From NCBI GenBank assembly GCA_964470915.1, contig CAYYEM010000004.1, positions 13,185 through 50,969 of the forward strand: a stretch of DNA of 37,785 nucleotides. The letters run 5' to 3'. The notes beneath the pieces were generated by a model. That model searched no databases. It was not told the origin of the DNA and was given only the letters and a program-made list of their open reading frames with translations. The DNA comes from an uncultured Pseudomonadota bacterium (GTDB lineage: Bacteria; UBA10199; JADFYH01). The stretch's first letter is position 1, and the number at the start of each line of letters is the position of its first letter. The translations under genes and the position numbers were made by a program. This document shows, one piece after another, positions 1-37,785 of this stretch.

Positions 1-1766
1 GAGATAAAGTCAGAAAAGGTGATGTGTTGGCAGATGGTCCTTCCACTGAAAGAGGAGAGTTAGCTTTAGGGCAAAACGTAGTTGTCGCCTTTATGCCTTG
101 GGGTGGATATAATTTCGAAGACTCAATTTTAATTTCTGAACGCCTCATTCGGGATGATATTTTCACCTCGATTCATATTGAAGAATTCGAATGTGTTGCT
201 CGAGATACCAAGCTTGGAAAAGAAGAAATTACGCGTGATATTCCAAATGTGGGTGAAGAAGCCCTGAAAGATTTGGACGAATCCGGTATGATTCGTATTG
301 GAGCTGAAGTAAATCCCGGTGATATTCTTGTAGGTAAGATCACTCCAAAAGGTGAAACTCAACTTTCTCCTGAAGAAAAATTACTACGTGCAATTTTCGG
401 TGAAAAAGCAGGAGATGTGAAGGATACTTCGCTTCGAGTTCCTCCTGGAGTTTCGGGTACTATTATTGATGCCCAAGTTTTTTCACGAGAAGGCGCAGAG
501 CTGGATGATCGCGCGAAAGATATTCAGGATAAAGAAACTGGTAAGCTTTTTAAAGACTTACAAGACGAAATTAAAATTATCCATGAATCAGCTGCAAAAA
601 AATTAAAGCCCTTCCTTTTAGGTAAAGTGTCCACCAGTAAAGTGGCAGATGATAAAACAGAAGAAGTTTATCTCCAAAAAGGGAAAAACATCACTGAAGG
701 TGTATTGTCTAAAATCCCCATGGAAAAATGGTCTGAAATTACAGTTTCTGGTGGAGAAGACTTTGAAACTGAAATGCAGGAAATTTTGGATGCCATGGAA
801 GAACAAGTTGATTTTGTGAAAATGGTTTATGACCAGAAGGTAAACAAAATCAGAAAAGGTGATGAGTTGCCTCCAGGTGTCATTAAGATGGTTAAAGTTT
901 ACGTGGCCATCAAAAGAAAACTTTCCGTGGGAGATAAAATGGCAGGACGCCATGGAAACAAAGGGGTTATCTCTCGAGCACTACCTCCAGAAGATATGCC
1001 TTATATGGAAGATGGTTCTTCAGTGGATATTGTGCTCAATCCTTTGGGTGTTCCTTCTCGTATGAACGTAGGACAAATTCTTGAAATCCATTTGGGCTGG
1101 GCAGGAAAAGGTCTCGGTCAAAAAATTCAAGAAATGATGGATGCTCAATTTGATAAAGACAACATTCGTGCCTTTTTGAAAAAGGTTTATTCTTCTAAAG
1201 ATGTGCACGCTATTTTAGATGAATTGAATGAGAAAGAATTGAAATCTCTCGCAAACGATTTGAAGAGTGGCGTTTATATGGCTACTCCTGTTTTTGATGG
1301 TGGTAAGGAAGAAGAAATCAAGAACATGCTTGATTTGGGTGGTTTGCCTAAAAGTGGCCAGGCCATCTTGTTTGATGGAAAAACAGGAGAAGCATTTGAT
1401 AAGCCCGTAACGGTAGGGGTGATGTACATGTTGAAATTACATCACTTGGTTGACGATAAAATTCATGCTCGAAGTATTGGACCTTATTCTCTCGTTACTC
1501 AGCAGCCTCTGGGTGGTAAAGCTCAATTCGGAGGACAAAGACTCGGAGAAATGGAAGTCTGGGCGATGGAAGCTTATGGCGCTGCTTATTCCTTGCAAGA
1601 GTTCTTAACAGTGAAGTCAGATGACGTTATTGGCCGAACCCGAATGTATGAGGCTATTGTAAAGGGTAGCAATACTCTAGAACCTGGAATACCGGAGTCT
1701 TTCAATGTTTTGGTGAAAGAACTCCAAAGTTTGGCTCTTAATGTTGAGTTAGTAGAAAATAAATAG
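1..1766 (+). CDS. rpoB: DNA-directed RNA polymerase subunit beta, C-terminal 587 codons (5' end upstream of window)
   Basis: Frame is open from base 3 to TAG at 1764-1766. Beta motifs [33 protein letters not shown] and [12 protein letters not shown] are present. rpoC follows directly. Confidence 0.97.
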
Positions 1767-1775
1767 ATTATCTTT

Positions 1776-1805
1776 TGTAGGGACGCAAAAAAATGCGTCT
1801 CTATA
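1776..1805 (+). repeat. TAGGGRC-foot hairpin, copy A (TGTAGGGACGCA-AAAAAA-TGCGTCTCTATA)
   Basis: Hand-folded 12-bp stem (2 G.U pairs) with a 6-nt A loop, 10 nt after the rpoB stop. No U-tract. Shares its foot sequence with the copies at 6559, 32749 and 37718. Confidence 0.6.
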
Positions 1806-1830
1806 AAAAACTATAGTAAGGAGAATCCCC

Positions 1831-4800
1831 TTGGATATCCAAGCCTTTTTCGAAAAACCTAAAGATCCACTTATGTTTTCAGGAATTAAAATTTCTCTTT
1901 GTTCTCCTGAAATGATTCGTAGTTGGTCTCATGGGGAAGTTAAGAAACCGGAAACCATTAACTACCGAACCTTCAAACCTGAACGCGACGGTTTATTTTG
2001 CGCGAAGATTTTTGGCCCTGTAAAAGACTACGAATGTAATTGCGGAAAATATAAACGCATGAAGCATCGCGGGATTGTCTGCGAAAAATGCGGTGTAGAA
2101 GTTATTCAATCCAAAGTACGACGTGAAAGAATGGGGCATATTAATTTAGCCACTCCCGTCGCTCATATTTGGTTTTTGAAAAGCTTACCTTCTCGAATTG
2201 GAACAGTGCTCGATGTCACTCTGCGTGATCTTGAAAAAGTTCTTTATTGTGAAGCTTATATTGTCACTGATCCTGGCACTTCAAAATTGAGCGAGGGAGA
2301 AATTCTTTCCGAAGAAAAATTTCAAAAAGCCCGCGAAGAATTTCCTGGTGGTTTTATTGCGAAGATGGGTGGCGATGCTGTTTTGGAAATGCTCAAGAAA
2401 ATTGATTTGGATGAGTTGACCAAAAAGTTACGTAAGGAAATGGATAAAACTTCTTCAGAAACTGTGAAGAAAAAATTGGCAAAACGTTTAAAAGTTTTGG
2501 AAGCATTGCGTGACTCAGGAAATCGCCCAGAATGGATGATGCTTGAAGTAATTCCTGTGATTCCACCTGATTTGCGTCCTTTGGTGCCTTTAGAAGGTGG
2601 ACGTTTTGCAACCAGTGATCTAAATGATTTGTATCGTCGTGTTATCAATCGAAATAATCGTTTAAAAAGACTCCAAGAATTAAATGCTCCCGAAATCATT
2701 ATTCGTAACGAAAAACGAATGTTGCAAGAATCAGTGGATGCTCTTTTTGATAACGGTCGACGTGGCAAAGTCTTTACAGGACCTAATCGTAGACCCCTTC
2801 GCTCTTTGTCCGATATGATTAAGGGTAAGCAAGGTCGTTTCCGACAAAATCTTCTTGGAAAACGCGTCGATTATTCAGGCCGTTCTGTTATTGTTGTGGG
2901 CCCAGAGCTTAAGCTGCATCAATGCGGATTGCCTAAGTTAATGGCTTTAGAATTGTTCCGTCCTTTTATTTACAATAAACTTGAAGAACGTGGTTATGTT
3001 TCTACCATCAAAAGTGCAAAAAAGATGGTAGAAAAACAGAAGCCCGAAGTATGGGATGTGCTCGAAGAAGTCATTAAAGAACATCCTATTCTTTTAAACC
3101 GAGCACCCACGCTTCACCGCCTTGGTATTCAAGCTTTTGAACCATTATTGATCGAAGGTAAAGCCATACAGCTTCATCCGCTGGTCTGCGCTGCTTTCAA
3201 TGCGGACTTTGACGGAGATCAAATGGCGGTTCACGTTCCACTTTCAATCGAAGCACAAATTGAAGCACGTGTTTTGATGATGAGTACTAATAATATTTTA
3301 TCTCCCGCAAACGGTAAGCCAATTATTGTTCCCACTCAGGATATGGTTTTGGGTCTTTATTACATGACTCGTGAAAAAGTGTTTGCAAAGGGAGAAAATA
3401 AAATTTTCTCAAGTCCGGAAGAAGTTCGAATTGCCTATGACACATCTGAAGTAGAGCTTCATGCACGTGTGAAAGTTCGTATGAATGGTCAACTGCTTGA
3501 AACAACAGTAGGGCGTGTATTGCTCAATGAAATTATACCAAAAGCAATTCCTTTTAAATCCATCAATAAAGTAATGGATAAAAAAGCAATCGCTGAATTG
3601 ATTGATACGGTTTACCGCCAATGCGGCAATAAAGAAACAGTGCTCTTGGCCGACCGTATGAAAAATCTAGGTTTCCACTTTTCAAGTAAAGCCGGCATTT
3701 CAATTTGTATTGATGACATGAAGATTCCTACTGTGAAGGAAAAGAACTTAAATGAAGCTTATGCCGAAGTAAAAGAAGTAGAAGATCAGTACGTTGAAGG
3801 TTTGATCACAGACGGTGAACGATACAATAAAATTGTAGATATTTGGGCTCAGACTACAGAAAATATTTCTGCTGAAATGGTGAAAGAACTCAGTGTGGAT
3901 ACCATTCAGGACGATCAAGGTAATTCCAAAACCATGCCTTCGTTTAACTCAATCTATATCATGGCAGATTCTGGTGCGAGAGGTTCTACTCAGCAAATGC
4001 GTCAGCTCGCAGGTATGCGCGGTTTGATGGCTAAACCTTCTGGCGAAATTATTGAAACTCCTATTACAGCTAATTTCCGTGAAGGTTTGACCGTGTTGCA
4101 GTATTTTATTTCAACTCACGGTGCTCGCAAAGGATTGGCTGACACTGCTTTGAAAACCGCAAACTCAGGTTACTTGACTCGTCGTTTGGTGGACGTGGCT
4201 CAAGATGTGGTGGTGTCTGAAATTGATTGTGGAACAATTGATGGTATCGACATTACTCCACTTGTGGAAGGTGGAGAAGTGATTGAACCTTTAGGAGATC
4301 GTATTCTAGGTCGAGTGGCTGTGGATGATATTGTTGATCCGATTACTCAACAAGTTCTAGTGCAAGCTGGGGATGAAATTGACGAAAGTAAAGTTTCTAT
4401 CATCGAAGAAGCTGGAATTGAAAAAATTAAAATTCGTTCAGGAATGACTTGTCAGGCGGGTCGTGGCATTTGTGTAAAATGTTATGGACGTGATTTGGCT
4501 CGTGGAAAAATGGTGAATCTTGGAGAAGCTGTGGGAGTTATTGCAGCTCAGTCCATTGGTGAGCCTGGAACTCAGTTAACCATGAGAACCTTCCACGTCG
4601 GAGGCGCAGCTTCTAGACGTGCGGAACAATCAACATTAGAAAATCGTAATGAAGGAACCGTAAACTTTATTAATGTTGTAAAAGTTCAAAATAAAGAAGG
4701 TAGTTTTACGGTTATGAATCGTCATGGTGAAATTGCAATAGTAGATGATTCAGGTCGTGAGCGTGAACGATATAAGATGAACTATGGTGCTAAGCTTTTG

Positions 4801-5934
4801 GTGAAAGAAGGAAGCAAGATTGCCCCAAACACTTTGATGGCAGAATGGGATCCTTATACGATTCCTATTTTAACTGAAGTAGAAGGGGTGATTAAGTACG
4901 GAGATTTATTAGAAGGTATCACCATGCAGGAAATGGTGGATGAAGTTACAGGTTTGTCCCGTAAGGTGATTGTAGAATCTAAGCAAACGGATCTTCGCCC
5001 ACGTATTTCTATAAAAGATCAAGCAGGTCGTACTCAAAAACTTCCAAATTCCAATACCGAAGCTCGTTACCTTCTCCCTATTGGAGCGAATATTGTGGTT
5101 AGTGAAGGGGAAAGTATTGTTCCAGGTGATGTCATTGCTAAAATTCCTCGTGAAACAACAAAAACTAAAGATATCACAGGAGGTTTGCCTCGTGTTGCTG
5201 AATTGTTTGAAGCTCGCAAACCCAAAGAGTCTGCCATTATCAGTGAAGTGGATGGTATTGTAAGTTTTGGAAAAGACACCAAAGGAAAACGAAAAGTTAT
5301 TGTAACTCCTGAAATGGGTGAACCTTCAGAATATTTGATTGCTAAAGGTAAGCATATTGCAGTTCGTGAAGGAGATCGCATTAAAGCTGGTGAACCGTTG
5401 ATGGATGGTTCTGCAAATCCACATGATATTTTAAAAGTGTTAGGTGAAAAGGAATTGGCAAAGTACTTGGTGGATGAAATTCAAGAAGTGTATCGTCTGC
5501 AAGGGGTTAAAATTAACGATAAGCATATTGAAGTGATCGTGCGTCAAATGTTGCGTCGTATCCGAATTAAGGACCCAGGAGATACTAACTTCTTGATTGA
5601 TGAACAGGTGGATCGTCATATCTTTGAAGTAGAAAATGAGAAGGTTAAAAAGAAGAGCGGCAAGCCTGCTACAGGCGAAGCGATGCTTTTAGGAATAACC
5701 AAAGCCTCCCTTTCTACCGAAAGCTTTATCTCAGCAGCCTCATTCCAAGAAACCACGCGTGTTCTTACCGAAGCCGCAATTACTGGCAAGGTAGATATGC
5801 TCCATGGTCTCAAAGAGAATGTCATTATGGGTCGATTGGTTCCCGCAGGGACTGGGCTTAAAAAGTATAGAGATATGAAGATCTTAGTGGAAGAAAGCTT
5901 GAGTCTTGAACAATCTTTAAAGACAGGTTCTTGA
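1831..5934 (+). CDS. rpoC: DNA-directed RNA polymerase subunit beta' (unsplit, 1367 aa)
   Basis: TTG start 6 nt after AAGGAG. Zn finger [20 protein letters not shown] and catalytic [12 protein letters not shown] are present. Confidence 0.97.
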
Positions 5935-5980
5935 TGTTTTGAAGACTTCGCCTTTAAAGGTCGATAAATTCTTGTAAAGA

Positions 5981-6014
5981 AAGGGTAAAGTCGTTGACAG
6001 ACTTTACCCTTTTT
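5981..6014 (+). terminator. Rho-independent terminator after rpoC
   Basis: Perfect 12-bp stem AAGGGTAAAGTC / GACTTTACCCTT (5981-5992 / 6000-6011) with loop GTTGACA, followed by TTTT. Confidence 0.75.
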
Positions 6015-6022
6015 GCTACATA
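5994..6022 (+). promoter_or_regulatory. Candidate sigma70-type promoter for the str operon, -35 inside the terminator loop
   Basis: TTGACA (5994-5999), 17-nt spacer, then TACATA (6017-6022). The -10 is weak, so this is tentative. Confidence 0.3.
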
Positions 6023-6094
6023 TCGCGACTCTTTTTTTGAAAGTTTTTAAATAGCCTGTAACTATTTGGAATAACAAGTTTTTTTAAGGTTTTA

Positions 6095-6166
6095 ACTTCC
6101 TGACTTAGGCGTTTGAGATCGAGTGATCTACAGCCTGAACAAGGAAGTGTTTACGTGTGTTAAACA
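6095..6166 (+). promoter_or_regulatory. Structured rpsL leader (two hand-folded stem-loops)
   Basis: ACTTCCT (6095-6101) pairs with AGGAAGT (6142-6148). This encloses AGGC/GCCT and AGATC-GAGT-GATCT. A second hairpin follows, TGTTTA/TAAACA (6148-6166). Confidence 0.3.
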
Positions 6167-6183
6167 TTTAAGCGAGAAAAAAT

Positions 6184-6555
6184 ATGCCAACGATAAGTCA
6201 GTTAGTTCGAAAAGGTAGACAGTCGGTGCAGTGGAAAACTAATTCACCTGCTTTAAATCGCTGTCCTCAAAAAAGAGGTGTTTGTACGCGTGTTTATACT
6301 ACAACACCTAAGAAGCCTAACTCAGCTCTCCGTAAGGTTGCACGTGTTCGTCTGACCAACGGGGTGGAAGTAACCAGTTATATCCCTGGGGAAGGGCATA
6401 ACTTGCAAGAGCATTCTGTGGTATTAATTCGAGGGGGTCGTGTGAAAGATCTTCCTGGGGTTCGCTATCATATTATTCGTGGTGCTTTAGATACCCAAGG
6501 GGTTGCCAAAAGAAAACAAGCTCGTTCTAAATACGGAGCTAAAAAAGCTTCATAA
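6184..6555 (+). CDS. rpsL: 30S ribosomal protein S12
   Basis: 123 aa with [12 protein letters not shown]..., [11 protein letters not shown] and [13 protein letters not shown]. Confidence 0.98.
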
Positions 6556-6558
6556 GGG

Positions 6559-6584
6559 TAGGGGCAAATCATGATTTGCTCTTA
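6559..6584 (+). repeat. TAGGGRC-foot hairpin, copy B (TAGGGGCAAATC-ATGA-TTTGCTCTTA)
   Basis: Contains the perfect 16-nt palindrome GCAAATCATGATTTGC (6564-6579), extended by G.U/A-T pairs. Lies 4 nt after the rpsL stop, in the rpsL-rpsG spacer. Confidence 0.55.
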
Positions 6585-6592
6585 AAAAATAT

Positions 6593-7063
6593 ATGTCACG
6601 TAAAGGAAATATTCAAAAAAGAAAAGTTCTTCCAGATCCAAAATTTCATGACAAGTTGGTGAGCAAGTTTGTAACCAAATTGATGGAAGATGGTAAAAAA
6701 AGTTTAGCGGAAGGCGTAGTTTATAAGGCTTTTGATATTTTACAGAAAAAATTGAACGATGAGCCTTTGAAGCTTTTTAAGCAAGCTTTGGATAATATTA
6801 AACCAGTTTTAGAAGTAAGATCTCGTCGTGTGGGAGGTGCTACTTATCAAGTTCCTGTAGAGGTAAGACCGGATCGCCGCGTTTCTTTAGGGTTGCGTTG
6901 GTTGGTGGAATATTCACGTCAGCGTGGTGAAAAGACAATGCAGGATCGCTTGGCAGGTGAAATTATGGATGCTCTTAATAATAGAGGCGCTTCCATTAAA
7001 AAACGAGAAGATGTTCATAAGATGGCTGAATCGAATCGTGCTTTTGCTCATTATCGTTGGTAA
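6593..7063 (+). CDS. rpsG: 30S ribosomal protein S7
   Basis: 156 aa with typical S7 sequence (...[19 protein letters not shown]...) in the str operon position. Confidence 0.98.
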
Positions 7064-7066
7064 TTT

Positions 7067-9148
7067 ATGTCTTTGTTGGAAAAAACAAGAAATATTGGGA
7101 TTATGGCCCACATCGACGCCGGGAAGACGACCACAACGGAGCGTATTCTATACTATACCGGCGTTTCCCATAAAATTGGGGAAGTTCATGATGGTACGGC
7201 AGTCATGGATTGGATGATTCAGGAGCAGGAGAGAGGAATTACGATTACTTCAGCTGCGACTACTTGTTTTTGGAAAGATTATCGTATCAATATTATTGAT
7301 ACTCCAGGTCATGTGGATTTTACGATTGAAGTTGAGCGTTCTTTGAGAGTTTTAGATGGTGCGATTGGTGTTTTTTGTTCGGTAGGTGGAGTGGAACCGC
7401 AATCGGAAACAGTGTGGAGACAGGCAAATAAATATCATGTCCCACGTATTGCCTTTGTAAACAAAATGGATCGAGTGGGTGCTGATTTTTTCCGAGTAGT
7501 GCAAATGATGGTGGATCGTCTGCATGCAAATCCAGTTTGTTTCCAGATTCCATGGGGTGCGGAAGATCAATTTAAGGGTGTTGTAGATCTTGTCCGGATG
7601 AAGGCTCTTACTTTTGATGATGCCACTTTGGGTGAAGTGTTTAAAGAGCAAGAAATTCCAGCAGAGCTTCAGGAGCTTGCAAAAAATTATCGTGAGAAAC
7701 TTTTAGAAGCTGTGGTCGAGAATGATGAGCTGTTAATGGAAAAGTATCTTTCAGGTGAAGATATTTCTCCAGAACAGCTGATTAAGGTAGCTCGTAAGGC
7801 AGCGATTGCGATGAAGATTACCCCAGTGTTTTGTGGGGCGTCTTTTAAAAATAAGGGAATTCAGCAGTTGTTGGATGCTGTGGTAGATTTACTTCCTTCT
7901 CCTTTGGATATTCCACCAGTAGAAGGTAGTTTGCCAGATCAGCCAGAAGTTTACGAAAAAAGAGAAGCGAATGCATTAGCTCCTTTTTCTGCTCTGGCAT
8001 TCAAGATTATGTCAGACCCCTTTGTTGGACAGTTGACATATTTCAGAGTCTACTCTGGTAGTTTGAGTTCAGGTTCTTATGTTTACAACTCGACCAAGGG
8101 TAGAAAAGAACGTGTAAGTCGTTTGCTTAGAATGCATGCAAACAAGAGGGAAGAAATTGAAGGTGTGGAAGCAGGTGATATTGCGGCAACTGTAGGTTTA
8201 AAGTTTACCACCACGGGAGATACTTTGTGCGATGAAGCGAAACCAATTCTCTTAGAGCGCATGGAATTTCCAGAGCCTGTGATTGCAGTAGCGATTGAGC
8301 CTAAGACAAAAGCGGATCAAGAAAAGTTGGGAATGTCCTTGCAGCGTTTGGCAACAGAAGATCCTTCTTTTCGTGTGAAGTTTGATGAAGAAACAGGTCA
8401 GACTTTAATTTCAGGAATGGGTGAATTGCATCTTGAAATTATTGTAGATCGTTTGACACGAGAATTTAAAGTGAACGCAAATGTAGGTAAGCCCCAGGTG
8501 GCTTATCGAGAATCGATTCAAGCTCATGCTGACTCTGAAGGAAAATATATTAAGCAAACGGGTGGTCGTGGTCAGTATGGTCATGTGTGGTTGAAAGTGG
8601 AACCGTTGGAAAGAGGAAAAGGTTTTGAGTTTGTTGATAAAATTGTAGGCGGAACAATTCCAAAAGAATTTATTGCTCCTGTTCGTAAAGGAATTGAAGA
8701 AGCACTCGATAGCGGTATTATGGCAGGTTATCCAGTTGTGGATGTGAAGGTTACATTGTTTGATGGTTCATATCACGATGTAGATTCTTCAGAGATGGCA
8801 TTTAAGATCGCAGCTTCGATTGGTTTGAAGGAAGGTTTGAAATTGGCGTCTCCTGTTTTGTTAGAGCCTATTATGAATGTTGAAGTGGTAACGCCCGATG
8901 AATATTTTGGTAGTATTACGGGAGATTTGAATTCTCGCCGTGGAAAAATTATGAAAACTGACATGAGAGTGGGTTCTCAAGTGATTGATGTGCAAGTTCC
9001 GCTTGCGAACATGTTTGGATATGCTACAGATCTACGCTCTCAAAGTCAGGGACGTGCAACTTTTACGATGCAGTTTGATCATTATGAAGTAGTTCCGAAA
9101 AGCATCGCAGAAGAAATTGTAGCAAGACATCAAGGAAGAGCTTTTTAG
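7067..9148 (+). CDS. fusA: Elongation factor G
   Basis: 693 aa with [26 protein letters not shown] and NKMD. Confidence 0.98.
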
Positions 9149-9196
9149 TTTTTTAAACGATTATTATTTGTCAACCCATTAGAGGAGGATGCCTTT

Positions 9197-10402
9197 ATGG
9201 CGAAGGAAAAATTTGAACGTAAAAAACCCCATGTGAATATTGGTACCATTGGTCACGTTGACCACGGTAAAACTACGACTACTGCTGCATTAACCAAAGT
9301 TTCTGAGAAACTTGGTTTCGCAAAATATGTTCCTTATGATGAAGTTGCTAAAGCATCTGAATCTCAAGGCCGTCGTGATCCTACAAAAATTTTGACCATT
9401 GCAACTTCTCACGTGGAATATGAAACCGTAAATCGTCACTATGCTCACGTTGATTGTCCAGGTCACGCAGACTATGTTAAAAACATGATCACCGGTGCTG
9501 CGCAAATGGACGGAGCTATTCTCGTTGTATCAGCAGTAGACGGTCCTATGCCTCAGACTCGCGAACACATCCTGTTGGCTCGCCAAGTAGGGGTGCCTTA
9601 TATCGTAGTGTTTATTAATAAAGTTGATGTGGTTGAAGATAAAGAACTTGTGGATCTTGTTGAATTAGAAGTTCGTGAATTGCTCAATCAATATAAGTTC
9701 CCAGGAAATGATGTTCCCGTGATTCGTGGATCTGCTACTAAAGCTTTGGCAGGAGATCAGGGTGAATTAGGTGAACCAGCTTTTCAAAAACTTTTTGAAG
9801 CGCTTGATACCTATATTCCAATTCCAGAACGTCCTTTAGATAAACCTTTCTTAATGCCTGTAGAAGACGTTTTCAGTATCTCTGGTCGCGGTACCGTTGT
9901 AACGGGTCGTGTAGAAAGAGGTATTGTAAAAGTGGGTGAAGAAATCGAAATCGTTGGTTTCCGTCCTACTGTAAAAACTACGGTAACAGGTGTTGAAATG
10001 TTCCGTAAGTTGCTTGATGAAGGTCGCGCAGGAGATAATATTGGTATTCTTCTTCGTGGAACTAAGCGTGAAGAAGTAGAACGTGGTCAAGTTTGCGCAA
10101 AGCCAGGTTCTATTACTCCTCATACAAAATTTAAAGCTGAAGTTTACATTCTGACAAAAGAAGAAGGAGGACGACATACTCCTTTCTTCACCGGATATCG
10201 TCCTCAGTTCTATTTTAGAACCACAGACGTAACCGGAGTTTTACATCTCCCCGCAGGAATTGAAATGGTAATGCCTGGTGACAATGTGAGCTGTGAAGTT
10301 GAATTGATCACCCCGATTGCCATGGAAAAAGAACTCCGTTTTGCTATCCGTGAAGGGGGCAGAACAGTAGGTGCCGGAGTTATCACGGAGGTCATCGCTT
10401 AA
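9197..10402 (+). CDS. tuf: Elongation factor Tu (divergent switch I segment)
   Basis: 401 aa with [21 protein letters not shown], and a GGAGGA RBS upstream. Switch I reads KILTI instead of RGITI. Confidence 0.97.
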
Positions 10403-10404
10403 AC

Positions 10405-10728
10405 ATGGCACAGGAGTATCAAGGACAAAAAATTAGAATACGGTTAAAGGCCTTTGATCATAAATTGCTTGATCAGTCTGCCGTAGAAATTGTTGAAACA
10501 GCGCGTAGAACAGGAGCACGGATCGCAGGACCTGTGCCTCTGCCTACCAAAATTGAACGCTATACGGTTTTAAGATCTCCTCACGTTGATAAAAAATCTC
10601 GTGAGCAGTTTGAGATTAGAACCCATAAACGTTTGCTGGATATTTTAGAGCCTACCCAGCAAACTGTGGATGCCTTGATGCGACTGGATTTGTCGGCAGG
10701 TGTCGAAGTTGAAATTAAAATGGTCTAA
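10405..10728 (+). CDS. rpsJ: 30S ribosomal protein S10
   Basis: 107 aa (...[16 protein letters not shown]...), starting 2 nt after the tuf stop. Confidence 0.98.
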
Positions 10729-10737
10729 AGGTAACAG

Positions 10738-10808
10738 CCAGTTGCTAGATGTCAGTTGTTAGCAAAGAATTTAAAATTCTTTTAATAACAACGTTAACTA
10801 GCCGCTGG
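10738..10808 (+). repeat. Heptad-arm intercistronic hairpin element, copy 1 (rpsJ-rplC spacer)
   Basis: CCAGTTGCTAG (10738-10748) pairs with CTAGCCGCTGG (10798-10808). GTTGTTA pairs with TAACAAC. The apical stem is AAAGAATT/AATTCTTT. GT-rich 5' arm, AC-rich 3' arm. Confidence 0.6.
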
Positions 10809-10819
10809 TAATAAAATGT

Positions 10820-11503
10820 ATGGCTGGAATATTAGCAAAAAAATTAGGAATGACTCAGATGTTTACTAAAGACGGACGTTGTTTGCCTGTGACAGTAGTT
10901 CAAGCAGGTCCTTGTACTGTGATTCAAAAGAAAACAACGGAAACCGATGGTTATAATTCTGTCCAATTGGGTTTTGAGGAAACTGACTTTAGAAAACTCA
11001 ATAAGGCAGAAAAAGGTCATTTCCAAAAAAAGGAACTTAAGCCTTTTGCTTGGTTAAAGGAATTTAGAATTAATAATATTGATGATTACCAAGTGGGTCA
11101 AACTCTAACAGTAAAGCGCTTTAAAGAAGGTGATGTGATTGCTGTAACAGGAGTTTCAAAAGGTAAAGGTTTTCAAGGGGTCATTAAACGCCATCATAAA
11201 AGAGGCGGACCTAAAAGTCATGGTTCGACATTTCATAGATCTACAGGTTCGATTGGACAAAGAACTTATCCTGGTAAGGTTTTCAAAAACATGAAGTTGC
11301 CAGGTCATATGGGTGATGAAAAAGTGACGATCCAGAACTTGGAAATTGTGGAAATACGACCCGAAGAGAATTTGCTTTTTATTCGTGGCACTGTTCCTGG
11401 CGGAGTAAATGCATATTTGGTTATTAATAATTTAGAAAAAGATTTTGATCAAAGAAAAGAAGAGGTTCCTGCCTCTACTACTACAGAGGAAGCAGCAGGT
11501 TAA
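10820..11503 (+). CDS. rplC: 50S ribosomal protein L3
   Basis: 227 aa, MAGILAKKLGMTQMFTKDG..., with a short acidic C-terminal extension. Confidence 0.97.
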   Translation: MAGILAKKLGMTQMFTKDGRCLPVTVVQAGPCTVIQKKTTETDGYNSVQLGFEETDFRKLNKAEKGHFQKKELKPFAWLKEFRINNIDDYQVGQTLTVKRFKEGDVIAVTGVSKGKGFQGVIKRHHKRGGPKSHGSTFHRSTGSIGQRTYPGKVFKNMKLPGHMGDEKVTIQNLEIVEIRPEENLLFIRGTVPGGVNAYLVINNLEKDFDQRKEEVPASTTTEEAAG

Positions 11504-11506
11504 ATT

Positions 11507-12124
11507 ATGGCTACACTCGATATTTACAATCAGGATGGGAAAAAGATTTCGCAAGTAGAAGTAGCGAAATCAATCGAAGGTCCTGTTAAAAAAGTGCTTT
11601 TATGGGAAGCTGTTAAAATGCAGCAAGCCAACAAACGAGCCGGCACTGCTGCAACAAAGACACGCAGTATGGTGAGAGGTTCTACCAAAAAGATTTATCG
11701 CCAAAAAGGAAGCGGAAATGCCCGACATGGTGATATTAAAGCTCCTATATTTGTTGGAGGCGGACAAGCTTTCGGACCCTTACCAAGAGATTATTCATAC
11801 TTAATGCCCAAAAAGGCTCGTTTGAATGCTTTGAAAAGCGCCTTATCTTTAAAGGTAAAAGAAGGAAAACTTAAAGTTGTAGATCAGGTGTCTTTTAAAG
11901 AAATTAAAACAAAAAGTGCAGCAAAGTTTTTCCAAAATTTGGGAACCGAAGATGCTTTGTTGGTGATTGGTAAAAAAGATTTAGTCGTTGAGAAATCTGT
12001 AAAGAATCTACCTCATTGTAAAGTCATTCGAGTGGAAGGTCTGAATGTTTACGATGTGTTGAGATATGATCATCTTGTATTAACAAAAGATTCTCTTGAT
12101 GTGATTTCTGGGAGGTTTCAATGA
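11507..12124 (+). CDS. rplD: 50S ribosomal protein L4
   Basis: 205 aa in the S10 operon position, with ...[20 protein letters not shown]... Confidence 0.97.
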
Positions 12125-12408
12125 ATCAGCATGAAGTGATCAAACGCCCTTTAATTACAGAAAAGTCCAGTTTGCAAAAGGAGCTTTTTGATAAGTACGC
12201 ATTTGAAGTGGCTTTGAATGCAAATAAAAACCAGATTCGTGATGCAGTAGAGTCTCTTTTTAACGTTCATGTTACAGATATTAGAACGATTTGTATGCGA
12301 GGTAAGCATCGCCGTGTAGGAAAAAGTATGGGTAAAAGACCCAATTGGAAAAAGGCGATTGTGACTCTTAAAAAAGGCGAAAAGATTGAATTTGTAGAAG
12401 GAGTTTAG
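12121..12408 (+). CDS. rplW: 50S ribosomal protein L23
   Basis: 95 aa, ATGA overlap with rplD, ...[11 protein letters not shown]... Confidence 0.97.
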
Positions 12409-12436
12409 TCATTCAATGAATGTCTAATGAAAACAC

Positions 12437-13267
12437 ATGGGACTAAAAGAATACAATCCAATAACTCCCGGCCGTCGTGGAATGACTGTTTCCGATTTTG
12501 AGGGAGTATCAAAAAAGAAGCCCGAGAAGTCTTTATTGTCTTCCTTAATGAAAACGGGTGGACGTAATAACATGGGTCATATCACCACTCGACATATTGG
12601 TGGTGGGCATAAGAAAAAGTATCGTCTTATTGATTTTACTAGAGATAAAGTAAATGTTCCTGCAAAAGTAGTAGCTATTGAATACGATCCTAACCGCTCT
12701 GCTCGCATTGCTCTCTTAAATTATGTGGATGGCGAAAAAAGATATATGTTGGCTCCACGTAATTTGAAAGTGGGTGCTACAGTCGTTGCTTCTGAGCAAG
12801 CAGAAATACTTCCAGGAAATACTTTAAGTTTAAAAAACATCCCAGTGGGTACCAATATCTGTAACATTGAATTAAAGCCTGGAAAGGGCGGTCAAATTGC
12901 GAGAAGTGCAGGAGTTTATGCTCAGTTGATGGCTAAAGAAGGAAGCTATGCACTGGTAAAGCTCCCTTCAGGCGAAGTGAGAAAAGTTTTTATTGAGTGT
13001 AAAGCAACTATTGGTGAAGTGAGTAACCCTGATCATGAAAACGTTTCTATCGGTAAAGCAGGTAGAAAAAGATGGTTAGGAGTTCGTCCTACCGTTCGTG
13101 GTATTGCGATGAACCCAGTTGATCATCCACATGGAGGGGGCGAAGGAAAAAGTAAGGGTGGAAATCATCCTCAAAGCCCATGGGGTCAACCTGCTAAGGG
13201 TTATAAGACTCGTCAGAATAAACGAACTAACAAATTTATTGTGAAAGATAGAAGAGCAAAACTTTAA
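12437..13267 (+). CDS. rplB: 50S ribosomal protein L2
   Basis: 276 aa with ...[18 protein letters not shown]... Confidence 0.98.
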
Positions 13268-13270
13268 AAA

Positions 13271-13337
13271 CAGTGGCTAGTTGCCAGTGGCAAGTTGTTA
13301 GTCAGAAGCTGACAACCGACCACTGATAACTGATAAG
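13271..13337 (+). repeat. Heptad-arm intercistronic hairpin element, copy 2 (rplB-rpsS spacer)
   Basis: The 5' arm is a 14-nt tandem, CAGTGGCTAGTTGC CAGTGGCAAGTTGT. The apex is GTCAG-AAG-CTGAC. The 3' arm is four heptads, CTGACAA CCGACCA CTGATAA CTGATAA. CAGTGG (13285-13290) pairs with CCACTG (13320-13325). Confidence 0.65.
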
Positions 13338-13343
13338 TAAAAT

Positions 13344-13643
13344 ATGGCAAGATCATTAAAAAAAGGACCATTCGTAGATGAGCACCTTGTAAAAAAAGTA
13401 ACTCAAATGCGTGAGTCCAACAGCAAAAAAGTGGTGAAGACCTGGTCAAGACGTTCAACTATAACTCCTGATTTTGTTGGTTTTACCTTTGCTGTTCATA
13501 ACGGCAAAAAATTTATTCCAGTATTTGTTACTGAAAACATGGTGGGTCACAAGTTGGGTGAGTTTTCTCCAACAAGAACTTTCTCCATGCATTCAGGTGA
13601 TAGAAAAGTGAAATCAGAAGCCCCGGCTTCTGCAGCAAAATAA
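13344..13643 (+). CDS. rpsS: 30S ribosomal protein S19
   Basis: 99 aa, [12 protein letters not shown]...HNGKKFIPV... Confidence 0.98.
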
Positions 13644-13650
13644 AAAGCGC

Positions 13651-13723
13651 TTAGTTGCTAGTGTTTAGCTGTTAGTAAAATTAAATTTATTTACTGACAA
13701 CTGACAACTGACAACTGACAACT
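13651..13723 (+). repeat. Heptad-arm intercistronic hairpin element, copy 3 (rpsS-rplV spacer) with perfect (ACTGACA)x4.4 tandem
   Basis: The 3' arm at 13693-13723 is ACTGACA repeated exactly 4 times plus ACT. The 5' arm at 13651-13677, TTAGTTGCTAGTGTTTAGCTGTTAGTA, is its degenerate G.U-tolerant complement. The loop is AT-rich. Confidence 0.75.
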
Positions 13724-13728
13724 TAATT

Positions 13729-14067
13729 ATGGTTTCTGAAGTCAAAGCAAAAATTAGTTATCTCAGAGTCGCACCACGTAAAGTACGTTTGGTTTGTGAT
13801 TTGGTGAGAGGTAAAAAAGTTCAGGAAGCTTTAGATATTCTTCGTTTTACAAAACGAGGATGTTCTTTGGATCTTTTAAAATTAATTCAATCTGCTATAG
13901 CGAACGCCAATGTAAAAGGTGGTTTTGATGTCGATAATTTGGTGGTACATCGCTTAACAGTTGATCAAGGTCCTACCTTAAAGCGTTGGCTTCCTAGAGC
14001 TCGAGGAATGGCAACTCCTATTAACAAAAAAACAAGTCATGTAACGGTGACTTTGGTGGAGAAGTAA
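13729..14067 (+). CDS. rplV: 50S ribosomal protein L22
   Basis: 112 aa with ...[19 protein letters not shown]... Confidence 0.97.
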
Positions 14068-14068
14068 G

Positions 14069-14710
14069 ATGGGTCAGAAAGTTCATCCATACGGATTTAG
14101 AGTAGGGATTACAAAACCTTGGTTTTCAAAATGGTATAATCAAAAAAATTATGCCGATCTTCTTCATGAAGATGTGAAGTTCCGTAAGATTGTTAAAGAA
14201 AGACTGTATAGCACAGGTGTAGCGCGTATTGAAATTGAACGTGCAGCCAATAAAGTGAAAATTATTATTCATACAGCTCGTCCCGGTCTTGTGATCGGTA
14301 AAAAAGGCGCTGGAATTGATTCTTTAAGATTAGAGCTGCAAAAGCTTACTAAGAATGAGGTTTTTCTAGATATTCAAGAAGTTCGTAAGGCAGAAATAGA
14401 CGCACAGTTGGTAGCTGAAAATGTGGCTTTGCAATTAGAAAGACGAGTAGCTTTCAGACGAGCCATGAAAAAGGCAGTTCAATCTTGCCTTAAAATGGGT
14501 GCTCTCGGAATTAAAATTCAGGTAGCTGGTCGTTTGGGTGGATCTGAAATTGCTAGAACAGAATGGTATAGAGAAGGTCGAGTGCCTCTTCACACCCTTC
14601 GTGCAGACATTGATTTTGGTTTTGCAGAAGCTAAAACCACTTATGGACAAATTGGTGTGAAGGTTTGGATTTGTAAGGGTGAAATTTTAGTTAATAAAGC
14701 AGTGGCGTAA
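14069..14710 (+). CDS. rpsC: 30S ribosomal protein S3
   Basis: 213 aa, [14 protein letters not shown]..., with KH domain ...GKKGAGID... Confidence 0.98.
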
Positions 14711-14721
14711 AGGATTTTATT

Positions 14722-15144
14722 ATGTTGATGCCAGCAAAAGTTAAATATCGCAAACAGCAAAAAGGCCGAATGAGAGGAAAAGCTTACCGAGGTTGCAATC
14801 TCAACTTTGGTGACTTTGCTCTTCAATCAGTTGAATGTGGACGCATCACAGCCCGTCAGATTGAAGCGGCTCGTATTGCAGTAACTCGTTTTGTAAAACG
14901 AGGTGGTAAAGTTTGGATAAGAATTTTTCCAGATAAACCTGTCACTAAAAAGCCTGCAGAAACTCGCATGGGTAAAGGAAAAGGAAATCCAGAAGAATGG
15001 GTAGCGGTGATTAAGCCTGGCCGTATTCTTTATGAAATGGAAGGTGTGAGCGAGGCAGATGCGAAAGAAGCATTAACGCTTGCAGCACATAAATTACCTT
15101 TGAGAACAAAGTTTGTAACTCGGGAGGGATACCGTGACGCTTGA
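14722..15144 (+). CDS. rplP: 50S ribosomal protein L16
   Basis: 140 aa, [16 protein letters not shown]... Confidence 0.98.
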
Positions 15145-15328
15145 TGAATTAAAAACAAAAACTCCTTCGGATCTCAAAATTCATGAGAATGAGTTACGAA
15201 CAGAGTTGTTTAAATTAAAATTAAAACAAGGTGTAGGACAACTTGAAAAGAATCATCTTGTGAAACAAGCTCGTAGGAATATTGCTCGTACCTTGACGAT
15301 CTTGAATCAGAAATCAAAGAAGGGATGA
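15134..15328 (+). CDS. rpmC: 50S ribosomal protein L29
   Basis: 64 aa, GTG start overlapping the rplP end by 11 nt. No in-frame ATG alternative. L29-like helical sequence. Confidence 0.93.
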
Positions 15329-15332
15329 TGAA

Positions 15333-15593
15333 ATGAGTCAGCTTAGGCAGAAAAAAACACAAATTGGTTTAGTGGTGTCTGACAAAATGAGCAAAACTCG
15401 TGTGGTTTCTGTAGCTCGTTTGGTGTGTCATCCTGTATTTAAAAAGTATCATAAGAAAAATTCAAAATTTCATGTTCATGATGAAAAGAATCTTTCTCAA
15501 GTAGGTGATCGTGTAGAAATTGTGGAATCCAAACCCATTTCAAAAACAAAAAGATGGGTGATCCGAAAAGTTTTACAGAAAGCTGTAGCTTAA
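15333..15593 (+). CDS. rpsQ: 30S ribosomal protein S17
   Basis: 86 aa with ...GLVVSDKMSKTRVV...HDEKN...GD.V.I.E.KPISK.K.W. Confidence 0.97.
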   Translation: MSQLRQKKTQIGLVVSDKMSKTRVVSVARLVCHPVFKKYHKKNSKFHVHDEKNLSQVGDRVEIVESKPISKTKRWVIRKVLQKAVA

Positions 15594-15666
15594 ATAAGTG
15601 CAAGACGCATGAAGGCGTATCTTGTGTGATTTAGGAAGGTATATCTTTAATTTTTAGGTAGATGAT

Positions 15667-16035
15667 ATGATTCAAATGAATTCAGTTTTAAATTCTGCAG
15701 ATAACACAGGAGCTAAAAAGCTCATGTGTATTAAAGTGTTGGGTGGATCTAAACGGCGTTATGCAAGTGTGGGTGATATTATTGTGGTCTCCGTTAAAGA
15801 AGCCATTCCAGAAGGAAAAGTGAAAAAAGGTGAAGTGAAAAAAGGTGTGATTGTGAGAACTCGTAAGGAGATTAGACGCCCTGATGGTTCTTATATCCGC
15901 TTTGATGAAAACTCGATTGTATTGATAGAAGCAACAGGGGAGCCCATTGGAACTCGTATTTTTGGTCCAGTGGCTCGTGAGTTGCGTGCCAGGAAGTTTA
16001 TGAAAATAATTTCTTTGGCTCCTGAGGTGCTGTGA
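15667..16035 (+). CDS. rplN: 50S ribosomal protein L14
   Basis: 122 aa, [18 protein letters not shown]... Confidence 0.98.
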
Positions 16036-16367
16036 TGAATCAATTGAATAGCTATATAAAAAAGAATGATATGGTTACGGTGATTGCTGGAAAAGAGAAG
16101 GGTAAAAGCGGCAAGGTTTTAAAAGTATTGCCTAAGACTTCTCGTGTATTGGTGGAAAAACTCAATCGAGTAAAGCGTCATCAAAAACCAACACAAACTA
16201 ACCCTCAGGGTGGTGTGATTGAAAAGGAATTAGGCATTCATTGTTCTAATGTGATGTTGCTTTGTCAGAAATGCAACAAGCCAGTGAGAGTTTCTCATAA
16301 AACAGTGAAGGATAAAAAAGTGAGAGTGTGTCGTAAGTGTGGAGAGGCAATTGATAAAGCCGCGTAA
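16035..16367 (+). CDS. rplX: 50S ribosomal protein L24 (Zn-ribbon form)
   Basis: ATG at 16035 sits 5 nt after GAGGTG. GTG at 16032 is an alternative start. KOW motif ...[10 protein letters not shown]... and C-terminal CQKC...CRKC. Confidence 0.95.
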
Positions 16368-16396
16368 TTTTTGATCGCGGGAAACGGTGAATTTTT

Positions 16397-16942
16397 ATGG
16401 CAACAAGTATTTTAGAAGAAAATTATAAAAAAAGTGTTGTGCCACAATTGATGAAAGATTTTGGGTATAAAAATATTATGCAAGTGCCCAAAATTACAAA
16501 AGTGGTGTTAAACACTTCTATTTCAGAGGCAGTTCAAAATGTGAAAGCTTTGGATGCAGCTGCTAATGAGTTAATGGCAATTACAGGACAAAAGCCTGTT
16601 ATCCGTAAAGCTAGAAAATCGATTGCGAATTTTAAATTAAGACAAGGGCAGCCTATCGCGGCCTCTGTGACTCTACGTAAAAAATCGATGTATGAGTTTT
16701 TAACCCGCTTGATTAATATTGCATTTCCACGGGTGAGAGATTTTAAAGGTATTTCATCAAAATCTTTTGATGGTCGTGGAAATTATACTTTTGGGGTTAC
16801 AGAGCAAATTATTTTTCCAGAAATCAATTATGACAAAGTAGATAAAATTCGTGGGATGAATATTACAATTTGTACCACAGCTCCAAATGATGAAGAGGCA
16901 AGAGCACTTTTAAAACATTTGGGGATTCCATTTAGGAGCTAG
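16397..16942 (+). CDS. rplE: 50S ribosomal protein L5
   Basis: 181 aa in the spc operon position, with ...[19 protein letters not shown]... Confidence 0.98.
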
Positions 16943-16955
16943 TTTAGGACTTTTT

Positions 16956-17141
16956 ATGGCAAAGTTATCACTGATTGCAAAAGCAAAACGAAAACCAAAG
17001 TTCTCATCACGGGCTTATAATCGTTGTCCTCTGTGTGGACGACCAAGAGCTTATATTCGAAAATTTAAAATGTGTCGTTTATGTTTTAGGAATTTAGCCA
17101 GACGGGGTGAGATTCCTGGAGTACTGAAGGCAAGTTGGTAG
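16956..17141 (+). CDS. rpsN: 30S ribosomal protein S14, type Z (61 aa, Zn-binding)
   Basis: [22 protein letters not shown] motif and short form. Confidence 0.97.
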
Positions 17142-17177
17142 AAAAGTTTTTTTAATGAGCGAATTGAGAGAAGATTT

Positions 17178-17573
17178 ATGATGACAGATCCAATTTCAGA
17201 TATGTTGACAAGAATAAGAAACGGAATTCACGCTCGTAAAGAGGTCGTGGAAGTTCCTTTTTCTAAAATCAAATTAGCTGTGCTTAAGATTTTAGAAGAA
17301 GAAGGCTATGTCCGTTCTGTTAATCCTGTATCACAGGGGCCCAGTAGTAAAATATTGGTGACTCTACGTTACACTTCCGATCGTGAACCTGTGATTAGTA
17401 ACTTAGATCGTGTCTCTAAGCCAGGTCGAAGAATCTATATGGGCTATCGTGAGGTAAAACCCGTATTGAGTGGTCTGGGGATTCTGGTACTTTCAACTTC
17501 AAAGGGTTTAATGTCTGATAAAAAAGCAAAGGAACACAAGATCGGTGGAGAAGTCCTTTGCAGTGTATGGTGA
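17178..17573 (+). CDS. rpsH: 30S ribosomal protein S8
   Basis: 131 aa, MMTDPISDMLTRIRN... ATG at 17181 is also possible. Confidence 0.97.
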   Translation: MMTDPISDMLTRIRNGIHARKEVVEVPFSKIKLAVLKILEEEGYVRSVNPVSQGPSSKILVTLRYTSDREPVISNLDRVSKPGRRIYMGYREVKPVLSGLGILVLSTSKGLMSDKKAKEHKIGGEVLCSVW

Positions 17574-17579
17574 TGAATT

Positions 17580-18140
17580 ATGTCTAGAACAGGAAAAAAA
17601 ACTATTGCGATTCCCGAAAAGGTTAAAGCTTCCATTCAAGGTGGGCAAGTACATGTGGAAGGCCCTCAGGGAAAATTATTTCTCAACTTACCAAAAGGGG
17701 TCACTGTTTTGGTAGAGGGAAATCAAATGAATGTAAATCGCGAGAATGATGAAAGAGTTGCAAAAGCCAACCATGGTCTTGCAAGAGCTCTAATTGCCAA
17801 TATGGTTAAAGGAGTATCTGAAGGATTTAAGCGCGAACTAGATATTAACGGAGTAGGATATCGAGCAGAAGTAAAAGGGAATCAGCTGCAACTTACTTTG
17901 GGTTATTCTCATCCAGTTCTTTACCCTATTCCTGCTGGAATTAAAGTAACCGTGGAGAAGCAAACTCACATTAGCTTAGTAGGAGCGGATAAACAATTGG
18001 TGGGACAAGTTGCTTCTGAAATTCGAAGTGCAAAGAAACCCGAACCTTATAAAGGGAAGGGTGTAAAATATACTGAAGAAACTATTCGTCGCAAGGCTGG
18101 TAAGTCAGCTACCGGTTCTGGTGCGGGCAAAGGGAAGTAA
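17580..18140 (+). CDS. rplF: 50S ribosomal protein L6
   Basis: 186 aa, [15 protein letters not shown]... Confidence 0.97.
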
Positions 18141-18142
18141 TT

Positions 18143-18496
18143 ATGGCATTTGTTAAAGAAGAAGGAAGAGTCAAAAGACATCGTCGAGTTCGTTTTAAAA
18201 TTTCAGGAACTTCGGATCGCCCTCGTTTGAGTGTGCGAAGAAGCTTGAAGCATATTCATGCTCAGTTGGTGGATGATTTGAATGGCAAAACATTAGTTGC
18301 AGCTTCCACACTTTCTTCAGAGTTGAAGGGTGCTAAAGCAAATAAAGAAGGCGCCAAAAAATTAGGGGAAGTATTGGGTGAAAAAGCACTCAAGCAAGGA
18401 ATTAAAAAAATTGTCTTTGATCGAAGTGGTTATCAATATCATGGCAGAATTCAAGTATTAGCAGAAGCTTTGCGAGAAAAGGGACTTAATTTCTAA
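18143..18496 (+). CDS. rplR: 50S ribosomal protein L18
   Basis: 117 aa with ...[17 protein letters not shown].. Confidence 0.97.
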
Positions 18497-18562
18497 AAGT
18501 TTTATCCCACCATGCTTCTTCTCTAAATCAAGAGAAGACTGGATGAGGATACAGGATTTAAT

Positions 18563-19048
18563 ATGAAACAAAAGATCAATGCATCGGAATTGGAATTAAA
18601 TGAACGCGTTATTCATATCAACCGAGTTGCCAAAGTTGTAAAAGGTGGACGTCGTTTTAGCTTTAGCGCCTTGGTAGTTGTAGGAGATGGTCGCGGTCAT
18701 GTAGGGGTTGGGATTGGTAAAGCCAAAGAAGTTCCTGAAGCAATTCGTAAGGCAACTGAGCAAGCTCGTCGTCGTTTGATGAAAGTTCCCTTGAAAGGTA
18801 CTACAGTCCCTCATGAGTTTATTGGAAGATTTGGAGCGGCTCGTGTTCTGCTGAAGCCCGCCTCTCCAGGTACTGGAGTGATTGCCGGTGGAGCTGTGAG
18901 AGCTGTAGTTGAAGCTGCAGGCATTCATGACATTCTTACAAAATGTATTGGAACCGATAATCCTCATAATGTGGTGAAAGCTACTTTGAATGGTTTAGGT
19001 TCGATGAAATCACCCGAAGTTTACATCGCCATGAAAAAGGCGAGTTAA
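18563..19048 (+). CDS. rpsE: 30S ribosomal protein S5
   Basis: 161 aa with ...[38 protein letters not shown]. Confidence 0.98.
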
Positions 19049-19051
19049 TGG

Positions 19052-19462
19052 ATGGAATATATGGCATCTACGATTAAAGTTATTTTAGAAACAGGTGTGA
19101 TCGCAAGCACCGAAAAACAAAAAAGAACGGTGTTAGGCCTTGGCCTGAAATATCGTAATGCAGTGAATACCTTAAAAGATACTCCTGCAATTCGTGGTAT
19201 GGTGAACAAGGTTTCGCATTTAGTAAAAATATTAGATAAAGATTTTTCACAAAATCCATGGGAAAATTTGCCTCCCTCTTATGAACTAGGGGCAGTAAAG
19301 GCAAAGGTGGATTCTGGAAAAAAGAAGTCTTCTAAAAAGCTTTCATCTGCACTTGAAGTGGCTGGTGAAGCTAAAACATCTTCAGCGAAAGCCACTAAAG
19401 TAAAATCTCCGGCTTCTGCTAAGAAAACAAAAGTTTCTACAAAGAAGGTTAAAGGAAAATGA
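19052..19462 (+). CDS. rpmD: 50S ribosomal protein L30 with about 75-aa Lys/Ala/Ser-rich C-terminal extension
   Basis: L30 core is MASTIKV...LGLGLKYRNAVNTLKDTPAIRGMVNKVSHLVKI. ATG at 19061 is a likely alternative start. The ORF stays open to an ATGA overlap with rplO. Confidence 0.9.
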   Translation: MEYMASTIKVILETGVIASTEKQKRTVLGLGLKYRNAVNTLKDTPAIRGMVNKVSHLVKILDKDFSQNPWENLPPSYELGAVKAKVDSGKKKSSKKLSSALEVAGEAKTSSAKATKVKSPASAKKTKVSTKKVKGK

Positions 19463-19932
19463 GTAAGTTTTTATCTCAACTTGAAAGCCCTCGTGGGGCC
19501 AATAAAAGAAAAAAACGCTTAGGCCGTGGTGATGCAAGCGGACATGGCGGAACTTCAACAAAAGGTCATAAAGGTCAGCGTGCACGATCTGGTGGGTATC
19601 ATAAAGTAGGTTTCGAGGGAGGTCAGATGCCTCTCATACGCCGTGTTCCTAAGAGAGGTTTTACCAATATTTTTCATCAGGAATTTTCTGTGATTAATGT
19701 GGGTGATTTGTCACGCTTTACATCAGGTGCTTTGGTAGATCCAAGTGCTTTGTATGAAACAGGATTTTTGAGCCGCAAAAGAGATCAAGTAAAAGTATTG
19801 GGTGATGGAGATATTACAGTTGCTTTAACAGTTCGAGCCCATGCTTTTTCAAAAGCCGCGATTGAGAAGATTGAAAAAGCGGGTGGAAAAATAGAACGTA
19901 TTGAATCTAAAGCGGCACAAGCTGCTGAGTAA
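19459..19932 (+). CDS. rplO: 50S ribosomal protein L15
   Basis: 157 aa with ...GRGDASGHGGTSTKGHKGQ.ARSG... Confidence 0.97.
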   Translation: MSKFLSQLESPRGANKRKKRLGRGDASGHGGTSTKGHKGQRARSGGYHKVGFEGGQMPLIRRVPKRGFTNIFHQEFSVINVGDLSRFTSGALVDPSALYETGFLSRKRDQVKVLGDGDITVALTVRAHAFSKAAIEKIEKAGGKIERIESKAAQAAE

Positions 19933-19979
19933 AAGTTTTTTTATATTGCTGTGAATTCTTAATGTGAAGGTTGATTTGA

Positions 19980-21284
19980 GTGTCCAATAGTATTGCAAAC
20001 ATTGCAAGAATACCTGAGCTTAGAAAACGACTAGTTTTTACAGCCTTAATGCTTGCGATTTATCGCTTGGGAGTTTTTGTACCTACTCCTGGAATCAACA
20101 CTGATGCTTTAAAGCGTGTGATTTCTCAGGGAACGGTCTTTGAAATTTTTAATCTGTTTTCAGGCGGAGCTTTAGAACAGTTTTCTGTGTTTGCTTTAGG
20201 AATCATGCCTTATATCAGCGCCTCTATTATTTTACAGCTTTTGACTGTAGTAGTTCCTGCAATTGAAAAGCTTTCAAAAGAAGGAGAGTCTGGTAGAAAA
20301 AAAATTACTCAGTATACCCGATACGGAACTATTGTTCTGTCTGTGGTTCAGGGATTTGGAATAAGTTATGGTCTTGAACAACAAGGAGTTCTCTTGCCAG
20401 GTGTAGGAGGATGGGGTTTTTATCTGACTACTATTTTTACCCTTGCTGCAGGTACTAGTTTTATTATGTGGTTGGGAGAGCAAATTTCAGAACGAGGCGT
20501 TGGAAATGGAATTTCCCTCATCATTTTTGCTGGAATTGTTACCCGTATTCCAGGAGCTTTCCGAGATGCTTGGAATACAAAACAACAATTTGGTGATTTG
20601 ATTGGTTTTATTGTTTTGCTTGCTTTTGTAGCCGCTATCATTGCTGCCATTATTTTTTGCGAGCGTGGGCAACGCAGAATCCCCATACAATATGCTAAAA
20701 GAGTAGTAGGTCGTAAATTATATGGAGGACAATCGAGTCATCTTCCATTAAAAATTAATTCTGCAGGAGTTATACCTCCCATTTTTGCATCTTCTATTCT
20801 CTTGTTTCCGGCTACGATTGCTCAATTTGTCCAGAATCCTAAAATTCAAGCTTTAGCATCAAATCTGACCACTGGGTGGATGCACACTTTTCTTTATGTC
20901 GCTTTGATTGTTTTCTTTTGTTATTTTTATACCGCGGTTAGTTTTAATCCCGTCGACGTTGCTGAAAATATTCGTAAGTATGGTGGTTTTATTCCAGGGA
21001 TTCGTCCAGGCAAGTCTACTTCAGATTTTATTGATCGGATTTTAACAAGAATTACATTAGGCGGAGCAATTTATATTTCTATAATTTGTATTTTGCCAGA
21101 GATTTTGATTACACGTTTTGGAATTCCAGGTACCTTAGCTGCTGTTTTTGGGGGGACTTCTCTTTTGATTGTAGTGGGTGTGGCGATGGATACTGTAGCT
21201 CAAATTGAATCCTACTTATTGACGCGTCATTATGATGGATTCTTGGGACAAAAGGCTGGAAAGTTTAAGGGGAGGAGAAGGTAG
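19980..21284 (+). CDS. secY: Preprotein translocase subunit SecY
   Basis: 434 aa, polytopic. GTG start, with an in-frame TGA immediately upstream. Canonical position after rplO. Confidence 0.96.
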   Translation: MSNSIANIARIPELRKRLVFTALMLAIYRLGVFVPTPGINTDALKRVISQGTVFEIFNLFSGGALEQFSVFALGIMPYISASIILQLLTVVVPAIEKLSKEGESGRKKITQYTRYGTIVLSVVQGFGISYGLEQQGVLLPGVGGWGFYLTTIFTLAAGTSFIMWLGEQISERGVGNGISLIIFAGIVTRIPGAFRDAWNTKQQFGDLIGFIVLLAFVAAIIAAIIFCERGQRRIPIQYAKRVVGRKLYGGQSSHLPLKINSAGVIPPIFASSILLFPATIAQFVQNPKIQALASNLTTGWMHTFLYVALIVFFCYFYTAVSFNPVDVAENIRKYGGFIPGIRPGKSTSDFIDRILTRITLGGAIYISIICILPEILITRFGIPGTLAAVFGGTSLLIVVGVAMDTVAQIESYLLTRHYDGFLGQKAGKFKGRRR

Positions 21285-21934
21285 TGAATTTGGTTTTTTT
21301 GGGTGCACCGGGTGCTGGAAAAGGAACTCAAGCGAATAAGGTGCAGGATATTTTTGGGATCCCAAAAATTTCTACAGGAGATATGCTTCGTGCCGCTCGT
21401 GCACAAAAGACATCATTAGGTTTACAGGCTGAAGCTTATATGAATGCAGGCAAGCTGGTGCCGGATGAAGTTGTGATTGGATTGATTACTGAAAGACTCG
21501 CACAAGTAGATTGTAAAAAAGGTTACATATTAGATGGTTTTCCAAGAACAGTGGCTCAAGCAAGGGCTTTAAAAGATAACTTAGGGAAAGCCGCTGATAA
21601 AATTGATCAAGTTATTAATATTGTAGTGGATGAAGAAAATTTAGTGAAACGGCTTACGGGGCGTCGTCAGTGTGAAAAGTGTCAGCAAGGTTACCATCTG
21701 GAATTTGCCCCCACAAAAGTAGCTGGTATCTGTGATAAATGTGGTGGGAAACTTTTCCAACGAGAAGACGATAAGGAAGCTACTATCAGAGCCCGGTTAA
21801 ATGTTTATCGAGAGCAGACGGCCCCATTAGTAGATTTTTATACGCAGGAAAATATTTTAGAAACAGTAAATGGTGATGAAGCAGTGGACCATGTTTTTGA
21901 AGCGATTGTGAATATTGTAAAAAAAGTGGCCTGA
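21284..21934 (+). CDS. adk: Adenylate kinase (Zn-lid form)
   Basis: GTG start overlaps the secY stop by 1 nt. P-loop GAPGAGKGTQ. Lid is CEKC...CDKCGG. Confidence 0.96.
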   Translation: MNLVFLGAPGAGKGTQANKVQDIFGIPKISTGDMLRAARAQKTSLGLQAEAYMNAGKLVPDEVVIGLITERLAQVDCKKGYILDGFPRTVAQARALKDNLGKAADKIDQVINIVVDEENLVKRLTGRRQCEKCQQGYHLEFAPTKVAGICDKCGGKLFQREDDKEATIRARLNVYREQTAPLVDFYTQENILETVNGDEAVDHVFEAIVNIVKKVA

Positions 21935-21948
21935 ATGGATTATGGTTT

Positions 21949-22698
21949 ATGGTGATTATCAAATCTCAAGAAGAGATTGATAAAATTAGAAAAGCAGGGC
22001 GTGTAGTCGCCAAAGTTCTTTCAAAAATTAAGGAATATATTAAGCCCGGTGCTAACACCTTGCAGCTAGATCAACTTGCAGAAAAGTGGATTTGTGAAGA
22101 GGGTGCTATACCGGCATTTAAGGGTTATTTGGGGTTTCGACATACCCTTTGTACTTCGATTAATGAAGAAGTAGTTCATGGAATTCCTTCCTCAAAAAGA
22201 GTTCTCAAAGAAGGGGACATTATTGGGATTGATTGTGGAGCGATTGTAGGAGGGTATTACGGTGATGCCGCTTATACTTTCCCCGTAGGTAAAGTGAGTG
22301 AAAAAGCAGCAGAACTTTTAAGGGTAGGCGAAGAAAGTTTAATGCGCGGAATTACCCAAATGACATCAGATAAAAGGTTGTATGATATTGGCGCTGCAAT
22401 TCAGCGACATTCTGAGTCACATGGTTTTGCAATTGTAAGAGATTATGTAGGACATGGTGTGGGGACTAAGTTACACGAAGAACCGCAAGTCCCAAATTAC
22501 GGAGAACCCAATACGGGTTTTCGTTTAAAAGCAGGAATGGTATTTGCCATTGAACCTATGGTGAATGAAGGTACTCATGAGGTTCAATTGTTAAACGATG
22601 GTTGGACAGTGATTACAAAAGATAAAAAATTGTCGGTTCATTTTGAACACACAATTGTGATTACAGATTCTCAACCAGAAATATTGACTCAGCTTTAG
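21949..22698 (+). CDS. map: Type I methionine aminopeptidase
   Basis: 249 aa with ...GIDCGA...GYYGDAA.TF..G..., HGVG and FAIEPM. Confidence 0.96.
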
Positions 22699-22708
22699 AG
22701 GTATTATT

Positions 22709-22927
22709 TTGGCAAAAGAAGATTGTATAGAAGTAGAAGGGGTTGTTGTAGAACCTTTACCCAATGCGATGTTTAGGGTAGAGCTCGATAATGGCCATAA
22801 AATTTTAGCCCATATATCGGGCAAAATGAGGATGCATTTTATTAAGATTCTTCCAGGAGATAGAGTGAAGATTGAATTATCTCCTTATGATTTAACAAGA
22901 GGAAGAATTACATATAGGTCTAAGTAG
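22709..22927 (+). CDS. infA: Translation initiation factor IF-1
   Basis: TTG start 7 nt after [35 protein letters not shown]... is very close to E. coli IF1. Confidence 0.96.
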
Positions 22928-22930
22928 GAA

Positions 22931-22997
22931 GTGGTTAGTCATTAGTGTCTAGTTGTTCGTGATATGATCTGACAACTAGAAACGGGTAACTAGCAAC
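22931..22997 (+). repeat. Heptad-arm intercistronic hairpin element, copy 4 (infA-rpmJ spacer)
   Basis: CTAGTTG (22949-22955) pairs perfectly with CAACTAG (22973-22979). The 3' arm has heptads CTGACAA CTAGAAA CGGGTAA CTAGCAA CTAAAAA. The 5' arm is GTTAGTC ATTAGTG TCTAGTT. Confidence 0.65.
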
Positions 22998-23005
22998 TAA
23001 AAAAA

Positions 23006-23119
23006 ATGAAAGTAAGAAGTTCAGTAAAAAAAATATGTCCCAAATGTAAAGTTCTTCGTCGTAGAGGTGTGCTTCGTGTAATTTGCGAAAACCCCCGACA
23101 TAAACAGAAACAAGGATAG
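23006..23119 (+). CDS. rpmJ: 50S ribosomal protein L36 (37 aa; absent from the ORF track because it is below the length cutoff)
   Basis: Hand translation gives [37 protein letters not shown], stopping at TAG 23117-23119. Canonical position between infA and rpsM. Confidence 0.95.
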
Positions 23120-23134
23120 AGAAGGTTTTAAATT

Positions 23135-23518
23135 ATGCCACGTATAGCCGGTGTTGACGTTCCATCAAAGAAAAGGGTCGAAGTTGCTCTTACCTATATT
23201 TATGGGGTAGGCAAAACTCGCTCTAAAGAAATTTTAGTAGCTACAAAAATTGATCCAAATCTTCGTGCAGAAAAGCTTACAGATGCAGATCTCGCTAATA
23301 TTCGTGAATACATTGATTCACATTTCAAAGTTGAGGGAGATCTTCGTCGTGATGTGGGTTTAAGCATTAAGCGTTTACAAGATTTAGGGACTTATCGAGG
23401 AAGTCGGCATCGAAAGGGTTTGCCCGTTCGAGGTCAAAGAACACGAACAAATTGTCGAACTCGAAAAGGCCCTCGTAAGACAGTGGCAGGAAAGAAAAAA
23501 GCCCCTTCGGGCAAGTAG
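23135..23518 (+). CDS. rpsM: 30S ribosomal protein S13
   Basis: 127 aa, [10 protein letters not shown]...[19 protein letters not shown]. Confidence 0.98.
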
Positions 23519-23520
23519 GA

Positions 23521-23592
23521 CAGTAGCCAGTAGTGAGTGATCAGTTCTCAATTTAAATAAAAATTGATGACTAACAAACATAACTGGCAACT
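23521..23592 (+). repeat. Heptad-arm intercistronic hairpin element, copy 5 (rpsM-rpsK spacer)
   Basis: GCCAGTA (23526-23532) pairs with TAACTGGC (23581-23588). The apex is CAATTT-AAATAA-AAATTG. The 5' arm is CAGTAGC CAGTAGT GAGTGAT CAGTTCT. Confidence 0.6.
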
Positions 23593-23601
23593 TTGAAAAA
23601 A

Positions 23602-24036
23602 ATGGGATCCACCAAACCAAGTGAAGTCAGTGCTGCTCCAGAAGAAAAAAAGGAAGTAGCAAAAGTTAAAAAGAAAAAAGGTCGCAAGCAAGTACCGATT
23701 GGTGTTGTGCATATTCAATCGAGTTTTAACAATACGATTGTAACAATTACTGATGTTTCAGGAAATACCATTGCTTCTTCTTCGGCCGGTTCAAAAGGTT
23801 TTAAAGGATCTCGCAAAAGTACTCCTTTTGCTGCTCAACTTGCCGCTGAAGATGCTGCTAGAAAAGCAATAGAACATGGTTTGAGAAGTGTTACCGTTTT
23901 TGTAAAAGGACCTGGTGCAGGTCGTGAATCAGCTTTACGCGCTATTGCCCAGGCTGGAATTCGTGTCACATTAATCCGGGATGTAACTCCTATTCCTCAT
24001 AATGGTTGTCGTCCCCCGAAGAAGAGGAGAGTTTAA
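23602..24036 (+). CDS. rpsK: 30S ribosomal protein S11 (Lys/Glu-rich N-terminal extension)
   Basis: ATG at 23602; an in-frame TTG at 23593 is an alternative. ...[17 protein letters not shown]... and ...[16 protein letters not shown]. Confidence 0.95.
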
Positions 24037-24662
24037 TGGCTAAGTATAATGATAGTGTATGCAAGTTATGTCGCCGGGAAGGTTTGAAACTTTTCCTTAA
24101 AGGGGATCGCTGTTACACAGAAAAATGTGCTATTGAGAGACGTGCCTATGCTCCAGGTCAGCACGGACAAGCTCGTGGTAAGTCTTCAGAATATGGGACT
24201 CAGCTTCGTGAAAAGCAAAAAGTAAAACGACTTTATGGATTGTTGGAACGTCAATTCCGTTTAAGTTTCAAAAAAGCAGATCGAATGAAGGGCGTTACGG
24301 GTGAAAATCTTCTTCTAGGCTTGGAATCACGTTTAGATAACATGGTGTATCGTTTAGGTTTTGCAAATTCACGTTCTGAAGCCAGACAATTGGTACTTCA
24401 TGGACATTTTTTGGTGAATGGTAAAAAAGTTAATATTCCTTCTTACATCTGTCGATCCGGAGATAGTATTGAGGTAAAGGAAAAGAGCCGAAGCGTAGCA
24501 AGAATTGCCCAAGCTGTTGAAGCAGTGGATCGTCGCGGAGTTCCCACTTGGTTGGAACTCGATAAGCAAGCTTTTAAAGGAGTTGTAAAAAATCTGCCAC
24601 AAAGAACAGAACTTACAATGCCTATCAATGAACAATTGATTGTCGAACTCTATTCTAAATAG
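24036..24662 (+). CDS. rpsD: 30S ribosomal protein S4
   Basis: ATG at 24036 (TAATG overlap with rpsK) lies 6 nt after [23 protein letters not shown]... The track ORF start at 24006 is an upstream artefact. Confidence 0.96.
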
Positions 24663-24682
24663 AAAATTTGGAGGAAAGACGA

Positions 24683-25699
24683 ATGCAAACTCTGGTTGCA
24701 AAAAATTGGCGTAGTTTAATTAAACCCAAAGGATTGGAAATTGAAAGGGAAAGCAAAACCTCTCAATATGGAAAGTTTATCGCTCGTCCCTTAGAAAGAG
24801 GTTTTGGTATCACTTTGGGGAACAGCCTAAGACGAATCCTTCTTTCTTCTATCCAAGGTGCCGCAGTAGTGAGTGTGAAAATTGATGGGGTTCTCCATGA
24901 GTTTTCTACTATTCCTGGAGTGAAGGAAGATGTGACAGATATTATTTTAAATTTAAAACAGCTGCGATTAAAGCTTTCAGGTGTGGATCATGATGTGATT
25001 CGTATCGAAGCTTCTGGTGAGAGAGAACTTACCGCTGCTGATATTATTACAACTCCAAATGTGGAAGTGTTGAACCCTGATCTTCATATTGCGACCTTGT
25101 CTGCTGATGCTAATTTGAAAATGGAATTAACCGTTAAGTTAGGAAAAGGTTTTTCTTTAGCAGAAAAAAATAAGACAGAAAGAGATGTGATTGGAGTAAT
25201 TCCTATCGATGCTATTTTTACTCCCATCAAAAAAGTAAATTACACTGTGACCAATGCTCGTGTGGGTCAAGCAACAGACTACGATCGTTTAACATTAGAA
25301 GTATGGACTGATGGTTCAGTGCTTCCAGAAGATGCTGTTGCTTACTCTGCTAAAATTTTGAAGGATCAAATTTCGCTCTTTATTAGTTTTGAAGAAGAGG
25401 ATGAGCCCATTGAAGAAGAAATTATCGAAGAACCCAAGATGAATGAGAATTTGAACAAGAGAGTGGATGAATTAGAATTATCTGTTCGTTCAGCGAATTG
25501 TCTTCAAAATGCTAATATTAAATACATTGGTGAATTGGTTCAAAAATCAGAAGGTGAAATGCTTAAAACAAAGAATTTTGGACGTAAATCTCTTAATGAA
25601 ATCAAAGAAATTCTTTCAGAAATGGGACTTTCTTTGGGGATGAAGATTGAAGGTTGGCAGTTCCCCAATGAAGATGAAACCAAAAAGGAAGAAATTTAA
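24683..25699 (+). CDS. rpoA: DNA-directed RNA polymerase subunit alpha
   Basis: ATG at 24683 follows GGAGGA. Has the N-terminal domain and the C-terminal domain (...[23 protein letters not shown]...). Confidence 0.97.
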
Positions 25700-25724
25700 T
25701 ACGAAGTTTGAATGGAACTGACTT

Positions 25725-26240
25725 ATGCGACATTTGAATAAAAAAGTTAGATTGGGTCGAAACACAGCACATCGTATTGCGATGATGCGTAATATGGTTA
25801 CTTCACTTATTGAAAGTGAACGCATTGAAACCACATTACCTAAAGCCAAGCAATTAAGAAGTCTAGCCGATCAAATGGTGACTTTGGGTAAAGAGGGAAG
25901 CCTTCATGCACGTCGTCGAGCGTTGACTACAGTACGTAAGAAAAGCGCAGTATCTAAGCTTTTTACAGAATTGGCGACTCGTTTTAAAGATCGTGCAGGT
26001 GGATATACCAGGATTATTAAGCTTGGTTTTCGTCATGGAGATGGGGCTCCAATGGCAATTATTGAATATTTAGGTTTTGTGCCTAAGCTTATTTCTGGTG
26101 CTGCAGAATCTGGAGCTAAAGCAAATAAATCTTCTGAAAAACCTAAGAAAAAAGCCTCTCCAAAAACAGAAGAAAAAGCAAAAAAAGAAAATAAAGCTTC
26201 AAAAAAAGTTCCTGCAAAGAAAAAGAAAGAATCAAAGTAG
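25725..26240 (+). CDS. rplQ: 50S ribosomal protein L17 with about 50-aa Lys-rich C-terminal tail
   Basis: [17 protein letters not shown]... core, followed by ...[41 protein letters not shown]. Confidence 0.96.
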
Positions 26241-26280
26241 AGATATTTTCACTTGTGCTGAAAAATCTGAGTCATAGAGT

Positions 26281-26802
26281 ATGATTATGAAAAGATGGCT
26301 TCTGATCTTTCTGTTGATTATATTAAGTGCTTTGAGCATTTGGTATGTTACGAAAGGTTATCACTCTGGGCCTAAAGATGGAACTCAAGCGCCTGAATTT
26401 TCTCTAGACAATCAATCCGGACAAAAACAAAGTCTTTCTCAATATTCAAATCAAGTCGTTTTGTTAAATTTCTGGGCGACATGGTGTGCGCCTTGCGTGA
26501 GTGAAATGGCAAGTTTGGATCGCTTATATCAAAAATATAAGGATAAGGGATTTGTCGTATTGGCAGTCAGTGTAGATGAAGATGGTTGGAAAGCAATTGA
26601 TGCCTTTTTGAAAAAAAATCCAGTTACTTTTCCTATACTCTTGGATGCAGATTATAAAGTTGCTGATCAGTATGCCACTTACCGAGTTCCAGAATCTTAT
26701 TTGATTAATAGACAAGGCCAAGTGGTGGAAAAAATTCTAGGTGCCAAAGAATGGGATTCTTCCGAAATGATTTCTAAAATTGAAAAAATAATTGGCAAAT
26801 AA
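26281..26802 (+). CDS. Membrane-anchored TlpA/ResA-family thiol-disulfide oxidoreductase (thioredoxin fold)
   Basis: N-terminal TM helix, then FWATWCAPC active site and thioredoxin-like spacing. Confidence 0.85.
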   Translation: MIMKRWLLIFLLIILSALSIWYVTKGYHSGPKDGTQAPEFSLDNQSGQKQSLSQYSNQVVLLNFWATWCAPCVSEMASLDRLYQKYKDKGFVVLAVSVDEDGWKAIDAFLKKNPVTFPILLDADYKVADQYATYRVPESYLINRQGQVVEKILGAKEWDSSEMISKIEKIIGK

Positions 26803-26812
26803 ATTTCTTTAT

Positions 26813-27169
26813 TTAACTTTTCTTCACAATCTTATTTTGTGAGTTCACAAGAACTACTTTTGGGATATGTTTTTTTACTTCTTTTTCATCTAGAATTGCG
26901 AAGCTAGTGATAATGATGATATCCCCTTTTTTAGCAAGATGAGCCGCTGCCCCATTAATACAAATCACCCCTGAGCCTCTTTTACCCTTGAGAGTATAAG
27001 TTTCAAAACGGTTTCCATTTGTCACATCCCAAATATGAACATGTTCATTCGGGAGAAGGTCAGCCGCTTCCAGAAGGTTTTCGTCAATAGTAACGCTTCC
27101 TTCATAGTGCAAATCGGCATCGGTGACTGTTGCACGGTGTATTTTTGATTTCAGGAGACTTCTAAGCAT
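26813..27169 (-). CDS. panD: Aspartate 1-decarboxylase proenzyme
   Basis: [29 protein letters not shown]... with the self-cleavage G-S site. 118 aa. Confidence 0.95.
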
Positions 27170-27208
27170 TTAAATTCCTATGGTTCCGGCCAATCTTAGG
27201 GCTGGCTG

Positions 27209-27237
27209 AATAAACCAGAGCTTGCTTAAAGTGTCAA
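27209..27237 (-). promoter_or_regulatory. Candidate panD promoter
   Basis: On the minus strand: TTGACA (27237-27232), 17 nt, then TTTATT (27214-27209). Confidence 0.35.
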
Positions 27238-27254
27238 GAAACTGATCTACTTAT

Positions 27255-27283
27255 TTGACAAGTTTTCGGGCATTTGTTACGAA
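27255..27283 (+). promoter_or_regulatory. Candidate promoter for the 27317 ORF (divergent from panD)
   Basis: TTGACA (27255-27260), 17 nt, then TACGAA (27278-27283). The palindrome GCATTT-N6-AAATGC (27270-27287) overlaps the -10. Confidence 0.3.
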
Positions 27284-27316
27284 ATGCATTCATTTTCGAT
27301 GGGATAGGTCTTTTAT

Positions 27317-27676
27317 ATGACTAAGATTGCATGGTGGGATAAAACCTTAAACTCTTGGTTTAAACTCAAGGATGAAGTGTTAAAGGTGTCTCAGTTAGGC
27401 CGAGTGGGGCTTAGCCGTTCTTTTTTAATTCATGAAAAAATGAAGCTCACTGCACTTTTGGGTGAATATGCTTATCGTTGGATTCGTGAAAATGGTAGTA
27501 AAGATTTGCATCAACAGCGTTTGGTGGATCAAATTGAAAAGCTGAATCAAAAAGTTCGTGCGATAGATGAAAAAGTAACAGGCATTACCAATGATCTCAG
27601 CCATCATTTGAATGCGGAAGAGGGGAATGACATTTTAGTAAAACGCAAGTTGCGAATGGGAAGAAGAAAGAAATAA
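27317..27676 (+). CDS. Hypothetical protein, 119 aa, predicted helical/coiled coil with basic C-terminus
   Basis: Long ORF in an otherwise non-coding gap. I recognise no family. Ends ...KRKLRMGRRKK. Confidence 0.55.
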   Translation: MTKIAWWDKTLNSWFKLKDEVLKVSQLGRVGLSRSFLIHEKMKLTALLGEYAYRWIRENGSKDLHQQRLVDQIEKLNQKVRAIDEKVTGITNDLSHHLNAEEGNDILVKRKLRMGRRKK

Positions 27677-27696
27677 TCATTTTTTATAATATTGTT

Positions 27697-27717
27697 TAGC
27701 AAAGTCCGACTTTGCTA
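27697..27717. other. Perfect inverted repeat TAGCAAAGTC-C-GACTTTGCTA
   Basis: 10+10 nt perfect complement, 20 nt after the hypothetical ORF stop. No adjacent U-tract. Confidence 0.5.
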
Positions 27718-27730
27718 GGCAGAACGAATT

Positions 27731-27754
27731 GGTGACGTAGCTCAGTTGCCAGAG
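27731..27754 (+). pseudogene. Decayed 5' fragment of a tRNA (acceptor + D arm only)
   Basis: GGTGACGTAGCTCAGTTGCCAGAG matches GGGGACGTAGCTCAGTTGGGAGAG of the downstream tRNA-Ala at 21/24 positions. No matching anticodon, T arm or 3' acceptor strand follows. Confidence 0.6.
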
Positions 27755-27786
27755 GAGTGAAGAAAAATTTAGATGATAAATATCTT

Positions 27787-27859
<73 letters not shown>

Positions 27860-27860
27860 C

Positions 27861-27905
27861 AAAATAAAAAGCCCCTGTATGCTTGGCATACAGGGGCTTT
27901 TATTT
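27861..27905. terminator. Bidirectional rho-independent terminator (tRNA-Ala on +, csp on -)
   Basis: Stem GCCCCTGTATGC / GCATACAGGGGC (27871-27882 / 27886-27897), flanked by AAAATAAAAA and TTTTATTT. Confidence 0.85.
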
Positions 27906-27919
27906 AAAACCTATAAGTC

Positions 27920-28126
27920 TTAGGCTTTAATTACGTCAGTGGCCTGCAATCCTTTGGCTCCTTCGGTGATTTCAAATTCCACCGCTTGGCCTTCAGCAAG
28001 TGACTTATAACCTTCACCGCTGATTGCAGAGTAATGAACAAAAACGTCTTGTCCATTATCCTGTTCGATAAAACCATAACCCTTATTGTCATTGAACCAC
28101 TTTACGCGGCCTTTACTACGAGACAT
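27920..28126 (-). CDS. Cold-shock protein (CspA family, 68 aa)
   Basis: [35 protein letters not shown]... with RNP1/RNP2 motifs. ATG at 28126 lies 7 nt after AGGAGGA. The longer track ORF (to 28207) is an artefact. Confidence 0.95.
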
Positions 28127-28281
28127 ACTGCGTCCTCCTAAGACTGAAAATAAATATTCTTTGAAGATTAAATGGCAAAAAACCTTCCTTTCACCCTTAT
28201 TTGCCATGCTTCAAAAAACACTTAATTTCAAAAATTACTTTTTAGGTGAAAGTAAATCAGAAAAACTGATTTTGCGAGAGG

Positions 28282-30201
28282 CTATCGGATTCTCCGGCTG
28301 AATGTCAAGTTAAGAAGCGAGCTCCTTTTGAAGAATCGAAGCAAAAAAATGAGAGCTAAGTAAAAGCCATAAAGAGAAAGCGGTGAACTTGTTTGATTAG
28401 CTGATTTAACAAGTGAACAACCGCTGCCTTGAGCGCCAAAAACAGAGACTGTTACTGTAGCAGAATTGTTGGAAGTGTCATTGTCGATTACTTGAGCTGA
28501 AACGGTTGCTGTATTTTGGAATATGTTAGCAGTGATGGGTGTTACATTGAGAATAACCGTTGCGCTGGCACCTGATTCTATATCCCCAAGAGAACAGCTA
28601 ATGCTTGTCGTGCCTGTGCATGAGCCTTGGCTCACACTAATATTATTTAATTGTAAACCTGAGGCAAGTTCGTCGCTTACGTTGACTGCTCCTGCTGTGT
28701 CTGGACCTGAATTGTTTACAGTAATTGTAAAGTCAAAGCTGCTATTTGGATTTACAAACTCATCAGCTGTTTTTTGAATACTGAGATCGGCAGTGTTACC
28801 TAAATATCTTAAAATAATTTGTTGTCCGCCTGAACCTAATCCATTGCTGTCACCTACAACAAGAATTTTCCCATCGCTTTGAACGGAGGCAGCCCTTCCT
28901 GCATTGCTAGAGCCTGGGGCAGTATGTACAACACCAGGGGTGTTACCGTCAGGATTAAAGCTTGTATCGAGTTCTCCAGAGGAAAGCATTTTAACAAGTC
29001 CAATCTCAGTCCCCGAACTTCCGACAATGAAAACAGAATCATCATCTTGGATAGCGCTGTTGATAGCATTGACAGTAACAGAATCATTTGTGCCATCGAT
29101 ACCATTTGTATTAAATACTCCTGAACTTCCAAAAGTAGTATCGAGAGCTCCATTGCTAGATTGATATCGAACGGTGCTACTGGTGGTATCAGTACTTCCT
29201 ACCGCTACTATTTGCCCATTAGTTTGTAACTCCAGACTATAAAGAATATCTTGGCTTACACCCAACACATCTGTACTTACAATTCCATTAGTTCCAAAAG
29301 CAGTATCAAAACTTGCATCTGAGTTAAGCTTAATTAATGCAAAATCGAGTAAGTTGCCTGCATCAAAAGTGCCAACTCCTCCTACAGCAATTTGATCGGT
29401 TTCACTCAGATAAATAATAGAGAGCGGTATTTCAACACTAGGAGTTGAAAGTAAATTGAGCGTAAGAATGCCGGGCGTGCTTCCTGAAGGGTTGAAGCTG
29501 GTATCTAAACTGCCATCTGTGTTGATACGTATAATAGTAAAATCGAAAAAATTAGTAGGATCTATTGTGAGGCCGGCTAGAAGCATTTTATTGTCGCTTT
29601 GCACAGCAATAGAGTTTGCGCTGGAGACTACAGATGCAGTTTCGGGCTCGATAATGAGAGTCCCTGGAAGAGGTCCTGAAGCATTGAAAGTAGAATCTAA
29701 ACTTCCATCCGCATTATAAACACTGATTGCAAAGTTGGAATAGAAGTCAGGTGGATCTATGACCAACGAAGTACCAATCAAGACAATTTTTCCGTCAGGT
29801 CGAACCGCCATGTCTGTAGTAGCATCTGAGCTGAGGCTAAAAGTTCCATTATAGTTAGGTAAGAAATCAGTGGTTACTCTTCCACTGCTGCCAAAACTGG
29901 TATCAAGAGAACCATCTGAATTTAAGCGAGATAAAGTAAAGTCAGAATCAATGGATGCTGGTGTCAGAGTAGTGGCTGTCACCAAGCCACCTACATAAAT
30001 ATAACCATTTGAAAACTGCCTTACGCCTCTTGCTCCTGATGTCAGTATATCAGCATCAGGATAGAGGTCTGCAAAGGTAATGTAAGCGATTCCATCACTA
30101 TCAAAGCTAGTATCCAGATCACCTGGTGCGGTGAAAGCTGTAGGAGTATGGAGAATAAATTGAAGGCAAAGAGCAGAAATGAAAAATGATTTTTTTATCA
30201 T
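28282..30201 (-). CDS. Secreted delta-60-repeat (predicted beta-propeller) + DUF11-like domain protein with Cys-containing C-terminal TM/basic tail
   Basis: Signal peptide MIKKSFFISALCLQFILHTPTAFTA. Seven repeats of the L/F-D-[TS]-[STA]-F-x-x-x-G motif about 55-70 aa apart. DUF11-like ADLSIQKT...NNSGPD...V.D.L..GL. Tail is GSGCSL...LYGFYLALIFLLRFFKR. Confidence 0.85.
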   Translation of the reverse strand: MIKKSFFISALCLQFILHTPTAFTAPGDLDTSFDSDGIAYITFADLYPDADILTSGARGVRQFSNGYIYVGGLVTATTLTPASIDSDFTLSRLNSDGSLDTSFGSSGRVTTDFLPNYNGTFSLSSDATTDMAVRPDGKIVLIGTSLVIDPPDFYSNFAISVYNADGSLDSTFNASGPLPGTLIIEPETASVVSSANSIAVQSDNKMLLAGLTIDPTNFFDFTIIRINTDGSLDTSFNPSGSTPGILTLNLLSTPSVEIPLSIIYLSETDQIAVGGVGTFDAGNLLDFALIKLNSDASFDTAFGTNGIVSTDVLGVSQDILYSLELQTNGQIVAVGSTDTTSSTVRYQSSNGALDTTFGSSGVFNTNGIDGTNDSVTVNAINSAIQDDDSVFIVGSSGTEIGLVKMLSSGELDTSFNPDGNTPGVVHTAPGSSNAGRAASVQSDGKILVVGDSNGLGSGGQQIILRYLGNTADLSIQKTADEFVNPNSSFDFTITVNNSGPDTAGAVNVSDELASGLQLNNISVSQGSCTGTTSISCSLGDIESGASATVILNVTPITANIFQNTATVSAQVIDNDTSNNSATVTVSVFGAQGSGCSLVKSANQTSSPLSLYGFYLALIFLLRFFKRSSLLNLTFSRRIR

Positions 30202-30238
30202 GTGAATTCCTTATAAGAAAATAAATGGTAATATATTA

Positions 30239-30266
30239 ATTATAATACTATTTTTAATACTAACAA
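30239..30266 (-). promoter_or_regulatory. Candidate promoter of the delta-60 repeat gene
   Basis: On the minus strand: TTGTTA (30266-30261), 16 nt, then TATAAT (30244-30239). AAGGAA RBS before the ATG. Confidence 0.4.
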
Positions 30267-30278
30267 TTTAAATTAAAT

Positions 30279-30596
30279 TTAGGACTTTTGTCCCGGCTGA
30301 CTTTCATTTTTGTTGTCTAAAATCAGGATATACTCATTTGATTTAATGTAACCTAATTTTTCGCGCACCAGTCTTTCCGCGTTAGATGGGATTTTGAGGT
30401 GATTAATTTCTCGTGCCAGCTTTTGGTTGCTACGGTAAAGTTCTTGGTTTTCTTTTTGGACTTGGTCCCGAAGAGCATAAAGCTTTTTCAGTTTTACCAA
30501 GCCTTCCTCGCCGAAAATAGTGATCGTGGTAAAAAATCCAATCACTAAAATCCCTAAGAAAAAGAAAAGTCTCGATTTTTTTTTCACTTTTTTCAT
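30279..30596 (-). CDS. ftsB: Septum formation initiator (FtsB/DivIC family)
   Basis: 105 aa with an N-terminal TM helix, a coiled coil, and ...AERLVREKLGYIKSNEYIL. Confidence 0.8.
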   Translation of the reverse strand: MKKVKKKSRLFFFLGILVIGFFTTITIFGEEGLVKLKKLYALRDQVQKENQELYRSNQKLAREINHLKIPSNAERLVREKLGYIKSNEYILILDNKNESQPGQKS

Positions 30597-30605
30597 TTAT
30601 AAAAG

Positions 30606-31640
30606 CTAGAATAACACTTCTTGAGAAAGTTTGGTAGTAGGTTTTAAGCCAAAATGAAGATAGGCAAGTTCTGTGGCAATCCTGCCACGAGGGGTTCGCT
30701 GAAGAAAGCCACATTGTATCAAAAAAGGCTCGTAAACATCTTCTATAGTATCCTTTTCTTCGCTAATAGCACTTGATAAAGTATCAACCCCGACAGGTCC
30801 TCCTGAAAACTTTTCGATGATGGTCATAAGGATTTTACGATCCATATGATCAAAGCCCTTTTCATCTACTTCGAGCATCGAGAGAGCATCGTGGGCAACT
30901 TGGGGGGTGATAATGCCACCGGCTCTGACTTCAGCAAAATCTCTGACTCTTTTGAGCAAACGATTTACAATGCGTGGGGTGCCTCGTGAGCGTCTCGCGA
31001 TTTCATGTGCACCTTTTTTTTCAATTTCAATTCCTAAAAGCTTTGCGGAACGAAGCACGATGAGTTCTAGCTCTTCGGGTGAGTAAAAATCCAGACGTGC
31101 TACCACTCCAAAACGATCCCGCAAAGGGGAGGTGAGGAGGCCTGCTCGGGTAGTAGCTCCTATCAAGGTGAAACGAGGCAAATCTAGTTTGATGGTTTTG
31201 GCAGAAGGCCCCTGACCAATGAGAATATCGAGTTGATAATCTTCCATGGCAGGGTACAAGATTTCTTCGACCGTATGTGGTAGACGGTGAATTTCATCAA
31301 TAAATAAAATTTGTTTCTCTTCGAGGTTGGTGAGTAAAGCAGCCAGATCACCAGGGCGTTCAATCACTGGGCCAGAGGTTGATTTGATGCTAGAGCCCAT
31401 TTCATGAGCAATAATATGAGCAAGCGAAGTTTTTCCTAAGCCTGGGGGGCCATAAAATAAACAATGATCTAAAGCTTCTTTTCTTTTTCGCGCAGCTTCG
31501 ATGAATATTTTAAGCTTTTCTTTTACTTTTTCCTGCCCAATGTATTCTTCAAAAGTTTTAGGACGGAGTGAGTTTTCAATTTCTAACTCTTCAGGTTCAA
31601 GCGGTTTAGTTTCCATGTTTTGATTTGAACGAATAGTCAT
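30606..31640 (-). CDS. ruvB: Holliday junction branch migration ATPase RuvB
   Basis: 344 aa with Walker [12 protein letters not shown], ...LFIDEIHRL... and ...[18 protein letters not shown]. Confidence 0.97.
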
Positions 31641-31644
31641 AATT

Positions 31645-32238
31645 TTACTTTGCGAGAACTTGTAAAGTTTCTTTGAGGCTTAATTCAAAATTTTGAGGAT
31701 CTCTGAGTTGAGTCGAATTTAGCTTTTTCTCAATTTCATTTCGATTATAGCCCAAATTTATCAAAGCAGAGATTAAATCTTCAGGTAAAGCCATTTTTTT
31801 TGCTTTTTGGTTTTCGGAGAAGGGCTCTTCAACAAGTTCTAAAAGTTTATCTTTGAGTTCTACAATGATTCTTTCAGCAGTTTTTTTACCAATTCCAGAA
31901 ATTGAAGTGAGTTTTGCTAGGTCTTCACAATAAATGGCCTGAATCAGCTCTTGAGCAGGCAGGCCTGCTAATATTGACATGGAAAGCTTTGGACCTATGC
32001 CCGAAACAGAAAGTAATTTCAGAAAAAGTTTTTTTTCGGCATGGCTTAAAAAACCAAAAAGGGAGATGTTATTTTCGCGTACTGAAGTGTAGATGACCAA
32101 AGTCACATTCCCTGTAATGTTTTGGAGCTTTTCAAGGGAGTTGCTTGGCATGAATACTTCATAACCCACTCCATTTGCTTCCAAAATGAGCGAGTCTTCT
32201 TGACGATGTACGATTCGTCCACTGAGCTGAGCAATCAT
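31645..32238 (-). CDS. ruvA: Holliday junction DNA-binding protein RuvA
   Basis: 197 aa with MIAQLSGRI..., HhH motifs ...[13 protein letters not shown]... and ...[13 protein letters not shown]... Confidence 0.96.
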
Positions 32239-32738
32239 CGTCGGCCTCCTGCTATTTTTAATTTTTGATCCAATTTTAAACTATGAGCATGGCAAATAGC
32301 TACCGCTAAAGCATCGGAAGCATCGTAGTAAGTAATTTCAGGAAGTTTGAGCAGCTGTTTCACCATATGTTGAATTTGTTCTTTGCTGGCTCTTCCGTAG
32401 CCTACCACCGCTTGTTTAATGATAAGGGGAGTATACTCGTAGATGGGGAGCTTGAACTCCATGCTCGCTACCATCGCAGCTCCTCGAGCATGTCCTAGCT
32501 GAACAGTACTTTTTACATTTTTGGCATAAAAAATATTTTCAATGGCGACTTCATCCGGGGAAAATTTTTCAATCAACTCTTTAATTCCCTTAAAAATAGT
32601 ATGAAGTCGAGCAGGAAAGTTTTTGTCTGTTTTAGTAAAAATACCACCGTTATCGATGTGTTGTAAGTGGGATCCCTTTTTTTCCAGCACACCATATCCG
32701 GTGATATGGGAGCCTGGATCTATGCCGAGAATAATCAT
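32235..32738 (-). CDS. ruvC: Crossover junction endodeoxyribonuclease RuvC
   Basis: Start taken at MIILGIDPGS (ATG at 32738). The 15 upstream track codons run through a GC-rich repeat from a TTG start. 4-nt overlap with ruvA. Confidence 0.94.
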   Translation of the reverse strand: MIILGIDPGSHITGYGVLEKKGSHLQHIDNGGIFTKTDKNFPARLHTIFKGIKELIEKFSPDEVAIENIFYAKNVKSTVQLGHARGAAMVASMEFKLPIYEYTPLIIKQAVVGYGRASKEQIQHMVKQLLKLPEITYYDASDALAVAICHAHSLKLDQKLKIAGGRR

Positions 32739-32748
32739 ATTTAACCTG

Positions 32749-32795
32749 TAGGGGCGCCCCTTGGTGCGCCCTGGGCTCGGCAAACAGAGCCCCTA
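32749..32795. repeat. TAGGGRC-foot hairpin, copy D (composite, GC-rich)
   Basis: TAGGGGC (32749-32755) and GCCCCTA (32789-32795) enclose two sub-hairpins, GGGCGC/GCGCCC and GGGCTC/GAGCCC. Lies in the yebC-ruvC spacer. Confidence 0.6.
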
Positions 32796-32804
32796 CATTA
32801 ACAT

Positions 32805-33557
32805 TTATTCCGCAGACAACTTTTCCATTACCTCATCTGGGATATCAAAGTTAGCATATACTTTTTGAACGTCATCGTGTTCTTCCAAATTTTCCATTAG
32901 CTTAAGCATTTTTTCTGCATCAGTACCTGTAAGCTTGATGTGGGTTTTGGGGATCATCGAAACTTCAGAAGAAGTATAGGTGATTTGAGCTTCATCAAGA
33001 GCTTTTTTAACGACATCAAAGGTGGAGGGATCACAGGTAACTTGAAAATCATTCTCTCCTTCTTGAATATCTTCAGCGCCTGCTTCAAGAGCAACTTCCA
33101 TTAGTTTGTCTTCAGTCACTTTGGTTTTATCAAAATAAAAAACTCCTTTTTTCTCAAATGTCCAAGCGACGGAGCCAGACTCACCCATATTGCCGCCGCC
33201 TTTGCCTAGAATATTTCTTAGCTCTGAAACGGTGCGGTTTTTGTTATCGGTAAGCGATTCAATCATAATGGCCACACCTGCAGGGCCGTAAGCTTCATAG
33301 GTAATATCTTCGTAGCTCACTCCTTCGAGTTCACCAGTGCCTTTTTTAATTGCACGTTGAATATTATCCATGGGCATTGATTGAGCCCGTGCATCGTCAA
33401 TAGCTTTGCGTAAACGAGGGTTGCCAGTTGGATCTCCTCCACCCATTTTTGCAGCTACAGTAATGGCTTTGATCAGTTTAGTGAAGGCTTGGCCGCGCTT
33501 GGCATCGGCAGCGCCTTTTTTACGTTTAATAGTTGCCCATTTAGAATGTCCTGACAT
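32805..33557 (-). CDS. yebC: YebC/PmpR-family transcriptional regulator
   Basis: [22 protein letters not shown]..., with ATG at 33557 after AAAGGA. The track TTG start at 33578 is less likely. Confidence 0.95.
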
Positions 33558-33581
33558 GATGTAATCCTTTCTGTTCAATCA

Positions 33582-33650
33582 TAAGGGGCTTGCGTCGCCC
33601 CCTCCGCCAGCAAAGCTGCCAGAGCCTCCCCCTCCACGTCTATCGCCCTA
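33582..33650. repeat. GC-rich composite inverted-repeat island, possible TAGGGRC-foot family member (copy E)
   Basis: On the minus strand it reads TAGGGCG...GGAGGGGG...GGAGGGGG CGACGCAAGCCCCTTA. Contains the GGGGC-TTGCGTC-GCCCC hairpin. Sits between the ubiquitin-like gene and yebC. Confidence 0.4.
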
Positions 33651-33731
33651 GATTCAAAAAAAACTAACAGAGCCTATCTGGTGACTCAAGGGAAAAGATT
33701 GAGAATTAGTGCGATAGCTTCTTTTAAGCTT

Positions 33732-34037
33732 TTATTTTTCTTGTCCTTCTAATTTGATGACAAGAATCATATTAGTATTTTGGCTAATCTGGTAAGAAGC
33801 TAAGCTGGCATTGTCTTCAAGAGCTTTTCCTTCATAAAGCAGGCGTTGTTTTTTGACGGGGATCCCTTCTTTTACTTCGACCTTCTTTTTAACCATGAGA
33901 ATTGTATCTGAGGCGTTTGCTTCTACAGGAATCACTTTGCCGACTAGTGTTTTAATAGTTATTGTAAACGCTAAACAAAGATTAGCATTTAAAGATAAAA
34001 AGCCGAATGTGAATAATGTGAAAATGATTTTTTTCAT
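33732..34037 (-). CDS. Secreted ubiquitin-like protein (signal peptide + eukaryote-type ubiquitin fold, no C-terminal GG)
   Basis: AAGGAG 6 nt upstream of the ATG. Signal peptide MKKIIFTLFTFGFLSLNANLCLA. Mature residues 24-99 are 35/76 identical to ubiquitin in an ungapped hand alignment. Confidence 0.85.
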   Translation of the reverse strand: MKKIIFTLFTFGFLSLNANLCLAFTITIKTLVGKVIPVEANASDTILMVKKKVEVKEGIPVKKQRLLYEGKALEDNASLASYQISQNTNMILVIKLEGQEK

Positions 34038-34101
34038 TTTAACTCCTTATGAACTGAATTTTTATTTATCTTAATAAAAGCTGACAGATAAAGGCTAGAA
34101 C

Positions 34102-35772
34102 TTATTGAATACTGAAATTTTTCTCATAAACCAACTGCTTGGAAGAATTTTGGTCCCGGATAATGACTAAAATTTTATAAGTTCCTGTTTGAGGTTGAGG
34201 GGGAAGTAAAATTTGATTCGCGAAAAGTACGTGTTGAGTATTTTCAGAGACAGATTGTGAAAATTGTACCACGTCATTTTTGTCGACTAATAATTCTCCA
34301 TTGGGAGCTTCGATTTGTACGTCTTCTATTAACTCAATTTTCCCATTATTTTTTTGGAAGCCGGCTAGCTTAAAGAAAGCAAAAATTAAGTCTCCTGGGT
34401 GAAATAGTCCATCACTACGTATTTGGGTAGGATCGGGGCCAGCTGAAAAATAAAATTCACTGATTTTCAGTGTATTGCTAGTGCTTTGGGGTTTGGCGCC
34501 TGTTCTCGGTTTTGTGACAGGCATTTGAACAACAGGTTTTGAAATGGATTGAGTGTTTTGAGTTTTTAGCGAGGCTTGAGGGCTTACTTGAGTCAGAGAA
34601 GCAAGACTGGGCAGTTGAGAATGAAACCATTTCCGTTCTGGATTACGGCTAGACAAGAAAATTAAACAGAGGAGTATAAAAAATAAAATTCCTAGCGTAA
34701 TGGCGGCTTCTCGTTTGGGTTCTTTTTTTATGACGAGGGTTTCGGCAAGATAATCTCCTAAGCGTTGTTTGCGACGTGAGAGAATTAAAAAAGGATAGGC
34801 CAGAATAAAATCTAAAGGGCGAAGCAAATTTCGAATAATAGCGGCGGAGTTATCAAGAGATTCTCCATTTTCCAAAATGCTCTGTCGTTTAAGAATGATT
34901 TTTCCAGGTGTGCTTGAAACAGCTATTTCAAAAATCATGAAATAAGCAATGCTAATGACTGGTAACAATGCCATCCACACTTGAAAAGAAGCATGTTGAG
35001 GGTTTAACGAAGAGAGAAAAAACCAGATAAAGGCCGAAAAAAATAATAAATCAAGGAAGAAGCCCAGGGCTCTAATGAAAGTAGAAGCCAAAGTGATTCC
35101 TCGCAAATCGACAGAAGATGATTTTTTGCGTGGTTTTTTAATGACCACAGTTCGAGCGGCACGATCACCGAGCCTTTGATAGAAATGAGAACTTTCCATC
35201 GAGAGTACGGCAACTCCAAAAAAGAGAGGATAATCAAAAAGCCGACAAAGATTTCTCAGAAATACATTGGCAAGAGTCGGAGCGCCTCCATCGAGATCGA
35301 CTACCCGAAGTCGACACAAATATTTGCCAGGGGTGGCAGCACCTACACCTTCAAAGCTCACATAATAAAGCAGCACGAGGAGCATGCCTAAACACCACAA
35401 GCTCAGGGTGGCTAAAAAGGGCCAGCGTAACTGAAGATTAAGAAACCAAACTTGGTTAAAGAGCTTGGTAGTGAGTAAAGCTTGAAGGCCTATGAAAAGA
35501 TAAGTGAGCAGAAGGCTATCTATAAAAAAAGCAGCAAAACGATCTCGGGGCAGGGCTGCATGTAACGGAAAACGTCCTGTATCAAAAGGACTTAAGTCGA
35601 AAGAGTTAGAATCTACTTCTTCTAACGCTTTGCGTCTATTTTTTCTTGAAAAAAGACTCGACCTCTTGGTGAAAGCTACAGTTTCGTCATCGGCTTCAGG
35701 GGCTGTAACTTCTTTGCCTCCTTTTTCTTCGACGACGGTTAAGTCTTCTCCATCCTCCCAGTCTTTAGCCAT
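34102..35772 (-). CDS. Tandem RDD-domain membrane protein with C-terminal extracytoplasmic domain
   Basis: Two RDD-type modules: ...PRDRFAAFFIDSLL...TPGKYLCRLRVVD...QRLGDRAARTVVIK, then ...IRALGFFLDLLFF...TPGKIILKRQ...QRLGDYLAETLVIK. An extra TM helix, a Q/S/T/P-rich linker and a beta-rich domain of about 130 aa follow. Confidence 0.75.
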   Translation of the reverse strand: MAKDWEDGEDLTVVEEKGGKEVTAPEADDETVAFTKRSSLFSRKNRRKALEEVDSNSFDLSPFDTGRFPLHAALPRDRFAAFFIDSLLLTYLFIGLQALLTTKLFNQVWFLNLQLRWPFLATLSLWCLGMLLVLLYYVSFEGVGAATPGKYLCRLRVVDLDGGAPTLANVFLRNLCRLFDYPLFFGVAVLSMESSHFYQRLGDRAARTVVIKKPRKKSSSVDLRGITLASTFIRALGFFLDLLFFSAFIWFFLSSLNPQHASFQVWMALLPVISIAYFMIFEIAVSSTPGKIILKRQSILENGESLDNSAAIIRNLLRPLDFILAYPFLILSRRKQRLGDYLAETLVIKKEPKREAAITLGILFFILLCLIFLSSRNPERKWFHSQLPSLASLTQVSPQASLKTQNTQSISKPVVQMPVTKPRTGAKPQSTSNTLKISEFYFSAGPDPTQIRSDGLFHPGDLIFAFFKLAGFQKNNGKIELIEDVQIEAPNGELLVDKNDVVQFSQSVSENTQHVLFANQILLPPQPQTGTYKILVIIRDQNSSKQLVYEKNFSIQ

Positions 35773-35829
35773 AAGCCATATGGTAACTGTTTGAAATGAG
35801 AATGGAAAGTGAAGATTAATGGATTATTT

Positions 35830-37692
35830 CTAGCCTTGGACTTCAATGATTGAGAGTATAAAATTACGAAATTGATTTTGGGTGAACTCCCAATTATCCC
35901 AGAGTTTTTCATTGGGATGATCTTGGGCAATATCGATAGCAAAATCGTAGAGACTCGTTTGGGTTCGAGGGTTAAAACCTCTTGTTCGGAGGGCTGTTTC
36001 TCGCAAGGCTGTAAAATCAACATCTACGGTCATGTCGAGGCGTATGCCAAGTCCTGTGCTGCCCGCAATATATGTTTTTAGAGAAGAGTCAAAGCTAAAA
36101 CCTAATTGGTTTGCCAAGAGATAATAAGGTATCAATGCTTCCTGATATTCGGAGCGATACCCCCCATAACGCCTAAAAGTTGGATGTTCAGGCCCACGAT
36201 TTTGGATTGTATTTCTCTCAGCACCATAATCTATTGTTAGAATGCTTCCTGCTTCTAGATGATTTCGAATGTTTTGCATCCAATCCTCAAGAGGTCTTTG
36301 AATGTAAAATATTTTTCCTTCTCCTGCTTGCAGGGGATGTCTGTCTAAAAAAGCTTTTGTTGAATTACGGAGAGGGCGTCTTACTTCTTGCAAAAGCCCT
36401 CCTTCAAGACGAATATAAATTTCGTAAAGTTCGCCATGATGACAAATAATCGGAGTCGCTGCGAACATATCTACAAGTTCGACTGAAATAAAAACTCCTC
36501 TTTTAATAATAGGCAAATCTCCATCAATCACTGAAGCATGATGAAAGATAATTTTTCCTAAGTAGGGTTGAAGATTATTTCTTTGAACTTCCTGAAGGGT
36601 TTGGCTGCGATCTACCATGTGATAGCGGAGAGCTGATTTTAAACGACCCCACTCACTTTCGTTGCCAGCAGAAAGTGCTTCTAATTCATCAAAAATATTT
36701 TTAGCGAGAGTGCCATTTCCACAACCCATTTCCACTACTTCAAAAATGTCCGGAGAAGCTGCCGCTCTCCATTCTCTCCGAATTTTTCGGAGTACGAATT
36801 TACCCAAAGCTGGGTTTTCGGAAGGGGTTTGGAAAAGTCCACTCGTAACCCCGATCAAATGATTTGCCTCTGCACTAGTGTAAACCCCATGTTCGGATTC
36901 AAACATTACAAAGTCGAAATAATCTTCAAAAGGAACTTCTCCACCTCTTGATGCAACGAATTGTTTGGCACTTCTTTCATAGGAGCTTGGATGTTCAAGA
37001 TAATATTCGATCATTTCTCTCCATCCCATGCCTTCCATGGCAGCAAGCAAATTTGCCATCATAAGATATGAAGCTACAGAGCTGCGAGAGTGGAATGCTG
37101 CATCTAAAAAGACTCTCATGCTTTCTCTTCTTTGTGCTTGAGTTTGCATGGGAGGCTTTACAATATTTCTGTTCTCTAGATCCTGGATAGGATTTCTTCT
37201 AATTTCAGTGAGATGTGGGCTTGCTGGTAAATAGATAAAGGCTTCAATGCCAGCATTTCTTATGAGTTGGGCAATGCTAGTATTTTGATATTGAGCCATG
37301 AGTCCTAAATCGTGCATCATTTCTGTAGAAGGCGCGGAAGAGGAGTCTTCTAAGTTACGCAAGTGCCAATGGACAGCACGAGCAAAGAGTCTACGAGTAA
37401 TCTCAGCATCGCTCATTTCAAGAAGATTGATATTTGTTTCATGTTTTGTGCTCTCGTTATGAAAAAGGGGAAGTTGAGAATGTCGAATCGGAGATTGTAA
37501 TAAGTTTCTGCTATATTCAGCTAAATTTCTTTCAAGATTTTGAATTCGATACCCGACAAGTTTGCTGCTTAAAATATTTCCAAATCCAATTTGTAAAGTA
37601 GTGAGGTTTGCTTCCAAAAATTGTTTGCTGAGCGAAGTATTATTTGTTTCTTCAAGTTGAAGAAAAGTAGCTGCATGGTGTCCCGCCATCAT
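35830..37692 (-). CDS. MidA/NDUFAF7-like (DUF185) SAM-dependent methyltransferase with about 260-aa unrecognised N-terminal region
   Basis: C-terminal two-thirds has VEMGCGNGTLAKNIFDEL (SAM motif I), ...YHMVDRSQTLQEVQ..., ...SVELVDMFAA..., ...ILTIDYG... and ...DMTVDVDFTAL... Confidence 0.65.
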   Translation of the reverse strand: MMAGHHAATFLQLEETNNTSLSKQFLEANLTTLQIGFGNILSSKLVGYRIQNLERNLAEYSRNLLQSPIRHSQLPLFHNESTKHETNINLLEMSDAEITRRLFARAVHWHLRNLEDSSSAPSTEMMHDLGLMAQYQNTSIAQLIRNAGIEAFIYLPASPHLTEIRRNPIQDLENRNIVKPPMQTQAQRRESMRVFLDAAFHSRSSVASYLMMANLLAAMEGMGWREMIEYYLEHPSSYERSAKQFVASRGGEVPFEDYFDFVMFESEHGVYTSAEANHLIGVTSGLFQTPSENPALGKFVLRKIRREWRAAASPDIFEVVEMGCGNGTLAKNIFDELEALSAGNESEWGRLKSALRYHMVDRSQTLQEVQRNNLQPYLGKIIFHHASVIDGDLPIIKRGVFISVELVDMFAATPIICHHGELYEIYIRLEGGLLQEVRRPLRNSTKAFLDRHPLQAGEGKIFYIQRPLEDWMQNIRNHLEAGSILTIDYGAERNTIQNRGPEHPTFRRYGGYRSEYQEALIPYYLLANQLGFSFDSSLKTYIAGSTGLGIRLDMTVDVDFTALRETALRTRGFNPRTQTSLYDFAIDIAQDHPNEKLWDNWEFTQNQFRNFILSIIEVQG

Positions 37693-37717
37693 GGCGGCGG
37701 ATTGAATGAAATGGTGT

Positions 37718-37745
37718 GTAGGGGCGCAGCATGCTGCGCCCGTAC
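37718..37745. repeat. TAGGGRC-foot hairpin, copy C, containing a perfect 20-nt palindrome
   Basis: GGGCGCAGCATGCTGCGCCC (37722-37741) is a perfect palindrome, extended by GTA/TAC with one G.G mismatch. Starts 26 nt upstream of the methyltransferase ATG. Confidence 0.65.
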
Positions 37746-37785
37746 GAGCCGTTAATCTGAAAATAGAAAAATTTACAAAATGTTT

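What the first reader, a model, noticed from the sequence alone, without database searches (positions are those of the whole stretch)
33732..34037. Signal-peptide-bearing, eukaryote-type ubiquitin homolog
The 101-aa minus-strand ORF has a strong RBS and reads MKKIIFTLFTFGFLSLNANLCLA | FTITIKTLVGKVIPVEANASDTILMVKKKVEVKEGIPVKKQRLLYEGKALEDNASLASYQISQNTNMILVIKLEGQEK. Residues 24-99 align without gaps to eukaryotic ubiquitin ([76 protein letters not shown], recalled from memory). By hand count 35/76 positions are identical. These include L8, K6/K11/K27/K29/K33/K48, the KEGIP block, QRL..GK.LED, Y59 and V70. K63 is Q and I44 is L. The C-terminus is LEGQEK rather than LRGG, so there is no free di-glycine for canonical conjugation. 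The first 23 aa form a classical Sec signal (KK, hydrophobic core, C-L-A). This identity is far above what prokaryotic beta-grasp proteins (ThiS/MoaD type) show, which argues for acquisition from a eukaryote. The only well-known precedent I know is the exported ubiquitin homolog of Bacteroides fragilis, which acts as a secreted antagonistic/host-interaction factor. No E1/E2/E3 or DUB-like gene is visible in the window, so an exported mimic, inhibitor or toxin role is more plausible than a modifier role.
Basis: partly seen in the sequence, partly recalled or inferred. Interest (0 to 1): 0.85.

Follow-up and report, generated by a model that had tools for sequence, protein, structure and literature searches.

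The report
Exported, diverged ubiquitin copy in a bacterium
An uncultured bacterium carries a small, recently inserted gene for a strongly diverged copy of eukaryotic ubiquitin with an export signal and no conjugation tail, a rarely described kind of bacterial protein whose only studied relatives are secreted toxins of gut Bacteroides.

Summary
ORF 33732-34037(-) encodes 101 aa. It has an AAGGAG ribosome-binding site, a Sec-type N-terminus (KK, hydrophobic core, C-L-A) and a 76-aa domain that aligns gap-free with ubiquitin at 35/76 identities (Pfam PF00240, E=1.6e-20). The modelled fold is ubiquitin. The tail is LEGQEK, not LRGG, and the window holds no E1, E2, E3 or DUB gene.

New findings:
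- The gene is a roughly 390-bp single-gene insertion between an RDD-family gene and yebC-ruvCAB. Three relatives with the same gene order lack it.
- A diverged strain shows 6 synonymous and 0 non-synonymous changes, so the gene is under purifying selection.
- Its codon usage matches the neighbouring genes.
- No relative above about 54% identity was found. It is closer to ubiquitin (47%) than to BfUbb (37%) and lacks the cysteines BfUbb needs.
- The pairing of a signal peptide with ubiquitin is not unique to Bacteroides. 40 of 49 long-contig hits in reference genomes from many phyla share it.

Best reading: an exported, non-conjugatable ubiquitin-fold binding protein, probably an accessory factor for interactions with other organisms. 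Its function and the donor are unproven. I rate it a new variant of a known kind, of moderate interest.

The parts
33732..34037 (-). Complete ORF of the ubiquitin homologue (101 aa plus stop)
   Evidence: Pfam PF00240 E=1.6e-20. The identical protein lies on three further independent assemblies with the same flanks.
33969..34037 (-). Codons 1-23: predicted Sec/SPase I signal peptide MKKIIFTLFTFGFLSLNANLCLA
   Evidence: KK n-region, hydrophobic core, C at -3 and A at -1. A23 aligns with the -1 Ala of other bacterial signal-peptide ubiquitins. Inferred only; no SignalP was available.
33735..33968 (-). Codons 24-101: mature ubiquitin-fold domain (76 aa aligned to ubiquitin residues 1-76, plus EK); tail LEGQEK; no cysteine
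   Evidence: 35/76 identities, gap-free. AF2 model with pLDDT above 90 over residues 31-80 and a beta-grasp topology. Foldseek top hits are ubiquitin, target-normalised TM 0.90-0.98 for single-ubiquitin chains, rmsd 0.5-1.9 A.
34043..34048 (-). Shine-Dalgarno AAGGAG, 5 nt before the ATG
   Evidence: read directly from the sequence
33712..34101 (-). Approximate extent of the inserted single-gene cassette (64-nt leader, ORF, about 20 nt trailer); absent from the relatives
   Evidence: In L084, L085/L086 and L087 the RDD stop codon is followed within 66-94 nt by yebC, with no ORF between and no tblastn hit. The intergenic alignment places the shared sequence downstream of the ubiquitin stop codon.
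33661..33692 (-). Conserved intergenic core CCCTTGAGTC-N12-TGTTAGTTT (TTGAGT at 33689-33684, 17-nt spacer, TAGTTT at 33666-33661). Probably the yebC-ruvCAB promoter; it marks the downstream boundary of the insertion.
   Evidence: Invariant in the window, L002, L084, L085 and L087, with a variable spacer of fixed length. The terminator-like hairpin flagged is weak and not significant (-5.7 kcal/mol, z=-0.63).
34102..35772 (-). Upstream neighbour: RDD-family membrane protein (556 aa). Probably co-transcribed with the ubiquitin gene, since no terminator and no good promoter lie between them.
   Evidence: Pfam PF06271, promoter/terminator scan, orthologues at 76, 71 and 66% identity.
32805..33557 (-). 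Downstream neighbour yebC (true start is the ATG at 33557), followed by ruvC, ruvA, ruvB

Best explanation
Shown: the ORF is a real, expressed-looking accessory gene. It was inserted as a single-gene cassette of about 390 bp between the RDD gene and the yebC-ruvCAB operon of one species of an uncultured lineage. More distant relatives of that lineage are deposited as 'Deltaproteobacteria bacterium' MAGs.

Shown: it encodes a strongly diverged copy of eukaryote-type ubiquitin and is kept by purifying selection.

Inferred from sequence rules and from alignment with many other bacterial signal-peptide ubiquitins: the Sec pathway exports the protein and signal peptidase I cuts after Ala23. The mature protein then starts at the position of ubiquitin Met1.

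Inferred: it cannot act as a conjugated modifier. It lacks Gly76, Arg72 and Arg74, it sits outside the cytoplasm, and no E1, E2 or DUB gene is nearby. It would therefore act as a stable beta-grasp protein that binds a target stoichiometrically in the periplasm or outside the cell.

Inferred, least certain: it is a diffusible factor for competition or interaction with other organisms, by analogy with BfUbb and BoUbb. Its target and uptake route must differ from theirs, because the BfUbb cysteines are absent.
For: - Homology and fold.
- A real gene in a bacterial chromosome: the identical protein occurs on three further assemblies with the same neighbours, at DNA identities of 100%, 99.93% and 93.7%.
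- Purifying selection: in the 93.7% strain all 6 differences in the gene are synonymous. If changes fell at random, the chance of that is about 1e-4 (S=65.3, N=237.7).
- Insertion: three relatives keep EamA-RDD-YebC-RuvC-RuvA-RuvB-DivIC but have only 66-94 nt between RDD and yebC. tblastn finds nothing there. The conserved intergenic core lies downstream of the ubiquitin stop codon.
- Species-restricted: self was the only hit in 5.8 billion proteins by word search. JGI metagenome contigs gave nothing. The best viral hit was 52% and the best bacterial hit 54%.
- Export: N-terminal features and the same junction in 40 of 49 bacterial ubiquitin ORFs.
- No conjugation machinery or defence-system match.
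- Analogy: BfUbb and BoUbb are secreted antibacterial ubiquitins that need no immunity gene (PMC5705921, PMC11467351). That fits a stand-alone accessory cassette.
Against: - Nothing here tests function.
- Signal-peptide cleavage was not checked with a trained predictor, and an uncleaved membrane anchor is possible.
- A Sec signal only takes the protein to the periplasm. No route across the outer membrane is visible.
- BfUbb activity depends on a disulfide involving Cys76 and on a Bacteroides SusCD importer (PMC11901371, PMC11467351). Neither applies here, so the analogy is weak.
- The ubiquitin recognition patches are no better conserved than the rest of the surface (6 of 12 residues against 46% overall, my count). 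This gives no hint of the target.
- Only 37.8 kb of the genome is visible, so partner genes elsewhere cannot be excluded.
Confidence: 0.55

Rival explanations
1. A BfUbb-type bacteriocin in the strict sense. The protein is secreted, taken up by a TonB-dependent transporter of closely related bacteria, and kills them by blocking an essential periplasmic prolyl isomerase.
For: It shares the architecture: a signal peptide fused to ubiquitin residue 1, a stand-alone gene, no immunity gene, and presence or absence varying between close relatives (PMC5705921, PMC11467351).
Against: The mature protein has no cysteine, while the BfUbb C-terminal Cys disulfide is essential for prolyl-isomerase binding and killing (PMC11901371). 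Identity to BfUbb is only 37%, lower than to ubiquitin. The ButCD importer is a SusCD-type transporter; the study that searched for it reports it in Bacteroides species (PMC11467351).
Confidence: 0.1
2. A ubiquitin mimic aimed at eukaryotes such as a host, prey or grazing protists. Once released or exposed after uptake, it occupies ubiquitin-binding proteins or enzymes as a dead-end analogue that cannot be conjugated.
For: L8, L44, V70, I36, L73, R42, G47 and six of the seven lysines are kept, while the E1-recognition tail is lost. BfUbb binds human E1 and inhibits ubiquitination in vitro (PMC11901371, citing the 2011 study). Most other bacterial signal-peptide ubiquitins stay near-canonical even though their DNA is fully recoded, as expected if faithful mimicry is under selection.
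Against: This copy is only 46% identical to ubiquitin. H68, R72, R74, Q49, A46, D58, R54 and K63 are changed, so the mimicry is poor. No secretion system or eukaryote-association marker is in view, and the lifestyle of the lineage is unknown.
Confidence: 0.2
3. A function in the producer's own cell envelope. The ubiquitin fold would serve as a periplasmic or membrane-tethered adaptor, stabiliser or partner of the adjacent RDD membrane protein.
For: It is probably co-transcribed with the RDD gene, since no terminator or good promoter lies between them. In many bacteria the exported ubiquitin domain is the N-terminal module of large surface proteins, which suggests a generic extracellular structural role. 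The hydrophobic N-terminus could be an uncleaved anchor (models residues 2-35 as one helix).
Against: The closest relatives have the RDD gene without it, so RDD function does not need it. An accessory single-gene insertion argues against a housekeeping role.
Confidence: 0.15
4. A cytoplasmic ubiquitin-like modifier or sulfur carrier. On this reading the N-terminal hydrophobic stretch is not a signal peptide, and the partner enzymes are encoded elsewhere.
For: Only 37.8 kb of the genome is visible. Bacterial E1/E2/JAB operons with ubiquitin-like proteins exist (PMC10557695).
Against: There is no terminal Gly-Gly and the tail is LEGQEK. There are no PADLOC or ThiS/MoaD hits and no E1, E2 or JAB gene in the window. 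The ubiquitin-like proteins of those bacterial systems are encoded in the same operon as their E1, E2 and deubiquitinase genes (PMC11601603), which is not the case here. The N-terminus has all the features of a signal peptide.
Confidence: 0.03
5. A passenger with no function: a recently captured gene fragment that is decaying.
For: It is a long branch, at most 54% identical to any relative, and it has lost the canonical tail.
Against: The ORF is intact with a strong ribosome-binding site. There are 0 non-synonymous against 6 synonymous differences between strains. The hydrophobic core residues of ubiquitin are retained and the model is confident. Codon usage is fully adapted to the host.
Confidence: 0.05

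Closest known systems
BfUbb (Bacteroides fragilis ubiquitin) and BoUbb (B. ovatus)
   Same: A bacterial, stand-alone, eukaryote-type ubiquitin (Pfam PF00240). An SPase I signal peptide ends exactly where ubiquitin Met1 would be. The C-terminal Gly-Gly is missing. The gene is accessory, with patchy distribution and no adjacent immunity or conjugation genes (PMC5705921, PMC11467351).
   Different: Identity to mature BfUbb is only 37%, against 47% to human ubiquitin. The Cys70/Cys76 pair, whose disulfide is essential for BfUbb action, is absent (PMC11901371). The host is a different, non-Bacteroidota lineage in which the ButCD importer is not expected. Activity is untested.
Eukaryotic ubiquitin
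   Same: Gap-free 76-residue alignment with 46% identity. The core residues and the KEGIP, QRL and GK-LED motifs are conserved, as are six of the seven lysines. The predicted fold superposes at 0.5-1.9 A.
   Different: It carries an export signal. The tail is KLEGQEK instead of RLRGG. H68, K63, R54 and D58 are changed. It is encoded in a bacterial chromosome without any ubiquitin-system enzymes.
Signal-peptide ubiquitin domains in many other bacterial genomes (no description found in the paper library searched; seen here in Bizionia, Pedobacter, Flavobacterium, Fontibacillus, Conexibacter, Denitrificimonas and many MAGs)
   Same: The same junction of signal peptide and ubiquitin residue 1. Some are stand-alone proteins of 96-113 aa.
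   Different: Those proteins are nearly canonical ubiquitin. Many keep LRLRGG, and many continue into long surface-protein regions. The window protein is only 44-54% identical to them.
Bacterial ubiquitin-like conjugation and defence operons (Bil/Bub type, E1-E2-JAB)
   Same: A beta-grasp protein encoded in a bacterium.
   Different: No E1, E2 or JAB neighbours, no PADLOC match, no exposed C-terminal glycine, and an export signal is present (PMC10557695, PMC11601603).

Membership tests
Pfam ubiquitin family PF00240 (eukaryote-type ubiquitin/Ubl domain) | Profile score above the curated gathering threshold across the whole domain | tested here: met
   73.1 bits against a cut-off of 25.4, E=1.6e-20, residues 26-96 matched to profile positions 1-71 of 72
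Pfam ubiquitin family PF00240 (eukaryote-type ubiquitin/Ubl domain) | Beta-grasp fold (beta-beta-alpha-beta-beta-3/10 helix-beta) | tested here: met
   AF2 model with pLDDT above 90 over residues 31-80. Foldseek top 50 hits are all ubiquitin or ubiquitin variants, target-normalised TM 0.88-0.98 for single-ubiquitin chains. Caveat: the alignment given to AF2 consisted of ubiquitins, and the single-sequence run failed.
Ubiquitin proper / conjugatable type I modifiers | C-terminal Gly-Gly (free or exposed by processing), with R72 and R74 for E1 recognition | tested here: not met
   The tail is I-K-L-E-G-Q-E-K: R72 is K, R74 is E, G76 is Q
BfUbb/BUbb secreted antibacterial ubiquitins | SPase I signal peptide whose cleavage site abuts ubiquitin residue 1 | tested here: met
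   KK, hydrophobic core and C-L-A, followed by residue 24 aligned to ubiquitin M1. This is a rule-based inference; no trained predictor was run.
BfUbb/BUbb secreted antibacterial ubiquitins | C-terminal cysteine forming the intramolecular disulfide required for prolyl-isomerase binding and killing | tested here: not met
   The mature sequence has no cysteine; the only Cys (C21) lies in the signal peptide. The requirement is taken from PMC11901371.
BfUbb/BUbb secreted antibacterial ubiquitins | Uptake by the ButCD SusCD transporter, a periplasmic prolyl-isomerase target, and bactericidal activity | not testable with these tools
   This needs the full genomes of the producer and its neighbours, plus experiments
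Bacterial Ubl conjugation/defence operons (E1-E2-JAB; Bil/Bub) | Ubl gene adjacent to E1, E2 and JAB/DUB genes | tested here: not met
   The window's genes of at least 100 aa were identified, nearly all by Pfam scans here (YebC and RuvB from the precomputed Pfam calls for their orthologues), and none is an E1, E2, JAB or DUB gene. No PADLOC hit for the Ubl or its two upstream neighbours.
ThiS/MoaD sulfur-carrier beta-grasp proteins | ThiS/MoaD profile match, C-terminal Gly-Gly, ThiF/MoeB neighbour | tested here: not met
   Only ubiquitin-type Pfam families matched. There is no Gly-Gly and no ThiF-type gene in the window.
Bacterial signal-peptide ubiquitin domains (informal class seen) | Signal peptide directly fused to a ubiquitin domain | tested here: met
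   The alignments place A23 in a nearly invariant column, and 40 of 49 ORFs share the junction. However, sequence identity to them is only 44-54%, so common descent of the fusion is not shown.

The most novel reading that the evidence does not exclude
This is an independent second invention of a ubiquitin-derived extracellular weapon or effector. A captured ubiquitin, exported by Sec, has evolved far from the canonical sequence to bind a new target without the BfUbb disulfide and without a SusCD importer, in a non-Bacteroidota lineage. Together with the hundreds of signal-peptide ubiquitin domains seen in other phyla, for which I found no description in the paper library searched, it would mean that bacteria widely and repeatedly use eukaryotic ubiquitin as an extracellular module.
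Probability: 0.25. Interest if true: 0.7.

Novelty: new variant of a known kind. Interest (0 to 1): 0.5.

Why it matters
Secreted bacterial ubiquitin is so far a curiosity confined to Bacteroides, with BfUbb and BoUbb acting as narrow-spectrum toxins. This gene shows the same architecture in an unrelated, uncultured lineage. Its sequence is about as far from BfUbb as from NEDD8, it lacks the residues BfUbb needs, and its point of insertion can be mapped to within a few dozen bases.

If it is active, it would define a second mode of action for exported ubiquitin. It would also be a compact scaffold (76 aa, no cysteine) for finding its target. The survey made along the way suggests that exported ubiquitin domains are much more common in bacteria than the papers I could search indicate. 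That can be tested directly with existing isolates such as Bizionia, Pedobacter, Flavobacterium, Fontibacillus and Conexibacter.

Tried and rejected
- Exhaustive HMMER search of 1.84 billion representatives. It gave 22,384 hits, but the 150 listed were all multi-repeat polyubiquitins whose scores add up, so it was useless for finding close single-domain relatives.
- Word-index homologue search with the protein alone found only the protein itself. The same search with a profile of bacterial signal-peptide ubiquitins was flooded by eukaryotic di-ubiquitins. It served only to supply an alignment for AF2.
- Single-sequence AF2 failed, with pLDDT 54 and the domain below 50.
- JGI metagenome scan with peptides specific to this protein found no relative. 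The viral contig scan found nothing above 52% identity, so no donor was identified.
- Naming the organism failed. The window's genome was not among the best 80 GTDB hits. The cluster look-up gave no names. A paper search for the sample accessions gave nothing useful.
- Composition test for foreign origin. GC3 and codon fit are like the neighbours, so the test is uninformative. The low overall GC (0.337) comes from the amino-acid composition.
- Terminator reading of the conserved intergenic motif. I rejected it as weak (z=-0.63) and prefer a promoter reading.
- Lipoprotein reading. A-N-L-C is a poor lipobox because Leu sits at -1. It is judged unlikely but not excluded.
- Literature search for a description of widespread bacterial signal-peptide ubiquitins found none in the library held here.
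- One alignment (A2) contained a BfUbb signal peptide that I wrote from memory. I discarded it and rebuilt the alignment without that sequence (A3).

Full report
**Observation.** The minus-strand ORF at 33732-34037 exists as described. It is 101 aa with the exact quoted sequence, and AAGGAG (34048-34043) lies five bases before the ATG. A script count gives 35 identities in 76 positions in a gap-free alignment of residues 24-99 with human ubiquitin. L8, K6, K11, K27, K29, K33, K48, R42, I36, Y59 and V70 are kept. I44 is L, K63 is Q, H68 is I, R72 is K, R74 is E and G76 is Q, and the protein ends in LEGQEK. The match is far beyond chance. Pfam PF00240 gives E=1.6e-20 and 73.1 bits against a cut-off of 25.4, covering profile positions 1-71 of 72. 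Single ubiquitin chains in the PDB give E about 3e-16.

**Fold.** AF2 without an alignment failed. With a 28-row alignment it gave pLDDT above 90 over residues 31-80 and the beta-grasp order of secondary-structure elements. Foldseek returned only ubiquitin and ubiquitin variants, with target-normalised TM 0.90-0.98 for single-ubiquitin chains and rmsd 0.5-1.9 A. The alignment consisted of ubiquitins, so the model confirms the homology but is not independent evidence.

**Signal peptide.** The first 23 residues have two lysines, a hydrophobic core (IIFTLFTFGFLSL) and C-L-A at positions -3 to -1. No trained signal-peptide predictor was available, so export and cleavage are inferred. The inference is strengthened by comparison. 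In 40 of 49 ubiquitin-encoding ORFs on long contigs of bacterial reference genomes, a hydrophobic presequence ends in small residues at -1 and -3 immediately before ubiquitin residue 1. In the alignment, A23 of the window protein falls in that nearly invariant column. A-N-L-C is a poor lipobox. An uncleaved anchor cannot be excluded.

**Genomic setting.** The window is ordinary bacterial core genome.
- Plus strand: rpoB, rpoC, the str, S10, spc and alpha ribosomal operons with secY, adk, map and rpoA, then L17, an AhpC-type protein and panD.
- Minus strand: a Methyltransf_28 protein, an RDD-family membrane protein, the ubiquitin gene, yebC, ruvC, ruvA, ruvB, a DivIC-like protein and a delta-60/DUF11 surface protein (YebC and RuvB identified from the precomputed Pfam calls on orthologues).
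- No E1, E2, E3, JAB or DUB gene is present, and PADLOC finds nothing.

**The gene is an insertion.** The RDD protein has orthologues at 76, 71 and 66% identity. One lies on a 1.26-Mb contig and another comes from groundwater. In all three loci the order EamA-RDD-YebC-RuvC-RuvA-RuvB-DivIC is kept, but only 66-94 nt separate RDD from yebC. No ORF lies there and tblastn finds no trace of the ubiquitin gene.

An invariant intergenic core, CCCTTGAGTC-N12-TGTTAGYTTT, lies just after the RDD stop codon in the relatives. In the window and in strain L002 it lies about 40 nt after the ubiquitin stop codon. The ubiquitin gene with its 64-nt leader is therefore a cassette of about 390 bp inserted between the RDD stop codon and that motif.

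The motif has conserved hexamers (TTGAGT, TG-n-TAGTTT) at a fixed 17-nt spacing with a variable spacer. Its hairpin is not significant. I read it as the yebC promoter rather than the terminator flagged. No terminator and only a weak A/T-rich promoter-like stretch precede the ubiquitin gene, so read-through from RDD is the likeliest source of transcription (inference).

**The gene is maintained.** The identical protein occurs on three further assemblies from independent sequencing runs with the same neighbours. Two are 99.9-100% identical in DNA. One (L002) is 93.7% identical. In L002 the gene carries six differences, all synonymous. With 21.6% synonymous sites, the chance of that is about 1e-4 if changes fell at random. 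Synonymous divergence is lower in the ubiquitin gene (0.09) than in yebC (0.24; Fisher p=0.01), and the 93 bases of the RDD end that L002 covers show one mismatch. This hints at a recombination boundary near the stop codon.

GC3 and codon fit are like the neighbouring genes. The low total GC (0.337 against 0.399 +/- 0.023) reflects the K/I/N/T-rich protein. So the gene is compositionally adapted to its host, and composition says nothing about its origin.

**Relatives and origin.** The protein is a long branch.
- Word-index search of 5.8 billion proteins found only itself.
- JGI metagenome contigs gave no relative.
- The best identities are 54% (Flavobacterium L038, over 67 aa), 44-51% to other bacterial ubiquitins, 47-48% to human ubiquitin, 41% to NEDD8 and 37% to BfUbb, and 52% at most to ubiquitins on viral contigs.
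- The exhaustive HMMER search found 22,384 homologues, but its list was filled by polyubiquitins.

The ultimate origin is clearly eukaryote-type ubiquitin, not ThiS/MoaD. The immediate donor is unknown. The fusion of signal peptide to ubiquitin residue 1 is widespread in bacteria, so transfer of a ready-made cassette from another bacterium is at least as likely as direct capture from a eukaryote.

**The wider class (found in passing).** Scanning one genome per GTDB species gave at least 501 ubiquitin-encoding stretches. Many are tiny, low-coverage contigs and are probably eukaryotic contamination. Others lie on long contigs of isolates (Bizionia argentinensis, Pedobacter sp., Flavobacterium sp., Fontibacillus phaseoli, Conexibacter sp., Denitrificimonas caeni) and of MAGs from many phyla. 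In these, a signal peptide is followed by nearly canonical ubiquitin. That ubiquitin either stands alone (96-113 aa, some ending in LRLRGG) or forms the N-terminal module of surface proteins of up to 1,689 aa.

The GC content of the ubiquitin-coding DNA follows that of the flanks (r=0.89, n=43, range 0.28-0.63) while the proteins stay close to eukaryotic ubiquitin. These are therefore resident genes under strong constraint. I found no paper describing this distribution. The 2017 BfUbb paper says only that B. fragilis is 'one of a few bacteria' with such a gene (PMC5705921).

**Mechanism.** What is known comes from BfUbb. It is a 76-aa secreted ubiquitin whose C-terminal cysteine forms an intramolecular disulfide needed to bind and block an essential periplasmic prolyl isomerase. 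It enters target cells through the SusCD-type transporter ButCD. Producers need no immunity gene (PMC5705921, PMC11467351, PMC11901371).

The window protein shares the architecture and the accessory, stand-alone character. It has no cysteine in the mature part, is less similar to BfUbb than to ubiquitin, and sits in a lineage outside Bacteroidota. It is therefore not a BfUbb-family member by the one defining feature that could be tested.

Its hydrophobic core is conserved (I3, I13, I23, V26, L43, L50, L56, I61, L69, with conservative changes at positions 5, 15, 30 and 67). The surface, including the tail that E1 recognises, has diverged. The I44 and I36 recognition patches are no better conserved than the average (my count). 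This pattern fits a stable beta-grasp scaffold with a new binding specificity.

My best explanation (confidence 0.55 for the whole statement) is an exported, non-conjugatable ubiquitin-fold binding protein kept as an accessory factor, most likely for interactions with other organisms. The gene, its fold, the insertion and the selection are shown. Export is well supported but inferred. The role is an analogy.

**Rivals.**
- Strict BfUbb-like prolyl-isomerase toxin: 0.10.
- Mimic aimed at eukaryotes: 0.20.
- Function in the producer's own envelope, possibly with RDD: 0.15.
- Cytoplasmic modifier: 0.03.
- Decaying passenger: 0.05.

**Verdict.** The donor need not be a eukaryote, and the architecture is not nearly as rare in genomes as in the papers I could search. 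The gene is a new variant of a known kind, of moderate interest. The organism could not be named. More distant RDD orthologues are deposited as 'Deltaproteobacteria bacterium' or 'bacterium' MAGs.

Noticed in passing
L004-L083 (e.g. L007 9998-10519, L010 9995-10285, L038 9995-10291, L014 9962-12451, L016 9713-11191, L009 9950-15019): Reference genomes from many bacterial phyla, and one Methanothrix MAG, encode a signal peptide fused directly to near-canonical ubiquitin. It stands alone or forms the N-terminal module of large surface proteins. 40 of 49 long-contig ORFs share this design. The GC of the ubiquitin DNA tracks the host GC (r=0.89). I found no description in the paper library searched.
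   Followed up: partly
window 33661-33692 (-), and L084 7705-7740, L085 7697-7733, L087 7700-7735: An invariant intergenic core, CCCTTGAGTC-N12-TGTTAGYTTT, lies upstream of yebC in all relatives. It reads as TTGAGT, a 17-nt spacer, then TAGTTT preceded by TG, so it is probably the yebC-ruvCAB promoter. The hairpin inside it is not significant.
   Followed up: partly
window 33727-33736 / 34073-34082 and 33730-33742 / 34060-34072: A perfect 10-nt inverted repeat (AGCTTTTATT / AATAAAAGCT) and a 12/13 direct repeat (AAGAWAAATAAAA) flank the ubiquitin ORF. They could be scars of the insertion or chance matches in AT-rich DNA.
   Followed up: no
window 32567-34194 versus L002: Between two strains, divergence jumps at the ubiquitin stop codon. 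Upstream it is low: 1/93 in the RDD end, 3/64 in the leader and 6/306 in the gene. Downstream it is high: 32/153 in the intergenic region and 52/774 across the yebC region (44 differences within the coding sequence itself). This suggests a recombination boundary or a recent sweep of the RDD-ubiquitin segment.
   Followed up: partly
window 35830-37692 (-): A 620-aa protein with a Methyltransf_28 (PF02636) domain and a roughly 300-aa N-terminal extension lies upstream of RDD. The three relatives have an EamA transporter gene there instead, so this is a second local difference in gene order.
   Followed up: no
window 28282-30201 (-): A delta-60-repeat/DUF11 surface protein ends in GSGCS followed by a hydrophobic helix and basic residues. 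From memory, this looks like a MYXO-CTERM-type sorting signal, which would fit a former 'Deltaproteobacteria' lineage.
   Followed up: no
window 19052-19462 (+): The ribosomal protein L30 ORF is 136 aa, although the L30 domain covers only residues 8-58. The C-terminal extension is unusually long and overlaps the start of L15.
   Followed up: no
P0002-P0151: Many very long proteins (1,000-2,500 aa) carry 10-21 tandem ubiquitin-like repeats that are only 25-40% identical to the query. Their origin was not examined.
   Followed up: no
L017, L041, L046, L079: Canonical ubiquitin without a signal peptide lies on 23-36% GC contigs of MAGs labelled bacterium, Rhodospirillaceae, Rickettsiales and Neomarinimicrobiota. 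These could be mis-binned eukaryotic or viral DNA, or genuine cytoplasmic bacterial copies.
   Followed up: no
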